Part shown: positions 1 through 64,000 of the stretch, piece after piece
How positions within the stretch are numbered: position 1 is the stretch's first letter
Layout: each line of letters starts with the position of its first letter
Assembly (NCBI GenBank): GCA_035259205.1
Contig: DATFWO010000234.1
Span: 3,947 to 67,946, forward strand
Length of the DNA: 64,000 nucleotides
Reading direction: 5' to 3'
From: Burkholderiales bacterium
GTDB taxonomy: Bacteria > Pseudomonadota > Gammaproteobacteria > Burkholderiales > SG8-41
Made by a program: the position numbers and the translations under genes
Notes under the pieces: model-generated
The model's database searches: none
Seen by the model: the letters and a program-made list of their open reading frames with translations, nothing else
What the model was told of the DNA's origin: nothing

Positions 1-81
1 TTGGTCTAGTCCGCCACGAATACGGGTCCCGTCGACGAGCTCCGCCGCAGCGCGAGGCGGGGGGGCAGAAGCGGGCGTCAT
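1..81 (-). CDS. probable 5' end of the molybdopterin (large) subunit of a xanthine dehydrogenase/CO dehydrogenase-family enzyme, truncated by the window edge
   Basis: ATG at 81..79 overlaps the stop of the upstream FAD-subunit gene by 4 nt (ATGA). Small-medium-large subunit order is usual for this family. Only about 27 codons are visible, so there is no domain evidence. Confidence 0.3.
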   Translation of the reverse strand, partial: MTPASAPPPRAAAELVDGTRIRGGLDQ

Positions 82-1073
82 TGCATTCTCCCCGCCGCCT
101 CGATCGCGCGCACGGCCGCGTTCGTCGCCAGGCGGACCTTGAATTCATTGCACGCAAGAGGCCTCGCTTCCGCCATCGACATCCGAACCGCGTCGAGAAG
201 AGCGTTTCGCTGGAGTGATTTCCCGACCAGCTCCGCTTCGGTCCTGGCGAGACGCCAGGGTTTCTGCGCGACGGATCCAAGGGCGATCCGCGCGTGCCGG
301 ATGACGTTCCGCTCCACGACCAGGGCCGCCGCAGCCGAGACCATCGCGTACTCGTAGCTTTCGCGCTCCCTCACTTTGACGTAGGCGGATCGGCGCGCCG
401 CCGAACCTCGCACCAGGTAACCCGAGATCAACTCCCCTGGGGCAAGGCGAGTCTCCCGTTGGGCGTTCCCCGCCTCGTCCTGCGAGAGATGAAAATCCGC
501 AGCGGAAATGGTGCGTCTGCCCTGCGGCCCCACTACGTGGATCTCCGCGTCCAGGCACGCGAGCACCACGGCCGGATCGGATGGCTGCGTCGCAGCGCAC
601 TCGGTAGTCCACCCGAAGATGGCGTGACGCTCGTGATGGCCGTCCATGGCGGCGCATCCGGAACCGGCTTTTCGCTTGTTGCACGGCCACGGCATCGGCT
701 CCTCCACACGAAAGTAGGCGCAGCGTGTTTTCTGGAGGAGGTTGCCGCCCAGCGTGGCGCGATTCCGTATCTGCGGCGAGGCCGCGCGCGCGCAGGCTTC
801 CGCCAGAGCAGGCGCCTTGTCGCGCACGAGGGCGTTTGCCTCTACCTCGGAGAGCGTGGTGAGCGCGCCGATCCAGAGGGTGTCGCCGTCCTCCCGGATA
901 CCTCGCAACGCGGCGATGCGGCCGATGTCCACAACCCGCTCTGGGGCGGCTATGCCCAGCCGCAACCAATTCAGAAGCTCCGTCCCGCCCGCGACAAACG
1001 TCGCGCCGCCCGCTGCGGCGAGCTCCACGGCATGGTTGCCCTCGCTCGCGACTGCATAGGCGAAATCGTTCAT
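78..1073 (-). CDS. xanthine dehydrogenase family FAD-binding (medium, CoxM/XdhB-like) subunit
   Basis: ORF 78..1424 trimmed to Met118 (MNDFAYAV...). Motifs GGTELLNWLRLG and ATLGGNL are typical of FAD_binding_5 medium subunits. The start overlaps the stop of the 2Fe-2S subunit gene by 4 nt. Confidence 0.85.
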   Translation of the reverse strand: MNDFAYAVASEGNHAVELAAAGGATFVAGGTELLNWLRLGIAAPERVVDIGRIAALRGIREDGDTLWIGALTTLSEVEANALVRDKAPALAEACARAASPQIRNRATLGGNLLQKTRCAYFRVEEPMPWPCNKRKAGSGCAAMDGHHERHAIFGWTTECAATQPSDPAVVLACLDAEIHVVGPQGRRTISAADFHLSQDEAGNAQRETRLAPGELISGYLVRGSAARRSAYVKVRERESYEYAMVSAAAALVVERNVIRHARIALGSVAQKPWRLARTEAELVGKSLQRNALLDAVRMSMAEARPLACNEFKVRLATNAAVRAIEAAGRMQ

Positions 1074-1603
1074 GTGCGCCCTCGCTTCGCCGCCTCCAGG
1101 ACGGCGGCGGTAATTTGCGGGTACGCTGCACATCGGCACAGATTTCCGCTCATCCATTCCCGCACCGTCGCGGTGTCTTTCGCATGTCCTTCTCGAATAC
1201 ATGCGACAGCCGATACCACCTGGCCAGGTGTGCAGTAGCCGCATTGAAAGGCATCGTGCTCGATAAAGGCGGCCTGAACGGCGTTGAGCGCGCCGTCGGG
1301 TCCTGCAAGACCTTCGACGGTGACCACGCTTGCATCGGCGCAGGAAGCCGCGAGCGTCATACAGGCGCAGACGCGGCGCCCGTCCAGCAAGACGGTGCAC
1401 GCGCCGCAAGCGCCCTCGTTGCATCCCTTCTTCGTTCCGGTGAGGCCCATGTATTCACGAAGAAAATCCAGGAGGCTGGTTCGCGCCTCCACTTGCATCG
1501 CAACGGAGTTGCCGTTCACGGTCGTGCGCAATGCGATGCGGGTGGAGAACGCCGGTTTTACCTCCGAGACCGCCCTGTCGTCCGCCATGTTCACCTCTGA
1601 CAT
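1070..1603 (-). CDS. (2Fe-2S)-binding small subunit of a xanthine dehydrogenase/aldehyde oxidase-family enzyme (CoxS/PaoA-like)
   Basis: 177 aa with two Cys clusters, CNEGACGACTV and CGYCTPG...CRC, diagnostic of the Fer2 + Fer2_2 small subunit. Confidence 0.9.
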   Translation of the reverse strand: MSEVNMADDRAVSEVKPAFSTRIALRTTVNGNSVAMQVEARTSLLDFLREYMGLTGTKKGCNEGACGACTVLLDGRRVCACMTLAASCADASVVTVEGLAGPDGALNAVQAAFIEHDAFQCGYCTPGQVVSAVACIREGHAKDTATVREWMSGNLCRCAAYPQITAAVLEAAKRGRT

Positions 1604-1675
1604 TCGGGTCGTACGCTATGATCGAATTACCTGCACCGGTGCGATAGTCCCAATCTTGCTCATACAGTTGTTCAG

Positions 1676-2521
1676 ATGCTGACTACGAGAGCAGACGACA
1701 TCGAGCAATCCTTTGAAGCCGGCAGGGTCATTCATGCGGTAATGCCCCCGCATGCGCCAAGCGGCTTTACGTCGCTAACCCCGCCAATCTCCGTAGGTAT
1801 TTCATTCAGCGGGCATCGACGGGCTGCACGGCAGTACGGTAACGGGGCTGTAAGCGACTCCGACATATCGCCAGGCGATGCGTTCGTTGTTGCCTCTGCC
1901 GATCTTCGATGGCTAGATGTCAAGGAGTCGTCGGACGCGCTCGAGGTTCAATTTGATGCGTCTTACCTTCTATCCGTCGCCCGCGACCTCGGTGCGCCCG
2001 GGGTTTTCACGCTGCCGGATGTAAACGGGGCGCCGGACGCGATTGTCTGGGGAATCGCAGCCTCTCTACGGGCCGCTTTGCGCGGCGAACTGTCGATGAG
2101 CGATGTTCAGGCAAGCACTCTGTTACTGAGGCTGACAGTGCACGTCCTCTGCAAGCACGCGTCCTTATCGCCGCCTCGCGCTGAAGGGCGCAAGCTCGAC
2201 TCGAGGCGGCTCGACCGCGTCAGGGACTACATTGATGCCAACATCGGCCATCGTCTGGCCATTCGCGCACTGGCGAAGGTGGCCGCATTCAGCCCGTATC
2301 ACTTCGCGCGCAGCTTCAGGCGCGCAACGGGCATCCCGCCTCACGTCTACGTCACTGCGCGACGCATGGAGCGTGCCCGGCAGCTCACCCTGCAGACCGA
2401 TCTGCCCACTACCGCTATTGCGCAGTTGGTCGGCTATTGCCAGATCGCGCACTTCCGCGCCAACTTTGTTCGGCATTTTGGTGTAACACCGCGGTTGCTT
2501 CGCTCGCGGCACGCGTGCTGA
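1676..2521 (+). CDS. AraC family transcriptional regulator
   Basis: C-terminal double helix-turn-helix (FSPYHFARSFRRATGIPPHVYVTARRMERAR ... LVGYCQIAHFRANFVRHFGVTP). Divergent from the xdh-like operon. Confidence 0.85.
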   Translation: MLTTRADDIEQSFEAGRVIHAVMPPHAPSGFTSLTPPISVGISFSGHRRAARQYGNGAVSDSDISPGDAFVVASADLRWLDVKESSDALEVQFDASYLLSVARDLGAPGVFTLPDVNGAPDAIVWGIAASLRAALRGELSMSDVQASTLLLRLTVHVLCKHASLSPPRAEGRKLDSRRLDRVRDYIDANIGHRLAIRALAKVAAFSPYHFARSFRRATGIPPHVYVTARRMERARQLTLQTDLPTTAIAQLVGYCQIAHFRANFVRHFGVTPRLLRSRHAC

Positions 2522-2542
2522 TGCGCCAGCGCCGGCGTCCCT

Positions 2543-3451
2543 CTAGCCCGGCTGCCCCAGCACCATGATCTCGGCACCCTCCAGCGCATAGCGCGCGTAG
2601 CGGAAGTCCCGGATAGCGACCACCCGGTCGCCGGTCCACTCCAGGACGACGAAGTAGATTGGCGTGCCCAGCATGTCGTCCGGGTCGAATGCGAGCAGCG
2701 CCGGCCTCCGGTCCACCATGCCTGGAACGAAGCGCCAGCCGCCGAGACGGCCGTAGTTCCCGAAGTAGCTGACAGCCGAGCTCTTGCCGGTGGCCTGCAC
2801 GCGATTCACGAGGTCGAACCTGAGCTCGTCCGCGAGCATGGCGCGCACCGCCTCGAAGTTCCGCGCGTTGAAATGGTCGGCATAAGTGGTCAACAGCTTC
2901 CGCTCATGCTCATTGAGCGTGGGCAGAGGCCTGTCGTCCGGCTCCTTGGAGAGCTCCTTGAGGTTCGCGCGGCCCCTTTGCAGAGCTGACTTCACCGCCG
3001 CTATGCTGCTCCCGGTGAACTCCGCGATCTCGTCCAGGGAATAACCCAGCACGTCCTTGAAGATCACGGTGCTGCGTTGCAGCGCCGGCAGCCGCATGAA
3101 AGTCCGCAGGCTCACGAGGACCGTGTCGCCAGTGTCCACGCTCGCCGAAGGGTCGATGATCATCTCTAGGTCCTCGGTAGTGTGAGTGGCGTCCTGCCTC
3201 GCGCGCCGTCGCAGGAAGTCGATCGCCGTGTTGTGCGCCACCCGGATCAGCCAGCGTTCGAGCATGGAGAAGTTCTCGATGTCGGGAGGCGATTCGAGCA
3301 CCTTCAGCATCACCTCCTGCACGACGTCTTCCCCGTCCACGGCGGAGCCCGTCATGCGCGCACAGTAGCGGTGCAGCCGCGGCCGCAGCTCGGCGAGCAT
3401 CCGCGCCAGGAGCTCGTGCTTCGCGTCGCTGGGGGCAGGTGCGTCTGGCAT
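2543..3451 (-). CDS. ECF-type RNA polymerase sigma-70 factor with a C-terminal NTF2/SnoaL-like extension (ECF41/SigJ-like)
   Basis: Region 2 (VQEVMLKV..WLIRVAHNTAIDFLRRR) and region 4 (VLGYSLDEIAEFTGSSIAAVKSALQRGR) are followed by a tail of about 120 aa. No anti-sigma gene is adjacent. Confidence 0.85.
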   Translation of the reverse strand: MPDAPAPSDAKHELLARMLAELRPRLHRYCARMTGSAVDGEDVVQEVMLKVLESPPDIENFSMLERWLIRVAHNTAIDFLRRRARQDATHTTEDLEMIIDPSASVDTGDTVLVSLRTFMRLPALQRSTVIFKDVLGYSLDEIAEFTGSSIAAVKSALQRGRANLKELSKEPDDRPLPTLNEHERKLLTTYADHFNARNFEAVRAMLADELRFDLVNRVQATGKSSAVSYFGNYGRLGGWRFVPGMVDRRPALLAFDPDDMLGTPIYFVVLEWTGDRVVAIRDFRYARYALEGAEIMVLGQPG

Positions 3452-3645
3452 GGCGCTAGCTGATCTTGAATTGTTTCATCGTATACCGCGGTGGTGAGCC
3501 TGTCCTCGCTCGTTACCAATAGAACGTTTCAGCCCATCAAAAAGAATCTCCCTCCCCAAAAAAAGCATCTGGATCGATTCCTCTTGCTCGGGCCATTCGT
3601 TTAGTCCACGAAACCTGATCAACCATCGGATCGAAGGAGACCGTC

Positions 3646-4365
3646 ATGAACATCAGCCAGAAAACAGTATTGATCACCGGCGCCAACCGCGGCGTCGGCC
3701 GCGCCCTGGTGAGCGAGGCGCTCAAGCGCGGTGCGACCCGGGTCTATGCGGGGACCCGCAACGCCCTCCAGCATCCCGACGAGCGCGTTACGCCGTTGAT
3801 CCTGGACGTAACCAACGCCGCGGACATCAAGCGGGTGGTAAGCGAGGTCGGCGCCCTGGACGTGCTCGTCAACAACGCCGGCATCGCCCTGTTCGACGAC
3901 CTGAGCGATTCCGGCTCTATCGAGAAGCACATGGCCGTCAACTTCCACGGGCCGTTCAGGATGATCCAGGCGTTCCTGCCGCAGCTCAAGCGCTCCAAGG
4001 GTGCGGTCGTCAACGTGCTCTCTCTGTCGTCGCTCGCGCCGCTACCGGTGGTCCCGTCCTACTCCATCTCCAAGGCCGCCGCCCATTCCCTGACGCAGAC
4101 TTTCAGGGCTTACCTGGCTGGCCAATGCGTGGCAGTGCATGGCGTGTACCTCGGCCCCACGGACACCGACATGAACCGGGGATTCGACATACCCAAGGCC
4201 ACGCCCGAATCAGTGGCGCGCGGAATCTTCGACGGGGTGCAGAAGGGCGAAGAGGACATCTTCCCCGACCCGGTGTCCCAGGCGCTGGCAGAAGGCTGGC
4301 GCAACGGCGTGGTCAAGGCGTTCGAGCGCCAATACGCGGGCTTCCTGCCGCAGAGCATGGCCTGA
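3646..4365 (+). CDS. SDR family oxidoreductase
   Basis: TGANRGVGRA Rossmann motif, NNAG, and YSISK (YxxxK) catalytic motif. 239 aa. Confidence 0.85.
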   Translation: MNISQKTVLITGANRGVGRALVSEALKRGATRVYAGTRNALQHPDERVTPLILDVTNAADIKRVVSEVGALDVLVNNAGIALFDDLSDSGSIEKHMAVNFHGPFRMIQAFLPQLKRSKGAVVNVLSLSSLAPLPVVPSYSISKAAAHSLTQTFRAYLAGQCVAVHGVYLGPTDTDMNRGFDIPKATPESVARGIFDGVQKGEEDIFPDPVSQALAEGWRNGVVKAFERQYAGFLPQSMA

Positions 4366-4397
4366 CACAGCGACCACAAACACAGGAGAAACGATCT

Positions 4398-4853
4398 ATG
4401 AAGAACCACGATTTCACTTCCACCTTCACCGTGGACCAGTCCCCGGAACGAGTCTTCGACGCCATCAGCGATGTCCGCAGATGGTGGTCTGGAGAGGTGC
4501 AGGGCGACACCAAGAAGCTCGGCGACGAGTTCACCTACCGCGTCGCCGGCGCACACTATTCCAAGCAGAAGATCACCAAAGCCGTGCCCGGGAAAAAGAT
4601 CGTCTGGCACGTCTTGGATGCCCGTCTTGACTTCGCAAAAGACAAGAGCGAGTGGAAGGGCACGGACATCGTCTTCGAGATCACCCAGAAGGGCGCGCAG
4701 ACCGAAGTCCGTTTCACTCACAAAGGCCTGGCGCCGGCGTTCGAGTGCTACGACACCTGCTCGAATGCCTGGGGGATGCTGGTCAACGGCAACTTGCGCA
4801 GATTGATCGCCACGGGCAAACCGCAGCCGAGTCCGTGGGGACGGGCCGCCTGA
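4398..4853 (+). CDS. SRPBCC/AHSA1 (Activator of Hsp90 ATPase homolog 1-like) domain protein
   Basis: Met92 of ORF 4125..4853, with an AGGAGA RBS about 8 nt upstream. The 151-aa START-like fold family was recognised by overall similarity (FTVDQSPERVFDAISDVRRWW...). Confidence 0.75.
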   Translation: MKNHDFTSTFTVDQSPERVFDAISDVRRWWSGEVQGDTKKLGDEFTYRVAGAHYSKQKITKAVPGKKIVWHVLDARLDFAKDKSEWKGTDIVFEITQKGAQTEVRFTHKGLAPAFECYDTCSNAWGMLVNGNLRRLIATGKPQPSPWGRAA

Positions 4854-4861
4854 GCGATCAC

Positions 4862-5245
4862 CTAGATCACTGGCTTGATGTCGACCACGGGCGTTCCGTC
4901 GATCGCCTCGATGGGCCCGATGCGCACGCGCGTGCCCGCGATCTCGCGCACGGTGACGCGGTGCAGGCCCAGCGGATTGGGCCGATGCGGCGAGCGCGTC
5001 GAGAAAACGCCGGCCAGCGGGTTGCGCGGATCGCCCCGCGGGTGAACTTCCAGTGTGTCGCGATCCGCGAGGTGCAGCCAGGTAATCACGATGAGCGTGT
5101 CCCCGGCATTTGTGCCAAGGAGGGCTCGCGCGAACGCTGGATCCAGCTCGAGCCACGCATCGGGCGCGCCCTCGGCGCCCTGCTTCGGCGCGGACGCCGC
5201 GTCGCGCAGGATCGAGCGAATGTATCCGATGGGACGAAGCTTCAT
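4862..5245 (-). CDS. tsaA: TsaA/TrmO-like (UPF0066) domain protein; short form of the tRNA m6t6A37 methyltransferase family
   Basis: IGYIRS..., HPRGDPRNPLAGVFSTRSPHRPNPLGL, and GTPVVDIKP motifs. 127 aa, so only the N-terminal barrel domain is present. Confidence 0.75.
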   Translation of the reverse strand: MKLRPIGYIRSILRDAASAPKQGAEGAPDAWLELDPAFARALLGTNAGDTLIVITWLHLADRDTLEVHPRGDPRNPLAGVFSTRSPHRPNPLGLHRVTVREIAGTRVRIGPIEAIDGTPVVDIKPVI

Positions 5246-6126
5246 GCCAGCACGGCCAGATCGAGGGTGGCGAGCCGCGCCGGATCCGAGATGACTTCTG
5301 CGGCGCGAATCCTGCCGCCGTCGTCGAATTCGAACCTGAGCACGCGCAGAAGCCGTCCTCGTCGCGCGAGGATAAGCCCGACAGCCCCGTTCACCAGCGC
5401 CGGTTGCATGAAGCGGGCGGCCTGGGCATACGCCACCGCGCCCCTGGCCCAGTTGCGCGCGCCGCGCACCTCGGTCGGGGCCCCCGGGCGGCCGGGGCTG
5501 TCGGTGCGCAGGACGACGTCGGGATCGAGCACCGCAACGAGGCCTTCGAAGTCGGCGGCGCGCAGGGCCGCTACGAACGCGTCGACCACTTCACGCTGCC
5601 GCGCGAGGCGGTCGGGATCGACCGCCGGCGCGCCGCGCACGCGCCGGCGAGCGCGGCTCGCGAGCTGCCGTGCCGCGGCCGGCGTGCGCCCGACGATCGC
5701 GCCGATTTCCTCGAAGGGCAGGTCGAACATGTCGTGCAGGACAAAGGCGAGACGTTCCGCCGGATCGAGCGTCTCGAGCACCACGAGGAGAGCAAGCCCC
5801 ACGGAGCTCGCGAGCTGCGCCTCCTCCTCCGGATTGGGGGCGTGCCCGGTCGCGGCGACCGCGTCCCCGACGCTCTCCTCGAGGGACTCCTCCTGCCGCG
5901 CCTTGCGGGAACGCAGCATGTCTAGGCAGACGCGGGAGACCACCGTCGTCAGCCAGCCGCCGAGATTGTCGATGCCCTTCGCGTCGGAGCGGGCAAGCCG
6001 CAGCCACGCCTCCTGCACTGCGTCCTCGGCCTCCCCGAGCGAGCCGAGCATCCGGTAGGCCACGCGGCGCAGCTGCCCGCGATGGTCCTCGAACCGCTGC
6101 GCCAGCCACTCGTTTCCACTGCTCAT
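5242..6126 (-). CDS. ECF-type RNA polymerase sigma-70 factor with a C-terminal NTF2/SnoaL-like extension (SigJ-like)
   Basis: Region 2 (EDAVQEAWLRL..WLTTVVSRVCLDMLRSR) and region 4 (HDMFDLPFEEIGAIVGRTPAAARQLASRARRR) plus an NTF2-like tail. 4-nt overlap with the downstream tsaA-like gene. Confidence 0.85.
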   Translation of the reverse strand: MSSGNEWLAQRFEDHRGQLRRVAYRMLGSLGEAEDAVQEAWLRLARSDAKGIDNLGGWLTTVVSRVCLDMLRSRKARQEESLEESVGDAVAATGHAPNPEEEAQLASSVGLALLVVLETLDPAERLAFVLHDMFDLPFEEIGAIVGRTPAAARQLASRARRRVRGAPAVDPDRLARQREVVDAFVAALRAADFEGLVAVLDPDVVLRTDSPGRPGAPTEVRGARNWARGAVAYAQAARFMQPALVNGAVGLILARRGRLLRVLRFEFDDGGRIRAAEVISDPARLATLDLAVLA

Positions 6127-6255
6127 CCGCGTCGCTCCATGTGCATAAGCCCGATATGACGTGCCGGAGCCGCAATGTGTGACACCGTCACATTTTTCCG
6201 TTGCGCCTCGTCATGCCTGGTGAGGCCGATGTGGCCGATTCCCAAGGAGATGATG

Positions 6256-6615
6256 ATGCAATTCGTATTGATGATCTATCAGGGTACTACCCCCTTGCCC
6301 GGCACGGACGCTTGGAAGGCGCTGCCCGAGCAGGAGCAGAAGCGGATCTACGCGGAATATGGAGAGCTCAACAAGGTCCCCGGCATCACTCCCGGCCTTC
6401 CGCTCGGATTGCCGAAAGATGCGAAGACCGTGCGCGTCAGCAACGGCCGTACCCAGGTCGCCGATGGCCCGTACGTCGACGCCGGCCGCGCAGTCGGCGG
6501 ATACGTCGTGTTCGAAGCCGATGATCTCGAAGCCGCGGTCAAGCTTGCCTCGCGCATTCCCGCGGCCCGGCTGGGTGGCGCGGTCGAGGTGCGTCCGGTC
6601 GCGCGATACTGGTGA
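6256..6615 (+). CDS. YciI/DGPF (YCII-related) domain protein
   Basis: MQFVLMIYQG...GRTQVADGPYVDAGRAVGGYVVFEADDLEAAVKLASRIPAA. Three in-frame ATGs lie at 6250/6253/6256, and an AAGGAG RBS favours 6256. Confidence 0.8.
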   Translation: MQFVLMIYQGTTPLPGTDAWKALPEQEQKRIYAEYGELNKVPGITPGLPLGLPKDAKTVRVSNGRTQVADGPYVDAGRAVGGYVVFEADDLEAAVKLASRIPAARLGGAVEVRPVARYW

Positions 6616-6636
6616 CGAAGGAACTGGAGACGGCAG

Positions 6637-7203
6637 ATGCCAAGATACGTCGCGGCGTTGACCGTGGTGTTCATGCTGGGATTGGTATTGACCCGCGCGA
6701 TCATGCTGAGACGGCGCGGGGTGGAAGCCATGAAATTCGGCAAACTCGACAAGACCGATTTCTTCATCCCGCCGTTTGCCTTCTTCTACTTTTATCTCGT
6801 CTTTGCGGCAGCCTTCCATTGGCCGACCGTGAGCACACAGGAGTTCTTTCACTCGGACGTAATCTCCTGGACCGGGGTAGCCCTTTGCCTGGCAGGATTG
6901 TCGCTGCTCCTGTGGAGTCTCGTTTCGTTCGGCCAGAGTTTCCGCGTGGGTATTGATGTCGATCATCCTGACAAGCTCATCACCACAGGCGCTTTTGCAC
7001 ACACGCGCAATCCCATTTACTCGGCGTTTGCGGCGATCCTGGTGGGGCAGTCCCTGATATTCCCCAATTGGATACTGTTGGCATATATCGTTGCGGCCGC
7101 GTGGCTCTTTCACCGTCAGGTCTTGCGCGAAGAAGCGTTCTTGAAGCAGCATTACGGTCAGCCGTACGCGGAGTACTGCCAACGGGTGAGACGGTATATC
7201 TGA
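6637..7203 (+). CDS. isoprenylcysteine carboxyl methyltransferase (ICMT)/phospholipid methyltransferase family membrane protein
   Basis: Multi-TM N-terminal part, and a C-terminal LITTGAFAHTRNPIYSAF...FHRQVLREEAFLKQHYGQPYAEYCQRVRRYI signature. Confidence 0.8.
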   Translation: MPRYVAALTVVFMLGLVLTRAIMLRRRGVEAMKFGKLDKTDFFIPPFAFFYFYLVFAAAFHWPTVSTQEFFHSDVISWTGVALCLAGLSLLLWSLVSFGQSFRVGIDVDHPDKLITTGAFAHTRNPIYSAFAAILVGQSLIFPNWILLAYIVAAAWLFHRQVLREEAFLKQHYGQPYAEYCQRVRRYI

Positions 7204-7400
7204 GCAAGTTACCTTAGACTGACGACGCTCGGCACCTGGCCCGTGCAGCGCAGCCGCGCCATGGCTCGAAGCAACGCCCCGCGCGGGTGGAGCGCCGCCG
7301 GGCGCTTGCCGCGCGTTTGCCTCCAGGGAAAGTGTCCGGGAAGCAGCGGATGCAGCGGCGTGCCTACACTTCAATCTCCTGCGATTCCTCCGCGATGGGT

Positions 7401-7541
7401 TTAATTGCACCTCCAATTCGCCTTCCAGGCCGAGTGGCCACCCTTCATGTACTTCGCGTCGAAGCCGGCCTCCCGCAGCATGATCGCGGTCTTGCAGCCG
7501 ACACGGAAACCGGCGTATCTGGCGGTCGGTTGAAGTATGTT
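7401..7541 (-). pseudogene. possible relic of a rhodanese-like domain gene (C-terminal fragment only)
   Basis: A 46-codon open frame bounded by stops reads ..ARYAGFRVGCKTAIMLREAGFDAKYMKGGHSAWKANW*. This resembles rhodanese C-termini (active-site Cys loop plus ..GG..AW). It has no start codon and no N-terminal part. Confidence 0.25.
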
Positions 7542-7650
7542 TTAGTCTACTTCTTACCGAACTCGCGATCGGGTTTGTGACGATGCAAAGCGATCTCAAC
7601 TTGCTGCCAGTCGGTTTAGCGATCTTGCGCATTCCCGGAGACCATCATAT

Positions 7651-9012
7651 ATGGCTACGATTACGGAAACGTCATGGGTGACGCGCGCGGCGCGCAGAAG
7701 CGCAGGCAAGATCCTGCGCGACAGGGTTTCGCGGTCTACACACGGTGCGTGGAAACCTGTCGAGCGAGAACGCGATCCGATTGCGATTTTGCGTAAAACG
7801 GATGCAGGGCGGGTAAAGACGCTGCTGCCGATCCGGTATGGACGGATGCGTACATCCCCGTTCGCCTTCTTGCGCGGGTCCGCCGCAGTCATGGCGTTTG
7901 ATCTGGCGAGTACGCCCACGACCGGGATCCCGGTTCAAGCCTGCGGTGATGCGCACCTGATGAACTTTGGCGGGTTCGCCACGCCGGAGCGCAACATCAT
8001 ATTCGACGTAAACGACTTTGATGAAACTCTTCCTGCTCCATGGGAGTGGGATATCAAGCGGCTCGCGGCGAGCGTCATGGTCGCCGGCCGCTACCGGGGC
8101 TTCGGCGGCGGACGCTGCGCTGATGCGGTTCTCGCTACGGTGCGCGCCTACCGGGAAAAGCTTCGTGAATTTTCGCGCTTGACGCCATTGGAGATCTGGC
8201 ATGCACGAATCGAGGCGCACGACGTCGTCGATATGGTCAGCCAGCACGACGTTCGTCGATTGCGTGAGGAGGCTGCGGGGCTGATGCACGTCCACACGGC
8301 GGGGCACCTGCTGCCCAAGATGGTCGTAATGAGGAACGGCAAGCTCAGGATCAAAGACGACCCGCCGCTCATCTTCCATGAGCCGGGACACGACGGGTAT
8401 GTACGTATTGCTCATGCACTCGAGCGCTACTGCGGCTCGCTTTCCGATGAGCACCGAGCACTACTCGAGCGCTATCGCTTTGTTGACGCGGCCCTCAAGG
8501 TAGTCGGAGTGGGCAGTGTCGGCACCCGCTGTGCCGTCGCCTTGTTCCTGGCCGAGGATGACGAGCCCTTGTTTCTGCAGTTCAAGGAGGCTCGCCCCTC
8601 GGTACTGGAGCCCTACGTCGGGAGAAGCAAGTATCAAAATCACGGCCAACGGGTAGTGGTCGGGCAGCGGGCGATGCAGTCGGCGAGCGATATATTCCTG
8701 GGTTGGTCGTCCACTGGAAATTCCGGATTCGATTTCTACGTGCGGCAGCTACGCGACATCAAGACGTCGGTAAATCTGGATGCGCTCAAGCCCTCAACAT
8801 TCGCTACGTACGCCAGTCATTGCGCCTGTGCGCTCGCCCGCGCCCATGCTAAGACCGGTGATGCAGCAATGATCAGTGGGTACCTGGGCAAGAGCGACAG
8901 CTTCGATCGCGCGCTCCTTGCTTTCGCCCGGAGTTACTCGAGTGCGACGGAAGGCGACTATGACGCACTGGTCAAGGCTATCGATTCAGGGCAGGTAAGC
9001 GCAGATAGATAA
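7651..9012 (+). CDS. DUF2252 domain-containing protein
   Basis: 453 aa. The stretch LLPIRYGRMRTSPFAFLRGSAAVMAFDL...GDAHLMNFGGFATPERNIIFDVNDFDETLPAPWEWDIKRLAAS matches the DUF2252 family pattern. Confidence 0.8.
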   Translation: MATITETSWVTRAARRSAGKILRDRVSRSTHGAWKPVERERDPIAILRKTDAGRVKTLLPIRYGRMRTSPFAFLRGSAAVMAFDLASTPTTGIPVQACGDAHLMNFGGFATPERNIIFDVNDFDETLPAPWEWDIKRLAASVMVAGRYRGFGGGRCADAVLATVRAYREKLREFSRLTPLEIWHARIEAHDVVDMVSQHDVRRLREEAAGLMHVHTAGHLLPKMVVMRNGKLRIKDDPPLIFHEPGHDGYVRIAHALERYCGSLSDEHRALLERYRFVDAALKVVGVGSVGTRCAVALFLAEDDEPLFLQFKEARPSVLEPYVGRSKYQNHGQRVVVGQRAMQSASDIFLGWSSTGNSGFDFYVRQLRDIKTSVNLDALKPSTFATYASHCACALARAHAKTGDAAMISGYLGKSDSFDRALLAFARSYSSATEGDYDALVKAIDSGQVSADR

Positions 9013-9089
9013 CCTTGAAACACCGTATTGCGCGCTCTAAGGCACGCTCATCCCCCTTCCAAAGCGGTGCACCGCGCCTTCTCGCATGG

Positions 9090-10760
9090 CTACGCCTTCG
9101 CGTATTTGCTTGGATGGGAGCGGCGGATCGTCGGTGAGACCACCTTGTCCGACACGTGGAAGTCCCAGACTGCGGCGCCGCCGCGCTTGCCGAACTCTTC
9201 CACGAGCTTCGGCAGCTCGGCCACGTTCTTGACGGTCTTGCCCTCGATACCGAAGCCGCGCGCGATGCCCGCGAAATCGACGTAGCCGAACACCGACCCT
9301 TCCTCGGGCAACCCCTCCGAGCGGAGCTTGTGCACTTCCGAGCCGTAGGCGCCGTCGTTTATCACGATGATCAGAATGTTCATCTTGTGGCGCTTGATGG
9401 TCTCGAGCTCCTGCACGTGCATGATCAGGCTGCCGTCGCCGTCGAACAGCACCACCGGTTTATCCGGGCGGGCTGCCGCCACACCCATGCCGAAGGAGAT
9501 GCCGTTGCCGATCGCGCCGAACTCGCGGATGGTGAGGAACTTCTCGTTCGGGCGAGAAGGCATCTGCGCGAAGAACCACGAGCAGTGGCCCCCGGAGTTC
9601 ACGAGCTCCCAGTCCGGGGGCAGCGTTTTCTCGAGCCCCTCGACCACGTCGCGCGGATCGAGCAATCCCGGCTCGATCTGGAACACGTGGCTGTCGGCCT
9701 TCGTGTCGCGGATGCGCGCGGCCATCGCCTCGGTGCGCCACGTCTGGGTGCGCGCGGGCAGCGCCGCCGTCAGCGCCTCCACGCCCAGCCGCGCGTCGGC
9801 GCGCAGGTGGTGCTTCGCCACTTCCTGGCCCTGGCGCATCGCCCGGGGATCGACGTCGATGTGCAGCAGCTGCGCCTTCTTGAAGAGCTGGCCGCCGCCG
9901 CCGGCGTGGTAGGCGAGGGAATGGCCGACCGCGATGACGAGGTCGGCCTGTGCCAGGTACTCGAGCCCGACCTCGGTCGAGAAGCTCCCCGTGATACCGA
10001 TGCAGTAGAGGTCGTCGTGGAAGAGACCGCGCGCGGGCAGCGTCGTCGTGAGCAGTCCGCCGGTCTTGGCGGCGAGCGCGCGGCACGCGGGCCCCGCCTT
10101 GGCCTGGACCGCGCCCAGGCCGGCGAACACGACCACGCGCTCGGCGGAGGCCACGAGCTTGGCGGCCTTCGCCACGTCGTCCGGGTGCGGCGGAATCGGC
10201 GACAGGCGCGGCAGCAGTTGCGCCGAGGGCGTCGGCAGATTCTCCGGCCCGGTCCACGGCCGCTCCTGCAGGTCAAACGGTATACCGAGCACCACCGGGC
10301 GCCGCTCGCGGCGCGCCTGCAGGAACGCGTCGCGGATGCCGACCGGCATGCGCTCGGGCAGGTGCAGGGGATGATAGTCCGCGCCCGTCGCCTTGATGAT
10401 CGGCGCCTGGTCGATCCCCTGGTTGTACCAGCCCATCCGGAGCGGCGCCTCGCCGCCGAACACCACCAGCGGCAGGTGAGCGCGCACCGCCGCCGGGAGC
10501 GCTGTGATGAGCTGCGTGACGCCGGGCCCGCAGGTGACGGTCGCCACGCCCACTTCGCCCGTCTTGCGTGCGTAGGCCATCGCGGAGGCTACGGCGCAGT
10601 GCTCGTGCCTGACGAAGACCATGCGGCAACCGTGCTCACGCAGGCGCGCCGCCCAGTTCATGTTGGCATCGCCCATCAGCGTGAAGCAGGTGCGCACGCC
10701 TTCCTGGATGAAGGCCTTGGCAAGGACATCGTAGACATGCAGTTTGGCTTCGTTCGTCAC
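9090..10760 (-). CDS. thiamine diphosphate-binding enzyme (acetolactate synthase large subunit / benzoylformate decarboxylase superfamily)
   Basis: N-terminal pyrimidine-binding domain (VATVTCGPGVTQL). ThDP motif GDGSLIMHVQELET...IIVINDGAYG. GTG start at 10760 (Val36 of ORF 9090..10865) with a GGGGAG RBS. Confidence 0.85.
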   Translation of the reverse strand: MTNEAKLHVYDVLAKAFIQEGVRTCFTLMGDANMNWAARLREHGCRMVFVRHEHCAVASAMAYARKTGEVGVATVTCGPGVTQLITALPAAVRAHLPLVVFGGEAPLRMGWYNQGIDQAPIIKATGADYHPLHLPERMPVGIRDAFLQARRERRPVVLGIPFDLQERPWTGPENLPTPSAQLLPRLSPIPPHPDDVAKAAKLVASAERVVVFAGLGAVQAKAGPACRALAAKTGGLLTTTLPARGLFHDDLYCIGITGSFSTEVGLEYLAQADLVIAVGHSLAYHAGGGGQLFKKAQLLHIDVDPRAMRQGQEVAKHHLRADARLGVEALTAALPARTQTWRTEAMAARIRDTKADSHVFQIEPGLLDPRDVVEGLEKTLPPDWELVNSGGHCSWFFAQMPSRPNEKFLTIREFGAIGNGISFGMGVAAARPDKPVVLFDGDGSLIMHVQELETIKRHKMNILIIVINDGAYGSEVHKLRSEGLPEEGSVFGYVDFAGIARGFGIEGKTVKNVAELPKLVEEFGKRGGAAVWDFHVSDKVVSPTIRRSHPSKYAKA

Positions 10761-10900
10761 CGTTGAGCTCCCCAGGTTGGCATCCACTCCACGCACGCCG
10801 CCGGCGCGGGCGCTGGCATCGGAGAGGAGAGCGAACGAGTATAGGCAGGATATTGGGGGTGTCAACGGCGAGTGGGGGGGCGGTCACACCTCTGACACTA

Positions 10901-10913
10901 TCCAGATGCTGGA
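10901..10913. promoter_or_regulatory. perfect palindrome TCCAG-ATG-CTGGA upstream of the ThDP-enzyme gene; candidate operator
   Basis: A 5+3+5 palindrome read directly in the 175-nt gap between the ThDP gene start and the iclR stop. No binding data. Confidence 0.25.
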
Positions 10914-10934
10914 CAGCTAACCGCCGTTGGACGT

Positions 10935-11693
10935 TCAGTGACTGAAGGCCCGCGTGGCCTCTTTCAGATGCGCGATCATCTGCGCGCCATCGTTCGGATT
11001 GATCCGCTCCTCGCGCCCCATCACCGCCAGGACCGCGACCAGCTTCCCGACGGGACCGATCAGGGGAAAAGCGAGCGCACTCACCCCCGACATCAGGTGT
11101 CCGTGGTTGTGCGCGTAACCCTGTTCGCGGATGTGCCTGATCAGTTGCTTGATCGAGGCGGAATCGCGCGCGATGGCGTTCAGTCCGGTTCCTGCCTTCA
11201 CCGATGCCTTCAGGAGCGGCTCGGTGAAATGGCGGGGTAGGTATGCGGCGAACACCAGGCCCGACGCCGTCGCGAGCATCGGCAAGGTGGCGCCGATCCG
11301 CATCGTCATGATGATGGGCTGACTGCTTTCCTCGACGTGCACGATCGTCGGGCCCTGACCACCCCAGACGGACAGCACGAACGTTTCGTCGAAGCGATCG
11401 CGCAACTCGCGTTGGAGCTGGATAGCTTCACGCAGCGGCTGATAGCTACTGAGCGCCGCCAGCCCGAGCCGCATCGCGAGCGGGCCAAGAGAATAGCGGC
11501 GGGTTCCCGGGTCCTGCGACGCAAGACCGCTTGCCACGAAGCTTGCCAGGTAGCGATGGACCTTGCCGGGCGACATGCGCCCTCCCGTCGCCAGCTCCCG
11601 CAGCGCCACCGGCTCCTGAGCGCGTGCGAGCACCTCGAGAATCCGACCAGCGGTCTCGACCGCCTTGACTCCGGAGGGTTGGTGTTTCTGCAC
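10935..11693 (-). CDS. IclR family transcriptional regulator
   Basis: N-terminal wHTH (VKAVETAGRILEVLARAQEPVALRELATGGRMSPGKVHRYLASFVASGL) plus an IclR effector domain. The GTG start at 11693 is preferred because codons upstream have low GC3. The alternative ATG at 11822 would give 295 aa. Confidence 0.8.
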   Translation of the reverse strand: MQKHQPSGVKAVETAGRILEVLARAQEPVALRELATGGRMSPGKVHRYLASFVASGLASQDPGTRRYSLGPLAMRLGLAALSSYQPLREAIQLQRELRDRFDETFVLSVWGGQGPTIVHVEESSQPIIMTMRIGATLPMLATASGLVFAAYLPRHFTEPLLKASVKAGTGLNAIARDSASIKQLIRHIREQGYAHNHGHLMSGVSALAFPLIGPVGKLVAVLAVMGREERINPNDGAQMIAHLKEATRAFSH

Positions 11694-11928
11694 GCGTCGC
11701 CCGGTTCCGTCATGACCCGATATCCGACCGCAGGGATCATATCCCAGTGTTCCGCTTTCCGGAACGGCTTCCGGCGAAAGTGCTGGTGACACGAGACAAC
11801 CGTCGGTTAGTCTGACGAGCATCAAGCGTTTGCTGCCGGCAATCCAGGCGGCATTCGCTGCAAAGGGAGCGCGCTTCCCGATGGCTTGCAACAAGGACGT
11901 TCCGGACCGGAAGGAGCTGGGGCTCTTG

Positions 11929-12993
11929 ATGAATGACCTTCCAACATTCAAAGCGGCGGCCGTGCAGGCCGCTCCATGCTTCCTCGATGGTCCCGCCACG
12001 ATCGCGAAAGCGTGCCGACTCGTTGCGGAGGCAGCCGCCAACGGCGCCAGGCTCGTCGTGTTTCCTGAAGTCTTCGTTCCGGGCTACCCCTACTGGAACT
12101 GGTGTATGTCCCCGCTCGAAGGCAGCGCCCGGTTCCGCCGTCTCTGCTTAAGCGCCATCGAGATCACCGGTGGGGAAATCGAAGCATTGTGCGCGGCGGC
12201 GCGCTCCGCCCGCGCCTACGTTGTCATCGGGATCAACGAGCGCAGCGCGCACAGCCTCGGTACGCTCTACAACACCAATGTCCTCATCTCCCCCCAGGGA
12301 GTATTGACGGGACGCCACCGCAAGCTCGTGCCGACTTTCGCAGAGAAGCTGACCTGGGCGGGCGGTGACGGCAGCACCCTTCGCGTCTACGAAACCGAGC
12401 TCGGCCGCCTCGGCATGCTGGCCTGCGGAGAAAACACGAACAGCCTCGCGCGCTTCACGCTCCTCGCCCAGGGTGAGCTCGTCCATATCGCAAACTACAT
12501 CGCCTTTCCCTTCGTCGAGAAGTACGACATGGCGGCTGCGATCCAGATCCGGGCCGCGGCCCATTCACTGGAGGGCAAGGTCTTCACGATCGCGTCGTGC
12601 TCGGCGATGTCGCAGGAGATCATCGAGGCCGTCGCGGTCGATGAGAGGATGCGCAAGATGCTGTCCGGAAAACCAAACGCGTTTTCCGGAATATTCGGCC
12701 CGGACGGCCGCCTGCTGACGCCTCCGCTCATTGACGAAGAGGGCATCGTCTACGCGGAGATCGAACTCAACCGGTGCATCGAGCCCAGGCAATTTCACGA
12801 CATCGTCGGCGGTTACAACCGGTTCGACATCTTCAGCCTGAGCGTTGACCGGACCGCGCGGTCGCCGGCCTATTTCGACGAAGGCCGGACGCCCGGCCCG
12901 CAAGCCGGTCCAGCGACGAGACGGATCGGCGAGCTCGGCGGTGCGGCTGCTGAAGACATGGTCTGCGGAGCAGGCCAGTTGCCGATGGATTAG
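11929..12993 (+). CDS. nitrilase-family carbon-nitrogen hydrolase
   Basis: Glu-Lys-Cys triad context: VVFPEVFVPGYPYW, GRHRKLVPT, and GMLACGENTN. Met34 of ORF 11830..12993, with an AGGAG RBS. Confidence 0.85.
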   Translation: MNDLPTFKAAAVQAAPCFLDGPATIAKACRLVAEAAANGARLVVFPEVFVPGYPYWNWCMSPLEGSARFRRLCLSAIEITGGEIEALCAAARSARAYVVIGINERSAHSLGTLYNTNVLISPQGVLTGRHRKLVPTFAEKLTWAGGDGSTLRVYETELGRLGMLACGENTNSLARFTLLAQGELVHIANYIAFPFVEKYDMAAAIQIRAAAHSLEGKVFTIASCSAMSQEIIEAVAVDERMRKMLSGKPNAFSGIFGPDGRLLTPPLIDEEGIVYAEIELNRCIEPRQFHDIVGGYNRFDIFSLSVDRTARSPAYFDEGRTPGPQAGPATRRIGELGGAAAEDMVCGAGQLPMD

Positions 12994-13013
12994 TGAAAGC
13001 GAGGAGAAGCGAC

Positions 13014-14705
13014 ATGACCACAGCACTCCCTCTGCCCGCCATTTCAAATTCCACTGCAGGCAAGATGAGCGAGGTCAAATTCGTCATCTTTGCCTCGTCA
13101 CTGGGGACGACCTTCGAGTGGTACGACTTCTACCTTTATGCCGTACTGGCGCCGTTCTTTGCGTCGCTGATCTTCCCGCCGGGCAACGACACGGCTGCGC
13201 TCCTCTCCGCTTTCGCCACCTATGCGGCAGGCTTCGTCGTGCGCCCATTCGGGTCGCTGGTCTTCGGAAGGATCGGAGACGTGGTCGGTCGCAAGTACAC
13301 CTTCCTGGTGACCATCGTGGTCATGGGCGCATCGACCTTCCTGGTCGGCCTCCTGCCCACCTACGCGGCCATCGGCTGGATCTCGCCGGCGTTGCTGGTG
13401 ACGCTGCGGCTCCTGCAGGGCCTCGCGGTTGGCGGTGAATACGGCGGCGCCGCAACCTATGTCGCCGAGCATGCGCCCTCCGGCGAGCGGGGTTATGCAA
13501 CGAGCTGGATACAGACGACCGGCACGATCGGATTGGCGGTCGCGCTCCTCGTCATCATGTTCTGCCGGGAAGTCATGGACGCCAGGGCATTCTCTGAATG
13601 GGGTTGGCGAATCCCGTTCCTGGTGTCCAGCGTTCTGCTGGTGTTCTCGGTCTATATCCGGCTCAGGCTGGATGAATCGCCCGTGTTCCGCCAGATGAAG
13701 GAGGCCGGCAAGGCCTCCAAGGCGCCGCTGACGGAGAGCTTCCTGCGGTTTCCCAACGCGAAGTATGTGCTGCTGGCGCTCTTCGGCATCACGGCCGGCA
13801 TGGGCGTAGTCTGGTATACGGGCCAGTTTTACGCGTTGCTCTTTCTGACGATCACGCTGAAGGTGAGCTACTTCCATGCCTACCTCCTGATCCTTGGAGC
13901 GCTGGTCGTCGGTGCGCCGTTCTACGTCCTGTTCGGCAGGCTCTCCGATCGTATCGGCCGCCTGAAGCTCATGCTCGCCGGCTGCGTGCTCGCTGCCCTG
14001 ACGTATTTCCCGCTGTTCGCTTCGCTGACGCACTACACGAACCCCGACCTCGAAGCGTTCTCGCAGCGATATCCGGTTACCATTACCGCCGACGTCTCGA
14101 CCTGCAAGCTGCACGTTTTCGTCACCGCATTCACCAGGTTCTCCAACTGCGACCGCGCACGGGATCTGGTTACCAAGCTTGGCGTGTCATTCCAGACGAT
14201 CAACATCCCGAATTCGGGCGACAACGTGGGCTTGAGGATAGGCTCGATCTCCGTTGAAGGCTTCGATGCCGGCAAGTGGAACGCAGCATTCCTGGAGGCG
14301 GCGTACCCGAACCTGCAGCGAGACAAGGATGGGAAAGTTGTGGTCAAGCCCGCCGACACGTCCAGGATAAACTGGCTCATGGCCGAAGCTATCCTGATCG
14401 TCATGGTCATCTACGCCGCCATGGTCTACGGTCCCGTCGCCGCGTTCCTGGTCGAGCTGTTTCCCACACGAATTCGCTACACGTCGATGTCGCTGCCTTA
14501 TCACATCGGTGCCGGCGTCTTCGGCGGCATGCTGCCCCTGCTGGCGATCGCGATCGTGGCTGCCACTGGCAACATCTACAACGGACTCTGGTATCCGATT
14601 CTGGTCGCCCTCATGACCGCGGCAGTCGGCGGCTTGCTCTTGCGCGACACAAAGGATATCGACATCAGCATGGGATCGGGCGTCGAGGCAGGACCGGGGA
14701 AGTGA
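13014..14705 (+). CDS. MFS transporter, metabolite:H+ symporter (MHS) family, with a roughly 115-aa insertion in loop 9-10
   Basis: EWYDFYLY.., RPFGSLVFGRIGDVVGRK, and LQGLAVGGEYGGA signatures. 12 predicted TM segments. GAGGAG RBS before the ATG at 13014. Confidence 0.85.
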   Translation: MTTALPLPAISNSTAGKMSEVKFVIFASSLGTTFEWYDFYLYAVLAPFFASLIFPPGNDTAALLSAFATYAAGFVVRPFGSLVFGRIGDVVGRKYTFLVTIVVMGASTFLVGLLPTYAAIGWISPALLVTLRLLQGLAVGGEYGGAATYVAEHAPSGERGYATSWIQTTGTIGLAVALLVIMFCREVMDARAFSEWGWRIPFLVSSVLLVFSVYIRLRLDESPVFRQMKEAGKASKAPLTESFLRFPNAKYVLLALFGITAGMGVVWYTGQFYALLFLTITLKVSYFHAYLLILGALVVGAPFYVLFGRLSDRIGRLKLMLAGCVLAALTYFPLFASLTHYTNPDLEAFSQRYPVTITADVSTCKLHVFVTAFTRFSNCDRARDLVTKLGVSFQTINIPNSGDNVGLRIGSISVEGFDAGKWNAAFLEAAYPNLQRDKDGKVVVKPADTSRINWLMAEAILIVMVIYAAMVYGPVAAFLVELFPTRIRYTSMSLPYHIGAGVFGGMLPLLAIAIVAATGNIYNGLWYPILVALMTAAVGGLLLRDTKDIDISMGSGVEAGPGK

Positions 14706-14786
14706 TGCGACGGCGGCTCGCTGTGCGACCGTAGAGAAAGTGGCCGCGTCTCTCTGCGCCGTGCGAGCGTCCCACTGTACGGCAAG

Positions 14787-14812
14787 GGGAGCAGCCCGCA
14801 AAGGCTGCTCCC
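14787..14812. terminator. perfect 10-bp GC-rich hairpin (GGGAGCAGCC-cgcaaa-GGCTGCTCCC) without a U-tract
   Basis: Read directly, 82 nt downstream of the MFS stop and just 3' of the Hsp20-like relic on the other strand. Lacking a T-run, it could be a weak bidirectional terminator or an RNA-stability element. Confidence 0.35.
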
Positions 14813-14836
14813 AATCTCAGTAACTCTGCCTCGGTA

Positions 14837-15034
14837 AACTTCGAGGCGTTTTCTGCAGGCGGGATCGGCCGACGCCTTCGGCAGCACGAGTTCCCGCACG
14901 CTGTCGGCGTACTTGGCCTGTGCCCTGGCTTGGTCGATATCCTGCGGCAGTGAGAACGACCGACACAGCTCGCCGTAGGAAATCTGGACTCTGGATTGGC
15001 TAAAATCGCCTTCCTTGGGTGAGAGCCCGGATTC
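14837..15034 (-). pseudogene. possible relic of an Hsp20/alpha-crystallin gene (C-terminal part only)
   Basis: One frame of the spurious ORF 14576..16531 reads ..ISYGELCRSFSLPQDIDQARAQAKYADSVRELVLPKASA..KRLEV. This matches the Hsp20 pattern Y/R-G-x-F-x-R-S-F-x-L-P-x-x-V/I-D..A.Y..GVL.L.LPK. There is no start, and the upstream part is overlapped by the OCD gene. Confidence 0.3.
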
Positions 15035-15052
15035 GACTCGTGTGGAGACCTC

Positions 15053-16042
15053 ATGGCGGTGATGCTGGGCTACGAAGCATTGAGCGGCGCGCTGCAGATG
15101 CGGGAAGCGATCGATCTGCTGGAACGCGCATTTGCGCACGAGTTCGCGGGTGCGACGGTGGTATCGCCCAAGTTCGTGACGGACTTTCAAAGCGGTTCCA
15201 TGCGCATCCTCTTCGCGACGGACGAGAAGGCGGGTTACGCCGCAGTGAAGGCATACCATTCGGTAAAAGGGGCGGGCACGCGCTACGTCGTTTCGCTGTA
15301 CAGCCTCAAGGACGGGCAGCTGCTCGCTTTGCTCGACGGGCAGATCATCACCGATCTGCGCACCGGCGCGTGTTCCGGCGTGATCGCCCGAAAGGTGCCG
15401 ATTCCCGGGCCAGTGTCTGTGGGCGTGATCGGTTCGGGCAACCAGGCGCGCGCGCAGCTTGCATGTCTCGCTGCGGTCTATCGGCTGGGCGCCGTGAGCG
15501 TTTATAGTCCGACCGCGGAGCACCGCGAATTGTTCGCCCGGGACATGTCGAAATCGCTGGGCATGACGGTAACGCCTGCAGACTCGGTTGAGACTGCCGT
15601 GCGCGGAAAGCACGTGGTGGCGTCGGCCAGCAATGCGCGCGGCGCCGAGCCGATCCTGCGCGGCGAGTGGCTCGCCGGATGCCGGCTCCTCTGCGCAGTC
15701 GGCAATACGCGCAAGCAATTCCGTGAAGTGGATGTCGATTGTTTCCGCCAGGCCGCCCTGGTTGCAGTCGATACTCCGCACGCGCTCGAAGAGGCCGGCG
15801 AGTTGCGAAAGGCTCTGCGCACCGGGGCGCTGCCGGAGGACAAACGTGCGACCCTCGGGCAAATCGTGAGCGGCGCCACGCGCGTGCCGAGCGAGGGCTT
15901 GATAGTGTTCAAGTCGGTCGGTTCGGCGTTGCAGGACCTCGCGCTCGCGTCGCGCTACTACGAGATGCTGGGGAGTAGAGTCGGTTTGCAGCAAGGTAAC
16001 GATGTAGGACGGCTCAAACAGCGCCCGTGGACTCTGGTATAA
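15053..16042 (+). CDS. ornithine cyclodeaminase/mu-crystallin family protein
   Basis: 329 aa. ITDLRTGACSGVIARK and VGVIGSGNQARAQL (NAD-binding) motifs. Confidence 0.85.
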   Translation: MAVMLGYEALSGALQMREAIDLLERAFAHEFAGATVVSPKFVTDFQSGSMRILFATDEKAGYAAVKAYHSVKGAGTRYVVSLYSLKDGQLLALLDGQIITDLRTGACSGVIARKVPIPGPVSVGVIGSGNQARAQLACLAAVYRLGAVSVYSPTAEHRELFARDMSKSLGMTVTPADSVETAVRGKHVVASASNARGAEPILRGEWLAGCRLLCAVGNTRKQFREVDVDCFRQAALVAVDTPHALEEAGELRKALRTGALPEDKRATLGQIVSGATRVPSEGLIVFKSVGSALQDLALASRYYEMLGSRVGLQQGNDVGRLKQRPWTLV

Positions 16043-16075
16043 CGATCGAAAATCACCCTTCCAAGGAGCACCCGC

Positions 16076-16495
16076 ATGGCCCGTATTCAGCATCTCGCAA
16101 TCGCCAGCCTGAATCCTGAAAAGCAGGCGGAGTTCTACAAAAAGGTGTTCGGCTTCGAGGAAGTGCGGCGGCTCGACAACCCGCGCGCCCGCGGCGTGGT
16201 CCTGACCGACGGTCACATCAACATTTCCGTATTGCAGTTCCGCCAGGACCAGATCGATCATGGGCTGGACTTCACCGGCCTCCACCACTTCGGCGTGTAC
16301 GTCGAAGACCTGGAGGGCACCGCGAAAAAGTGCCTGGAGTCGGGCTGCGTGCCCTACGACGAGCTGCCCGAGGATCCCGGTGAAAAGGCTACGAACTACC
16401 GGCCCAAGCGGTCGGACAAGTTCAAGGGGCCGGAAAACGCCCTGTTCGACATCGCCGACCATCCCTGGATCGGGACCGCGCCCGTGAAGAAGTAG
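16076..16495 (+). CDS. VOC (glyoxalase/bleomycin resistance/dioxygenase) family protein
   Basis: 139 aa. IQHLAIASLNPEKQAEFYKKVFGFEEV and GLHHFGVYVEDLE are typical of a single VOC module. Confidence 0.8.
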   Translation: MARIQHLAIASLNPEKQAEFYKKVFGFEEVRRLDNPRARGVVLTDGHINISVLQFRQDQIDHGLDFTGLHHFGVYVEDLEGTAKKCLESGCVPYDELPEDPGEKATNYRPKRSDKFKGPENALFDIADHPWIGTAPVKK

Positions 16496-16523
16496 CCGGC
16501 CGCGACGCGTGGCGAGGAAGACA

Positions 16524-17318
16524 ATGCGCATCTGGGTGCAGGTATTCTCGTCACGCGAGCGGAATCCGAATTTTCACGCCGCTCTCGAGGAGCACCTGCG
16601 TTCGATCGCGGACCCGGGCGTCGAGATCGAGGTCCATGGCACGCGCAAGGGCGGCCTCGGCGAGCAGTTCCGCTTCTTCCAGGCGATCGATACGCCGGAC
16701 ATCATCGAGAACATCCTGAAGTGCAGGGAAGCGAAGGGCGAAAAGCGGTACGACGCCTTCGTGTCGCTCAATTCCACCGATCCCGCGCTCGTCGAGGCGC
16801 GCGAGATACTCGAGATCCCAGTCCTCGGCTTCCTGGAGACCACGGCTCTCGTCTCGTGCATGATGGGACGGACGTTCTCGCTCATCACGCCCAATCCCAA
16901 GTTCGCTCTTTCGTACAGGCAGAAGATCGAGCTCTATGGTTTGAGCCAGCGCCTGACTTCCATCGAAGCGATGAATATTCCCCATCTGCCGGACTACCGG
17001 CAGGCCTTTGTCGATCCCGCGGCGCACCAGCGCGTAATGTACGAGTTCGACAGTGCCGCGCGGCGGGCGGTGGCTGCCGGCGCGGAAGTGATCATCCCGT
17101 GCGGGTCGCATGCCGTGCTCCAGGCGCGCCGGGGCTTGAGGGACATCGACGGGGCGCTGATCGTCGACGGCCTCGGCATCCTGCTCAAGATGGCCGAGAC
17201 GGCGGTGAGGATCCAGCAATTCATGGGGACCTTCGTCAGCAGGAAGATGCTCTACCAGATGCCGGGCGAAGTTGTGCGCGAAAGAGCGAAGCAGGACTAC
17301 GGGATCGATCTGTCGTGA
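16524..17318 (+). CDS. Asp/Glu/hydantoin racemase superfamily protein
   Basis: Met6 of ORF 16509..17318, with a GAGGAAG RBS. Two-lobed pattern with ..SLNSTDPALVEAREILEIPVLGF.. and ..AEVIIPCGSHAVL.. resembling hydantoin racemase/arylmalonate decarboxylase folds. Assignment is from memory only. Confidence 0.6.
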   Translation: MRIWVQVFSSRERNPNFHAALEEHLRSIADPGVEIEVHGTRKGGLGEQFRFFQAIDTPDIIENILKCREAKGEKRYDAFVSLNSTDPALVEAREILEIPVLGFLETTALVSCMMGRTFSLITPNPKFALSYRQKIELYGLSQRLTSIEAMNIPHLPDYRQAFVDPAAHQRVMYEFDSAARRAVAAGAEVIIPCGSHAVLQARRGLRDIDGALIVDGLGILLKMAETAVRIQQFMGTFVSRKMLYQMPGEVVRERAKQDYGIDLS

Positions 17319-18310
17319 CCGCGGCTGGGCCTCCTGCGGCAGCCTGGAGGAGGGCGGCGGTGCTTGCGGCGTGCCTGGTGGCCGCTCGCGGAGCCTGCGC
17401 TCAGGACTTCCCCCGCAAGCCGATCCGCCTCGTCACCGAGCTCGCCGCCGGCACCGGGGGCGACGCGTACCTGCGCCAGCTACTGCCTGCCCTTGCGGCC
17501 GCTATCGGCCAGACCGTGATCGTGGACAACCGCCCGGGCGCAGGCGGAGCGGTCGCGACCGAGGTCGTAGCCCGCTCCGCACCCGACGGCTACACCCTGC
17601 TCGCGGCGACGCAGAACGCGTTGATCATGCGCACGTTCCTGTCGACGGCAAAGAGCATAGACGTGTTCAAGGACCTCGTCGCGATCACGCAGCTCTGGAA
17701 GGCGACGACGCTCATCGTGGCTGGCCCGAGCCTGCCGGTGAAATCGCTTTCCCAACTGATCGACTACGCGAAAGCGAACCCAGGCAAGGTGTCCTACGGC
17801 ACGTCCGGGTTCGGGACCTCTCATCACTTTACGGGCGAAGAGATCCAGCAACTCACGGGCTCCCGGCTGGTGCACGTGCCGTATAAAGGAGGCGCGGGAT
17901 CGATGCAGGCGGCAATGACCGGGGAGGTCGATATCGCCATCGGCTTTGCCGCAACGGCGCTGCCGGTAATACGTGCCGGCAAAGTCAGAGTGCTGGCCGT
18001 GGTCGAGGGCAAACCCTTTGCCGCGATGCCCGATGTTGCGGCCGCAGCGGATGTCATCCCCGGCTTCGAGCCGCCGCCATCCTGGCTCGGTGTCTTCGGG
18101 CCGGCCGCGCTGCCGCAGCGACTGGTCGACCAGTTGAGCGGCCAGATCGTGAACGCGCTCCAGGCGCCGGCCGTGCACGTGAAAAGCGGCGAGGAGGGGC
18201 TCGAGCTCGTAGGCAATTCGGCACAGGAGTTCCTGGCGCAGATCAGGAAGCAGCACGAGCTCATCGGCCGGATTGCCAAGGCGGCCAACATCCGGCCGAC
18301 CGATCAGTAA
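17315..18310 (+). CDS. Bug family tripartite tricarboxylate transporter (TTT) substrate-binding protein
   Basis: GTG at 17315 overlaps the upstream stop (GTGA). Signal peptide, then FPRKPIRLV..., DNRPGAGG, APDGYTLL, and YKGGAGSMQA motifs. Confidence 0.85.
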   Translation: MTAAGPPAAAWRRAAVLAACLVAARGACAQDFPRKPIRLVTELAAGTGGDAYLRQLLPALAAAIGQTVIVDNRPGAGGAVATEVVARSAPDGYTLLAATQNALIMRTFLSTAKSIDVFKDLVAITQLWKATTLIVAGPSLPVKSLSQLIDYAKANPGKVSYGTSGFGTSHHFTGEEIQQLTGSRLVHVPYKGGAGSMQAAMTGEVDIAIGFAATALPVIRAGKVRVLAVVEGKPFAAMPDVAAAADVIPGFEPPPSWLGVFGPAALPQRLVDQLSGQIVNALQAPAVHVKSGEEGLELVGNSAQEFLAQIRKQHELIGRIAKAANIRPTDQ

Positions 18311-18334
18311 AAGCTACTCCCTGATGCCGGCGTC

Positions 18335-19285
18335 TCAGATGATCTTCTCCCACCTGGACATTTCCGACTTCATGAGCCGCGTGAGCTCGCCCGGCGAGCT
18401 GCCCGCGACCTCGGTTCCTGCGGCAAGGAGCTTCTGCTTCACGTCGGGCAGATTCAGGGCTTTCACTATCTCCTGATTGAGCCGCGTAACGATCGTCGCG
18501 GGTGTTCCCGCCGGTACTAGCAGCGCAATCATGGCCGTCGCCTCGTAGCCGGGCAGACCCGATTCCCAGAGCGTCGGAAGACCCGGCGTCAGCACGGAGG
18601 GCGCGCGGCTGGTAACCGCCAGTGCCTTCAGCCTCCCGCTCTTCACATGCGGATCCACCGAACCCGGCCCGGCGAACATCATGTGCGTTTCGCCTCCCAC
18701 CAGCGCGATGATCGCCGGTCCGGTGCCCTTGTAACCGATGTGAACGATATTGATGCCGGCCATGGTCTTGAACAATTCCGCCGCCAGATGCGGCGTCCCG
18801 CCCGTGGCCCCCGCGCCGTAGTTGAGGGTCCCTGGGCGGCTCCTGGCGATGGCGATCAATTCCCTGACCGTGCTCGCCGGCACCGACGAATGGACGGCCA
18901 GCACGTTGGGCGCGGTCACGGCCAGGGTGAGCGGCGAGAAATCCCTGACGGGACCGAAAGTGGCCTTATCCTGCATGAACGGCAGCAGCCAGAAATTGTT
19001 GGCGAAACAGAGCAGCGTGTGGCCGTCGGGAGAAGCGTGGGCCACGATGTCGATGGCGATCGTGCCGCGGTTCTCCACGATCACCGGCCTGCCCAGGCTG
19101 CTCGAGAGCGGCGGGGCAATGACGCGCGAGATCAGATCATTGAGCCCTCCCACCTGGGAGGTAACGATGCGGATGTGCCTGGCCGGCAAGCTCTGGCCTG
19201 GCGCCGCGCCGGCGGCCAGCATCATCAACACGAGCAGGAACGCCGCCGTGCGCGACGTTCCGCGGCGGACGTGCGTGTCGAACAT
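18335..19285 (-). CDS. Bug family TTT substrate-binding protein
   Basis: Signal peptide. IRIVTSQVGG, ASPDGHTLL, NYGAGATGGTPHLAAELF, and YKGTGPAI motifs. Confidence 0.85.
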   Translation of the reverse strand: MFDTHVRRGTSRTAAFLLVLMMLAAGAAPGQSLPARHIRIVTSQVGGLNDLISRVIAPPLSSSLGRPVIVENRGTIAIDIVAHASPDGHTLLCFANNFWLLPFMQDKATFGPVRDFSPLTLAVTAPNVLAVHSSVPASTVRELIAIARSRPGTLNYGAGATGGTPHLAAELFKTMAGINIVHIGYKGTGPAIIALVGGETHMMFAGPGSVDPHVKSGRLKALAVTSRAPSVLTPGLPTLWESGLPGYEATAMIALLVPAGTPATIVTRLNQEIVKALNLPDVKQKLLAAGTEVAGSSPGELTRLMKSEMSRWEKII

Positions 19286-19287
19286 CG

Positions 19288-20091
19288 CTAACGCCCGAAA
19301 AACTTCCGCACCGTCTCGTCGGCAACCTTTTGCACAAAGGCCTTCGTGTCCTTGTCGAGCGCGCCGAAGTAGTCGTACGGATTGCCGACCGGCGATCTGC
19401 CGTAGAGGCTCGCATAGACTACGCTCGAGGCCAGGTACTGCCCCGCAAGGGTTGGGTGGTACTCGTCGTAGTCGACCTGCAGCTTGATACCCGGCCGCTG
19501 CCGGTAGGCTTCCTGAAAGGCAAGTCCGACCGGAATGATGAAAGCCCCCACTTCATTACCCACGGACAAGGTCATCTCCGCCAGCCTGCGGGCCAGGTCG
19601 CCGGGGGCGAGCGGGCCGCCGGGCTTCCCGTGCGGAGGGAGCCAATACAGTGCGGTGCGCCCGCCGTGCCTCCTGATGATGGCATCGAACTCGATCACCG
19701 TCTGCCGATACTGCGCACGGCCGGCGTCCGTCATCCCGTCCCGGAAGTTTCCGCCGAGCACGACCATTTGAAAGGGCTCCTTGATGCCCAGGTTACCCGG
19801 CGTCACGAAGTGCTCGAGCGGATAGTGGTGCAGCGCTCCGGTGGTGATGTGCACCGACCTGAACCCGTCCCTTAACTGGATAGGGGGCGTGTCTGCGGCT
19901 GCCATCCGGTGGGTATGGGTCTGCAGCGCACCCGCATAGTACATGATGCTGCTGCCGACGAAGAGAACGCGTTGAGGCATGTCCACCGGCGGCTTTTTCA
20001 CCACGGGAGCTTGTGCGGTCTGGCCTGTCGCGGCAGATGAGACCAGGACCAGTGCTAGCGTCGTCCACAGGGCGGCAATGCAGCGTCTCAA
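19288..20091 (-). CDS. secreted SGNH/GDSL-like hydrolase family protein
   Basis: Signal peptide (ALVLVSSAATGQTAQA). Block-I-like VLFVGSSIMYY and block-V-like DEYHPTLAGQYLAS. Family assignment is tentative. Confidence 0.55.
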   Translation of the reverse strand: MRRCIAALWTTLALVLVSSAATGQTAQAPVVKKPPVDMPQRVLFVGSSIMYYAGALQTHTHRMAAADTPPIQLRDGFRSVHITTGALHHYPLEHFVTPGNLGIKEPFQMVVLGGNFRDGMTDAGRAQYRQTVIEFDAIIRRHGGRTALYWLPPHGKPGGPLAPGDLARRLAEMTLSVGNEVGAFIIPVGLAFQEAYRQRPGIKLQVDYDEYHPTLAGQYLASSVVYASLYGRSPVGNPYDYFGALDKDTKAFVQKVADETVRKFFGR

Positions 20092-20128
20092 CTTACGTCT
20101 CCTCGGCCGGGATCACGGCGCTGCCGGT

Positions 20129-21013
20129 TTACCGCGCAGCGACCACTTTCAGCTCCATCGTGCCGATGCCGGATATCGTGCCTTTCAGGTGATCGCCGTC
20201 CGCGAGCTTCGAGACGCCTGCCGGCGTGCCGGTGGTGATAAGGGTTCCCGGCTTCAGCGTCGTGACGCTGGAAAGAAAGCGAATCAGATCGCGCAAGCCA
20301 TTGATCATGTCCGCAGTGTGCGCCCGCATCACGTTTTTGCCGTTCTGCTCGACATCGATGTGAACGTCCTGCGGCTCGCGGACCTCGTCGCGGGTGACGA
20401 TCCAGGGCCCCAGGCCGCAGAACGTGTCGAAGCCCTTGCGGATGTTGCGCGTGTTGTGGCGGCCCTTGCCCCAGGGGTCGCGGATACTGATGTCCCAGCA
20501 CATCGTGTAGCCGTAGACGTGATCGAGCGCGTTGTTCTCGGAGACGTTTCTCGCCGCAAGGCCGATGACGGCGCATAGCTCGCATTCGAAATCCACGTGC
20601 CGCGCGATCTTCGGCAGGATTACGGTGCCGCCGGGACCGATGACCGATGAGGCGGGCTTCAGGAATACTTCCGCCATCAGGTCGTCGGCGGAAAATTCCG
20701 ATCGGTCGTACGAGCCGACGCGCTCCTTCATCTCGGCCTGGTGCGCCCGGTAATTGGCCGCGGCGGCCCAGATCGCGGGCGGGTTGTCGACCGGCGCGAG
20801 GAGCCGCGCCGAAGCGAGCGCGACCGGCGTGCCCCGGCGCGCGGATGCAAGGCCTGCAGCAGCGGAAGGATGGTTCGCGAGCGCATCGACGACTTCCGCC
20901 ATGGTCGCGCCCGCGCGCGCCGCACCGGCTGCAGCCAGCGCTTCGCGCAACGGATAGATCGAGCCGCCCTCGATCAGTCCGGGCGAGCCGTTGTTGTAGC
21001 AGCAGATCTTCAT
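20129..21013 (-). CDS. fumarylacetoacetate hydrolase (FAH) family protein
   Basis: FECELCAVIG..., KGFDTFCGLGPWIV, and LKPGTLITTGTPAGV motifs. Confidence 0.9.
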   Translation of the reverse strand: MKICCYNNGSPGLIEGGSIYPLREALAAAGAARAGATMAEVVDALANHPSAAAGLASARRGTPVALASARLLAPVDNPPAIWAAAANYRAHQAEMKERVGSYDRSEFSADDLMAEVFLKPASSVIGPGGTVILPKIARHVDFECELCAVIGLAARNVSENNALDHVYGYTMCWDISIRDPWGKGRHNTRNIRKGFDTFCGLGPWIVTRDEVREPQDVHIDVEQNGKNVMRAHTADMINGLRDLIRFLSSVTTLKPGTLITTGTPAGVSKLADGDHLKGTISGIGTMELKVVAAR

Positions 21014-21140
21014 TATTGTGCCTTCTCTAGCGAGTTCGTTCGATCTTCTCCGCTCTGGCCAGGCAGCCGGCGACTTCGATGTCGCGTTTAAGCGGTACGT
21101 GCAGGTCGCATCCCCACGAATGAGGTCCCAACTCCGCCGC

Positions 21141-22025
21141 TCATGCTCCTACCGGCCGGTAAGTGAAGGTGTCGCCCGAAGCGGCGAGCTTTGCATTGTC
21201 GCGGCTCGCGATGCCCCAGTGGTCGTTTCGGCCGGGCGGCCATTGCCAGGAATCCGGCGTGCCCGTCCTGTAGCCGTCATCCACGCGCTGTATTTCCGCC
21301 GTGTACTCGATGCAGGTGCCGAAGGGCGCGACGAAATAGGCGAACACGTTGTTGCCCGGGCCGTGCCGCCCAGGTCCCCACACGCTCGGATAGCCTGCAT
21401 CCTTCAGGCGGCCCATGCCGCGCATGACGGATTCGAGATCCGGCATCTCGAAAGCGATATGGTTGAGCGCAGCCTGCTTCGAATCGGCGTAGGCCACGAC
21501 ATGGTGCAGGTCGTCGCAGCGCAGGAAATTCATGACGCGCGTCCGATCGGACAGCTTGAAGCGGAATGCGTCCACGAGCACGCGCGAAGCCGCCTCGCGG
21601 TCGCACGTGTTGAATACCACGTGCGCTACCTGGATCGGGCGCGCGCTGTCGGCTGGAAGCGGTGCGGGTGCCGCGTCGCGCTCCGCGACGAAGCGATAGG
21701 GCTCGCCCTCGGGACCGGCGACATGGAAGCCCGCGCCGCGGCCGGGCTCGTCGAATTCGTCGACCCATGGGCCATGCTTCAAACCGGAGTTACGTATCCG
21801 ATTCCAGGTGGCCTCGACTTCCCCACGGTTGCCGACGAAGGTCGCGGACAACACGGCGCGGGCTGGTCCCTCGGTTACGGCAATGACGTAATGGAACGGC
21901 GCCGTCCCGCGCAGGTAGGTCGTGTCATTGCGGGTGCCGACGTCGATCAGTCCCCAGGGCTCCTTGAGAAACTCGACCGCGGCCGCGCGGTTCGGGATCT
22001 GCAATTCGATGCTGCGTAAGTGCAT
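21141..22025 (-). CDS. type I extradiol ring-cleavage dioxygenase (two-module VOC; catechol 2,3-dioxygenase-like)
   Basis: 294 aa with two VOC modules. C-terminal module: LNHIAFEMPDLESVMRGMGRL...WGPGRHGPGNNVFAYFVAPFGTCIEYTAE. Confidence 0.8.
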   Translation of the reverse strand: MHLRSIELQIPNRAAAVEFLKEPWGLIDVGTRNDTTYLRGTAPFHYVIAVTEGPARAVLSATFVGNRGEVEATWNRIRNSGLKHGPWVDEFDEPGRGAGFHVAGPEGEPYRFVAERDAAPAPLPADSARPIQVAHVVFNTCDREAASRVLVDAFRFKLSDRTRVMNFLRCDDLHHVVAYADSKQAALNHIAFEMPDLESVMRGMGRLKDAGYPSVWGPGRHGPGNNVFAYFVAPFGTCIEYTAEIQRVDDGYRTGTPDSWQWPPGRNDHWGIASRDNAKLAASGDTFTYRPVGA

Positions 22026-22070
22026 GTCGCTCTCTCCTCGCAGGCGGGAATCGTCGCACTTCTCAGAACG

Positions 22071-22109
22071 ACTATCCAGTGAAAAATGGGCGTGGCTTCA
22101 TAACCGTTT
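22071..22109 (-). promoter_or_regulatory. 39-nt conserved element, copy 1 (read toward the dioxygenase gene: AAACGGTTAT-N12-ATTTTTCACTGGATAGT); candidate operator/promoter
   Basis: Read directly. It ends 45 nt upstream of the dioxygenase start codon. The second copy is at 26289..26327. Confidence 0.5.
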
Positions 22110-23428
22110 CATTTCAGCAGCTCTGGGGCGATCAGCCTGGGCAGGATCAGCGGGATCTCGGGCCAGATGATGATTGCCGCGAGCATCAGCAGCATCGGCA
22201 CGAGCATGATCATCGTGTCCTTAAGGGCGAATTTCAGCGGCACCCTGGCCACTGCGCAGGAGATCATCAGGCAAAGCCCGTAGGGCGGCGTCACCAGCCC
22301 GAAGGCGAGCGAAACGATGCCGATGATGGCGAAATGGATCGGGTGCATGTTCACCGACTGGGCAAGCGGCTGCAGGATGGTGCCGACGATGATGATCGCC
22401 GGGATCGCGTCGAGGAAGCAGCCGACCACAAGGAATACGAACGCGATGAAGAAGCCCACGCCCGTAATGCCCAAGCCCCAGGAAGTGACGTTCTCGAGCA
22501 GCGCCTTGGGGATCTGGTAATAGGCGAGCAGCCAGCCGAAGGCCGACGCCGTGCCGACGCAGAACAGAGCCACGGCTGCGAGCCTGCCGGTCTCGGCAAA
22601 CGCGTGGTAGAGCTGCCTCAGGTTCATCTCGCGGTAGATGAAGATCGACAGGAGCCCTGCGTAGATCACCGCCACCGCCGCCGACTCCGTGGCGGTGAAC
22701 CAGCCGAGCAGGATACCGCCGACGATGATGAACGGCGTGAACAACGCCGGTATCGAAATCCATGCCGAATAGAGAAATTCCCTGAGCGTCGCGCGCGGAT
22801 AGACCGGGTAGTTGTAGATCTTGGCGTAGACGTGCACCGTCACCATCTGCGCCGCCGCGACCAGCAGGCCCGGCAGTATGCCGGCGAGATACATCGCGCC
22901 GATTGAAGTCGAAATCACGCCGCCCCACACGATCATCAGGATCGAAGGCGGGATGATGACCGCGAGCACCGCCGAGACCGCGGTAATCGCGATCGAGAAC
23001 GACAAACCGTAGCCTTCCTTGACCTGCGCCTCGATGAATATCTTCGACTGGCTTGCGGCGTCCGCCGTGGAGGAGCCCGAGATCCCGGCGAAAAACACCG
23101 AAAGCAGCACGTTGATTTGCGCGAGCGCCCCGGGGAAATTACCGACCATTGCGCGCGACAAGCGCACCAGGCGCTCCGTGATTCCGCCGACGTTCATCAG
23201 GTTGGCGGTCAGCAGGAAAAACGGCACGGCAAGCAGGATGAACGAGTTGTAAGCCTTGAAGGTTTCGTTGAACAGCATCATCGGCGAGAGCCTGGGCTCG
23301 ATCAGCAGGATCGGCAGACAGGCGAGCCCGAGCGCGAACGCGACCGGAACGCGCACGAAGAGCAGCACGAGGAGCGCCCCGAACAGCGCCAGCGCGGCAC
23401 CGCCGGGCGTCAAGGCGACAGAGCTCAT
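22109..23428 (-). CDS. dctM: TRAP transporter large permease subunit (DctM family)
   Basis: Met148 of ORF 22109..23869 (MSSVALTPGG...). Polytopic membrane protein with the typical DctM N-terminus. The start overlaps the dctQ stop by 4 nt. Confidence 0.9.
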   Translation of the reverse strand: MSSVALTPGGAALALFGALLVLLFVRVPVAFALGLACLPILLIEPRLSPMMLFNETFKAYNSFILLAVPFFLLTANLMNVGGITERLVRLSRAMVGNFPGALAQINVLLSVFFAGISGSSTADAASQSKIFIEAQVKEGYGLSFSIAITAVSAVLAVIIPPSILMIVWGGVISTSIGAMYLAGILPGLLVAAAQMVTVHVYAKIYNYPVYPRATLREFLYSAWISIPALFTPFIIVGGILLGWFTATESAAVAVIYAGLLSIFIYREMNLRQLYHAFAETGRLAAVALFCVGTASAFGWLLAYYQIPKALLENVTSWGLGITGVGFFIAFVFLVVGCFLDAIPAIIIVGTILQPLAQSVNMHPIHFAIIGIVSLAFGLVTPPYGLCLMISCAVARVPLKFALKDTMIMLVPMLLMLAAIIIWPEIPLILPRLIAPELLK

Positions 23429-23907
23429 TCCGCCGGCGCCTCGAGCAGGACGCGGAAGTCGGCGACGAGCGATTCGCCGAGGAACAGCACCCAGGTCGCG
23501 CCGGTGAGCGGCCAGGCGATGAACATGAAGGGCATCGGCAGCTCGGCGAGCTCGGAAAGCTGGGCCCAGCCGAAGTGCACGAACCGGATGCCCCACCAGG
23601 CGAACACCAGCGCGAACACCAGGACGAAAAGGGACGACACGATGCGAAGCAGGGCGTTCGTCCGCGGCTTCAGCTCCGGCCAGACATCGACCTCGAAGTG
23701 AGTGCGTTCGCGGATGCCGATCATGGCGCCCAGCATCACCATCCAGATGAAGAGAAAGCGGCTGAGTTCCTCGGTCCAGATGTAAGAGGGGATCAGCTCG
23801 GTGTAGCGCGAGATGATCTGCAACGTCACCGGGATGATCAGAATAGCCACGGTGGCCACCAGCATCCATGTGAGGAGCCGGTGGTACAGGTCAATCAGCT
23901 TTTTCAT
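23425..23907 (-). CDS. dctQ: TRAP transporter small permease subunit (DctQ family)
   Basis: 160 aa with 4 TM segments, sitting between dctP and dctM. Confidence 0.85.
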   Translation of the reverse strand: MKKLIDLYHRLLTWMLVATVAILIIPVTLQIISRYTELIPSYIWTEELSRFLFIWMVMLGAMIGIRERTHFEVDVWPELKPRTNALLRIVSSLFVLVFALVFAWWGIRFVHFGWAQLSELAELPMPFMFIAWPLTGATWVLFLGESLVADFRVLLEAPAE

Positions 23908-23972
23908 CGGCGCGGCAAACGGAAGGCACGGCGCTCCTCACGCTCCGGGGCCGCCGCGCTGGTCGATTTGCG

Positions 23973-24965
23973 TTACTTTATCGCGTTGATCTTGGCGAGT
24001 ATCGCGTCGGCGCCGATTTCCTTGGCGTAGGCGGCTATCACCGGATCCACCGCCTTTTTCATCGCCGCGCGGTCGGTGAAGGGGATGCGCTTTAACTTGC
24101 CGGCCTTCTCCAGTGCGTCCAGCTTGGCGGTGTCCTCGCTCGACTCGATCTGACGGCCATACGTGCCCGCCTCCTTGCCCGCCTTGATGATCGCCGCCTG
24201 GAGGTCCTGCGGCAGCTTTTTGAAGGTCTTGCCCGAAAAGCACAGCGGCCGAATGGTGATCGCATGCTGGGTCATCGACAGGTTGGGCCCTACCTCGTAG
24301 AACTTCATCTGCTCGACGCCGGCGGCCTCGTTCTCGCCGGCGGCGATGACGCCGTTCTGAATCGCGTTGTAAACCTCGTTGTAGGCGATCACCGTCGGCG
24401 CCATGCCGGCTGCGGTGAAGGTGCGACTCCAGATCGGAGCCCCCTGCACGCGCACCTTCAAGCCCTTCAGTTCGGCCATGTTGCGCACCGGCTTGTTGAC
24501 GAAGATGTTGCGCGTGCCGCCGCCGGCGTAGCCGATGAGCATGACCTCGGCCTTCTGCGCGATCTCGTCGGCAATCGGCTTCAGCAAGTCCTGGTCGAGC
24601 ACCTTGTTCCAGTGGTCTAGGTCGCGGAAGATGAACGGCGCGTCGATGAACGGCGCCGCCTTCGAGAAGGTGGACATGTGCGCCGGCGAGACGATCGCAT
24701 AGTCCACCGCCGCGCCCTGGTTCATATAGGCGAAGTAGTCCTTTTCCAGGCCCAGTTCGCTGTTCTTGTGCAGCACGAAGGTGATCGGTTTGCCATAGTA
24801 TTTCTTGACCAGCTCTTCGAACTTCACCATCGCCTTGGTAAATGCGTGCTCGTCGCTGAACTGCGATGCGCCGTGCAGGGTAATCGTCTGCGCGGCCGCG
24901 GGCAATGCCAGCGCCACGGCGATCGCACCGACGGCGAGGGTGGTTACAAACGCTCTGCGCCTCAT
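23973..24965 (-). CDS. dctP: TRAP transporter substrate-binding protein (DctP family)
   Basis: Signal peptide. LKVRVQGAPIWSRTFTAAGMAPTVIAYNEVYNAIQNGVIAAGENE is typical of DctP-type SBPs. Confidence 0.9.
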   Translation of the reverse strand: MRRRAFVTTLAVGAIAVALALPAAAQTITLHGASQFSDEHAFTKAMVKFEELVKKYYGKPITFVLHKNSELGLEKDYFAYMNQGAAVDYAIVSPAHMSTFSKAAPFIDAPFIFRDLDHWNKVLDQDLLKPIADEIAQKAEVMLIGYAGGGTRNIFVNKPVRNMAELKGLKVRVQGAPIWSRTFTAAGMAPTVIAYNEVYNAIQNGVIAAGENEAAGVEQMKFYEVGPNLSMTQHAITIRPLCFSGKTFKKLPQDLQAAIIKAGKEAGTYGRQIESSEDTAKLDALEKAGKLKRIPFTDRAAMKKAVDPVIAAYAKEIGADAILAKINAIK

Positions 24966-25210
24966 GGTCTTGCCTCCTGTGGTGTGTGACTGCGTTTACG
25001 CACCCGTTGTCGGCGGCGAACTGGTCCGCGAACAGCGTGTCGTCCCCCCTGCGGGGTACCTCGCTCGAGTAGAGCTCTCGCGGAAGGCATTTTCCGACAC
25101 CAGCTGCGCCAGCTCGACGTCGGCGGCCTCCAAACCGAAGCTTGCGCAAAGCCTGCTGAGTCGCAACATAGGCATTCTGGCACCCGAGGGGTAGCGAGAA
25201 ACCTGTGGCT

Positions 25211-26248
25211 TTAGTGATTTTGCTCCAATATGGGTTTGGGGAGCCATTGCTTCGCGCGAGCGCGCTCGGGAGACCTGCCAGCGAGTTGCTCGTCCGCGGC
25301 AGCCCTGGACGATCGGGCCAGGCGTACCACCGCTTCCAGGCATTGCATGAGGGCCTGGGCGCCAGGTGTGACAGGGCGTTGCCGGTTCCAGATGATGCCC
25401 ACGGGCCGCACCAGTTGTTTCGGCAACTCGAGCGAAAGTATTGCCAGCAATCCCAGAGATTCATAGTATCTCGAAACATCCGATGCCAGCGCGGCAATCG
25501 CGTTCGTGTAGTGCAGGTAGGCGCGGATGACGTGAACCGAAAGCGTCTCGATCCGGTTCGCCGGCATCGCCAGTCCGTTGGCTTCGAAGGCGCGCTCGAG
25601 TGGCTCGCGCAGCAGCGTATTCACCGGCGGCAGGACCCAGGGATAAAGCGCCAGATCCGACCAGCGGATGCGCCTGCGACGTGCGAGCGGGTGATGCCGG
25701 CCCGTCACCAGGCTCACGCCTTCTTCCATCAGCGTTTTCTCAGCCAGCCCATGCGCGCTCCCTCCCTCGGGCAAGCGACCGACGATGAAGTCGAGATTTC
25801 CGAGCCACAGATCCGGCAAAAGCGTCTCCACGGTGCCTTCCCGCACCAGCACGAACACGCCCGGCTGCCGGTTCTTTAACGCGGCAAGCGCGCGCGGCAG
25901 CAGTTCCAGCGCAGCAGTCGCAAGCACCCCGACCCGGATGCTGCCCGAGCTGCCGGAGGCAAGTCCCCGCAGCTCGTCGCGTGCCTGGGCCAGCTCGCTC
26001 AGCATCGCGCGCGCGTGCCGGATGAGGCACTCGCCGTACGCATTGGGAATGACGCCGCGCGCGGTACGCTCGAAGAGCTTCAAGCCCAGCCCGCGCTCGA
26101 GCTCCCCCAGCGTCTTCGAGACCGCGGGCTGGGAAATGTTGATGCTTGCGGCGACCTTGCCGAGGTGGCGCAGGTCGTCGAGGGCCACCAGCAACCGCAG
26201 GTGGCGCGGCTTGAAGCTGGTGCGCACATAGGCGTCGATCTGTGCCAT
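25211..26248 (-). CDS. LysR family transcriptional regulator
   Basis: Met15 of ORF 25211..26290. N-terminal HTH LRLLVALDDLRHLGKVAASINISQPAVSKTLGELE plus a LysR substrate-binding domain and a C-terminal tail of about 40 aa. Confidence 0.85.
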   Translation of the reverse strand: MAQIDAYVRTSFKPRHLRLLVALDDLRHLGKVAASINISQPAVSKTLGELERGLGLKLFERTARGVIPNAYGECLIRHARAMLSELAQARDELRGLASGSSGSIRVGVLATAALELLPRALAALKNRQPGVFVLVREGTVETLLPDLWLGNLDFIVGRLPEGGSAHGLAEKTLMEEGVSLVTGRHHPLARRRRIRWSDLALYPWVLPPVNTLLREPLERAFEANGLAMPANRIETLSVHVIRAYLHYTNAIAALASDVSRYYESLGLLAILSLELPKQLVRPVGIIWNRQRPVTPGAQALMQCLEAVVRLARSSRAAADEQLAGRSPERARAKQWLPKPILEQNH

Positions 26249-26288
26249 GGCTGCCTCCGCCGATGGACGAGGAGGCCTGGATATTACC

Positions 26289-26327
26289 AAACGGTTATGA
26301 GAAGCGCCTGATTTTTCACTGGATAGT
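26289..26327 (+). promoter_or_regulatory. 39-nt conserved element, copy 2 (AAACGGTTAT-N12-ATTTTTCACTGGATAGT) in the lysR/bug divergent intergenic region
   Basis: Read directly. The 10-nt and 17-nt arms are identical to copy 1, and the 12-nt spacers are partly similar. It ends 92 nt upstream of the Bug gene start and 41 nt from the lysR start. Confidence 0.5.
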
Positions 26328-26419
26328 TATTCCACAAGGCGCGATCATGCCGGTTCGCTACGGCCGGCCGCAACCCCAGAGCCAGTAACCAGCCCGCCGC
26401 GGCAAAGGAGGAAGTTCTG

Positions 26420-27391
26420 GTGTTCCGCGGAGTTTTGATGCTGCTTGCCTGTCTGATGGCGTGCGCCGCTGGCAGCGTCGCTTGGGCTGCGGATACTTAC
26501 CCGACGAAGCCGATCCGGCTCGTTCTCAACGTGGGCACCGGCGGCGTGGGCGACGTATCCATGCGGCTGGCGGCCCAGCACATGAGCCGCAACCTGGGGC
26601 AGCAGATCGTCGTGGACAACCGGCCGAGCGCAGGCGGCGCCGCGGCCGCCATGGCGGTGGTCAACGCCGCCCCCGACGGCTATACGCTGCTGCAAACCGG
26701 CAACGCGGCCGCGATCAGCGCTTCGCTGTTCAAGAAGCTTCCCTACGATGTGGTCAGGGACTTCCAGCAGATTTCGTCGATCAGCTTTTTCGAGCTGGTC
26801 GTGCTCGCCACGCCCGAGTCCCGATTCACGAGACTGGCGGATCTCATCGCATACGCGCAGCAGAATGCGGGCAAGCTCAACATCGGTACCATCAATGTCG
26901 GTAGCACGCAGTACCTGTCCGCGGAGCTCCTCAAGTCCATGGCGGGGATCCAGGCCCAGGTCGTGCCCTTCAAGTCCAACACGCTGCTGCTGACCGCTCT
27001 GCGCGGCAACGAGCTGCCCGTAGCGTTCGAGCTCGTCGGGCCGGCCCTGACGCACATCCGCAGCGGCGCACTGAAAGCGCTGGCCGTCGGCTCCGAGCGG
27101 CGCTTCGGGGGACTGCCGGACGTCCCGACGGTCGCCGAGGCCGGCGTGCCCGGCTTCAGCGTCTATTCGTGGACAGGGATGAGCGCGCCGGCGCGCACGC
27201 CGCGGCCGATCATCGACCGGCTGGCGCAGGAGGTAGCGGCGGCTGTCGCCGTTCCCGATGTCAAGCAGAAACTCCAGGACCTCGGCATCGAGGCCCGTGC
27301 CATGACGCCCGATGAGACCCGCAAGATGATGATGTCCGACATCGCCAAGTGGAAGGCGGTGATCGAGCGCTCGGGAATCGAGCGCCAATAA
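26420..27391 (+). CDS. Bug family TTT substrate-binding protein
   Basis: Signal peptide. YPTKPIRLV, DNRPSAGG, APDGYTLL, and PFKSNTLLLTAL motifs. Confidence 0.85.
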   Translation: MFRGVLMLLACLMACAAGSVAWAADTYPTKPIRLVLNVGTGGVGDVSMRLAAQHMSRNLGQQIVVDNRPSAGGAAAAMAVVNAAPDGYTLLQTGNAAAISASLFKKLPYDVVRDFQQISSISFFELVVLATPESRFTRLADLIAYAQQNAGKLNIGTINVGSTQYLSAELLKSMAGIQAQVVPFKSNTLLLTALRGNELPVAFELVGPALTHIRSGALKALAVGSERRFGGLPDVPTVAEAGVPGFSVYSWTGMSAPARTPRPIIDRLAQEVAAAVAVPDVKQKLQDLGIEARAMTPDETRKMMMSDIAKWKAVIERSGIERQ

Positions 27392-27420
27392 ACTTCCAAC
27401 AACGCCCTGAAGGAAATCCG

Positions 27421-28410
27421 ATGCCGAGCACCCCACTGCGATTGAAGATGGCCATTTCCTCCCAGGGCCATACTGCCGCGCTCAAGGATGGCAGCGTCCC
27501 GATCGATGGAATCGAGCCCGAGTTCATCGAAGTCAACCCGCAGATCGCGGCCTACCGCCGCATGGTGCGGGACGTCGAATTCGACGTTTGCGACATCGCG
27601 CCCTCGACTTACATGATCGCCCGCGAGCACGGCGCGCCGTTCAAGGCCTTGCCGATTTTCGTCACTCGCAATTTCCACCACTCCGGGTTCGTCTACCGGC
27701 AGGACGCGGGCATCGGCAAGCCCAAGGATCTCGAGGGCAAGAACGCAGGCGTGCGCGCCTATTCGGTGACCACCGGCGTCTGGGGTCGCGGCATCCTCCA
27801 GAACGAGTATGGCATCGATATTTCGAAGATCACCTGGTGGGTGGACGACGAGGAGCACGTGACGACGCTCAAGCTGCCGCCATTCGTCAAGCACGTTCCC
27901 GAAGGCAAGTCGCTCGTCAGCATGATGGCCTCGGGCGAGCTGCAGGCCGGCTTCACCGGGAACGCCGGTCTCGGTCGCACGGGCGCGCCCAAGGAAGGCT
28001 GGGCCGCCGGGGCCGCGAAACCCGCAGAAACGAACTACGTCGAGTTCTTCAAGGATTCGAGGAAGCTCGAAGCCGAATGGCACCGCCGGACAGGGATCTA
28101 TCCGTTCCACGGGACGATCGTCGTCAAGGACTCGGTGTTGAAGGAGCACCCGTGGGTCGCAAGGTCGCTCTACAAGGCGTTCGCCGCGGCGAAAGAACCC
28201 TACGTCAGGCAGCTTCCATCCCCCGACAAGGCCGCGGGCAAGGACAAGCAGCTTGCCGAGCTTGCGACGATCGTCGGCGATCCGCTGCCCTACGGCATTC
28301 AGAAGAACCGCGCCTCGATCGAGGCGCTGATCAAGTACGTCCACCAGCAGGGCATGTTGAAGCGGAGCTATAGCGTCGGCGAGTTCTTCGTGGACCCCGA
28401 AGCAGCCTGA
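27421..28410 (+). CDS. 4,5-dihydroxyphthalate decarboxylase-like (PhtD/NMT1-type periplasmic-binding-fold) protein
   Basis: Met25 of ORF 27349..28410. The pattern FDVCDIAPSTYMIA...FKALPIFVTRNFHHSGFVYRQDAGIGKPKDLEGKNAGVRAYSVTTGVWGRGILQNEYGI matches my recollection of PhtD. Confidence 0.7.
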   Translation: MPSTPLRLKMAISSQGHTAALKDGSVPIDGIEPEFIEVNPQIAAYRRMVRDVEFDVCDIAPSTYMIAREHGAPFKALPIFVTRNFHHSGFVYRQDAGIGKPKDLEGKNAGVRAYSVTTGVWGRGILQNEYGIDISKITWWVDDEEHVTTLKLPPFVKHVPEGKSLVSMMASGELQAGFTGNAGLGRTGAPKEGWAAGAAKPAETNYVEFFKDSRKLEAEWHRRTGIYPFHGTIVVKDSVLKEHPWVARSLYKAFAAAKEPYVRQLPSPDKAAGKDKQLAELATIVGDPLPYGIQKNRASIEALIKYVHQQGMLKRSYSVGEFFVDPEAA

Positions 28411-28465
28411 TTAGAACCTATAGGTTCTGGTCCGACTCATTTAATCACTCAACCGGAAAACCAAC

Positions 28466-29320
28466 ATGGCTTCCAGGATCATCGACATCCACCCGCACAT
28501 CATTTCCAAGAACGAGAAAAAGTATCCGATTACGCCGCTCGGCGGGAAGCGCTCGGTGTGGTCCAGCGAGCGCCCGATCGATTTCGAAAACCTCGTCGCG
28601 TCGATGAACGAAGCGGGCGTGGACAAGGCGGCGATCGTCCACTCCTCCACGACATATGGCTACGACAATTCGTACATGGTCGATTCGATCGCCACCCAGC
28701 CCAAGCGCTTCACGGGCGTGGGCTCCGTGGATTTCGCTGCGCCCGACGCTTCGGAAAAGATCCGCTATTGGCACGGCAAGGGCGTGACGGGGCTGCGCAT
28801 CTTCAGCGCCGGCAGCACCTTCGAGAAGCAGGCCGACACGCTCGACGACCCGAAAACGTTCAAGGCGTGGGAAACGTGCGCGGAGCTCAAGATTCCCGTC
28901 GTGACGCAGCTGCGTCGCGAGGGGCTCTACATGCTCTTCACGCTCATAAAGAAATTCCCCAACGTGAAGATCATCGTCGATCACCTGATGCACGCACCGC
29001 GGGGCGACGAGCCCCCCTATGCGCGCGCGGCGTTCCTGTTCGAGCTTTCGAAGTACCCGAACGTATACTTCAAGCTCTCGACCAACAACGTGCGCCACAC
29101 GCAGGGCACTGCGGCTACGCCCGAGACCTTCTTCCCGAAGCTCGTGCAGGAGATTCCCGCTAACCGCATCGCCTGGGGCTCGAACTACCCGGCCTCCAAG
29201 GGCACGCTGCCGGAGATGGTGAAGGAAGCGAAGGCGGCGCTCTCGAGCCTCAAGCAGAGCGACCAGGACTGGATCTTCGCGAAGACCGCGCAATCGCTCT
29301 ATCCCGCTCTCGCCGACTGA
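28466..29320 (+). CDS. amidohydrolase_2 (ACMSD-like metal-dependent hydrolase/decarboxylase) family protein
   Basis: IIDIHPHII N-terminal metal motif, IIVDHLMH, and WGSNYP motifs. 284 aa. Confidence 0.8.
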   Translation: MASRIIDIHPHIISKNEKKYPITPLGGKRSVWSSERPIDFENLVASMNEAGVDKAAIVHSSTTYGYDNSYMVDSIATQPKRFTGVGSVDFAAPDASEKIRYWHGKGVTGLRIFSAGSTFEKQADTLDDPKTFKAWETCAELKIPVVTQLRREGLYMLFTLIKKFPNVKIIVDHLMHAPRGDEPPYARAAFLFELSKYPNVYFKLSTNNVRHTQGTAATPETFFPKLVQEIPANRIAWGSNYPASKGTLPEMVKEAKAALSSLKQSDQDWIFAKTAQSLYPALAD

Positions 29321-29339
29321 TACGCAGAGCTTCAACGCG

Positions 29340-29373
29340 ATGGACGCGAAGGTCCAACAATGGACGCAAAGGT
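29340..29373 (+). repeat. two direct 14-nt repeats (ATGGACGCGAAGGT / ATGGACGCAAAGGT) with 20-nt periodicity
   Basis: Read directly in the 133-nt gap upstream of the second PhtD-like gene. A second short direct repeat (CATTGCG x2) lies at about 29410. Confidence 0.35.
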
Positions 29374-29453
29374 GAGCATGAATCCGACCCTTCGCGACCT
29401 TGGCCGGTCCATTGCGCCCATTGCGTCATAGCTTTTTGACAGGAGATCAAATC

Positions 29454-30353
29454 ATGAGCACGACCCAGGAAGCACTGAAACTCAACGTGATGGTTGGCGA
29501 CTACCCGAACACTGTGGCGCTGACGCAGGGCAAGATAACGAGCGACCGCCTGCAACTCGGCTTCGCCGAAGCCAAAGTCCCGCATGACAACTTCAAACGC
29601 GTGGTGAAGGGCGAGTTTGACGTCGCGGAGCTTGCGATCATGACCTACCTGCAGGCGGTGGGCTGGGGCCGGCCGCTCGTGGCGCTGCCCGTGGTGCTGC
29701 ACGGGCGGTTCCAGCATGCGCAGATCGCTTACAACGCGGACCGCGGCGTGCTCTCGCCCAAGGACCTCCACGGCCGGCGCGTCGGCGTGCGCACCTATCC
29801 GCAGACGACCCCGACCTGGGTCCGCGGCATCCTGCAGAACGATTACGACGTAGACCTCTCGAAGATCAATTTCGTGACTTTCAGCGACGGCCACGTGCCC
29901 GAATACCAAGACCCGCCCAACTGCCAGCGCTCGACCTCGGGCAAGAAGCTGCTGCAGATGCTGCTCGATGGCGACGTGGACGCCGCTGTACTATCCGGGG
30001 ACGATCTCAAGCATCCCAAGGTGAAGGGGCTCATCCCGGACCCGGCCGCCGCCGGCAAGGCTTGGCATGCCAAGTACGGCGCACTGATGGTCAATCACAT
30101 CATGGTGGTGAAGTCCGATCTATCGAAGTCGGACCCCGACGCGGTGCGGGAGATCTACCGTCTGCTCAAGGAAAGCCGCAAGGCCTCCACCGAACCGGCG
30201 CCCAAGGACGGCATCGACAAGCGTCCGATCGGCTACGCAGTAAACAAGCGCAACTTCGAGGTCGCAGCACAGTACGCCTGGAGGCAACGACTCATGCCGC
30301 GCGAGCTCAAGCTCGAGGACCTGTTCGACGCGACGACGCGGGCGCTCGACTGA
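29454..30353 (+). CDS. 4,5-dihydroxyphthalate decarboxylase-like (PhtD/NMT1-type) protein, second paralog
   Basis: Met19 of ORF 29400..30353. FDVAELAIMTYLQA..LVALPVVLHGRFQHAQIAYNADRGVLSPKDLHGRRVGVRTYPQTTPTWVRGILQNDYDV parallels the 27421 gene. Confidence 0.7.
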   Translation: MSTTQEALKLNVMVGDYPNTVALTQGKITSDRLQLGFAEAKVPHDNFKRVVKGEFDVAELAIMTYLQAVGWGRPLVALPVVLHGRFQHAQIAYNADRGVLSPKDLHGRRVGVRTYPQTTPTWVRGILQNDYDVDLSKINFVTFSDGHVPEYQDPPNCQRSTSGKKLLQMLLDGDVDAAVLSGDDLKHPKVKGLIPDPAAAGKAWHAKYGALMVNHIMVVKSDLSKSDPDAVREIYRLLKESRKASTEPAPKDGIDKRPIGYAVNKRNFEVAAQYAWRQRLMPRELKLEDLFDATTRALD

Positions 30354-30366
30354 GAGGACCAATACG

Positions 30367-31392
30367 ATGATCATCGACTGCCACGGGCACTACACTACCG
30401 CCCCCAAGCCGCTGCGGGACTGGCGCCAGCGCCAGACCGACGCGCTCAAGGATTCGGCGCTCACGCCCAAGGCTCCGCCCGTCATCAGCGACGACGAAAT
30501 CCGCGAGAGCCTGGAGGGCGCCCAGTTGAAATCCATGCGCGACCGCGGCGTGGATGTCACGATTTTTTCCCCGATCGCGGGCCAGATGGGCCACCATATA
30601 GGGAGCCGCGCCACGAGCGAGGCCTGGTCGGCGATCTGCAACGAGCTGATCCACCGCGTGTGCCGGCTGTATCCCGACAAGTTCATCGGAGTCTGCCAGT
30701 TGCCGCAGTCGCCCGGCGTGCCGCCGGCCAATTGCATCCCCGAGCTGGAGCGCTGCGTCAGGGAGTACGGCTTCATCGGCTGCAACCTGAACCCGGATCC
30801 GCCGGGCGGCTACTGGACCGATCCTCCCCTCACCGACAAGTGGTGGTATCCGCTCTACGACAAGATGGTGGAGTTGGATGTCCCCGCGATGGTGCACGTG
30901 AGCGGCTCGTGCAACCCGAACTTTCACCACACGGGCGCCCACTACATCAACGGCGACACGACCGCGTTCATGCAGTTCGTGCAGTCCGACCTGTTCAAGG
31001 ATTTCCCGACCCTGAAATTCATCATTCCCCATGGCGGCGGTGCGGTGCCGTACCACTGGGGCCGCTATCAGGGGCTCGCGCAGGACATGAAGCGCCCGCC
31101 GCTGGAGGAGCTCCTGCTCGGCAACGTGTTCTTCGACACCTGCGTCTATCATCGCCCGGGCATCGAGCTGCTGCTCAAGGTGATACCCGCAGACAACATC
31201 CTCTTCGCGCAGGAGATCTACGGCGCGGTGAAAGGCGTGAATCCGAAGACCGGATTCAACTACGACGACACCAAGCGCTACATCGACTCGATCGAGTGGC
31301 TGGAGAAAGCTGATCGCGAGAAGATCTTTCACGGCAACGTGCGCCGCGTGTACGGGCTCTACGGTGCGTGCAAGGCGGTATGCGCCGCATGA
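30367..31392 (+). CDS. ligJ: amidohydrolase_2 protein resembling LigJ-type 4-oxalomesaconate hydratase
   Basis: 341 aa. MIIDCHGHYT, FIGCNLNPDP, YPLYDKMVELDVPAMVHVSGSCNP, FIIPHGGGAVPYHWGR, NVFFDTCVYH, and DDTKRYID agree closely with my recollection of Sphingobium LigJ. Needs an alignment to confirm. Confidence 0.7.
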   Translation: MIIDCHGHYTTAPKPLRDWRQRQTDALKDSALTPKAPPVISDDEIRESLEGAQLKSMRDRGVDVTIFSPIAGQMGHHIGSRATSEAWSAICNELIHRVCRLYPDKFIGVCQLPQSPGVPPANCIPELERCVREYGFIGCNLNPDPPGGYWTDPPLTDKWWYPLYDKMVELDVPAMVHVSGSCNPNFHHTGAHYINGDTTAFMQFVQSDLFKDFPTLKFIIPHGGGAVPYHWGRYQGLAQDMKRPPLEELLLGNVFFDTCVYHRPGIELLLKVIPADNILFAQEIYGAVKGVNPKTGFNYDDTKRYIDSIEWLEKADREKIFHGNVRRVYGLYGACKAVCAA

Positions 31393-31404
31393 GGGGCGGA
31401 ATCG

Positions 31405-32358
31405 GTGACGGCCGCATGGCCTGCAATCGCACTGGTTCTCGCGCTGTTCGCCGGGGCGGCATGCGCGCAGCCGTATCCGGTGAAGCCCTTGCGTATCGTT
31501 GCGTCGGAGGCAGGGGGCGGCGGTGATTTCGTGGCGCGCGTCCTCGCGCAGGGCCTTACGGCCGCTTTCGGGCAGCAGGTCGTGGTCGAAAACCGGGGCG
31601 GGGGCGTCGTGGCCGGCGATCTCGTGGCGCGCTCGGCGCCTGACGGCTACACGCTCCTGCTCTACGGCAACACGCTATGGCTGCTGCCGTTGATGCGCGC
31701 CCAGGTGCCGTACGATCCCGCGCGGGACTTTGTTCCCGTCTCGCTCGTCACGCGCGCCCCGACCGTCCTGGTTGTTCACGCGTCGCTGCCGGCGAGAAGC
31801 GTCAAGGAGCTGATCGCGCTTGCGCGCGCGCGCCCGGGGCAGCTCAACTACGCGTCCGCGGCGACCGGTACGAGCAACCATCTCGCCGCCGAGCTATTCA
31901 AATACATGGCGAAGGTGGACATCGTGCGAGTATCGTATCGCGGCATGGCATCTGCGCTCACCGCGGTCATGAGCGGCCAGGTTCACATGATGTTCACGCT
32001 TGGGGCGGGGGCCACGGCGCAGATTCAGTCGGGGCGGCTGCGGGCGCTTGCGGTCACCTCGCTCGAGCCGTCACCGCTCTTCCCCGGCCTGCCCACTGTC
32101 GCCAGTGCCGGACTCCCAGGATTCGAGGTGCTCTCGTTTTTCGGCTTGTTCGCGCCAACCGGGACTTCGCCTGCCATCGTGGCGCGGCTGAGCCAGGAAA
32201 CCACGCGCGTTCTGACGGCGCGCGAAGCGCGGGAGCGCCTCACGAGCGTGGGCGTCGAAACGATTGGCAGCCCGCCCGAAGCGCTGGCGGCCGCGATCAA
32301 GGACGAAATTGCCCGGATGCAGAAAGTCATCCAGGGCGCGGGTATAAGGGACGAATGA
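31405..32358 (+). CDS. Bug family TTT substrate-binding protein
   Basis: GTG start, signal peptide. YPVKPLRIV, ENRGGGV, APDGYTLLLYGN, and NYASAATGTSNHLAAELF motifs. Confidence 0.85.
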   Translation: MTAAWPAIALVLALFAGAACAQPYPVKPLRIVASEAGGGGDFVARVLAQGLTAAFGQQVVVENRGGGVVAGDLVARSAPDGYTLLLYGNTLWLLPLMRAQVPYDPARDFVPVSLVTRAPTVLVVHASLPARSVKELIALARARPGQLNYASAATGTSNHLAAELFKYMAKVDIVRVSYRGMASALTAVMSGQVHMMFTLGAGATAQIQSGRLRALAVTSLEPSPLFPGLPTVASAGLPGFEVLSFFGLFAPTGTSPAIVARLSQETTRVLTAREARERLTSVGVETIGSPPEALAAAIKDEIARMQKVIQGAGIRDE

Positions 32359-32383
32359 GGGGACGAATGAGGGGAGACGCCGC

Positions 32384-33358
32384 ATGACGCTGCTCATTAC
32401 CGAGGACGACGTCAAGAAGCTGCCGCTCTCGATCGAAGCCGCCATCCCTATCATGGAGGAGACGTTCCGGATGCTCGCGGATAGCTCGGTGGGCAATGGG
32501 CCGCGCCTGCGCATGCCCTTTAATAACGGCTTCATGCAGTTCGCGCCCGGCGCGCTGCACGGAAAGCAGGTGGCCGGCTTCAAGCTGTGGGCCAACTTCG
32601 GCCGCGGGACCGGTGTGCACAGGGGCAGCCCCGGTTACGACTACATCTACAGCATGGAGACGGGCGAACTCCTCGCGATCGTCCATGCCTACCTGATCGG
32701 GAAATACAGAACGGGCGCCCAGTCCGCGGTTGCCGCGAAGTACCTGTCGCCGCCCGACGCGAGTTCGATCGGCCTCTACAGCGCAGGCCGCATCGCCGAA
32801 GGTCAGCTCGAAGCAGTCTGCCGCGTGCGCCCGATCAGGAGAGTGCGCGTCTACAACCGTACGCCGAAAGACCGCGTCGCTTTCTGCGAGCGCATGTCGC
32901 AGCGCCTCGGCGTGGAGGTGATCCCCGCCAACGCGCCCGACGAGGTACCGTGTGACGCCGACATCGTCATCACCGCGAGCACCTCGGAAGTGCCTATACT
33001 CTTCGGCGACTGGATCGCGCGCCCGTGCCTCATTATCGCCGCCGGAGCGAACCATTGGTACAAGCGCGAGATCGACGAGAAAGTCGTAACGCGTGCCGAC
33101 CTCGTCGTGGTCGATGAGAAGGAGCATGCAAGGGCCGAGAGCGGCAACCTGCTTTACGCGATCGCGAAGGGACTGCTTACCTGGAACCGCGTCGAGGAGC
33201 TGGGCGACGTCGTGAACGGGCGCGTGAAGCCGCCGGACCTGAAGCAGTCGACGATACTGTTCGGCTCGCACGGGCTTGCGGTCACGGACGTTGCAATGGC
33301 AGCCAGGACCTACGAACTGGCGCGCGCGCAAGGCGTGGGCACCGAAATTCGGTTGTAG
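32384..33358 (+). CDS. ornithine cyclodeaminase/mu-crystallin family protein, second paralog
   Basis: 324 aa. LIGKYRTGAQSAVAAKYL and IGLYSAGRIAEGQL motifs. Confidence 0.85.
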   Translation: MTLLITEDDVKKLPLSIEAAIPIMEETFRMLADSSVGNGPRLRMPFNNGFMQFAPGALHGKQVAGFKLWANFGRGTGVHRGSPGYDYIYSMETGELLAIVHAYLIGKYRTGAQSAVAAKYLSPPDASSIGLYSAGRIAEGQLEAVCRVRPIRRVRVYNRTPKDRVAFCERMSQRLGVEVIPANAPDEVPCDADIVITASTSEVPILFGDWIARPCLIIAAGANHWYKREIDEKVVTRADLVVVDEKEHARAESGNLLYAIAKGLLTWNRVEELGDVVNGRVKPPDLKQSTILFGSHGLAVTDVAMAARTYELARAQGVGTEIRL

Positions 33359-33496
33359 TGCGCAGATTGGTCGCGGAAACACACGGAAAATTCTCCATAG
33401 TTCTCAGGCAATGAGCGGTTTGTGCTCTTGTCCAGGTAATTCTGTGTGATTCCGTGGCTGTGTCGATTTTGGAGAGCTTCTAGCGAGGAGTAACTC

Positions 33497-34387
33497 ATGG
33501 CAGAGATCCAGCGTTTGAACGGCGCCATTCGTGCCTTGGAACAGGGGCAACCGGCATTCGTGACGTTCTCCGCGCCCGAAATCGGCGCCGCCCAGTCGAT
33601 CGGAGCGGCGCCGTATGACGGCGTAGTGTTCGAGATGGAGCACAACCCCTACGACATCACGCAGCTGCGCCACTGCCTGCAGTACATGCTCGACCGCAAG
33701 CAGATCGTGCAATCCGGCAGCATCGCCCCGGCCGTGACGCCACTCGTGCGCATCCCTCCGAACGGCGGCGAGATGAGCCAGTGGATCGCCAAGCAGGTGC
33801 TCGACATCGGCATCTACGGCGTGGTCTGGCCGCACGTGAGCACGGTGGAAGAAGCGCGCAACGCGGTCGTGGCCTGCCGCTACCCGCGTCCCGAGGGTGT
33901 CCCCCACTTCCAGCCGCCGGGCATGCGCGGCGACGCGCCAGCGCGGGCCGCGAAATATTGGGGCCTGACGCAGCAGGAGTACTACAAGCGCGCGGACACG
34001 TGGCCGCTCAATCCCGCCGGCGAAGTCCTCGTCATCATCATGTGCGAGGAGGTGCGCGCGATACGTAATCTGCCGAAGATGCTCGAGCAGGTGCCCGGCA
34101 TCGGGGTCGTCCTGGTCGGCGAAGGCGACCTCTCGCAGGACCTGGGCTTTCCCCGGCAGTACGAGCATCCCACGGTTGCCTCGGCGATCGACGACATCCT
34201 CGCCATCTGCAAGCAATACAAGGTGCCGTGCGGGCACCCGCACGTGAGCACCAAGAACGTGGACGAGTTGCTCGCGAAGGGATTTCGCTGGCTCATGCCC
34301 GCGCCCACGCAGTCTTTCGGTGCCCTCGAGCGGGGACTCAAGGGCTGCGGCCGGGAGTTCAAGAGTGCGGGCGGCGGCGCTCATTGA
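33497..34387 (+). CDS. HpcH/HpaI aldolase/citrate lyase family protein
   Basis: GVVFEMEHNPY, PLVRIP, GVVWPHVSTVEEARNAV, and VLVGEGDLSQDLG motifs. Confidence 0.8.
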   Translation: MAEIQRLNGAIRALEQGQPAFVTFSAPEIGAAQSIGAAPYDGVVFEMEHNPYDITQLRHCLQYMLDRKQIVQSGSIAPAVTPLVRIPPNGGEMSQWIAKQVLDIGIYGVVWPHVSTVEEARNAVVACRYPRPEGVPHFQPPGMRGDAPARAAKYWGLTQQEYYKRADTWPLNPAGEVLVIIMCEEVRAIRNLPKMLEQVPGIGVVLVGEGDLSQDLGFPRQYEHPTVASAIDDILAICKQYKVPCGHPHVSTKNVDELLAKGFRWLMPAPTQSFGALERGLKGCGREFKSAGGGAH

Positions 34388-34402
34388 CGTGTTGCCGGAC
34401 GC

Positions 34403-35359
34403 ATGAAGGCCTTCGCCCTCAATCTCGCGGCAACCGTGCTGTTCGCGATAGCGGCGTCCGCGACCGCGCAGGAGTATCCGTCCAAGCCGATACGCATCGT
34501 CGCATCGGAGCCCGGGGGCGGGGGCGATTTCCTCGCGCGCCTCATCGGGCAAGGGCTCACGGCGAATCTGGGGCAGCCGGTAGTGGTCGAGAATCGTGGC
34601 GGCGGCGTGATCGCGGGCGATCTTGTCGCGCGGTCGGCCCCCGACGGCTACACCGTGCTGCTCTACGGCAACACGCTCTGGCTGTTGCCGCTGATGCGCA
34701 GTCGCATCCCTTACGATCCTTTCCGCGACTTCCTGCCGGTCACGCTCGTCGCGCGCGCGGTGAACGTCCTCGTGGTACATCCGGCGGTGCCGGCGCGCAC
34801 CGTGAAGGAATTGATCGCGGTCGCGCGCGCCCGTCCCGGCGAGCTCAACTACGCGTCGGCCGCACCGGGCACGAGCAATCATCTTGCCGCGGAATTGTTC
34901 AAATACATGGCGAAGGTGAACATCGTCCGGGTGGGCTTTCGAGGGTCCACTTCTGCGCTCACCTCGGTCATGAGCGGGCAAACGCATCTCATGTTCGCGA
35001 CTGCCGCCGGCGTCACGCCGCACCTCAAGTCCGAGAAGGTGAGGGCGCTCGCCGTGAGTTCGCGCGAGCCCTCGCCGCTGTTTCCCGGCTTGCCCACGGT
35101 GGCCGCCTCGGGTGTGCCCGGATTCGAAACGGTCTCCATGCACGGGGTCTTCGTTCCGGCCCGAACGCCGCCGCCCATCGTGGCGCGGCTCAACCAGGAG
35201 ATTGCCCGCGTGCTGCACCGCCCCGATCTGAAAAGCCGGTTCGATACTGCCGGAGTCGAGCCGGTCGGCAACTCGCCCGAGGCGTTTGCCGCGGTGATGA
35301 AGGACGAGGTTACGCGCATGGAAAAAGTCATCCGCAGCGCAGGCATCCGGGAGGAATAG
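34403..35359 (+). CDS. Bug family TTT substrate-binding protein (close paralog of 31405..32358)
   Basis: Signal peptide. By eye about 65-70% identical to the 31405 gene over the full length (e.g. GGGGDF.AR...QGLTA..GQ.VVVENRGGGV.AGDLVARSAPDGYT.LLYGNTLWLLPLMR). Confidence 0.85.
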   Translation: MKAFALNLAATVLFAIAASATAQEYPSKPIRIVASEPGGGGDFLARLIGQGLTANLGQPVVVENRGGGVIAGDLVARSAPDGYTVLLYGNTLWLLPLMRSRIPYDPFRDFLPVTLVARAVNVLVVHPAVPARTVKELIAVARARPGELNYASAAPGTSNHLAAELFKYMAKVNIVRVGFRGSTSALTSVMSGQTHLMFATAAGVTPHLKSEKVRALAVSSREPSPLFPGLPTVAASGVPGFETVSMHGVFVPARTPPPIVARLNQEIARVLHRPDLKSRFDTAGVEPVGNSPEAFAAVMKDEVTRMEKVIRSAGIREE

Positions 35360-35480
35360 GCGCCGATCCATAGCCACAGGGCGCGAGCCATGTCCGGCGA
35401 AGGCCGTGAGTGCGCCGCAGCGCCGGGCGCGCCACGGCTCGCGGTATCGTGAAGCCGGTGCGGCTCCGACGGAGGACGAT

Positions 35481-36218
35481 ATGGAAACAGGGTTGAAAGG
35501 AAGAACGGCCCTCGTGACGGGAGCGAGCCGCAACATGGGACGCCTTGCGGCGCTGGCTTTTGCGCGGGAAGGCGCCAACCTGGCGATCTGCACGAGCCGC
35601 GCGATGGCCGATCTCAATCAGGTCGCCGCGGAGGCGCGCGCGCTCGGCGTCAAAGTCGTCGCCGAACAATGCGACATCACAGAGGATGCCGCCGTCGGTG
35701 GCTTCGTGGCGCGCGTGCGCGCAGAGCTGGGCAGAGTCGACGTGGCGGTGAACCTGGCCGGGTATCGCGCCGAGCGTCCCTTGCTCGAGGAAACGCCCGA
35801 AGCATGGGAACGCAACATCGGAGTTAACCTGAGCGGGCCGTTTCACGTCTGCCGGCACGTTCTGCCCCTCATGACGGAGCGGCGCTGGGGTCGCATCATC
35901 AATACTTCCGGGGTGGCGCCCTACCTGGGCGCGGGCGCCGCCAAGGCGATGGTGAAGCTCGGCATCGTCGGCTTCACGCGTGGACTCGCAGCCGAGTTCG
36001 GAAAGTACAACATCACCGCCAACTGCTTCGGTCCCGGACAGATCGAGCGGCCCCCCGATCCGGCGGTCACGGAAAAACCCATGCGCGCCGGACAGGCGCT
36101 CCAGCGCAAAGGAACCCCGGAGGAGGCGATATCGCTCGTCATTTACCTGGCGAGCGAGGCTGCCGGGTTCATCACGGGCCAGTGCTACCTCGTGAACGGC
36201 GGCGCCTATTTCCAGTAA
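35481..36218 (+). CDS. SDR family oxidoreductase
   Basis: Met26 of ORF 35406..36218. TGASRNMGR, NLAG, and a YxxxK-like AAKAMVK context. 245 aa. Confidence 0.8.
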   Translation: METGLKGRTALVTGASRNMGRLAALAFAREGANLAICTSRAMADLNQVAAEARALGVKVVAEQCDITEDAAVGGFVARVRAELGRVDVAVNLAGYRAERPLLEETPEAWERNIGVNLSGPFHVCRHVLPLMTERRWGRIINTSGVAPYLGAGAAKAMVKLGIVGFTRGLAAEFGKYNITANCFGPGQIERPPDPAVTEKPMRAGQALQRKGTPEEAISLVIYLASEAAGFITGQCYLVNGGAYFQ

Positions 36219-36360
36219 CCCTCATCGGGTGGCCGAGGTTCTGGACCAGCAATCGTTCGGTTACAAGTCGTTACGCGCCGAATCTTCCCTGATTGCGTCT
36301 CGGCCTTATACTCTCGAGTGTGATGGCCGACTATCCAATTGGAACTTCATGGAGAACACG

Positions 36361-36663
36361 ATGAGGATGGGGATCATGAGCTTAGCCAGGTTTTGCATCG
36401 TTGCGGCATTCTCGTTTGGTGCATCCGGCGCTCAGGCGACCGGATTCGCGACTTGCGACTCGGGACCGCGCGAGGGCTGGCAGCCGGAAGACAAGCTTGC
36501 CACCGTGCTGAAAGAGAAAGGCTGGCAAGTGCGGCGCATCAAGGAAGACGGCGGCTGCTACGAGGTGTATGCGATCGACGAAAAGGGCGAGCGGCAGGAG
36601 GCGTATTTCCACCCGCGCACGCTCGCGCCCGTGCCGCACGGCGCGAAGGGGCATAAAGGCTAG
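36361..36663 (+). CDS. PepSY domain-containing secreted protein
   Basis: Signal peptide (MRMGIMSLARFCIVAAFSFGASGAQA) plus ..KGWQVRRIKEDGGCYEVYAIDEKGERQEAYFHPRT. Typical partner of the downstream cytochrome b. Confidence 0.7.
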   Translation: MRMGIMSLARFCIVAAFSFGASGAQATGFATCDSGPREGWQPEDKLATVLKEKGWQVRRIKEDGGCYEVYAIDEKGERQEAYFHPRTLAPVPHGAKGHKG

Positions 36664-36671
36664 CGGCAGCC

Positions 36672-37193
36672 GTGCTGAAGGTGTGGGACCCGTTCGTTCG
36701 GGTAGCGCACTGGTCTCTCGTCGCCGGCATCATCGCGGCGTGGTTCACCAGAAAATCGCTCCACGAATGGATCGGTTACGCCGCGCTCGGCATCGTTGTG
36801 CTGCGGATCGTGTGGGGACTGATCGGCCCCCGTTACGCGCGCTTTCGCCAATTTGTCCTGGGGCCGGCCGCGACTTTGGCGTACGCCAGGGCGTTCACCG
36901 CACGCGTCGAGCCCCGCTATCTTGGGCATAACCCTCTTGGGGGTTGGATGATCGTCGCATTGCTCGCCACCGTGGCGCTGACCTGCGCAAGCGGCTGGCT
37001 CTCCATCACGGATCGTTTCTGGGGCGTGGAGTGGGTGCAGGAGACCCATGCTTTCCTTGCGGATGCGCTGGTCGCACTGGCCTGCTTGCACGTCGGAGGC
37101 GTCGCGTACACCAGCCTGCGCCACCGCGACAATCTGCCGCGCGCCATGGTGACCGGCTACAAGCTGCCACCGCGGCAAGGGGACGTCGTCTGA
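36672..37193 (+). CDS. cytochrome b561 / Ni-hydrogenase b-type cytochrome family membrane protein
   Basis: VWDPFVRVAHW..., 4 TM segments, conserved His residues (HW, HNPLGG, HAFLAD, LHVGGV). 173 aa. Confidence 0.8.
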   Translation: MLKVWDPFVRVAHWSLVAGIIAAWFTRKSLHEWIGYAALGIVVLRIVWGLIGPRYARFRQFVLGPAATLAYARAFTARVEPRYLGHNPLGGWMIVALLATVALTCASGWLSITDRFWGVEWVQETHAFLADALVALACLHVGGVAYTSLRHRDNLPRAMVTGYKLPPRQGDVV

Positions 37194-37601
37194 CAATCCC
37201 GCAAGATGGTGGCGTGAGGCCGTGACCTTCATAGAGCGAGGTCGTAACCGCCGCCGCATAGGCTCGCGAACTGAGGCGAACGCTGTCCACCCGATGATTT
37301 TCGCTAGGTTGCCCTGAGCTGGGTGCCTAAGGCGCGGAACGGCACGCTCTTGGTTCAACTGTCCGCTGGTCCGATCTGTGGCGAGACGATCCGCACCGAA
37401 CATGTTGGAAATAGGCGTAAAACGCAGTAGTATTTCGAACGCATCTTTCCAGGTGCACGTGCCCTCAGTGCAAGGGTATCGGGATAACAATGGAGACAAG
37501 AGGGACGTACCCTCGTCGCAAAGATCCGGCATTCCGGCTTCGTTAGCGGATTCGCTTGTTTCTTCAGGCGGTTTTCTTGCCAACCGGGCAAAGGTCTCGG
37601 A

Positions 37602-38963
37602 ATGTCTGAAAGCAATCGCGTTGCGTGGACCGAGGGACTCTTCCTCCGCCCTCAGCATTTTCAGCAGGCCGAGCGATTCTTCGAAAGGCTGGTCGGTGCA
37701 ACGGAGGACTGCACTTTTGCCTATCGCTACGGCTTTGCCCAGCTGGAGATCGATCAGGAGCTCGCCAAGCTGGGCAAACTCGGATTGGCCCGTGCGAAAG
37801 GAATCCTTCCGGACGGAACGCCCTTTGATATTCCCTATGAGGATGACATTCCAACGCCGCTCGAAATGCCCGACGGCGCGAAGGATGTCGCAGTCGCCCT
37901 GGCGCTTCCGCTGCGGCGACCGAACATGCCCGCGATGTCGCTCGAGCGCAATTCGAACAACGCGCTCGCGCGTTACTATGCCGCCGATGCGGAGGCCCGG
38001 GACGCGGTCGCCGAAATGGACAGCACGGCGGAACTGAAGATCGGGAAACTCAACCTCGGGCTGCGGATCGCGGACGAACTGTCCTCTGCCTACTCCTCTC
38101 TCGCCATCGCGCGCGTCGTCGAGAAACGCCCGGACGGCCGCTTGATATTCAACGCCGAACACTATCCCACCGTGATCGATTGCCGGGCGAGCCCGAAATT
38201 GCTCGATTGCGTCAACGAAGTCCATGGACTTCTGCGGCACCGCGCGCAGGGGCTGGCCGACCGCGTCGCGCAGCCGGGCAGCAAAGGCGTCGCCGAATTC
38301 GCGGACTTTCTGCTGCTTCAGCTCTGCAATCGCGCTCAACCCGTTTTCTCGCACCTGGCCAGCCGCGGAATGCTGCATCCCGAGGTCTTCTACTCCTGTC
38401 TGGTTGCGCTTGCCGGTGAATTGGGCACATTCGCGCGCAAGGACCGTCGCTCGGCGGAATTCGAGCCATATCGCCACGACGCCCTGTGGGAAACGTTCCA
38501 GCCGGTGATGGAAGAGGTGAGGCGCTCCCTGACCGCCATACTCGAAAGCGCGGCGGTGCAGATACCCGTCGAGGACATGACCAAGGGCTACTATGTCGGG
38601 CGGGTGCAGGACGTCGAGCTGCTGCGCTCGGCGGTGTTCGTGCTGGCCGTCAATGCGCAGCTTCCTTCCGAGACGCTGCGTGGACGCTTTCCGCGGGAGG
38701 CGCAGATCGGCTCCCGCGAGAGAATCCGTGCTCTCGTCGATTCGCAGCTTCCCGGCATCGTCCTGCGTCCGCTGCCGGTCGCGCCCAGGCAGATTCCGTA
38801 CCATGCGGGCTACACCTACTTCGAGCTCGACAAGGTCCGGCGGCAGAACGATCCGGTCGATTACTGGAAGGATCTGGAAGCCTCTCGCATGCTGATCATG
38901 CACGTCGCCGGCGAGTTTCCCGAGCTGAACCTTCAGCTCTGGGCCATTCGTCGCGACTCGTGA
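37602..38963 (+). CDS. tssK: T6SS baseplate subunit TssK
   Basis: N-terminal VAWTEGLFLRPQHFQQ signature. 453 aa. Confidence 0.92.
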   Translation: MSESNRVAWTEGLFLRPQHFQQAERFFERLVGATEDCTFAYRYGFAQLEIDQELAKLGKLGLARAKGILPDGTPFDIPYEDDIPTPLEMPDGAKDVAVALALPLRRPNMPAMSLERNSNNALARYYAADAEARDAVAEMDSTAELKIGKLNLGLRIADELSSAYSSLAIARVVEKRPDGRLIFNAEHYPTVIDCRASPKLLDCVNEVHGLLRHRAQGLADRVAQPGSKGVAEFADFLLLQLCNRAQPVFSHLASRGMLHPEVFYSCLVALAGELGTFARKDRRSAEFEPYRHDALWETFQPVMEEVRRSLTAILESAAVQIPVEDMTKGYYVGRVQDVELLRSAVFVLAVNAQLPSETLRGRFPREAQIGSRERIRALVDSQLPGIVLRPLPVAPRQIPYHAGYTYFELDKVRRQNDPVDYWKDLEASRMLIMHVAGEFPELNLQLWAIRRDS

Positions 38964-39002
38964 AATCGCGCACACAGGCGATAATCCCCTGAAAGAAATT
39001 CG

Positions 39003-40307
39003 GTGAGCCAGAAGACGACGCCGGACGAAGACCTGGAAGCGACCGTAGGCATAATCGCTGCGAGGCGGAAGGTATTTCAGCGGTCGGTGCTGCAGACCGA
39101 CGCCATGGTTCGGACTGCAGAGAGCCACAGCCTGCCGCTCGGCGGATTGACCGGGATCAACCCGATCGTGGCGGCCGCCAATCCGCTCCTTTCCCTCGTT
39201 CCCCAGCTGCGCTCATCCATGGCGCACCCGGATCCCACCGGATTGCGTGAGCTCCTGCTGCGCCAGATCAGCGCTTTCGAGAAGGCAAGTCGGGACCACG
39301 GCGTTTCCCCGGAGCACGTGCATGTGGCGCGTTACGCGCTGTGCACGCTGATCGACGAATCGATTTCCCTTACGCCCTGGGGCAGCTCAGCGCACTGGGC
39401 GAACAGCAGCCTGCTGGTAACGCTGTACAAGGAGACGTGGGGCGGGGAGAAATTTTTCCTGCTGCTCGGAAAGCTCGCCGAAGATCCGATAAAGAACCGA
39501 TACCCGCTCGAGCTCATGTATGTCTGCCTTGCGCTAGGCTTCGAAGGCAGGTATCGGGTGATCGACCGCGGCAGGGCTCAGCTCGACGAGGTGCGCGAGC
39601 GGCTCTACAACATGCTGCGTAACCAGCGCCGTGATGGGGAGCGCGATCTGTCTCCGCACTGGCGCGGCCTCAAGACAACGATCGGACGAGCGGTCCGGTT
39701 CCTTCCGCTGTGGGTCACTGCCTCCCTCGCGGTGGTGCTGCTCGCCGGACTCTTCATCGGCTTGAGCATCGCGCTCAACCGGAGCTCGGACCGGGTCTTC
39801 GGGACGCTGGCGAAGCTGCGCGTGCCGGCGCCGCCGCAGCCGGTAGCTACCGTGATTCCCAAAGTCGTGGTGGCGCGGCTGAGCGGTTTTCTCACCGACG
39901 AGATCGCCAAGGGGCTGGTGGAGGTGAAGGAGGATGAGACGACGAGTCGCGTCACGATACGCGGGGACAACTTGTTTGAGCGCGGCAGCGCCGTGATCGA
40001 ACTGCAGTACGAGCCCATACTCGCCCGCATCGCGGATGCGCTGAACAACGTGCCGGGACTGGTGACCGTAACCGGACATACCGACAGCGATCCGCTGCGC
40101 TACTCTGCACGGTTTCCCTCCAACTGGCACCTGTCGCAGGAGCGGGCGGTATCCGTGGTGCGCCTGATGTCCAGAACCGTGAAAGACCCGTCGCGAATGA
40201 AGGCCGAGGGGGCGGCGGACGCCTATCCGGTCGCGCCGAACGATACGAAGGAAAACAAGGCGCGCAACCGGCGCGTCGAGATTGTCTTGAAAGTGGCGCA
40301 GCAATGA
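39003..40307 (+). CDS. tssL: T6SS membrane subunit TssL (DotU) fused to a C-terminal OmpA/MotB peptidoglycan-binding domain
   Basis: DotU part (NPIVAAANPLLSLVPQLR...YALCTLIDE...LELMYVCLALGFEGRY), one TM segment, then an OmpA-like part (VTGHTDSDP..SNWHLSQERAVSV..NRRVEIVL). Confidence 0.9.
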   Translation: MSQKTTPDEDLEATVGIIAARRKVFQRSVLQTDAMVRTAESHSLPLGGLTGINPIVAAANPLLSLVPQLRSSMAHPDPTGLRELLLRQISAFEKASRDHGVSPEHVHVARYALCTLIDESISLTPWGSSAHWANSSLLVTLYKETWGGEKFFLLLGKLAEDPIKNRYPLELMYVCLALGFEGRYRVIDRGRAQLDEVRERLYNMLRNQRRDGERDLSPHWRGLKTTIGRAVRFLPLWVTASLAVVLLAGLFIGLSIALNRSSDRVFGTLAKLRVPAPPQPVATVIPKVVVARLSGFLTDEIAKGLVEVKEDETTSRVTIRGDNLFERGSAVIELQYEPILARIADALNNVPGLVTVTGHTDSDPLRYSARFPSNWHLSQERAVSVVRLMSRTVKDPSRMKAEGAADAYPVAPNDTKENKARNRRVEIVLKVAQQ

Positions 40308-40346
40308 CGACTCCCCGGGATAGTCACGGGCCCGGCGTGGTGTCGA

Positions 40347-43300
40347 TTGGGTGAAAGAGTGCGCAAGCTGATCCGAAACCGCTGGTTCCTCGGCGCCCTG
40401 ATGGTGCTGGCGCTTGCGCTCGCCATCTGGTTCATCGGGCCGGCGCTGGCCATATATGACCGCCGTCCGCTCGACAGCACGATCGTCCGCGTAGCGCTGA
40501 TCGTGCTCGTCGCGGCGATCTGGCTCGGCGTCGAACTGGGACGGTGGTGGGCAGCGCGGCAGGCAAACCAGAAGCTGCTGGAGGGCATGGCGGCCGGCGC
40601 GGAGGCCGACCCTTCGGCGGCCAAGTCGGTGGAGGAGGTGGCAACGCTCCGGCAGCGCTTCGAAGAAGCGTCGCAAGTATTGAAAAAGGCGCGGTTCGAG
40701 AACAGCAGCGGGGAGAAGCAGTTTCTCTATGAGCTGCCATGGTATGCGTTTGTCGGCGCGCCGGGTTCCGGAAAAACCACCGCCCTGGTCAACTCCGGAC
40801 TGCATTTTCCGCTCGGCGACGGCCAGCAAGGACACGCCGTAAAGGGCGTCGGCGGAACCCGCAACTGCGATTGGTGGTTTACGGACGAAGCGGTGCTGCT
40901 CGATACCGCCGGCCGTTACACCACTCAGGAGAGCGAGCAGAAGACCGATGCGGCGGCCTGGCTGGGTTTCCTGGACCTGCTGAAGAAATATCGTCCGCGG
41001 CGCCCGCTGAACGGAGCGATCATCACGGTCAGCATTGCCGACCTTCTCGTGTGGAACGAGGCGGACCGGGCCCGGTACGCCGACGCAGTGAGGCAGCGCA
41101 TCCAGGAGCTGTATTCCCGGCTGGGCGTGCGCTTTCCTCTCTACGTCATGGTCACGAAGAGCGACCTGCTCGCCGGATTCAACGAGTTTTTCGGGAGCTT
41201 CGGGCGGGAGGAGCGGGCACAGGTCTGGGGCATGACATTCCCGCACCAGGCCGAGGCGAAGGTTGCGGTGGATTACGCACCCCTCTTCGATTCCGAATTC
41301 CAGGCGCTGGAAAACCGGCTCAATGGAATTCTGCTCGACCGGGTACAGCAGGAGCGTGACCAGCAGCGTCGCGCGCTCATTTACAACTTCCCGCAGCAAT
41401 TCAGCGGTCTCAAGTCGCTGCTTGCGGAGTTCGTCGCGAGCGTCTTCCAGTCTTCGCGGTACAACGAACAGGGAATGCTGCGCGGGGTCTATTTTTCCAG
41501 CGGAACGCAGGAGGGCAGTCCGATCGATCGCGTGCTGGGCACGCTCTCGCGCAGCTTCCAGCTGGAGCGCAAGATCCTGCCGCCTTCGATATCAAGCGGA
41601 AAGAGCTTTTTCCTGACAAACCTGCTCAAGGAATTGATATTTCCGGAGGCCGGCCTTGCGGGAGCGAACGCGCGGCTGGAGCGCAAGCTCAGAACGGCGC
41701 TCATGGCCGGGTACGCGCTGGTATTGGTGTTGACGCTGGGGATGGCGACGGCGTGGCTCGTGAGCTACTTCCGCAACCAGGCGTTGATTTCGGAATTTCA
41801 GGCCAAAGCCGATGCGGTGAAAGAGACGGTCGATCGGCTGCCACCGCCGGCGCTTGGCGATCTGCTGCCGGTCGGTAATGTGCTCACGAGCCTGCGCAAT
41901 CTGAGCGAGCCGTACTCGAGCAGCGACTATCGGGTGCCATGGTCTCTCACGTTCGGCCTGTATCAAGGCAGGAAGCTGAGCTCCCAGGCCGTGCGGACCT
42001 ATCAGGACGCATTGAGAGACGTCCTGTTGCCGCGCGTCGCACTGCGGCTGGAGCAGCTGCTGGTCGATGGCGGCAACGCGGTCGACCAGTACGATGTGCT
42101 CAAGAACTATCTGATGCTCTATTCGGACAAGTATCTCGATCCGAAAGGGCTCGAGGAATTCGTAGTGCGCGACTGGCTGCAGACCTTTCGTTCGCCGGAG
42201 TTGAGCCCGCCGGTCAAAGCCTTACAGGAGCATCTGCGCACCGCGCTGCGGAACCGTCCCCTGGAGATGGCCTACCGGCAAAACACACAGGTGGTGGCTG
42301 ATACGCGGAAAAGACTCGCCGGCGCGTCGCTCCCGGAACGCGTCTATGCGCGCCTCCGCCAGGAAGCCGAGCGCGCCGACGTGCCGCCGTTCCGGCTGAG
42401 CGATGCGGCGGGCCCGACTGCCGCGCAGGTTTTCGTTCGAGCCTCCAAGCAGCCGCTGTCGGAGGGCGTGCCGGGGATGTTCACCGTCGCCGGCTACGGC
42501 AAGGCCGTCAGCCCGGCCGTCGATGCGATCGCGCGGCGAATGTTCGAGGAAGAGTCGTGGGTGCTCGGCTCCAAGACCGGAGGTGCTGTCGGCACCGCGC
42601 TCAGCTCGATTCCGATGCTGAATGAGATCCGCCGGCGCTACTTCGAGGATTACGCAAAAGAATGGGACGGTTTTCTGGGCGATATCCGGCTCGCGCCTTC
42701 AGCCGATCTCTCGCAGACGCTGCAACTGGCGAAGCTGCTGTCCGGCCCGGATTCGCCGTTACGGCGGCTCATGCAGAGCGCCGCGAAGGAACTTTCGTTC
42801 ACAGGCACCGGAGACGTCACTTCGAAAGCCGGCATCGCGAAGGCGGCGACGGATGCCGTGGTTGATTTCGCGAAAAAAACGCTCGGATCCGGCGCTGCGA
42901 AAGTCGAGAGCCTTGCGGTTGAACGGCCGGAGACGATCGTGGAGGAGCGTTTCAGGAGCCTGCGCGAATTTGTCACGGCCCCCGCGGGCGGCCGGGCACC
43001 GATCGACCGGGTAACCGATGCGGTGAAGGAATACTCGGTGCGGCTGGATGCAGTGTCCGAAGCGCTGCGCCGGGGCGATCCCACGGCGCCGAAACTCGTG
43101 GATACGGCCCAGTTGCGGATGGAGGCTGACCAGGCGCCCCTGCCGGCGCGCGAGGTGTTGCGGAGTCTCATCACCGCGAGTGTCGGTCAGGCGGCCGGCG
43201 CCGCACGCGAAAAGCTGGCGAGCGATGTCGGAGGGGCTGCGTCGTTTTGCGAGAAAGCGATCGGCAGCCGCTATCCGTTTGCCCGCGCGGCCCAGGCGGA

Positions 43301-43898
43301 AGTCACGCTCGATGACTTCAGCAAGGTCTTTGCGCCCGGCGGCGATCTGGACGATTTTTTCCAGAAGAACCTCGCGGTGCTGGTCGATACCTCTGGTCGT
43401 CAATGGCGCCCCCGTTCCGGCGACGGGGGCAGCACCGTCTCGCCGCAAACGATCGCGCAGTTTCAGCGGGCAGCCGCGATTCGCGACGCGTTTTACCGCA
43501 GCGGCTCCAAGATGCCCGCCGCTTCGGCAGAGCTCGCCCTGACGCAAATCGACGAGCGGCTGACGCACGCAACGATCGAAATCGACAACCAGGTGATGCG
43601 CTTCGACCGCATTGCGTCGATCCCGGCGCGGCTCGCGTGGCCGAGTCAACGTCCGGGCGGGCGTGTGCGCCTGCAGGTGTATCCGACCGGCGCCGCGATC
43701 GCCTTCGAAGGCACCTGGGCGTTGTTCAGACTCATCGATCGCGGAAATCCGCAGGTCGGGCCGCAGTCGGAGCGCATGCAGCTTACCTATGTGCTGGAGG
43801 GTGCCCGGGTGGTATTCGAATTGCGCGCCTCCAGCGCGGTCTACAACCCGTTTCATCTCCAGGCGCTGGAGGACTTCCGTTGTCCGAACCGACGTTGA
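40347..43898 (+). CDS. tssM: T6SS membrane subunit TssM (IcmF)
   Basis: 1183 aa. N-terminal TM segments, Walker A GAPGSGKTT, and IcmF-related central and C-terminal regions. The start is approximate (TTG 40347 or GTG 40359). Confidence 0.92.
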   Translation: MGERVRKLIRNRWFLGALMVLALALAIWFIGPALAIYDRRPLDSTIVRVALIVLVAAIWLGVELGRWWAARQANQKLLEGMAAGAEADPSAAKSVEEVATLRQRFEEASQVLKKARFENSSGEKQFLYELPWYAFVGAPGSGKTTALVNSGLHFPLGDGQQGHAVKGVGGTRNCDWWFTDEAVLLDTAGRYTTQESEQKTDAAAWLGFLDLLKKYRPRRPLNGAIITVSIADLLVWNEADRARYADAVRQRIQELYSRLGVRFPLYVMVTKSDLLAGFNEFFGSFGREERAQVWGMTFPHQAEAKVAVDYAPLFDSEFQALENRLNGILLDRVQQERDQQRRALIYNFPQQFSGLKSLLAEFVASVFQSSRYNEQGMLRGVYFSSGTQEGSPIDRVLGTLSRSFQLERKILPPSISSGKSFFLTNLLKELIFPEAGLAGANARLERKLRTALMAGYALVLVLTLGMATAWLVSYFRNQALISEFQAKADAVKETVDRLPPPALGDLLPVGNVLTSLRNLSEPYSSSDYRVPWSLTFGLYQGRKLSSQAVRTYQDALRDVLLPRVALRLEQLLVDGGNAVDQYDVLKNYLMLYSDKYLDPKGLEEFVVRDWLQTFRSPELSPPVKALQEHLRTALRNRPLEMAYRQNTQVVADTRKRLAGASLPERVYARLRQEAERADVPPFRLSDAAGPTAAQVFVRASKQPLSEGVPGMFTVAGYGKAVSPAVDAIARRMFEEESWVLGSKTGGAVGTALSSIPMLNEIRRRYFEDYAKEWDGFLGDIRLAPSADLSQTLQLAKLLSGPDSPLRRLMQSAAKELSFTGTGDVTSKAGIAKAATDAVVDFAKKTLGSGAAKVESLAVERPETIVEERFRSLREFVTAPAGGRAPIDRVTDAVKEYSVRLDAVSEALRRGDPTAPKLVDTAQLRMEADQAPLPAREVLRSLITASVGQAAGAAREKLASDVGGAASFCEKAIGSRYPFARAAQAEVTLDDFSKVFAPGGDLDDFFQKNLAVLVDTSGRQWRPRSGDGGSTVSPQTIAQFQRAAAIRDAFYRSGSKMPAASAELALTQIDERLTHATIEIDNQVMRFDRIASIPARLAWPSQRPGGRVRLQVYPTGAAIAFEGTWALFRLIDRGNPQVGPQSERMQLTYVLEGARVVFELRASSAVYNPFHLQALEDFRCPNRR

Positions 43899-44647
43899 TT
43901 GAATCGTTACGGCGGCCTGGCCTCTACGGCAAACTGCACAGCCACGGCGACTTCATTGCGCGGCGATTGCCCCAGAATTTCATCAGCGGGTGGGACGCGT
44001 GGCTGCAGGAAGGAATAGCCGTGAGCAAGAACGTGCTGGGGCCGGCGTGGGAGGACAAGTATCGCGAAGCGCCGGTCTGGCGGTTCGTCCTCCCGCCCGG
44101 GGTGTGCGGAACGCGGGCCTGGGCGGGCATCGTCCAGCCGAGCGTCGACCGCGTGGGCCGCTACTTTCCGCTCACCATTGCCGCGGCTCTGCCCGGTCCA
44201 TTGGATGCCCTCGGCACGCTCTTCGGGGCGGCGCCCTGGTACGCCGAGATCGAGCGCGAGGGCTCCGTCGCTTTCGACGCGACTGCCAGTCTTGATGACC
44301 TCGACGCCCGCCTCGAGACACTTGTTTTCCCGGCGGACTCCATTGCAGTCGCCATCGAAGAGGACGACGACACAAAGCCAATGGCCGAGCGTATCTTCAC
44401 TGCCGCGAAAGTGGATCTGGGAGGCAACATTTCGCGCGATGGCGCCAAAGCGGCTCTGAACAGCGAGCAGATTGTCATCGGCAGATGGGATTGCGTCTGG
44501 ATCAGCATGGATAGCGCTGTCGCCGAACCGGTACTGCTGGTATCCAAAGCGCTTCCGGAGCCTCGCTGCTTCTGCGCCCTGCTGGACGGCCATTGGGCCG
44601 AGCACGGCTGGGAGGCCGGTGTCAGCGGCGCGATTCCGAGCCACTGA
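43880..44647 (+). CDS. tagF: T6SS-associated protein TagF (ImpM/DUF2094)
   Basis: GLYGKLHSHGDFIARRLPQNFISGWDAWLQEGI...PVWRFVLPPG...AGIVQPSVDRVGRYFPLTI signature. No ATG is present; TTG at 43880 or 43895 overlaps the tssM end. Confidence 0.85.
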   Translation: MSEPTLIESLRRPGLYGKLHSHGDFIARRLPQNFISGWDAWLQEGIAVSKNVLGPAWEDKYREAPVWRFVLPPGVCGTRAWAGIVQPSVDRVGRYFPLTIAAALPGPLDALGTLFGAAPWYAEIEREGSVAFDATASLDDLDARLETLVFPADSIAVAIEEDDDTKPMAERIFTAAKVDLGGNISRDGAKAALNSEQIVIGRWDCVWISMDSAVAEPVLLVSKALPEPRCFCALLDGHWAEHGWEAGVSGAIPSH

Positions 44648-44697
44648 GTGTCGGTTACATATATGATAGTGCTACAAACGGGAGAGGGAGCAGGTAC

Positions 44698-45723
44698 ATG
44701 CCCGGCTTCGAGCTTGAAAAGCTGCTGGAACCGGTTAGCGAAGCATCGCCAGTAGGGGAAAACCTCGAATACGATCCACGCTTTTCGGAGCTCGAGCGTG
44801 CGAGCGCCGGCCAGGAAGAGCGTTACTCCGGGAAGGAAGTGATCGCGGCGAAGGAGCCGGAATGGAAAGAGGTGCGAGCGATCGCGACCGAGCTCCTGGG
44901 GCGCACCAAGGACCTGCGGGTTGCGGTCCGGCTGGCGACCGCCGAGGCGGCGCTCGACGGCATTAGCGGGCTCGCGTCGGGCGTTGCGCTCATCCGGGGA
45001 TTGCTGGAACGCTACTGGGACGGCATTCATCCGGCACTGGAGCCCGACGACAGCAATGACCCGGTTTTCCGGGTAAACGCGCTTGCTTCGCTTGCTGATC
45101 CAGCGGGACTGTACGGGATCGTGCGCAAGAGCTACCTGGTCGAATCGCGCTCGGTCGGACGGTTTACCTTTCGCGATCTCGATGTCGCCGAGCAGAGGAC
45201 CTCTCCCGTGGGGGACGAAACTGCCCCGGGGCCGGAGCTGCTGCTGTCCGCGCTGACCGAGGCGGGCGGCGACTACGCACAGGCCAGGTTGTCGATGTTG
45301 AACACGGTTCGCGACGACCTGCGCTCGATCGACAAGGTTTTCTCCGACAAAACCGGCGGGCAGGCGGGACCGAACTTCGAGGTGCTCGACAAGACGCTGG
45401 GCTATGGCGTCGCGTTTCTTGCCAAAGGCGTGCCAAAAGGGCAGGATGATACTGGCGAGGGAGGGATCGAGCAGGCCGACGGTTCCGTTTCGGGCGACCG
45501 TACGGTCGCCGTAGGCGCACTCCGGTCGCGGGAAGACGTGAAACGCGTGCTGGAGCAAGTCTGCATCTTCATGGAACGAACCGAGCCGAGCAATCCCGCG
45601 CCGATACTCATTCGGCGCGCGCAGCGGCTGCTCGACGTCGGCTTCATGGATATCATTCAGGACCTGGCGCCAGACGCGGTCGCGCAGATCGAAAAGCTGG
45701 TGGGGAGCGGTCGTCCGGGTTGA
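44698..45723 (+). CDS. tssA: T6SS protein TssA (short, ImpA_N-containing, H1-TssA1-like)
   Basis: Met36 of ORF 44593..45723. ImpA_N motif LLEPVSEASPVGENLEYDPRFSELE and a conserved C-terminal NPAPILIRRAQRL. Confidence 0.88.
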   Translation: MPGFELEKLLEPVSEASPVGENLEYDPRFSELERASAGQEERYSGKEVIAAKEPEWKEVRAIATELLGRTKDLRVAVRLATAEAALDGISGLASGVALIRGLLERYWDGIHPALEPDDSNDPVFRVNALASLADPAGLYGIVRKSYLVESRSVGRFTFRDLDVAEQRTSPVGDETAPGPELLLSALTEAGGDYAQARLSMLNTVRDDLRSIDKVFSDKTGGQAGPNFEVLDKTLGYGVAFLAKGVPKGQDDTGEGGIEQADGSVSGDRTVAVGALRSREDVKRVLEQVCIFMERTEPSNPAPILIRRAQRLLDVGFMDIIQDLAPDAVAQIEKLVGSGRPG

Positions 45724-45811
45724 GCGCGGTAAGGCTCGTTGATCCGGATTTGAAGTAACATATTCCTTGCGCTCCCAAAGGAATTGGGTAGATTAGAAAA
45801 GGAGATCAGCC

Positions 45812-46333
45812 ATGGCGCAAAGCAGTCAGAAATTCATCGCACGCAACCGCGCACCGCGCGTACAGATCGAATACGACGTCGAGGTATACGGTTCGGAAAA
45901 GAAGGTCCAGCTGCCCTTCGTCATGGGAGTCATGTCGGACCTTTCGGGCAAGCCGGCAGATCCGCTGGCACCCGTGGCAGATCGGAAATTCCTCGAGATC
46001 GACGTCGACAATTTCGACGATCGGCTGAAGTCGATGAAGCCTCGCGTCGCGTTTCAGGTCCCCAACACCCTGACCGGTGAAGGAAACGTGAGCGTCGACA
46101 TCACCTTCGAGAGCATGGACGATTTCACGCCCGCCGCGATCGCGAAAAAGGTCGGTGCCCTCAACAAGCTGCTGGAAGCCCGCAGCGAGCTTGCCAATCT
46201 GCTCACGTACATGGATGGCAAGACCGGGGCGGAAGATCTGATCGCCAAGGTCATGAAGGACCCGAACCTGATGAAAGCGCTGTCGTCTGCGCCCAAGCCT
46301 GCGGAAGGCGGCTCGGAAGGCAAAGCCGGCTGA
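45812..46333 (+). CDS. tssB: T6SS contractile sheath small subunit TssB (VipA)
   Basis: RVQIEYDVEVYG..LPFVMGVMSDLSGK..IDVDNFDDRL signature. AAGGAG RBS. Confidence 0.95.
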   Translation: MAQSSQKFIARNRAPRVQIEYDVEVYGSEKKVQLPFVMGVMSDLSGKPADPLAPVADRKFLEIDVDNFDDRLKSMKPRVAFQVPNTLTGEGNVSVDITFESMDDFTPAAIAKKVGALNKLLEARSELANLLTYMDGKTGAEDLIAKVMKDPNLMKALSSAPKPAEGGSEGKAG

Positions 46334-46370
46334 GAGCCGCGCGCGTGAACTTACTGTAATGAGGTGAAAT

Positions 46371-47861
46371 ATGGCTGAAGCTCAGAAAGAAGTTCAGGGA
46401 CAGGTCGGCGAGGTTCAACTCGATGAGTTCTCCGCGCTCCTCAAGAAGGAATTCAAGCCGAAGACCACGCAGGCGAACGAGGCGGTCGAGCGGGCGGTGC
46501 GGACCCTCGCGGAGCACGCCCTGGCCGAAACCAAGCTCATTTCGTCCGACGCGATCAAGTCGATCGAGGCGATCATCGGGGCCATCGACCGGAAGTTGAC
46601 CGAGCAGGTGAATCAGATCCTGCATCACGAGGATTTCCAGAAGCTGGAAGGGGCCTGGCGCGGATTGCACTATCTCGTGAACAACACCGAGACCGACGAG
46701 ATGCTGAAGATCCGGGTGATGAACATCAGCAAGCCGGAGCTCGCCCGTACCCTCAAGCGCTACAAGGGTACCGCGTGGGACCAGAGCCCGATCTTCAAAA
46801 AGGTGTACGAGGAAGAGTTCGGCCAGTTCGGCGGCTCGCCCTTCGGCTGCTTCGTCGGAGACTATCACTTCGACCAGACCCCGCCCGACGTAGAGCTGCT
46901 CGGCGAGATCGCGAAGATTTCGGCATCGGCGCATGCGCCCTTCATTGCCGGGGCTTCCCCGACCGTAATGCAGATGGAGTCGTGGCGCGAGCTGAGCAAT
47001 CCGCGCGATCTGACCAAGATCTTCAGCTCGCCGGAATATGCCCCGTGGCGCTCCCTGCGCGACTCGGAGGATGCCCGCTACATCGGCCTTGCGATGCCGC
47101 GCTTTCTGGCGCGCGCGCCGTACGGGGCGAAAACCAATCCGGTCGAAGCCTTCAATTTCGAAGAGGATGTCGAGGGCTCGCAGCACGAGCGCTATACGTG
47201 GGCGAATTCCGCCTACGCGATGGGCGTCAACATCAACCGGGCGTTCAAAGAGTACGGGTGGTGCACGCGTATCCGCGGTATCGAATCTGGCGGTGCGGTG
47301 GAGAACCTGCCGTGCCATACGTTCCCCACCGATGACGGCGGGGTCGATATGAAGTGCCCCACCGAGATCGCAATCAGCGACCGACGCGAGGCGGAGCTGG
47401 CGAAGAACGGGTTCATGCCCCTCATCCACCGGAAGAACTCCGATTTCGCCGCATTCATCGGAGCGCAATCGCTCCAGAAGGCGACGGAGTACCAGGATCC
47501 CGACGCGACCGCCAACGCAAATCTCGCGGCGCGCCTGCCGTATCTGTTCGCCACGTGCCGTTTCGCTCACTACCTCAAGTGCATGGTCCGGGACAAGGTC
47601 GGATCATTCAAGGAACGCGATGAGATGCAGCGCTGGCTCCAGGACTGGATCCTGCAGTACGTCGACGGCGACCCGGCCAACTCGTCCGAGCAGACGAAGG
47701 CGCGCCGGCCCTTGGCTGCGGCCGAGGTGATCGTCGAGGATGTCGAAGGGAATCCCGGCTATTACACGTCCAAGTTTTTCCTGCGTCCGCACTACCAGCT
47801 CGAGGGTTTGACGGTGTCGCTGCGTCTGGTTTCCAAGCTTCCGTCCGCCAAGGCGGCCTGA
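46371..47861 (+). CDS. tssC: T6SS contractile sheath large subunit TssC (VipB)
   Basis: 496 aa. ILHHEDFQKLEGAWRGLHYLV, LAMPRFLARAPYG, and a C-terminal FFLRPHYQLEGL signature. Confidence 0.95.
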   Translation: MAEAQKEVQGQVGEVQLDEFSALLKKEFKPKTTQANEAVERAVRTLAEHALAETKLISSDAIKSIEAIIGAIDRKLTEQVNQILHHEDFQKLEGAWRGLHYLVNNTETDEMLKIRVMNISKPELARTLKRYKGTAWDQSPIFKKVYEEEFGQFGGSPFGCFVGDYHFDQTPPDVELLGEIAKISASAHAPFIAGASPTVMQMESWRELSNPRDLTKIFSSPEYAPWRSLRDSEDARYIGLAMPRFLARAPYGAKTNPVEAFNFEEDVEGSQHERYTWANSAYAMGVNINRAFKEYGWCTRIRGIESGGAVENLPCHTFPTDDGGVDMKCPTEIAISDRREAELAKNGFMPLIHRKNSDFAAFIGAQSLQKATEYQDPDATANANLAARLPYLFATCRFAHYLKCMVRDKVGSFKERDEMQRWLQDWILQYVDGDPANSSEQTKARRPLAAAEVIVEDVEGNPGYYTSKFFLRPHYQLEGLTVSLRLVSKLPSAKAA

Positions 47862-47953
47862 TCCAGGACGTTATTGCGGGTATGGTGAAGAGCAACAAGC
47901 GTCGGATCATCAGGCAACCTGAACAAAACAACGTTTGAAAGGAGAATGCCGCC

Positions 47954-48442
47954 ATGGCAATGGATATTTTCATCAAGATCGGCGACCTTAAAGGGGAATC
48001 CAGAGACGACAAGCACAAGGAGTCCATAGACGTGCTTGCATGGAGCTGGGGCATGAGCAACAGCGGCAGCGCGCACACGGGAGGCGGGGCTGGAGCCGGC
48101 AAGGTAAACGTCCAGGATCTCTCGTTCACGAAATACATCGACTTCAGCTCGACCGCGCTGCAGCTCGCCTGCGCCAACGGGAAGCACTACAAGGACGCGC
48201 TGCTAACGGTGCGCAAGGCCGGCGAGCATCCGCTCGAGTACCTCAAGATCAAGATGACGGAGGTCTTGATAACGTCGGTGAGTACTGGCGGCAGCGGGGG
48301 CGAAGACCGCCTGACCGAAAACATCACCCTGAATTTCGCCAAGGTCCATGTCGACTACCAAAAACAGGCTGCGAAGGGAGGCGCCGACGGTGGCCCGGCG
48401 ACCTTCGCGTGGGATATCGCCGGGAACGTCAAGACCGGATAA
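47954..48442 (+). CDS. hcp: T6SS tube protein Hcp (TssD)
   Basis: MAMDIFIKIGDLKGESRDDKHKESIDVLAWSWG is the classical Hcp1 N-terminus. 162 aa. Confidence 0.95.
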   Translation: MAMDIFIKIGDLKGESRDDKHKESIDVLAWSWGMSNSGSAHTGGGAGAGKVNVQDLSFTKYIDFSSTALQLACANGKHYKDALLTVRKAGEHPLEYLKIKMTEVLITSVSTGGSGGEDRLTENITLNFAKVHVDYQKQAAKGGADGGPATFAWDIAGNVKTG

Positions 48443-48625
48443 CAACTGGCCGGCTGCCCGCGGCGCAAGTCGTGTGCAGCCGCCCCACTTGCCGGGGCGC
48501 GTCCGTGAGGGGTCGCCGGCACGCATGCAAGCGACACTTCTCCAGGGCGATCCAGCTTCCAATTCTGTTTTTTTGCTGCAGCTGGCCGGCCCGGTGCGGC
48601 AAGCCCGGAGAAAAGGGAGGGTTAA

Positions 48626-49432
48626 ATGCCGGCGACTGACTTCTTGCGCGGTGGGCAGGTCAGCGACGCCCTGAAGGCGCTGGAAAGCGAGGTCCGTAAG
48701 GATCCCTCCGCATCCAAGCACCGCGTGTTCCTGTTCCAGCTGCTGTCCGTGCTGGGCGCGTGGGACCGCGCCGCGACGCAGCTCGGCGTGGCGGGGGATC
48801 TCGATGCGAAGGCGCTGCCGATGGTCCAGACGTATCGCACCGCGCTTAACTGCGAGGCGTTGCGGGCAAGCGTATTCGCCGGCGAGCGGTCGCCTCTCGT
48901 GTTCGGCGATCCGGAAGAGTGGATCGCGCGGCTGCTCGAGGCCTTGCGCCTGACGGCGACGGGCCGGCATGCCGAAGCCGAACGGATGCGGGAGTCGGGC
49001 CTGGGTGCGGCGCCCGCCACACCCGGTCAGATCGACGGCCAGGCCTTCGAGTGGATTGCAGACGCCGACAGCCGCATCGGCCCGGTCTGCGAAGCGATCG
49101 TGAACGGCAAGTACTACTGGATTCCATTTCACCGCCTGCAGGCGATCGAGATCGAGCCGCCGGCCGATCTGCGCGACTGCGTCTGGATGCCGGTCCGGCT
49201 GACATTTGCCAGCGGCGGCGAGTCCGTTGCTCTCATTTCGACGCGTTATCCGGGATCCGAGACGCACGCCGACGACATGATCCGCACGGCGCGCAAGACC
49301 GAGTGGTCGCAGGTGTCCGGCGCGACCTATCTCGGCCTGGGCCAGCGCATGTATGCGACGGACGCCGGCGAGTACGCGCTGATGGACGTCCGGCGCATCG
49401 AACTGAAACCGGGGGTCGGGCAGGCAAACTAG
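48626..49432 (+). CDS. tagJ: T6SS accessory protein TagJ (ImpE family)
   Basis: N-terminal TPR-like part plus a C-terminal ..GKYYWIPFHRLQAIEIEPPADLRDCVWMPVRLTF.. ImpE signature. Same position as tagJ1 in the P. aeruginosa H1 cluster. Confidence 0.85.
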   Translation: MPATDFLRGGQVSDALKALESEVRKDPSASKHRVFLFQLLSVLGAWDRAATQLGVAGDLDAKALPMVQTYRTALNCEALRASVFAGERSPLVFGDPEEWIARLLEALRLTATGRHAEAERMRESGLGAAPATPGQIDGQAFEWIADADSRIGPVCEAIVNGKYYWIPFHRLQAIEIEPPADLRDCVWMPVRLTFASGGESVALISTRYPGSETHADDMIRTARKTEWSQVSGATYLGLGQRMYATDAGEYALMDVRRIELKPGVGQAN

Positions 49433-49491
49433 CATCCCGGGCGCGGTAAACCGCCTGCGCCAGGATATGTTTCGCCCGCGACGCCTCTCTC

Positions 49492-50001
49492 ATGGCTGAA
49501 CTGCTCCCACAAGACCGGCTCCAGCCGTCCCTGCTCGACCGGCTTACCGACAACGAGCCCGATCAGCGGACCGAGCCTTTGGAAAAGAGGGTATTGAACC
49601 TGTCGCGGCTCAGGGAGAGCGTCTTGCGTGACCTCAACTGGCTCTTCAATTCGACGCAGACGGCGGCTGCCGACGAAGTCGAAGCCGCCCCGCTTGCTGC
49701 AAGGTCCGTCGTGAATTTCGGGCTCCCGCCGTTTTCGGGCTTGACAGCATCCGGCGTGGAGCTGCGCTCGATGGAGAATGCGCTGCGACAGGCGATCATC
49801 GACTTCGAGCCGAGGCTTTTGCCCGAGAGCGTGCGCATCAGGGCGAGACACGTCGAATCGCGGGAGCACCAGCACAACAAGCTGACCTTCGATATCGAAT
49901 GCCGGCTGTGGGCCCAGCCCGCGCCCATCGCGCTGCTGCTCTATTCCGACGTCGATCTCGAGAGCGGGCAGAACACGGTCAAGGAATCGGGACGGCGCTG
50001 A
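49492..50001 (+). CDS. tssE: T6SS baseplate subunit TssE (gp25-like)
   Basis: LQPSLLDRLTD...SVLRDLNWLFNS signature. 169 aa. Confidence 0.9.
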   Translation: MAELLPQDRLQPSLLDRLTDNEPDQRTEPLEKRVLNLSRLRESVLRDLNWLFNSTQTAAADEVEAAPLAARSVVNFGLPPFSGLTASGVELRSMENALRQAIIDFEPRLLPESVRIRARHVESREHQHNKLTFDIECRLWAQPAPIALLLYSDVDLESGQNTVKESGRR

Positions 50002-51872
50002 TGGACCCGAGGCTGCTCGATTATTACAACCAGGAGCTGCAGCATATCCGCGAAACGGGCGCGGAGTTCGCGCAGGAGTTTCCAAAGATCGCGGCGCGCC
50101 TGGGGCTTGCGGGAATCGAATGCGCCGATCCGTACGTCGAGCGGCTGTTGGAAGGGTTCGCCTTTCTCGCGGGGCGCCTGCAGTTGCGCATCGACTCGGA
50201 ATTTCCCCGCTTCACGCAACAGCTGCTGAACATGGTTTACCCCGACTACCTGTGCCCGGTGCCGTCGGCCGCCGTCGTGCAGGCAGTACCCGCCTATGCG
50301 GACCCCGGGCTTGCGAAGGGCGTGGAGCTGCCGCGTGGCAGCGTGCTGACGGCGCAACGCAGCGTGGAGGCGGCCACAGCCTGCGAGTACCGCACGGGGC
50401 ACGGCGTTACGTTGTGGCCGCTGCAGATCGCCGAGGCGACCTACCGCGCTTATGCCGGAGATTTTCCGCCAGGGCTGCAATTGGCGGAGATGCCCAGGGC
50501 AGTTCTCAGGATACGGCTGCGCGCGACCGCCGAACTCAGGATCGCCCAGATCGCGGCGGCGTCGCTGCCGGTCTTCCTGTGCGGGGACGAGCACGTCGCG
50601 CAGCGGCTCTACGAATGCCTGCTCGGCACGGCTCAGGGCCTGTTCCTCGCCAGCCCGGGACAGCGGCGCGTGCTCGGACGCCTGCAATCCCGGGATTGCA
50701 TCAGGGCGCTAGGGTTCGGGGACGGCGAGGCGCTTCTGCCCCCCGGGCCGCGCAGCTTCCAGGGCCATCGGCTGCTTCAGGAATACTTCCTCTTCGCGTC
50801 GCGGTTCCTGTTCGTCGACCTCGGGGGTATCGAAGAGGGGTTTCGCGCTGCGGACGGCAGCGAAATCGAAATCGTGATCCCGCTCTCGCGTCACGACCCG
50901 GTCCTGGAAGGGAGCGTGTCGGCGGAAGCGTTGGCGCTGTACTGCACGCCCGCCATCAACCTATTTCCCAAGCGCGCCGACCGTATCCACCTGACGCGAC
51001 AGCACGAGCACCATGTCGTGCCCGATCGCACGCGCCCGATGGATTTCGAGGTGTACCGGGTGACCGCAGTGACGGGTTACGGGGAAGGCATCGAAGCGCA
51101 GCAGGAATTCTCGCCGTTCTACTCCATGTACGACGAGCGGTTCGAGCGTGAAGGTGACGCGTATTTCACCGTGCGCCGTACCCCGCGCGTTTACTCGGAG
51201 AAGCAGCGGCGCGTGGGCCCGCGGACGAATTACGTGGGTAGCGAGGTATTTCTGTCTCTCGTCGATCGCAGCGAGGCGCCGTATCCAGAGAGCCTGCGCC
51301 AGGTCGGTGTTGAAACGTTGTGCACCAATCGCGACCTGCCGCTGCGCATGCCGATGGGATCGGAACGGGGCGATTTCACCCTGGAGGTTTCCCTGCCGGT
51401 CGATATCGTGCGCTGCCGCAAGGGACCGACACCGCCGCTGCCTGCGCATGCGCCGGGCGAATCGTCCTGGCGGCTCATCGGATTGCTTTCGCAGAATTAC
51501 CTGTCGCTGCTCGACCACAATCCGCGGCAGGGCGCGGAGGCGCTGCGCGAGCTGCTGGGGATTTTCGCGGCGCAGACCGAGGCTCACGTGCGCAAGCAGA
51601 TTGCGGCGCTGCGCAGCGTTGGTTGCCGTCAGGTCGTGCGACGGCTGCCGACGCGCGGGCCGGTGACGTTCGGCCGCGGCGTGGAGGCGACCCTGGAAAT
51701 AGACGAAGCGAGCCTTGGCGGCACCGGAGCCTTCATGATGGGAGCCGTGCTGCGGCACTACCTGACCAGGCACGTCTCGATCAATGGTTTTGTCGAGACA
51801 GTACTAAATGTTACGGGACGCGGCGAGGTGAGACGGTGGCCGGCGATGATCGGAGCGCGGCCCGTCATCTAG
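49998..51872 (+). CDS. tssF: T6SS baseplate subunit TssF
   Basis: Met34 of ORF 49899..51872. MDPRLLDYYNQELQHIRETGAEFAQEFPKIAARLGL signature. ATGA overlap with tssE. Confidence 0.92.
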   Translation: MMDPRLLDYYNQELQHIRETGAEFAQEFPKIAARLGLAGIECADPYVERLLEGFAFLAGRLQLRIDSEFPRFTQQLLNMVYPDYLCPVPSAAVVQAVPAYADPGLAKGVELPRGSVLTAQRSVEAATACEYRTGHGVTLWPLQIAEATYRAYAGDFPPGLQLAEMPRAVLRIRLRATAELRIAQIAAASLPVFLCGDEHVAQRLYECLLGTAQGLFLASPGQRRVLGRLQSRDCIRALGFGDGEALLPPGPRSFQGHRLLQEYFLFASRFLFVDLGGIEEGFRAADGSEIEIVIPLSRHDPVLEGSVSAEALALYCTPAINLFPKRADRIHLTRQHEHHVVPDRTRPMDFEVYRVTAVTGYGEGIEAQQEFSPFYSMYDERFEREGDAYFTVRRTPRVYSEKQRRVGPRTNYVGSEVFLSLVDRSEAPYPESLRQVGVETLCTNRDLPLRMPMGSERGDFTLEVSLPVDIVRCRKGPTPPLPAHAPGESSWRLIGLLSQNYLSLLDHNPRQGAEALRELLGIFAAQTEAHVRKQIAALRSVGCRQVVRRLPTRGPVTFGRGVEATLEIDEASLGGTGAFMMGAVLRHYLTRHVSINGFVETVLNVTGRGEVRRWPAMIGARPVI

Positions 51873-52852
51873 CGCTCTGGAAAGCGCTGGCCGCCGCGCC
51901 TCACTCATTCGACTTCTATCAGGCATTGCGCGAGATCGAGTGCGCGTTTCCGGATCGCCCGCGCATAGGCGAAGCCCGCCGCCCGCAGCAAGAGCCCGTG
52001 CGATTCGGCCAGGAGGCTTCGCTGAGCTTTGCGACGTCGTCTCTCGTCGCCTTCACGTTGCATCCCGGGGGACGGCCGCCGCGGCTCACCGAGAGCTTCT
52101 TCGGCCTGCTGGGCCCGAACGGCCCTTTGCCGCTGCATCTGACCGAATTCGCGCGCGATCGCCTGCGCAACTACGGCGATGCGACGTTCGTGCGCTTTCT
52201 CGACGTTTTCCATCATCGCCTTATCAGCCTGTTCTACCGGGCCTGGGCGCGCGCCCAGGCCACGGTGGCCGTCGACCGAAGCGAGGGCGGGCGTTTTTCC
52301 ATTTACCTGGGCTCGTTCATCGGCCTTGCGGCGCGGTCGATGCAGAGGCGAGACTCGGTGCCCGACGAGCCGAAGCTTTCCTTCGCCGGGCTCCTCGGCC
52401 GCCAGGTCAGGAACGCGGAAGGGCTGGAACTGGTCCTGCGCGGTTTCTTCCGCGTCGCCGTGAGGATACAGCCGTTCGTGGCGCACTGGATGCACCTGCC
52501 GGAGGAGTCTTATACGCGCCTCGGGCAGCGTGAGACGGCGCTGCTGGGGCAGACCGCGGTGATCGGCAGCAAGGTCTGGGACCTGCAGTCGAAATTCCGT
52601 ATCGTCATCGGCCCGCTCGACGCGCAGCAATACCACCGCTTCCTGCCGGACCGGTCGAGCTACCGGCGGCTCGTGGACTGGGTGCGCAACTACGTGGGCT
52701 TCGAGCTCAAATGGGAGTCGCAGCTCGTATTGAAACGCGAAGAGGTACCGCGGCTCGTTCTGGGCGGATCAGGAAAGCTCGGCTGGACGACGTGGCTCGG
52801 AACGCGATTGAGCGCCAGCGACGCGGCCGATCTCGTGCTGGCGGGTCGGTAA
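51839..52852 (+). CDS. tssG: T6SS baseplate subunit TssG
   Basis: FDFYQALREIEC...EPVRFGQEASLSF...GLLGPNGPLPLHLTE signature. No ATG is present; the GTG at 51839 overlaps the tssF end by 34 nt. The start is tentative. Confidence 0.88.
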   Translation, partial: AGDDRSAARHLALWKALAAAPHSFDFYQALREIECAFPDRPRIGEARRPQQEPVRFGQEASLSFATSSLVAFTLHPGGRPPRLTESFFGLLGPNGPLPLHLTEFARDRLRNYGDATFVRFLDVFHHRLISLFYRAWARAQATVAVDRSEGGRFSIYLGSFIGLAARSMQRRDSVPDEPKLSFAGLLGRQVRNAEGLELVLRGFFRVAVRIQPFVAHWMHLPEESYTRLGQRETALLGQTAVIGSKVWDLQSKFRIVIGPLDAQQYHRFLPDRSSYRRLVDWVRNYVGFELKWESQLVLKREEVPRLVLGGSGKLGWTTWLGTRLSASDAADLVLAGR

Positions 52853-52918
52853 GCGGATGCAGAGGGCACGTCTGCTCATGGGTTTTGATCGGTAAGAACG
52901 GAACAGAGAGGAACTGCA

Positions 52919-55678
52919 ATGTCGGAGATCAGCCGCACCGCACTTTTCGGCAAGTTGAATTCGTTGGGATACAAGGCGATTGAAGGCGCCACGGTATTCT
53001 GCAAACTGAGAGGAAATCCCTACGTGGAGCTCGCGCACTGGCTGCATCAGATCGTGCAAAACCAGGACAGCGACCTGCACCGGATCTTCAAGCATTTCGG
53101 CATCGACCCGTCGCGATTTGCCGCGGACATGACGCGGGCGCTCGACGCTCTGCCGCGCGGCTCGACCTCCATCTCGGACCTGTCCGAGCACGTCGAGAAC
53201 GCGGTCGAGCGCGGCTGGGTGTACGGCACTCTCATGTTCGGCGAGAACGCCGTGCGCACCGGGCACCTCGTTGTCGGGTGCCTGAAGACGACCAACCTGC
53301 GCAACGCCCTGATGTCCATTTCACGGGAGTTCCAGAACATCAAGCCGGATGCGCTGAGCGAGGATTTTCACAAGATCGTGGCGGGCTCGCCTGAGGACAG
53401 TCTGGGATCAAGGGACGGCGCTTCCGTGGGGGGCGGGGCGGCGCCCGGCGAGGCGAGCGGCGCGCTCGCGCCGGCTCAGATGGGCAAGCAGGAGGCACTG
53501 CAGCGCTTCACCATCGATCTGACCGATGAAGCGCGCAAAGGGAAGATCGATCCCATCGTGGGCCGGGATGAGGAGATACGCCAGCTCGTCGATATCCTCA
53601 TGCGCCGGCGCCAGAACAACCCGATACTCACTGGCGAGGCGGGGGTCGGAAAGACCGCGGTGGTCGAGGGATTCGCGCTGCGCATCGCGGCCGGTGACGT
53701 CCCTCCCCCGTTGAAGGACGTGAGCCTCAAGACGCTGGATGTCGGCCTGCTGCAGGCGGGAGCTTCCATGAAGGGCGAATTCGAGCAGCGCCTGCGCCAG
53801 GTGATCGAGGAGGTGCAGTCATCGGCAAAGCCCATCATCCTGTTCATCGACGAAGCGCATACCCTGGTCGGGGCGGGAGGAGCCGCCGGCACCGGGGATG
53901 CCGCGAACCTTCTCAAACCCGCGCTTGCCCGCGGCACCTTGCGCACCGTCGCGGCGACGACGTGGGCCGAGTACAAGAAGCACATCGAGAAGGATCCCGC
54001 GCTCACGCGACGCTTTCAGACCGTGCAGGTGCCCGAGCCCACCGAGGAAAAGGGCATACTGATGATGCGCGGCGTCGCCTCGACCATGGAGCGTCATCAC
54101 CGCGTACAGGTCCTGGACGAGGCGCTGGAAGCGTCCGTCAGGCTGTCGCACCGTTACATACCGGGGCGCCAGCTGCCGGACAAGTCGGTGAGCCTGCTCG
54201 ACACGGCCTGCGCGCGCGTGGCGATCAGCCAGAGCGCGATGCCGCCGGAGGTCGAGGACAGCAAGCGGCGCATCGAAGCGCTGGAAAACGAGCTGGCGAT
54301 CATCGGACGCGAGGCGGCGGTCGGTATCGAGGTGGCGGATCGAAAATCGGTGGCGGACGAAAAGCTAGCCGCGGAACGGACGCGCCTCGCAGGCCTGGAA
54401 GAGCGCTGGAAGGCGGAAAAAGAGCTGGTCGACAAGATCCTCGACCTGCGCCGGCGCCTGCGTGGGGAAGTGGGCAAGGTCGAGGGCACCGACAGCAAGC
54501 TGGAGCAGGAGGCCGATGCTGCGGCGAAAAAGGTCAGTATCGATGCCGCTCCTGCGGCGCCGGCTTCGCCGCCGCTCGACGAAGCGGAGCGAACGCGCCT
54601 CCTCGGCGAGCTCAAGGAGCTGCAGGGGCGGCTGCAGCGCCATCAGGGCGACCGCCCGCTGGTGCTTCCCACTGTCGATCATCAGGCGGTGGCTTCGGTC
54701 GTCGAGGACTGGACCGGGATTCCGGTCGGCCGGATGGTCGCGAACGAGATCGAGGGGGTCCTCAAGCTCGCCGATAATATCGAAAAGCGCATCATCGGCC
54801 AGCGCCATGCGCTCGACATGATCGCCAAGCGCATCCAGACCTCGCGCGCCAAGCTGGACAACCCCAACAAGCCGATCGGCGTGTTCATGCTGGCGGGAAC
54901 GTCCGGCGTGGGCAAAACCGAAACCGCGCTGGCGCTCGCGGAGACGCTATACGGCGGTGAACAGAACCTCATCTCCATCAACATGAGCGAGTTTCAGGAG
55001 GCGCATACCGTGTCCACGCTCAAGGGCGCGCCTCCGGGTTACGTGGGCTACGGCGAGGGCGGCGTTCTGACCGAGGCGGTTCGTCGGCGCCCGTACAGCG
55101 TCGTCCTGCTCGACGAGGTGGAGAAGGCGCACCCCGACGTGCACGAGATCTTCTTCCAGGTTTTCGACAAGGGCTGGATGGAAGATGGCGAAGGCCGGGT
55201 CATCGACTTCAAGAACACCCTGATCCTGCTTACCACGAACGCAGGCACCGATCTCATCATGAACATGTGCAAGGACCCGGCGCTGATGCCGGAGCCGGAA
55301 GGGATAGCCAAGGCCCTGCGCGAGCCCTTGTTGAAGGTGTTCCCGCCCGCTCTGCTGGGGCGCCTGGTGGTGATACCGTACTATCCTCTCTCCGACGAGA
55401 TGATAGGGGCCATCGCCCGGCTTCAGCTCGGCCGGATCGAAAAGCGGATTCGGGACAACCACAAAGTCCCGTTCAGCTACGACGACGAGGTGGTCAAGCT
55501 CATCACGAGCCGGTGTACGGAGCTCGAAAGCGGCGGCCGCATGATCGATGCCATACTGACGAACACCATATTGCCGGCCATCGGGCGGGAGCTTCTTACG
55601 CGCATGATGGAGGGCAAGCTCGTCAACAAAGTGCACGTACGGGTAGATCAGGGAGAGTTCGCATACCGGTTCGACTGA
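52919..55678 (+). CDS. tssH: T6SS AAA+ ATPase ClpV (TssH)
   Basis: 919 aa. Clp_N domain and two Walker A motifs (GEAGVGKTA, GTSGVGKTE). Sits between tssG and vgrG. Confidence 0.95.
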   Translation: MSEISRTALFGKLNSLGYKAIEGATVFCKLRGNPYVELAHWLHQIVQNQDSDLHRIFKHFGIDPSRFAADMTRALDALPRGSTSISDLSEHVENAVERGWVYGTLMFGENAVRTGHLVVGCLKTTNLRNALMSISREFQNIKPDALSEDFHKIVAGSPEDSLGSRDGASVGGGAAPGEASGALAPAQMGKQEALQRFTIDLTDEARKGKIDPIVGRDEEIRQLVDILMRRRQNNPILTGEAGVGKTAVVEGFALRIAAGDVPPPLKDVSLKTLDVGLLQAGASMKGEFEQRLRQVIEEVQSSAKPIILFIDEAHTLVGAGGAAGTGDAANLLKPALARGTLRTVAATTWAEYKKHIEKDPALTRRFQTVQVPEPTEEKGILMMRGVASTMERHHRVQVLDEALEASVRLSHRYIPGRQLPDKSVSLLDTACARVAISQSAMPPEVEDSKRRIEALENELAIIGREAAVGIEVADRKSVADEKLAAERTRLAGLEERWKAEKELVDKILDLRRRLRGEVGKVEGTDSKLEQEADAAAKKVSIDAAPAAPASPPLDEAERTRLLGELKELQGRLQRHQGDRPLVLPTVDHQAVASVVEDWTGIPVGRMVANEIEGVLKLADNIEKRIIGQRHALDMIAKRIQTSRAKLDNPNKPIGVFMLAGTSGVGKTETALALAETLYGGEQNLISINMSEFQEAHTVSTLKGAPPGYVGYGEGGVLTEAVRRRPYSVVLLDEVEKAHPDVHEIFFQVFDKGWMEDGEGRVIDFKNTLILLTTNAGTDLIMNMCKDPALMPEPEGIAKALREPLLKVFPPALLGRLVVIPYYPLSDEMIGAIARLQLGRIEKRIRDNHKVPFSYDDEVVKLITSRCTELESGGRMIDAILTNTILPAIGRELLTRMMEGKLVNKVHVRVDQGEFAYRFD

Positions 55679-55742
55679 TCGGCACTCCGCTCCAATTGCC
55701 GCGCCATGCTCTGGTGCGGCTCGCGCGATAGGGGTTAGTGGG

Positions 55743-57815
55743 ATGGACACCGCAACGGGAAAACATCGCTTTGCGCAGATCAATACCCAGCTGGGGGCCG
55801 ATGTCCTGCTGCTTGCGCGCGTTTCGGGCAAGGAAGAGCTGGGGCGCCTGTTCGAGTACGACCTCGAGCTCCTGAGCGAGCGCGCCACGATCAAGCCCGA
55901 GGACCTCCTCGGCACGAACGTGACCTTGATGTTCGAAACCGAGGATCACAGCGCGCCGCGCTACCTGAACGCCTACGTCACCCGCTTTTGCGAGGCGGGC
56001 GAGAAGCAAAGCGCTGCGTTTTCCTCGGGGCACGCTTACGCCTACCGCGCGACCTTGCGCCCATGGCTGTGGTTCGCGACTCGCCGCTCCGACTGCCGCA
56101 TCTTCAACGACAAGTCGGTGCCCGACATCGTCAAGGAAGTGCTGGGTATCTATGGCGGACAGATATCCGACAAGCTTTCGGGCACGCATCATCCGTGGAA
56201 GTACTGCGTGCAGTATCGCGAGACCGATTTCAATTTCGTCAGCCGCCTGATGGAGCACGAGGGCATCTATTATTACTTCGATCACCAGAACGGAAAGCAC
56301 CTGCTGGTGCTCGCGGATTCTTCGAGCGCGCATGCGCCACACCCGAAGTTCAGGACCTTTGCGTTCCATCAGCCCGGACGGGAGGACGTTTTCGACCGCG
56401 ACTACATCAGCGAGTGGATGGCGACGACCGGCGTGCAGGCGGGCAGGTACCTGCTGAAGGACTACGACTTTTACCGGGCTCGCGCCGTGGAAGGGGTTGC
56501 GGCCCAGCCGCGCTCCCACACCTTCGGCGATTTGGAGATGTACGACTACCCGGCCGCCGCGCTGGACGTGGCAGGCGCGGAGTCGGGTTCCGATCGCAGC
56601 TCAGGCTACGCCAGCGCGCGGATGGAGGAGCTGCAGAGCCAGTACCGCGTGTTCGAAGGGACGGGAAACGCGCGCGGACTCGAGGTGGCGCGCCGCTTCA
56701 CGCTCACGGACCACCCGCAGCGGGCCTATAACGCCGATTACGTGGTCACATCGGCGTCGCTGGAGGCGAAGGTCAACGAGTTCAGAAGCGGCGGCGGCGA
56801 TGCCGAATTCAAGGTGACCTTCACCTCGATCGCAGCCAGCCAGGCATTCCGGCCGCAGCGGCTCACGCCGAAAAGCGTGATTCAGGGTACGCAGACCGCG
56901 CTCGTGGTGGGCAATGGTGAAATCGATCCCGACAAGCACGGGCGCGTGAAGGTTCAGTTCCACTGGGATCGCAAAGGCGCAACGTGCTGGGTACGGGTGG
57001 CGCAGCTCATGGCTGGAAAGAGCTGGGGCGCCATGTTTCTCCCGCGCGTCGGCCAGGAGGTGATCGTGGACTTCCTGGAAGGCGATCCCGATCGGCCGAT
57101 AGTGACCGGCGTCATTTACAACGGCGTGGCCAAGCCGCCGTACGAGCTCCCGGGAGAGAAAACCAAGTGGACGATCAAGACCAATTCCTCTGAGGGCGGC
57201 GGCGGATTCAACGAGCTTCGCTTCGAGGACAAGAAGGGCTCGGAGCAGATCTTCATGCACGGGGAGAAGCAGCTCGACCTGCGCATCAAGAAGGACCGCC
57301 TCGAATTCATCGGGGAGAATTCGCATCACATCGTCAAGAAGGACCGCTACGAGAAGGTGGAAAAGGACCAGCATCTGGCGGTGAAGGGCGACCAGAACGA
57401 AAAGGTCACCGGCACGGCATCGCTCAAGATCGATCAGAACCTCCAATACAAGGTCGGAATGAAGAGCGCGCTCGATTCAGGGCAGGAGATCCACCTCAAG
57501 GCGGGGATGAACATCATCCTGGAGGCGGGCGTGCAGATCTCCCTCAAGGTCGGGGGCAACTTCATCAACATCACGCCCGCCGGCGTGGACATCCAGGGCA
57601 TCCTGACGAAGATCAACTGCGGCGGCTCGGCAGGCAGCGGCTCGGGTTCGTCGCCTGCGGCGCCGACGGATCCGAAGGAAGCCGACGACGCCAAGGCCGG
57701 ATCGAAGGACGATGTGCCGCCGAAGCCCAAGCCGCCCCAGGCAAAGACATACAGTCCCAAGGCAGTATCGCTGAAACTGGCGGCCCAGAGCGGCGCGCCG
57801 TTTGTAGACGTATGA
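55743..57815 (+). CDS. vgrG: T6SS spike protein VgrG (TssI), no C-terminal toxin domain
   Basis: gp27/gp5-like regions (GRVKVQFHWDR...WVRVAQLMAGKSWGAMFLPRVGQEVIVDFLEGDPDRPIVTG) and beta-helix repeats. Gly/Ser- and Lys/Pro-rich tail of about 70 aa. Confidence 0.93.
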   Translation: MDTATGKHRFAQINTQLGADVLLLARVSGKEELGRLFEYDLELLSERATIKPEDLLGTNVTLMFETEDHSAPRYLNAYVTRFCEAGEKQSAAFSSGHAYAYRATLRPWLWFATRRSDCRIFNDKSVPDIVKEVLGIYGGQISDKLSGTHHPWKYCVQYRETDFNFVSRLMEHEGIYYYFDHQNGKHLLVLADSSSAHAPHPKFRTFAFHQPGREDVFDRDYISEWMATTGVQAGRYLLKDYDFYRARAVEGVAAQPRSHTFGDLEMYDYPAAALDVAGAESGSDRSSGYASARMEELQSQYRVFEGTGNARGLEVARRFTLTDHPQRAYNADYVVTSASLEAKVNEFRSGGGDAEFKVTFTSIAASQAFRPQRLTPKSVIQGTQTALVVGNGEIDPDKHGRVKVQFHWDRKGATCWVRVAQLMAGKSWGAMFLPRVGQEVIVDFLEGDPDRPIVTGVIYNGVAKPPYELPGEKTKWTIKTNSSEGGGGFNELRFEDKKGSEQIFMHGEKQLDLRIKKDRLEFIGENSHHIVKKDRYEKVEKDQHLAVKGDQNEKVTGTASLKIDQNLQYKVGMKSALDSGQEIHLKAGMNIILEAGVQISLKVGGNFINITPAGVDIQGILTKINCGGSAGSGSGSSPAAPTDPKEADDAKAGSKDDVPPKPKPPQAKTYSPKAVSLKLAAQSGAPFVDV

Positions 57816-57872
57816 GGACAGTTACACCGGCAGCGTCCAGCCGCGCTGCCGCCAGATCGAACCGCAGCATAC

Positions 57873-58415
57873 ATGGTCGGCCCTGACGCGATCGGCACGT
57901 TGACGCAGCTCCTGTGGATGTCTCCGCAGGACAAGGTTTACGCTCTCCTCGATGGCGCGAGCATTCCGAGCCTGCTGGAGCGCCTGTACGGCGAAAAACG
58001 CCCGCCGTTCGAGTGCCTGTTTCCGGGAGAGCTGGAGCCGGACATGGCGGAAGTCGCGCCCTATCTCGTTGAGCTCGATCGCGGAAGCGATTTTGCCGAG
58101 TGGGTCATGGGGCAGGGGTGGGGCAATCATTGGGGAATCTTTGCGGTATCGCAGGCGGACCTGAGGACGGTGTATTTTCACCTGCGCACCCTCAGCGTCG
58201 TGTATACGCCCGAAAGCAGGCCGATGCTCTTCCGCTACTACGACCCGCGGGTCATGCGACTATTCCTGACGACCTGCGCGCCCGAGCAGATCAAACAGCT
58301 GTTCGGTCCGGTCGAGCGGTTCGTGGCCGAAGGCGAGACTGCGACGGCAGCGCTCACGTTCACGCACGTAAACGGCGAGCCTCAAACGGGCACGCGCCAG
58401 ATACCTCTGAGATGA
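57873..58415 (+). CDS. DUF4123 domain protein (T6SS effector adaptor/chaperone family), short 180-aa form
   Basis: VYALLDGASIPSLLERL...FECLFPGELEPDMAEVAPYLVEL...GIFAVS...HLRTL...MLFRYYDPRVMRLFL matches the DUF4123 pattern. Immediately downstream of vgrG. Confidence 0.8.
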   Translation: MVGPDAIGTLTQLLWMSPQDKVYALLDGASIPSLLERLYGEKRPPFECLFPGELEPDMAEVAPYLVELDRGSDFAEWVMGQGWGNHWGIFAVSQADLRTVYFHLRTLSVVYTPESRPMLFRYYDPRVMRLFLTTCAPEQIKQLFGPVERFVAEGETATAALTFTHVNGEPQTGTRQIPLR

Positions 58416-59179
58416 TGCTTATATTCCGCGAAGAACAACTCCGCGCTTTTCAGAGTGCGTCACAGGCGAACTTCTGTCGCCGGCTGCTGCGCAACGTATG
58501 CGAGGAATTTCCGGACCGGTTGAAGATCTTCGGCGAGCCGGCGATCTCGGCGATGGTGAGCCTCGGGCTCGATCGCGCGAAGGCGCGTGGACTGGAATCC
58601 GAGGAGGCCGTAATGCGCCATCTCGGCATGATGATCCTCTTCGGAAGCTACTGGGAGAGCGATCCGCAGCTTCCCTGGGTAAAGCAATTCCTCGGACCGG
58701 CCGACGCCGCGACGGCGGAGCGCATGACGCAATTGTGGGAGCAGGCAAAGGTGGTCCGCCAGCGGATCATGGGACCCGACGACGGACTCTACCTTGCAGC
58801 CCTGCGCAGCATTGAAGGCAAGACGGTGGAAGACCTGACCAAATTTGCCAGCCGCTCCCACCGCGACCTGCTGATTCAGATTGCGGCAATGTATCCGCGC
58901 AAGTTCACCGAAGCGGGGGAGGCTGCTTTCGCGAACTGCACGCGGCTCGCGGTCGAGGCGTGCCGCCCGTTCGACCTGATGGACCGCTGGTCGGTCGTGC
59001 TGATGGTGGAGTTCATGCTTCTTTTTGGCGCCGGTTTCCTGAACGATCCCCTTTACGCCTGGGCGACGGAGGCGCTGAAGGACCCGCAGTGCGAGGGAGT
59101 CGATCAGAAGCTCGACCGCCTCCTCAAGGCGGCGCAGGATAAAGTCATATCTCGTACGGTCGGATCGCGCGCGAGCTGA
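58412..59179 (+). CDS. hypothetical protein with an internal two-fold duplication; candidate VgrG/DUF4123-dependent cargo (or immunity) protein
   Basis: Met105 of ORF 58100..59179, with an ATGA overlap to the DUF4123 stop. 255 aa, predicted all-helical, no signal peptide or TM segment. I recognise no family. Confidence 0.6.
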   Translation: MMLIFREEQLRAFQSASQANFCRRLLRNVCEEFPDRLKIFGEPAISAMVSLGLDRAKARGLESEEAVMRHLGMMILFGSYWESDPQLPWVKQFLGPADAATAERMTQLWEQAKVVRQRIMGPDDGLYLAALRSIEGKTVEDLTKFASRSHRDLLIQIAAMYPRKFTEAGEAAFANCTRLAVEACRPFDLMDRWSVVLMVEFMLLFGAGFLNDPLYAWATEALKDPQCEGVDQKLDRLLKAAQDKVISRTVGSRAS

Positions 59180-59387
59180 AGCCGGGCTGCAAGCGGCCCC
59201 GTGCTTTGTTTCACATCGGCCTGGCTGTTGAATTTCGAAAAGACACGCTTGGCAGCATGCGCCGCCGCATGTCCGGCTCCGTCCGCACCGATTTCGATCG
59301 CAGCGGCCGTACCATCGTCCTCAATCGGTGTAGTATTAGCACGAGTGAGGGAGGTTTCTCCGTGAGACCTGCCAAAGAGGAGGGGCC

Positions 59388-60383
59388 ATGAGGACAGGTT
59401 TGCTGGTTGTGGCGGCGGGTGTCGCCTTCGCCGGCCCGGCTCCGGCCATGGATTTCATCGATATCGCGCCCGTGATATCGGTTACGCCCTTGTATGGACC
59501 GGTTGCGGACGCGCGCGAATGCTTCGTCGCGGCTGCACCGCAGCCCGCGATGGCCGTCGCGCCATCCCCCCAGCCGGTCATGATGCCGGCGCAGGTTCCT
59601 CAGGGCGCAATGGCGCCTGGCGGCGCGCCGCCGCAGGAGCGCAGCGTCGTCGCTCCCGTCGTGGGTGGCGTAGCGGGGGCGTTGATCGGCAGCCAGGTGG
59701 GGCAGGGGCGTGGACGCGACGCGGCAACGGCAGTGGGTGCAGTTGCGGGTACCGTTGTCGCTGACCGCATGGCGAATCCGAATAGCGGCGGTTCGCTGAC
59801 GGGCGCAGTCGTAGGCGGCGGCGCCGGCGCGCTGCTCGGCAACCAGGTCGGGCAGGGTAGCGGGCGGACGGCGGCAACGGCCGCGGGAGCGATCGGCGGC
59901 GCGATGATCGGTGACCGCCTGATGTCCAGCCCACCACCCCAGCAGGCTGCGGTTCCGGGGCAGGTTCAGATGCAGCCGATGCAGCCGGGGCAGATACCGA
60001 TGCAGGCAGGGCAGATGCCGATGCAGCAGGCACAGGTAGTGGACCGCTGCCGCACGGTGGACGGCGTGCAGCGCGAGGTGCTCCGCGGGTACTCCGTAGT
60101 CTACCGTTACAACGGGCGCGACATTACGACGACGGTTTTAAATCACCCGGGGAGCACGATTCGAATCGCGGTCGGTCCGCTCGACAACTACCCACAGCAG
60201 CCCATGCAAGCCCAGAGCGGCTTTGCCGCCGGGGCTCCCGTCATGGTTCCACAGCAGCCCGTGATGATGCCTCAACAACCGATGATGGCGCCGCAGCAGC
60301 CCGTGATGACGCCTCAACAACCGGTAATGGCGCCGCAGCAGCCGATGATGGTGCCCCAGCAGCCGGTTGCCCTGCCCCAGTAG
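59388..60383 (+). CDS. secreted glycine-zipper (Rick_17kDa_Anti/SlyB-like) protein with Pro/Gln/Met-rich repeats
   Basis: Signal peptide (LLVVAAGVAFAGPAPA). Two glycine-zipper units (GGVAGALIGSQVGQGRGRDAATAVGAVAG; GGGAGALLGNQVGQGSGRTAATAAGAIGG). A conserved GYSVVYRYNGRDITTTVLNHPGSTIRI module. GAGGAGG RBS. Confidence 0.8.
   Translation: MRTGLLVVAAGVAFAGPAPAMDFIDIAPVISVTPLYGPVADARECFVAAAPQPAMAVAPSPQPVMMPAQVPQGAMAPGGAPPQERSVVAPVVGGVAGALIGSQVGQGRGRDAATAVGAVAGTVVADRMANPNSGGSLTGAVVGGGAGALLGNQVGQGSGRTAATAAGAIGGAMIGDRLMSSPPPQQAAVPGQVQMQPMQPGQIPMQAGQMPMQQAQVVDRCRTVDGVQREVLRGYSVVYRYNGRDITTTVLNHPGSTIRIAVGPLDNYPQQPMQAQSGFAAGAPVMVPQQPVMMPQQPMMAPQQPVMTPQQPVMAPQQPMMVPQQPVALPQ
60249..60380 (+). repeat. in-frame 21-nt tandem repeat (about 6.3 copies; PQQP[VM]M[x]) at the 3' end of the glycine-zipper gene
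   Basis: Read directly. ccgcagcagcccgtgatgnnn alternates with cctcaacaaccgrtratggcg, giving a 42-nt super-period. Confidence 0.8.
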
Positions 60384-60464
60384 CCGATCACAGTGCGCAG
60401 CCCGGTGCGGCGGTTGAGCCTGCGCTGATACAGCAGGCGCAGGAACACACAGTCCCGGCAGGCA

Positions 60465-62042
60465 TTGCCGGACGACCAGAGCCTGATCCGTGGAGGAGCC
60501 ATGCCCGGCCGCATCGGTTTCGACTTCCAGTTCTCGCAGCCGCGGGCGCGTAGCGCCAGCGCCCGGAGCGAGGAGAATCCCATGCGCATCCTTGTCATGG
60601 GCGACTTCAGTGGTCGTGCCAGCCGTGGTGTGGAGAATGCAGCTGATCTGGCGTCGCGCCCGATCGTTGCCGTGGATGTCGACAGCTTCGAGCAGGTATT
60701 GGCCGGATTTTCACCCGTTTTGCTTTTGTCGCCGGGAAAGGCAGCCGGGACGGACGTCGTTATCGAATTCCGGCAGCTCGACGACTTCCATCCCGGCCGG
60801 CTTTACCGCGAGTTGGACCTCTTTCAGTCGCTGCGGAAGTCACGGTCGCGCCTGCAAGACCCCGCGACTTTCGCCGAGGCCGCCGAGAAGCTGCAGACAG
60901 ATCGTGCGCAGAGTCCTCGGCCGGATCAGGGTCCTGCGACCGGGAGCAAACCCACCGCCGAAAATGATGCCGCGACGCTCGAGCGTCTGCTGGGCAGAAA
61001 AGCGGCAACCGTCGCGAGTAAGCCCGTCCTGCGTGCGGAACCGGCGGTGGTCGATGAATTGATCCGCAAAATCGTCGCTCCGCATATCGTTCCCGATGCT
61101 CCGCCTCACCAGGCGCAGTACGTCGCATCGGTCGATGCCGCCATCGAGGAGCAGATGCGGGTTATTTTGCACGACCCGGCGTTTCAAGCGCTGGAGTCCG
61201 GATGGCTGGCGATCCACTGGTTGATCTCCGAGCTCGAGTTCGGCGAGCAACTTCAGCTCTTTCTGCTGGATGTTACGCTGGATGAGCTGCGCTCCGACGC
61301 GCGGGCGGCGGACGGGAATCCCGAGCAGTCCAGCCTGTATCGTCTGTTGGTGGAGCAAGGAACCCGAACGCCAGGCGGCGAGCCGTGGTCGCTGCTCGCG
61401 GGTAATTATGCGTTCGGCCCGGATGAGGAGAATATCGAGCTGCTCGCGTTCCTCGGGGCGATCGCGTCGCAGGCGGGAGGGCCCTTCGTCGCGGCGGCGG
61501 AGAGCGGCATCCTCGGTTGTCGTTCGCTCGCCGACACACCGGATCCTCGGGAGTGGCAGCCGCTGGTTCCCACCGCCGAGCAATGCTGGCAGGCGCTGCG
61601 TAGAAGTTCCGTCGCGTCCTGGATCGGCCTTGCGCTGCCCCGGATCCTGCTCCGCGCGCCGTACGGGAAACGCAATGAAAGGGTCGAAGAATTTGAATTC
61701 GAGGAGCTGCCGGCGAGGGCGGCGCATGAACATTATCTGTGGGGAAACCCTGCCATAGCGTGCGCTTTGTTGATCGGGCGGTCCTTCCTCGCAAAGGGTT
61801 GGAGCATGGAAGTCGGAGACGAACGGGATATCGGTGGTCTGCCGGCGTGTGTGCTCGATCGCGACGGCGAAAAGGAGCTCCTTGCATGCGCTGAAGCCTA
61901 TCTCAGCGAACGCGCGGGAGAGGCGATCCTGGCGCGCGGTTTGATGCCCCTGCTCAGCCTCAAGAACCAGAACGCCGCGTGCTTGATGCGCTTTCAATCA
62001 CTGGCCGAACCGGCGCAGGCGTTCGCAGGGCCCTGGCGCTAG
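60465..62042 (+). CDS. TssB-TssC fusion-like protein (second, divergent and truncated contractile-sheath paralog)
   Basis: Single 525-aa ORF. Residues about 13-135 align to the cluster's own TssB, and about 205-525 to TssC residues about 75-375 (motif pairs are listed in the findings). The start is 60465 or Met13 at 60501. Confidence 0.75.
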   Translation: MPDDQSLIRGGAMPGRIGFDFQFSQPRARSASARSEENPMRILVMGDFSGRASRGVENAADLASRPIVAVDVDSFEQVLAGFSPVLLLSPGKAAGTDVVIEFRQLDDFHPGRLYRELDLFQSLRKSRSRLQDPATFAEAAEKLQTDRAQSPRPDQGPATGSKPTAENDAATLERLLGRKAATVASKPVLRAEPAVVDELIRKIVAPHIVPDAPPHQAQYVASVDAAIEEQMRVILHDPAFQALESGWLAIHWLISELEFGEQLQLFLLDVTLDELRSDARAADGNPEQSSLYRLLVEQGTRTPGGEPWSLLAGNYAFGPDEENIELLAFLGAIASQAGGPFVAAAESGILGCRSLADTPDPREWQPLVPTAEQCWQALRRSSVASWIGLALPRILLRAPYGKRNERVEEFEFEELPARAAHEHYLWGNPAIACALLIGRSFLAKGWSMEVGDERDIGGLPACVLDRDGEKELLACAEAYLSERAGEAILARGLMPLLSLKNQNAACLMRFQSLAEPAQAFAGPWR

Positions 62043-62234
62043 CGGGCGTGCTGCACATGTGACCGCGGTGCTCTCTTCGTGCGGCGGCACTGCGGGTTGG
62101 CTTCTGAACCGCATCAGCGTTCGCCAGCCGATGGTTGCGGCCTGCCAGAACCCGGCCTCGACCAGGCGCTACGCCGGCGGAAGCGTCGCGCAGCCATAAA
62201 ACTCCGCTATGCCATTCCGCGAGAAACCCGCGGG

Positions 62235-62624
62235 CTAGGGAATCATTTCGGTCGTCTGGCCGGGAAATGCGACCGAAATCACGCCGCCCCAGACACACAT
62301 CAGCTTCGACGTGTTGTTCAGCGAAGGCTGATTGGCCAGCGGCACCGTGGGCGAGCCGGGCGCCCATGGTGCGGGGGTATTCGGGATACACGGCATCGGC
62401 GTCAGAACCCCCATCGCGGCGGCGGTCGCCGATGCAACAGTGGGATTGGCTATGCTCGAGCACACGCCGAACGGCATGACGTTCACCATGGAAATGTGAT
62501 CCATGATATTGGCGGCCGGCTGATTGCTGGTGAGGACGCGGTTGATGGGCAACACGACGAAGATGCTCGGGGCTGCGCCAAAACTGCACTGCAGCACCGC
62601 GCCGTTGCAAACGTGTAATGGCAT
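62235..62624 (-). CDS. DUF4280 domain protein (PAAR-like spike-tip family)
   Basis: VCNGAVLQCSFGAAPS..., ANIMDHISMVNVMPFGVCSS.ANP.VASATAAAMGVLTPMPCIPNTPAPWAPGSPTV..., and KLMCVWGGVISV..PGQ match the DUF4280 pattern. Confidence 0.85.
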   Translation of the reverse strand: MPLHVCNGAVLQCSFGAAPSIFVVLPINRVLTSNQPAANIMDHISMVNVMPFGVCSSIANPTVASATAAAMGVLTPMPCIPNTPAPWAPGSPTVPLANQPSLNNTSKLMCVWGGVISVAFPGQTTEMIP

Positions 62625-62746
62625 GGGAGCCCTCCTCGTGGCAGTATACTATTTGCCATGCCGGCGCCCGAAACGAAAGACGCAGCATCCGACCGCGCCG
62701 ACCGACGAAAAGAATGATCCGGTTGGCTCCGGAGAGGGAAGGGTAG

Positions 62747-64000
62747 ATGGTGGGCGCGGGGTCGACCGGCAGACGGGTGGCGGACCGCATGAAGCGTGCG
62801 GTCGCGTTGCACCGCGCGGGAAGAATGGCGGAGGCAGAGGCCATCTACCGCGTCATCCTCAAGCGGCTGCCCTCCCAGCCGGACGCGCTGCACTTCCTGG
62901 GGCTGATCCGCCAGCAGCAGGGACGCAGCGACGAGGCGATTCACCTCATGCGCCGCGCCACCGAGTTTGCGCCGGACTATGCCGATGCGTTCAACAATCT
63001 CGGGAATGCGCTCAAGACCACGGGTCGAATCGGCGAAGCCGAGATCTGCTACCGCAAAGCCATCGGCCTCGACGCGCGGCATGCGAACGCCTTGAGCAAC
63101 CTTGCCGTGGTGCTGCGGGCCAAAGGCGATCTTACAGCCGCCGAGGCGGCCTGCCGCAGCGCCATAGAAGCCATGCCGCGACACGTGGAGGCGCACAACA
63201 ACCTGGGTAACGTTCTTCGTGGCATGGGGCGCCACGACGAGGCGATCGGCTGCTATAGAGCATCCATCGCGCTCGACCCGCACCACGCGGACGGCCCCCG
63301 GATGCTAGGACTGGCTTTGTATGCGGCTGGCAGGATCGACGAAGCAAAGGAGGCCTACCAGCAATGGCTGGAACGCGATCCAGGCAACCCCGTGGCCGCG
63401 CACCTGCTGGCGGGATGCTCCGGCAGCAACGCGCCAGCGCGCGCGCCCGACGGCTATGTCAGGGACGTGTTCGAGGGCATGGCCGCTGAATTCGACGAGC
63501 ACCTGGCTCATTTGAAGTATCAGGCGCCTGCACTGGTCGGGGCCGCGCTCGCCCGCGTATTGCCCGATCCGAACGGTGCTCTGGAAGTGCTCGATGCAGG
63601 TTGCGGCACCGGCCTGTGCGGCAGCGCGCTGCGAGCATATGCGCAGGAACTGACCGGAGTCGACCTTTCGCCAGCGATGCTGCGGCGCGCGGCGCAACGC
63701 GGACTCTACGACCATCTCGTCGAAGAGGAATTGACGGCGCATCTGAAGGCGCAGCGCGCCCGGTATGACCTGATCGTCTCGGCGGATACGCTCTGCTACT
63801 TCGGTGTGCTGCAGGATGTACTCGCAGCGGCGGCGGGCGCGCTGCGCGCCCGCGGCTGGATCGTATTTTCGGTCGAAGAGGCGCAGGGCGAGGCACCGCT
63901 TGCAGGATACCGGCTCGACCCGCACGGCAGATACTCGCACACGAACGACTACGTGCGTGGCGTGCTCGAGAGTACGGGTTTCCAAGCGTCGACGATCGAA
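62747..64000 (+). CDS. TPR-repeat protein fused to a class I SAM-dependent methyltransferase domain (3' end beyond the window)
   Basis: My own translation; not in the ORF track because no stop is reached. MVGAGSTGRR...AEAIYRVILKRLPSQPDALHFLGLI.. carries several TPRs (NLGNALKTTGRIGEAEICYRKAIGLD; NLGNVLRGMGRHDEAIGCYRASIALDP). Then the SAM motif I VLDAGCGTGLCG and DLIVSADTLCYFG. Confidence 0.75.
   Translation, partial: MVGAGSTGRRVADRMKRAVALHRAGRMAEAEAIYRVILKRLPSQPDALHFLGLIRQQQGRSDEAIHLMRRATEFAPDYADAFNNLGNALKTTGRIGEAEICYRKAIGLDARHANALSNLAVVLRAKGDLTAAEAACRSAIEAMPRHVEAHNNLGNVLRGMGRHDEAIGCYRASIALDPHHADGPRMLGLALYAAGRIDEAKEAYQQWLERDPGNPVAAHLLAGCSGSNAPARAPDGYVRDVFEGMAAEFDEHLAHLKYQAPALVGAALARVLPDPNGALEVLDAGCGTGLCGSALRAYAQELTGVDLSPAMLRRAAQRGLYDHLVEEELTAHLKAQRARYDLIVSADTLCYFGVLQDVLAAAAGALRARGWIVFSVEEAQGEAPLAGYRLDPHGRYSHTNDYVRGVLESTGFQASTIE

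Follow-up and report, generated by a model that had tools for sequence, protein, structure and literature searches.

[quoted passage not shown] A first-pass annotation had put X forward as the dedicated cargo of this cluster, with an extension of the adaptor or an immunity protein as fallbacks. In DUF4123 (Tap) proteins, the helix-turn-helix tail of VgrG is bound by an alpha/beta N-lobe, which is conserved and about 177 residues long, and the effector by a variable helical C-lobe; sometimes the lobes are split over two genes, as in TecT/co-TecT (PMC11582642). Likewise, the cryo-EM structure of Tap3-Tke5 revealed an alpha/beta N-domain and a five-helix-bundle C-domain (PMC12909789). From the computational analysis reported below, we consider it likely that the DUF4123 protein and X are the two parts of a split T6SS adaptor of the Tap type, in which X would be the detached, duplicated effector-binding half and no secreted toxin.

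Organization of the locus

Within the window, i.e. the whole 64-kb stretch of DNA that was analysed, a canonical T6SS cluster spans 37.6 to 62.6 kb (Table 1). The first-pass annotation was right about the gene order (vgrG, the gene for the 180-aa DUF4123 protein, the 255-aa ORF) and its coordinates. The gap between the vgrG stop codon and the DUF4123 gene measures 57 nt, and the DUF4123 stop codon TGA (58413-58415) overlaps the ATG of X (58412-58414), resulting in the ATGA previously noted there (58412-58415). This overlap probably couples translation of X to that of DUF4123. A second ATG, at 58415-58417, is the X start that matches the alignment of homologues ('MIVIR').

Table 1. Features of the T6SS cluster discussed in the text (positions refer to the window).
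Feature	Position	Strand	Basis
T6SS core: TssK, TssL, TssM, TssA, TssB, TssC, Hcp, TagJ/ImpE, TssE, TssF, TssG, ClpV; followed by vgrG
vgrG, spike protein, 690 aa	55743-57815	+	Pfam Phage_GPD, Phage_base_V, Gp5_trimer_C; E 2e-91
VgrG C-terminal tail (...YSPKAVSLKLAAQSGAPFVDV / ...LKLAAQSGAPFVDV), presumed docking site of the DUF4123 N-lobe	57750-57812	+
DUF4123 protein, 180 aa, Tap adaptor N-lobe alone	57873-58415	+	PF13503, E 5e-33
X, 255 aa, all-helical; proposed free-standing duplicated Tap C-lobe, putative effector-recognition subunit	58412-59179	+
X repeat 1, residues 3-121	58418-58774	+	hhalign to repeat 2
X repeat 1 motif, FGSYWESDPQLPW	58640-58678	+
X repeat 2, residues 132-250	58805-59161	+	hhalign to repeat 1
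X repeat 2 motif, FGAGFLNDPLYAW	59024-59062	+
Gap after X, 208 nt	59180-59387	none	terminator-like hairpin at 59184-59199
Glycine-zipper protein, 331 aa	59388-60383	+	N-terminus Sec-signal-peptide-like by eye
Fusion of TssB-like and TssC-N-terminal-like parts, 525 aa	60465-62042	+
DUF4280 (IglG-like) PAAR-like protein	62235-62624	-	PF14107, E 7e-34
TPR protein	beyond the DUF4280 gene, running off the window end

The first-pass annotation had seen no PAAR-toxin or similar candidate in the cluster. This has to be amended for the PAAR-like DUF4280 protein encoded on the minus strand, the probable spike tip of the vgrG/DUF4123/X module. No other effector candidate was found downstream in the window. 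The latter, together with the position of X directly 3' of DUF4123, which is the usual place of an effector, speaks for X being cargo that the short adaptor loads onto VgrG. On the other hand, no small immunity-like gene comes next. Instead, the following gene lies 208 nt away, past a terminator-like hairpin, and its product is seemingly exported by Sec.

This neighbour, the glycine-zipper protein, contains two segments of the Rick_17kDa_Anti type and has a repeat tail rich in Pro, Gln and Met (PQQPVMMPQQPMMAPQQPVM...). Despite its location inside the T6SS cluster, the gene adjoins X in other loci only rarely (1 match). It was rejected as a cargo candidate in view of its Sec-signal-like N-terminus, as judged by eye, and of this non-conserved adjacency. 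The 525-aa fusion combines a TssB/VipA-like part (residues 34-142) with a TssC/VipB N-terminal domain (218-513) and lacks the C-terminal gpW/gp25-like domain. The canonical TssB/TssC pair is present in the window as well (45812-47861). Homologues of the fusion occur in 18 of 82 X loci, where they are often divergent from vgrG or beside DUF4280.

X is an all-helical, duplicated protein of a large family

From the letters alone, X had been described as consisting of two homologous halves that share the core FG..(F/W)..DP...(P/A)W, with no recognised family and no transmembrane segment, and each of these points held up. The halves are 26% identical over 87 residues in BLASTP (E 3e-7), and a profile-profile comparison (hhalign with a 138-sequence family alignment) aligned them over 118 columns at a probability of 100% and an E-value of 1.4e-39. 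The shared core agrees with the family consensus LGSxFDxDPQxPWA, the most conserved motif of the family, of which each repeat carries one copy. The window's X retains nearly all near-invariant family residues, with a tryptophan at position 81 where the family has phenylalanine. Searches of Pfam, NCBIfam and PDB sequences yielded no match to X (in NCBIfam, none at E up to 1), the only hit being DUF2806 with an E-value of 0.065, under its cut-off. A convincing transmembrane segment was not found either: the sole hydrophobic stretch (residues 193-211, Kyte-Doolittle 1.7) is the conserved core helix of repeat 2. An AlphaFold2 model of X alone (pLDDT 81) is composed entirely of helices, and a Foldseek comparison of this model with the PDB, as the first-pass annotation had suggested, returned nothing with an E-value below 1, the Tap3 C-domain included. 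Sequence similarity between X and the Tap3 C-domain was likewise not found.

Word-indexed searches for homologues of X gave only 7 and 26 matches and made the family falsely look rare. An exhaustive profile search, in turn, collected 6081 cluster representatives with E-values of 1e-3 or lower, 2259 of which stayed at or below 1e-10. Almost all of them are about 250 aa long, and every one is named "hypothetical" in its source. None of the 6081 representatives matches Pfam, NCBIfam or PDB. Across many phyla, X is conserved at 25-30% identity. An identical X is encoded on four other metagenome contigs, each time directly 3' of a 180-aa DUF4123 gene, and the one contig that extends downstream has the 331-aa gene and the VipA/VipB fusion. 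One protein (P0031) harbours three X repeats, and extra single-repeat X-like genes are found 3' of the two-repeat X in L001 (3672-4028), L022, L031, L041 and L042. In the window, a six-frame scan with the X profile did not find a second copy.

Some single-chain DUF4123 proteins carry X repeats at their C-terminus

The 180-aa DUF4123 protein is readily recognized by PF13503 (E 5.3e-33, 114 bits against a cut-off of 25.8, residues 22-142) and matches the Tla1 family of NCBIfam weakly (E 8e-10, profile positions 14-149 of 245). It has no match among PDB sequences, and its link to Tap3 is seen at the fold level only. Its modelled alpha/beta domain stops at about residue 165, and the protein is devoid of a helical C-lobe of its own.

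Such a lobe is found in relatives of the protein, and it is homologous to X. In one DUF4123 protein of 459 aa (P0151), a match of the exhaustive search, the chain continues into both X repeats. When 120 relatives listed for P0151 were each scored with the X profile, both repeats were found fused to DUF4123 in P0151, P0174, P0175 and P0179 (442-459 aa), among the matches listed. About 55 DUF4123 proteins of 272-353 aa, again among the matches listed, have a single X repeat, which directly follows the N-lobe and reaches the C-terminus (positions 2-117 of the X profile, E 1e-8 to 1e-43). The unit at the C-terminal end of these ~300-aa proteins is repeat 1 of X. About nine further proteins of roughly 435 aa, among the same listed matches, combine one detectable X repeat with additional sequence. 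One fused adaptor, in L084, resides in a full T6SS context with ClpV, Hcp, VgrG, FHA, PAAR, the fused adaptor and a 501-aa protein. These fusions support the fallback of the first-pass annotation, according to which X could be an extension of the adaptor, and they argue against X as cargo. As a separate observation, many N-lobe-related DUF4123 proteins have an FHA domain (PF00498, PF16697) in place of the X-type C-lobe, including P0240, P0247, P0249 and P0256; in others the fusion partner is TPR plus methyltransferase, or a Tsi6-type domain.

We also modelled the window's DUF4123 protein and X as one artificially concatenated chain with AlphaFold2, using an alignment that included the natural fusions. 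The model is compact (pLDDT 93.3, pTM 0.87), with disorder at the junction (169-177) alone. Its sole significant PDB match was Tap3 (chain 9r8g_B, E 3.8e-6), with 302 aligned columns on the 290-residue chain and a TM score of 0.63 normalised to Tap3. Since X alone did not match the fold of the Tap3 C-domain significantly, the match of the concatenated model may be driven mainly by the N-lobe. For the identity of X as a C-lobe, the sequences of the fusions are hence stronger evidence than the fold.

X loci across phyla

When a single genome of each species was scanned with a 30-sequence subset of the X family, 179 loci were confirmed, of which 80 were kept, almost all of them from metagenome-assembled genomes. 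They stem from taxa including Planctomycetota, Competibacteraceae, Acidobacteriota, Nitrospirota, Desulfobacterota, Bacteroidota, Verrucomicrobiota, Myxococcota and Nitrosomonas. The ORFs of these loci were called and then searched with the window's own proteins. Of the 61 loci in which 3.5 kb or more of sequence precedes X, 47 have a DUF4123 gene and 46 a vgrG gene upstream on the same strand. This answers two checks proposed at first pass: homologues of X do recur downstream of DUF4123 and vgrG, and they are not found mainly outside T6SS loci. A strict tie of X to DUF4123 is countered by the remaining 14 of the 61 loci, which have no DUF4123 upstream.

Typically, VgrG is followed by DUF4123, and X and variable genes come afterwards; the interval between DUF4123 and X is either empty or filled by a PAAR protein of ~166 aa, DUF4280 or a GNAT-like protein. 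DUF4123 proteins beside a free X have a median length of 182 aa, which corresponds to the N-lobe alone, and the 180 aa of the window's protein likewise equal the length of the published ~177-residue N-lobe. About 5 related loci have DUF4280 in the interval before X. As a side observation, a GNAT-like gene (~153 aa, FYERMGF motif) occupies the position held elsewhere by PAAR, between DUF4123 and X, in seven loci: L022 (3852-4313), L023 (2193-2654), L034, L036, L037, L054 and L075.

The VgrGs of related X loci (L006-L080) share the C-terminal tail motif LKxAAQSG(T/A)PFCE(K/I)CE. The window's VgrG, ending in ...AAQSGAPFVDV, has the motif and lacks both cysteines, whereas most relatives keep the pair. 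A single cysteine is present in the tail of L001, the closest relative of the window. In the window, loss of the cysteine pair coincides with the absence of a leader-bearing effector (see below).

A variable toxin slot follows X in related loci

Whereas X itself is conserved across many phyla, the truly variable slot of these loci is the next gene. Genes directly 3' of X in related loci encode proteins of about 120 to 750 aa from varied families. Their Pfam domains comprise nucleases and deaminases (MafB19 and YwqJ deaminases, HNH), peptidases (M91, reprolysin-like, C39-like, Prok-JAB) and lipid-acting domains (Lipase_3, phospholipase-like), and many have no Pfam match. These findings, too, count against X as cargo, and X displays neither a catalytic motif nor a match to a toxin family or fold. 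In its favour, P0097 and P0129 are X proteins with a C-terminal extension, so X can share a chain with a toxin-type domain. On balance, with X conserved across phyla, placed upstream of the toxin slot, fused to DUF4123 elsewhere, devoid of a toxin fold and without an immunity neighbour, we did not uphold the proposal of X as dedicated cargo and regard it as improbable.

The other alternative offered at first pass, immunity, is more improbable still. Some immunity proteins are small soluble helical repeat proteins, and X is such a protein encoded in a T6SS effector region. However, X precedes the toxin genes instead of following them, and one and the same family is found whatever the toxin type (deaminase, HNH, peptidase, lipase), in front of many unrelated families. 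Besides, immunity function is at odds with the fusions to DUF4123, and the window holds no toxin to neutralise.

The toxins encoded after X have a common N-terminal leader of ~35 low-complexity residues with 2-4 cysteines, which often starts with M-C, has K-x-x-P and ends in [ST]-x-x-C-P. Examples are found in L008 (8785-9279), L011 (8791-9387), L025 (8781-9338), L084 (7362-8867) and about 35 other loci. A C-P dipeptide within the first 70 residues is present in 41 of 67 post-X genes, as compared to 68 of 706 background genes (odds ratio 15, p 1e-21), and its position in the post-X genes clusters at residues 23-36. Among ~800 genes, a leader profile, itself trained on the first gene after X, matched only the first (28), second (1) and third (1) genes after X. 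The fused adaptors of L084 and of Geomonas azotofigens (L083) likewise precede leader-bearing genes; in L083, the gene next to a single-chain DUF4123 protein with an X-type C-lobe is phospholipase-like and has the leader.

P0097 combines X with a further domain, which shares 48% identity (E 6e-48) with that portion of the L031 effector which starts immediately after its C-P leader. Because the H-x-H of the JAB-like motif is missing from it, this toxin-type domain of P0097 may have decayed. Together, the leader-bearing toxins after X and the P0097 fusion suggest that X and the effector associate physically, with the leader as the most likely handle.

These data also bear on the possibility that X is a spike-module accessory with another partner, for example the PAAR/DUF4280 tip, the VgrG tail, or the N-lobe to which it would be a chaperone. 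PAAR or DUF4280 genes often lie immediately 5' of X, also in a few of the 14 loci without DUF4123 (L033, L040, L066); the window retains X and DUF4280 without an effector; and the published split system has TecT bound to a PAAR extension. Against this stand loci such as L025, L056 and L068, in which X is paired with a leader-bearing toxin with no VgrG or DUF4123 nearby and no adjacent PAAR, and the fusion of X to a toxin-type domain at the position of the leader, which indicates the effector as the partner. We therefore deem an accessory role unlikely, albeit less so than cargo or immunity, and retain the split adaptor as our preferred reading.

The proposed client is missing from the window

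The toxin gene seen 3' of X in related loci is absent from the window. A leader-bearing ORF was not found in any frame of the 64 kb, the leader profile giving one spurious off-frame match inside vgrG. In L001, whose X is 57-58% identical to the window's X, the genes after X begin with an X-like one of a single repeat. Next come genes for a leader-bearing protein of 154 aa and a protein of 200 aa, further small genes and one for a Lipase_3 protein, and then DUF4280 and a TssB/C-like fusion. This island is missing from the window. Judged by its sequence, the window's adaptor looks intact. As no leader-bearing gene follows X, either its client is encoded elsewhere in the genome or it was lost and the adaptor is idle.

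Discussion

The present analysis points to X as part of an adaptor. In the proposed mechanism, the DUF4123 protein would be the N-lobe, bound to the upstream VgrG at its C-terminal tail, a contact we infer from the lobe architecture of Tap proteins (PMC11582642). X would be the helical C-lobe, present as a separate, tandemly duplicated polypeptide that packs on the N-lobe and whose surface recognises the effector, presumably via the leader. The usual client would be a polymorphic toxin encoded directly 3' of X and equipped with the cysteine-containing C-P leader. A role of X in effector binding or export is thereby deduced from its synteny with leader-bearing toxins and from the P0097 fusion.

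The bilobed logic of the DUF4123 protein and X is that of the Tap/Tec adaptors (Tap-1, Tap6, Tap14, Tap3, Tla1), which contact VgrG through an alpha/beta N-lobe and the effector through a helical C-lobe, are encoded 3' of vgrG like the window's DUF4123 protein and contain PF13503; a model of DUF4123 plus X matches one of them, Tap3 (9r8g_B). In contrast to these, the C-lobe of the window would be a separate gene and duplicated (about 2 x 120 aa as opposed to a five-helix bundle), with a conserved motif of its own (LGSxFDxDPQxPWA) and a sequence dissimilar to the Tap3 C-domain. Moreover, its clients are apparently small toxins with a short leader, unlike the MIX, Rhs or Tle effectors known to date. 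By analogy, TecT/co-TecT of Pseudomonas aeruginosa, which exports TseT and is a split DUF4123 adaptor according to Colautti et al. (PMC11582642), is a functional precedent for the candidate split adaptor of the window. By its published description, it comprises an N-lobe-only DUF4123 protein and a second protein with an effector-binding role, as proposed here for X. The two systems differ in that TecT docks on a PAAR extension, whereas the upstream partner in X loci is a VgrG with a conserved tail, and in that X is a duplicated repeat.

MIX, FIX, RIX, WHIX and prePAAR are recognised as shared N-terminal features on otherwise unrelated toxin domains. The leader of the post-X toxins resembles them in this respect, and we take it to be set apart from them by its ~35 residues, its low complexity and its not being a folded domain. 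It may thus represent an undescribed T6SS effector marker, as far as sequence can tell. More tentatively, and with somewhat less than even confidence, the X repeat could be an undescribed adaptor module that reads this leader as a peptide-like export tag for VgrG-loaded effectors. If this is true, the leader would be carried by hundreds of otherwise unrelated small toxins in largely uncultured lineages (Planctomycetota, Acidobacteriota, Competibacteraceae, Nitrospirota, Bacteroidota and others). The leader cysteines and the cysteine pair of the VgrG tail (PFCExCE) might even share a metal or a disulfide link.

In summary, the present work removes the window's 255-aa protein from the list of toxin candidates, so that effectors of this bacterium should be sought elsewhere in its genome. 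It would assign a large family without a Pfam entry the role of the effector-binding half of DUF4123 adaptors and extend the sole published split adaptor, TecT/co-TecT, to many phyla. The C-lobe family and its Cys-Pro leader are of greater interest than the window's X gene itself: a gene that follows X and encodes a Cys-Pro leader could serve as a simple marker for new T6SS toxins in uncultured bacteria.

Follow-up and report, generated by a model that had tools for sequence, protein, structure and literature searches.

By sequence, domain content and modelled fold, a gene at the edge of a T6SS cluster in the 64,000-nucleotide Burkholderiales stretch analysed here (the window) encodes a genuine single-chain TssB- and TssC-like paralog that corresponds to the outer half of one sheath protomer. 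We read its product as a sheath-subunit mimic that does not itself polymerise; it would engage ClpV or another reader of its linker motif and tune sheath turnover or anchoring, and we give this reading a probability of about 45%. The reading draws on homology, domain content, conservation, gene context and motif co-variation, from which we infer every binding event and physiological effect named below.

The fusion protein retains the outer half of a sheath protomer

The gene is an intact ORF on the forward strand (60465-62042, +) that gives 525 aa from an upstream TTG at 60465. Its true start is almost certainly the ATG at 60501, preferred over the TTG because a GGAGGA Shine-Dalgarno sequence is located at 60492-60497. 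From this ATG, the gene (60501..62042, +) yields a 513-aa product that is identical (100%) to the database protein P0001, which begins MPGR and comes from a Burkholderiales MAG. The same cluster contains a separate canonical tssB (45812-46333, +) and a full-length tssC with PF18945 (46371-47861, +), which makes the fusion gene a second sheath paralog, as the original prediction had it.

Pfam models of both sheath subunits matched the 525-aa form: PF05591 (VipA) at residues 34-142 (E 7.6e-12, 45.7 versus 24 bits) and PF05943 (VipB N-domain) at residues 218-513 (E 1e-62), over profile positions 2-300 of 301. Compared directly with the proteins of the window, the fusion was 31% identical to TssC over 312 aa (E 2e-48; fusion 196-501 with TssC 57-368) and 27% identical to TssB over 132 aa (E 1e-9), and hhalign of the family profiles paired residues 184-508 with TssC 42-374 (E 3e-53) and residues 25-126 with TssB 34-136 (E 4e-14). 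The TssB/VipA-like segment (residues 25-126) is located at 60573..60878 (+) and the TssC/VipB N-domain-like segment (residues 184-508, sheath domains 2 and 3) at 61050..62024 (+), with a disordered Pro/Ala/Arg-rich linker at residues 136-197 (60906..61091, +; pLDDT below 50, flanking columns 21% conserved). An AlphaFold2 model of the fusion (pLDDT 73, pTM 0.77), when searched against the PDB, retrieved T6SS sheath large subunits only, the best being 5n8n_B (E 4e-17). The claim of TssB and TssC homology in a single ORF is borne out by the agreement of Pfam, pairwise, hhalign and structure searches, and the proposed profile searches (Pfam, NCBIfam and hhalign) gave significant VipA and VipB N-domain homology and set the domain boundaries.

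In the sheath, domain 1 of TssC forms the handshake layer, while TssB and TssC both contribute to domains 2 and 3, which make the lateral contacts (PMC5807055). The canonical protomer of P. aeruginosa (TssB1C1, PDB 5n8n), the best structural and sequence match, shares with the fusion the fold of domains 2 and 3, a TssB-like β-arm and a TssC-like N-terminal helix motif. Unlike this protomer, the fusion is a single chain of about 30% identity and scores below both NCBIfam equivalog cut-offs (TIGR03355 for TssC, 211.5 versus 271.5 bits; TIGR03358 for TssB, 38.4 versus 97.25 bits); its VipA part is, as judged from sequence, a TssB-like segment and no orthologue of TssB. It also differs in having neither domain 1, the gp25-like handshake acceptor that contacts Hcp, nor the C-terminal arm. 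Pairwise and hhalign alignments with TssC stop at TssC residue 368-374 of 496, the fusion protein ends about five residues past residue 508 with no gp25-like domain 1, and PF18945, the gp25-like C-terminal handshake domain, gave no Pfam match to the fusion at E up to 1, while it is present in the TssC of the window; the last ~120 residues of TssC are missing, as had been noticed. Because this handshake domain is missing, the fusion would not propagate sheath polymerisation normally, in line with the original prediction, and is presumably unable to serve as a polymerising sheath subunit.

The short form is widespread and belongs to the TssCL kind

The best 120 database homologs all share the fusion architecture, and the recurrence survey suggested at the outset gave ~400 pattern-confirmed matches in GTDB species-representative genomes (one genome per species). 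The phyla represented are Pseudomonadota, Acidobacteriota, Desulfobacterota, Planctomycetota, Gemmatimonadota and Rokubacteria, and among the groups with the short form are Burkholderiales, Gammaproteobacteria, Acidobacteriota, Desulfobacterota and Planctomycetota. The fusion occurs in over 80 independent genomes of several phyla, some of them complete, and always lies inside or beside a T6SS cluster with normal tssB and tssC. Members from different phyla are 40-60% identical, a 20-sequence alignment at 50-64% identity has 71 invariant columns, and the family shares the C-terminal end RFQSLADP..LAGPW. In a neighbour-joining tree of the TssC core (303 columns), the fusions formed a clade separate from the canonical TssC of both ClpV classes (100/100). 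Two cysteines of the fusion, C340 and C421, are family-specific.

The name TssCL was given to a long roseobacter form by Suria et al. 2022 (Front Microbiol) from sequence analysis only; the form was reported as restricted to Alphaproteobacteria and was described with two VipA domains in strain ANG-M7 (PMC9515649). Like TssCL, the fusion gene of the window is a second sheath-annotated gene in an H1-like T6SS cluster that keeps a single tssB and tssC, and it encodes VipA and VipB domains in one polypeptide without VipB_2. The two form one clade on the TssC core (100/100 bootstrap, neighbour-joining, 303 columns), and roseobacter TssCL, whose gene lies between clpV and vgrG, matched the window protein in a single tblastn piece (residues 24-512, 30-34% identity, 95% of the protein). 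TssCL has 1,100-1,700 aa and long acidic N- and C-terminal LDxLLG-like arrays, whereas the window protein has 513 aa and a single motif; with its one VipA domain, it also departs from the "long" TssCL (>1,000 aa, two VipA). Homologs from Leisingera and Ruegeria (1,370 and 1,136 aa) gave one VipA match each. We conclude that the short form is a new, widespread variant of the barely described TssCL kind. The TssCL report (PMC9515649) makes no mention of the missing handshake domain, the motif or methyltransferase neighbours, and full-text searches on fused, paralogous or sheath-like TssB/TssC gave no account of the short form. The statement that the protein is no named component holds for the 2026 review table of T6SS accessory genes, in which no sheath-derived component appears, but it overlooked TssCL, the named long form of the same clade.

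The second TssC of group 5 in Agrobacterium tumefaciens, TssC40 (Atu4340), is required for Hcp secretion (PMC3702570). Like this non-redundant protein, the fusion is an extra TssC-like gene product of a T6SS cluster. The equivalent second tssC of Phyllobacterium, unlike the fusion, encodes a stand-alone, full-length protein with VipB and VipB_2 and no TssB part. Identity of the fusion with TssC40-like paralogs was rejected, since the Phyllobacterium example lacks VipA and forms its own branch outside the fusion clade.

A recognition-helix-like motif is conserved in the linker

The motif TLERLLG at residues 159-165 (60975..60995, +) is a suggestive counterpart of the TssC N-terminal recognition helix. 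Among 82 non-redundant members, the surrounding linker is variable (top-residue frequency 0.21), while E154 is conserved in 71% and R162, L163, L164 and G165 in 77-80% each. The motif was of the xxRLLG type in 62 of the 82 (TLERLLG in the window) and of the LLDxIx type in 16, all of which read literally LLD[QERA][IM][ILV]; the LLDxI[ILV] form occurs in relatives from Acidobacteriota and Desulfobacterota. It lies ~20 residues ahead of the TssC homology, equal to the spacing of the N-terminal motif in TssC, and HMMER aligned it with the "LLDRII" helix of a solved TssC. The hhalign alignment with TssC did not extend into the motif, and we report the equivalence, for which position, pattern and one HMMER alignment speak, as suggestive. 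The original prediction held that a linker replaces the first ~70 residues of TssC, that the ClpV-recognition helix is lost with them, and that the protein cannot be recycled by ClpV. A disordered linker does take that place, but it keeps the helix-like motif; the conservation of this motif, its TssC-like spacing and its LLD[QERA][IM][ILV] form in 16 members speak against loss of the helix, and the retained motif contradicts "cannot be recycled" as an inference from sequence.

In Vibrio cholerae, the LLDEI[IM]-type TssC helix, whose motif those 16 members carry, was found experimentally to bind a groove of the ClpV N-domain, whereas in the ClpV1 class this groove is obstructed and ClpV1 binding does not require the N-terminal helix of TssC1 (PMC4239648). 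The ClpV of the window (52919..55678, +), a candidate reader of the motif, belongs to the blocked-groove ClpV1 class by the criteria of that study (R6, I85, D87, L88). The flavour of the fusion motif agreed with the class of the co-resident ClpV in 24 of 24 readable loci, a correlation that reflects essentially one evolutionary split (two clades) and not 24 independent events. ClpV carried R6 and SISDLS in 17 of them, where the visible TssC has DFASLL/EFSALL, and L6 and RTPALS in the other seven, where the visible TssC has LLDQIV/LLDRII/ILDKII; eight more loci had no readable clpV, and their TssC, where visible, likewise has DFASLL/EFSALL. As the fusion clade stands apart from the canonical TssC of both classes, the motif would have changed in parallel in both paralogs.

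In roseobacter TssCL, the L[DE]xLL[GAD] arrays contained 11 strict copies versus 0.36 expected, a pattern that would be expected of a binding motif whose valency matters. The short form has one copy, and the amplification in roseobacter TssCL is roughly ten- to thirty-fold.

The T6SS cluster of the window also has a tagJ gene. TagJ/HsiE1 links the N-terminus of TssB with ClpV in ClpV1-type systems (PMC4239648), and is, like the fusion, an accessory factor of the T6SS class with a ClpV1-type ATPase. The TPR-like fold of TagJ (ImpE) is unrelated to that of the fusion, TagJ is not homologous to the sheath, and the TssB N-terminal helix that TagJ binds is missing from the fusion.

An N-terminal strand resembles the TssB donor arm

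The amphipathic strand RIGFDFQFS at residues 4-12 (60510..60536, +) is, judging from its pattern, likely the counterpart of the TssB β1 donor arm RVQIEYDV. Across 82 sequences, the hydrophobic fraction at residues 5-11 alternates as 0.88/0.05/0.95/0.02/0.94/0.10/0.84, and the gap to the next strand equals that of TssB. The hhalign alignment with TssB did not extend into the arm, where no significant profile homology was found, and we report the equivalence, which rests on position and pattern, as suggestive. The strand was unstructured in the AlphaFold2 monomer model.

The conserved arm lends some support to the capping, length-control or inhibitory role raised in the original prediction. With such an arm, the fusion might act as a cap, collar or initiator: the arm would plug a free handshake acceptor, either that of TssC domain 1 where the sheath ends or that of the gp25-like TssE in the baseplate, while the outer-layer module decorates the ring, and the sheath would be stabilised, terminated or set in length. 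The conserved alternation and TssB-like spacing of the strand are consistent with this, as is its lack of structure in the monomer model, the state predicted for a donor arm; domains 2 and 3, which make lateral sheath contacts, are retained, and accessory factors known to act on sheath stability already include TagA/TsmA, TagB/TsmB and TagJ. We nevertheless consider such a role unlikely, since the fusion has neither an acceptor domain nor a C-terminal arm, its arm homology is not significant in profile comparison, and both the conservation of the recognition helix and the amplification in TssCL would be left unexplained. Moreover, TssB arms are exchanged within the closed sheath ring (PMC5807055), so no vacant acceptor is documented.

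Methyltransferase and vgrG genes recur beside the fusion gene

SAM methyltransferase genes were located within 3 kb of the fusion gene in 25 of 57 loci. They belong to three unrelated families, namely TPR plus BioC/UbiG-like, Trm112-like zinc ribbon plus OvoA-C-like, and HemK/PrmC-like with a PPY motif. The window itself has a TPR plus class I SAM methyltransferase gene (62747..64000, +), cut by the window end, and in locus L080 the order "clpV> FUS> MTase> vgrG>" (FUS, fusion gene; MTase, methyltransferase) is part of a series of core T6SS genes that all point the same way. Enzymes of the HemK/PrmC type and those with a Trm112 partner usually methylate proteins. The sheath-like body might then be a methyltransferase substrate, or a subunit that targets the enzyme to TssB/TssC or other T6SS proteins, with methylation as the regulatory output. 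The recurrence of non-orthologous enzymes argues for this idea, yet more than half of the loci have no adjacent methyltransferase, including all Competibacter and roseobacter loci examined, no methyltransferase-sheath fused protein was seen, and the family yielded no conserved residue as a candidate target. Neither the accessory-gene review table nor full-text searches on T6SS together with methyltransferase terms turned up methylation of T6SS components, and we regard methylation as the primary role of the fusion as quite improbable.

A vgrG gene was located within 10 kb of the fusion gene in 55 of 86 loci, and the recurrent orders were "<vgrG FUS>", "clpV> FUS> [MTase>] vgrG>" and "FUS> tssB> tssC>". 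A universal tie to vgrG was rejected, as the gene precedes tssB in Terriglobia and is divergent from tssA elsewhere. Secreted cargo, an effector or an adaptor of the vgrG/PAAR module would fit the usual vgrG neighbour and, in the window, the adjoining DUF4123 gene, DUF4280 PAAR-like gene and small unknown genes. However, the fusion lacks a toxin domain as well as a consistent immunity partner, heads the tssB-tssC operon in Terriglobia and retains motifs that face sheath partners. Fast-evolving effectors would not be expected to keep 40-60% identity from phylum to phylum, and we consider such a cargo, effector or adaptor role highly improbable. A functionless, decaying duplicate or an annotation or assembly artefact, to which the scores under both equivalog cut-offs might point, is effectively refuted by family conservation: an assembly or sequencing fusion, raised as a caveat in the original prediction, was excluded because over 80 independent assemblies contain the same intact fusion in addition to separate tssB and tssC, and the many invariant residues, the common C-terminal end and the strong ribosome-binding site argue against decay.

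A proposed role in sheath turnover

For the favoured sheath-subunit mimic, we propose that tssB and tssC were duplicated and fused long ago. In a single chain, the product would have kept domains 2 and 3 of one protomer, in which TssB and TssC interlock to form its middle and outer layers, together with the TssB-type N-terminal β-arm and the recognition helix of the TssC N-terminus, which now lies exposed in the flexible linker; it would have lost domain 1, the inner handshake acceptor touching the Hcp tube, and the TssC C-terminal donor arm. Such a protein is most likely a soluble or peripherally docked protomer mimic that constitutively presents its helix to a reader of the TssC helix. For the LLDxII flavour, this reader would be ClpV, by extrapolation from the tested ClpV-VipB pair of Vibrio cholerae; for the flavour of the window, it may be ClpV1 or another partner. 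By recruiting, retaining or buffering the disassembly machinery, the fusion could adjust how the sheath is turned over or anchored, and in many lineages the neighbouring SAM-dependent methyltransferase probably acts with it. The effect on firing may be positive or negative.

A more ambitious version, which we entertain only tentatively and consider rather unlikely, is a widespread, overlooked regulatory module: a non-polymerising decoy or adaptor protomer with an always-exposed motif, β-arm docking and a dedicated protein methyltransferase, which together would decide at what time and place the sheath is taken apart by ClpV or left intact. If true, it would add a new, possibly methylation-based control layer to T6SS firing cycles.

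Sheath dynamics, that is, assembly, stability and ClpV-driven recycling, set the frequency and effectiveness of T6SS firing, and none of the known modulators TssA, TagA, TagB and TagJ is derived from the sheath. Here, the sheath genes appear to have undergone duplication and fusion and to have shed the polymerisation domain, with both partner-facing elements kept, and several bacterial phyla have preserved the product. If the motif binds ClpV, recycling would have its first regulator that mimics the sheath, and the fusion would offer a handle on how blocked-groove ClpV1-class systems recognise the sheath. T6SS control might also involve post-translational methylation, as the methyltransferase genes that recur beside the fusion gene suggest. 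Cultured hosts, among them Leisingera, Ruegeria, Phaeobacter, Pseudoduganella namucuonensis and Methylobacter, make these proposals testable. The wider distribution corrects the published view of such fusions as roseobacter-only, and the fusions are systematically mis-annotated as "contractile sheath large subunit".

A single-chain TssB-TssC fusion without the handshake domain

The fusion gene is an intact ORF (60465-62042, + strand) whose likely start is the ATG at 60501, 12 codons 3ʹ of the ORF start and preceded at 4 nt by a GGAGGA box. Translation from this ATG gives a 513-aa protein with 100% identity to a public Burkholderiales MAG protein (P0001). The original prediction of a TssB-TssC fusion in one ORF was borne out: Pfam searches detected VipA/TssB (E 7.6e-12) and the VipB/TssC N-domain (E 1e-62), and the NCBI equivalog models for TssC and TssB both matched, each under its cut-off. 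By BLASTP, the protein aligned with the window TssC (31% identity over 312 aa, E 2e-48; fusion residues 196-501 against TssC 57-368) and with the window TssB (27% identity over 132 aa, E 1e-9), and profile-profile comparison was consistent with both homologies. When the AlphaFold2 model (pLDDT 73, pTM 0.77; residues 136-197 disordered) was searched against PDB structures, only T6SS large sheath subunits were retrieved, the best being P. aeruginosa TssC1 (E 4e-17).

The Pfam search returned no match of the fusion protein to PF18945, the gp25-like C-terminal domain, in agreement with the predicted loss of the C-terminal handshake domain of TssC. The sheath domains are those defined in the TssB1C1 structure (PMC5807055). 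Domain 1, the inner layer of the handshake, is formed by TssC C-terminal strands together with the donated TssC C-terminal and TssB N-terminal strands; in domain 2, TssB and TssC share a mixed β-sheet, and domain 3 is a bundle of helices, the TssC N-terminal helix among them. The fusion retains domains 2 and 3 in a single chain. Because domain 1 and the C-terminal arm are absent, it would be unable to accept the arms of its neighbours, touch the tube normally or extend a protofilament.

Across 82 non-redundant sequences, the hydrophobic fractions of residues 5-11 were 0.88, 0.05, 0.95, 0.02, 0.94, 0.10 and 0.84. The N-terminal β-strand lies about 20 residues ahead of the MRILVMGDFSG strand, the same placement as RVQIEYDV in TssB, and is unstructured in the monomer AlphaFold2 model. 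Judged from sequence, the partner-facing elements that survive in the fusion are this strand and the linker motif.

Distribution of the fusion family and its named relatives

Among the best 120 of more than 2,700 database matches, all were 460-585 aa long with both VipA and VipB, except for one 442-aa entry with the VipB domain alone recorded. A GTDB scan with one genome per species gave about 400 confirmed matches, and this recurrence of the VipA+VipB architecture ruled out a one-off fusion accident. The hosts were Burkholderiales, Alphaproteobacteria, Terriglobia and other Acidobacteriota, Desulfobacterota, Planctomycetota, Gemmatimonadota, Rokubacteria, Eisenbacteria and many Gammaproteobacteria (Competibacter, Sedimenticola, tubeworm symbionts, Methylobacter and Methylomicrobium). 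In an alignment of 20 diverse members, 71 columns were invariant and the terminal sequence RFQSLADP..LAGPW was shared. Five Cys and His residues (C340, C421, C463, H97 and H409 in the 513-aa numbering) are invariant or nearly so and may form a metal site; C340 and C421 occur in the fusion family alone, H409 and C463 in canonical TssC as well.

In 86 fetched loci, the fusion gene was located inside or abutting a T6SS cluster with an ordinary TssB and a full-length TssC. It was most frequently divergent from vgrG; in Desulfobacterota it lay between clpV and vgrG, co-directional with them, in Terriglobia immediately 5ʹ of tssB-tssC, and elsewhere divergent from tssA. In one Planctomycetaceae MAG (L073:10530-11519), the 5ʹ half appeared disrupted or frameshifted and the C-terminal part alone aligned; the gene may be a pseudogene or misassembled.

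When plasmids were searched with the protein, Leisingera, Phaeobacter, Ruegeria and relatives gave single-gene matches that covered 95% of the query at 30-34% identity. Those of Leisingera methylohalidivorans (L087:11604-15716, plasmid NC_023136.1; 1,370 aa, between clpV and vgrG) and Ruegeria conchae (L090:4303-7713; 1,136 aa) carry VipA and VipB at the C-terminal end, without VipB_2, behind acidic N-terminal extensions of about 550-780 aa; the Leisingera protein has an additional C-terminal tail. Repeats of the linker motif in LDxLLG-like form (LDDLLG, LDELLG, LDALLG and so on) make up both the extensions and the tail. In the Leisingera extension, 11 strict copies were counted where shuffles predict 0.36, along with about 30 looser copies some 20 residues apart. 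These repeats appear to resemble the consensus of the eukaryotic paxillin 'LD motif', LDxLLxxL. The fusion had been predicted to be no named component, and the accessory-gene table of a 2026 review indeed has no sheath-derived entry, but the type was named TssCL in 2022 as a TssB/TssC fusion described as confined to roseobacters (PMC9515649). The fusion is a new short variant, far more widespread, of a type with a single earlier mention in the literature. It is not a paralog of the Agrobacterium TssC40 type, which, unlike the fusion, is a stand-alone full-length second TssC.

The linker motif and the class of the T6SS

The ClpV-recognition helix had been thought lost, and this claim did not hold. 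In the 82 non-redundant sequences, E154 of the linker was conserved in 71% and R162, L163, L164 and G165 in 77-80%, against a top-residue frequency of 0.21 in flanking columns. The motif lies about 20 residues N-terminal of the start of TssC homology, a spacing equal to that of the N-terminal motif in TssC, and HMMER placed it opposite the LLDRII helix in the structure of Azotobacter TssC. It reads LLD[QERA][IM][ILV] in 16 members (Acidobacteriota and Desulfobacterota) and [FLM]xRLLG in 62, the window protein among them. The LLDxIx-type motif of V. cholerae VipB is an established ligand of the groove in the ClpV N-domain (PMC4239648).

In the 24 loci with a readable ClpV, the motif followed ClpV class. 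Seventeen had the ClpV1 type (R6/..SISDLS..), all 17 with xxRLLG-type fusions, and tssC encoded DFASLL/EFSALL wherever it was visible, both in these loci and in eight others whose clpV was not readable. The other seven had the Vibrio type (L6/..RTPALS..), all with LLDxIx-type fusions, and their TssC contained LLDQIV, LLDRII or ILDKII wherever tssC was visible. On a neighbour-joining tree of the TssC core, the fusions and roseobacter TssCL formed one clade (100/100) outside the canonical TssC of both classes, with two sub-clades mirroring the two system classes; the motif therefore changed in parallel in TssC and in the fused paralog. This parallel change, essentially one evolutionary event, is what a shared binding partner would predict.

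Proposed function and methyltransferase neighbours

For a family of real interest to T6SS specialists, we infer the following mechanism. The fusion would mimic the outer half of a sheath protomer in a single chain that does not polymerise, presenting a TssB-type docking arm and a permanently exposed TssC recognition helix; by engaging the factor that reads this helix, it would influence the turnover or anchoring of the sheath (probability about 0.45). For the LLDxII flavour, the reader would be ClpV, as extrapolated from the V. cholerae ClpV-VipB pair, for which binding has been tested; in the ClpV1 class, to which the window system belongs, the groove of ClpV is blocked, and ClpV1 binding does not require the TssC1 N-terminal helix (PMC4239648). 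The effect on ClpV might be recruitment, retention or buffering, candidates that sequence does not distinguish. A structural collar or cap, docked through the same N-terminal arm, seems unlikely.

Clustering of flanking ORFs revealed SAM methyltransferases of three unrelated types adjoining the fusion gene: TPR plus BioC/UbiG-like, Trm112-like zinc ribbon plus OvoA-C-like, and HemK/PrmC-like with a PPY motif. The window has the TPR type, a TPR-repeat and class I SAM methyltransferase gene on the + strand (62747-64000, continuing past the window end), 705 bp 3ʹ of the fusion. One of the three types occurred within 3 kb in 25 of the 57 loci with at least 3 kb on both sides of the fusion, and in L080 the order is tssF> tssG> clpV> fusion> MTase> vgrG. 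Such non-orthologous replacement argues for a functional link, though the neighbour is absent in many lineages. That the fusion is a methyltransferase substrate or targeting subunit appears somewhat less probable than a collar, and would be compatible with engagement of the recognition-helix reader. A role as cargo or adaptor is highly improbable, and a non-functional relic is barely credible; the remaining probability falls to other functions.

The T6SS cluster of the window

The gene order is tssK, tssL(OmpA), tssM, tagF, tssA, tssB, tssC, hcp, tagJ, tssE, tssF, tssG, clpV and vgrG, followed by a DUF4123 adaptor gene, a 255-aa gene, a glycine-zipper gene, the fusion, a convergent DUF4280 gene and the TPR-methyltransferase gene. 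The putative ImpM-like tagF (about 43905-44647, + strand), recognized by eye from conserved motifs, lies between tssM and tssA, where a longer ORF (43403-44647) overlaps it. Over the part of the cluster that the window covers (37488-64000), the ORF scan, which took in small ORFs in part, showed no tssJ, fha or ppkA, and the cluster may extend past the window; TssCL-bearing roseobacter clusters are likewise reported without tssJ (PMC9515649). The window ClpV has R6, I85, D87 and L88, and the window TssC starts ..DEFSALLKKEF. Förster et al. (PMC4239648) give criteria for the P. aeruginosa H1 class, namely a blocked ClpV groove, TagJ and a TssC without the LLDEII motif, and these place the window system in that class.

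The DUF4123 adaptor and the 255-aa protein (57873-59179, + strand) also occur as a pair 3ʹ of vgrG in related loci, about 13-15 in number, from Competibacter and others. The 255-aa protein had no match in Pfam or NCBIfam; it may serve as an effector or act together with the adaptor. The glycine-zipper protein (Rick_17kDa_Anti; 59388-60383, + strand) has an N-terminus resembling a signal sequence and ends in a repetitive tail rich in Pro, Gln and Met (QQPVM/PQQP); its homologs lie near fusion and TPR-methyltransferase genes in the fetched loci L005/L006 and L018. The PAAR-like DUF4280 gene (62235-62624, - strand) is convergent with the fusion gene; the two are also paired in L005, L018, L049, L055 and L081, mostly divergently.
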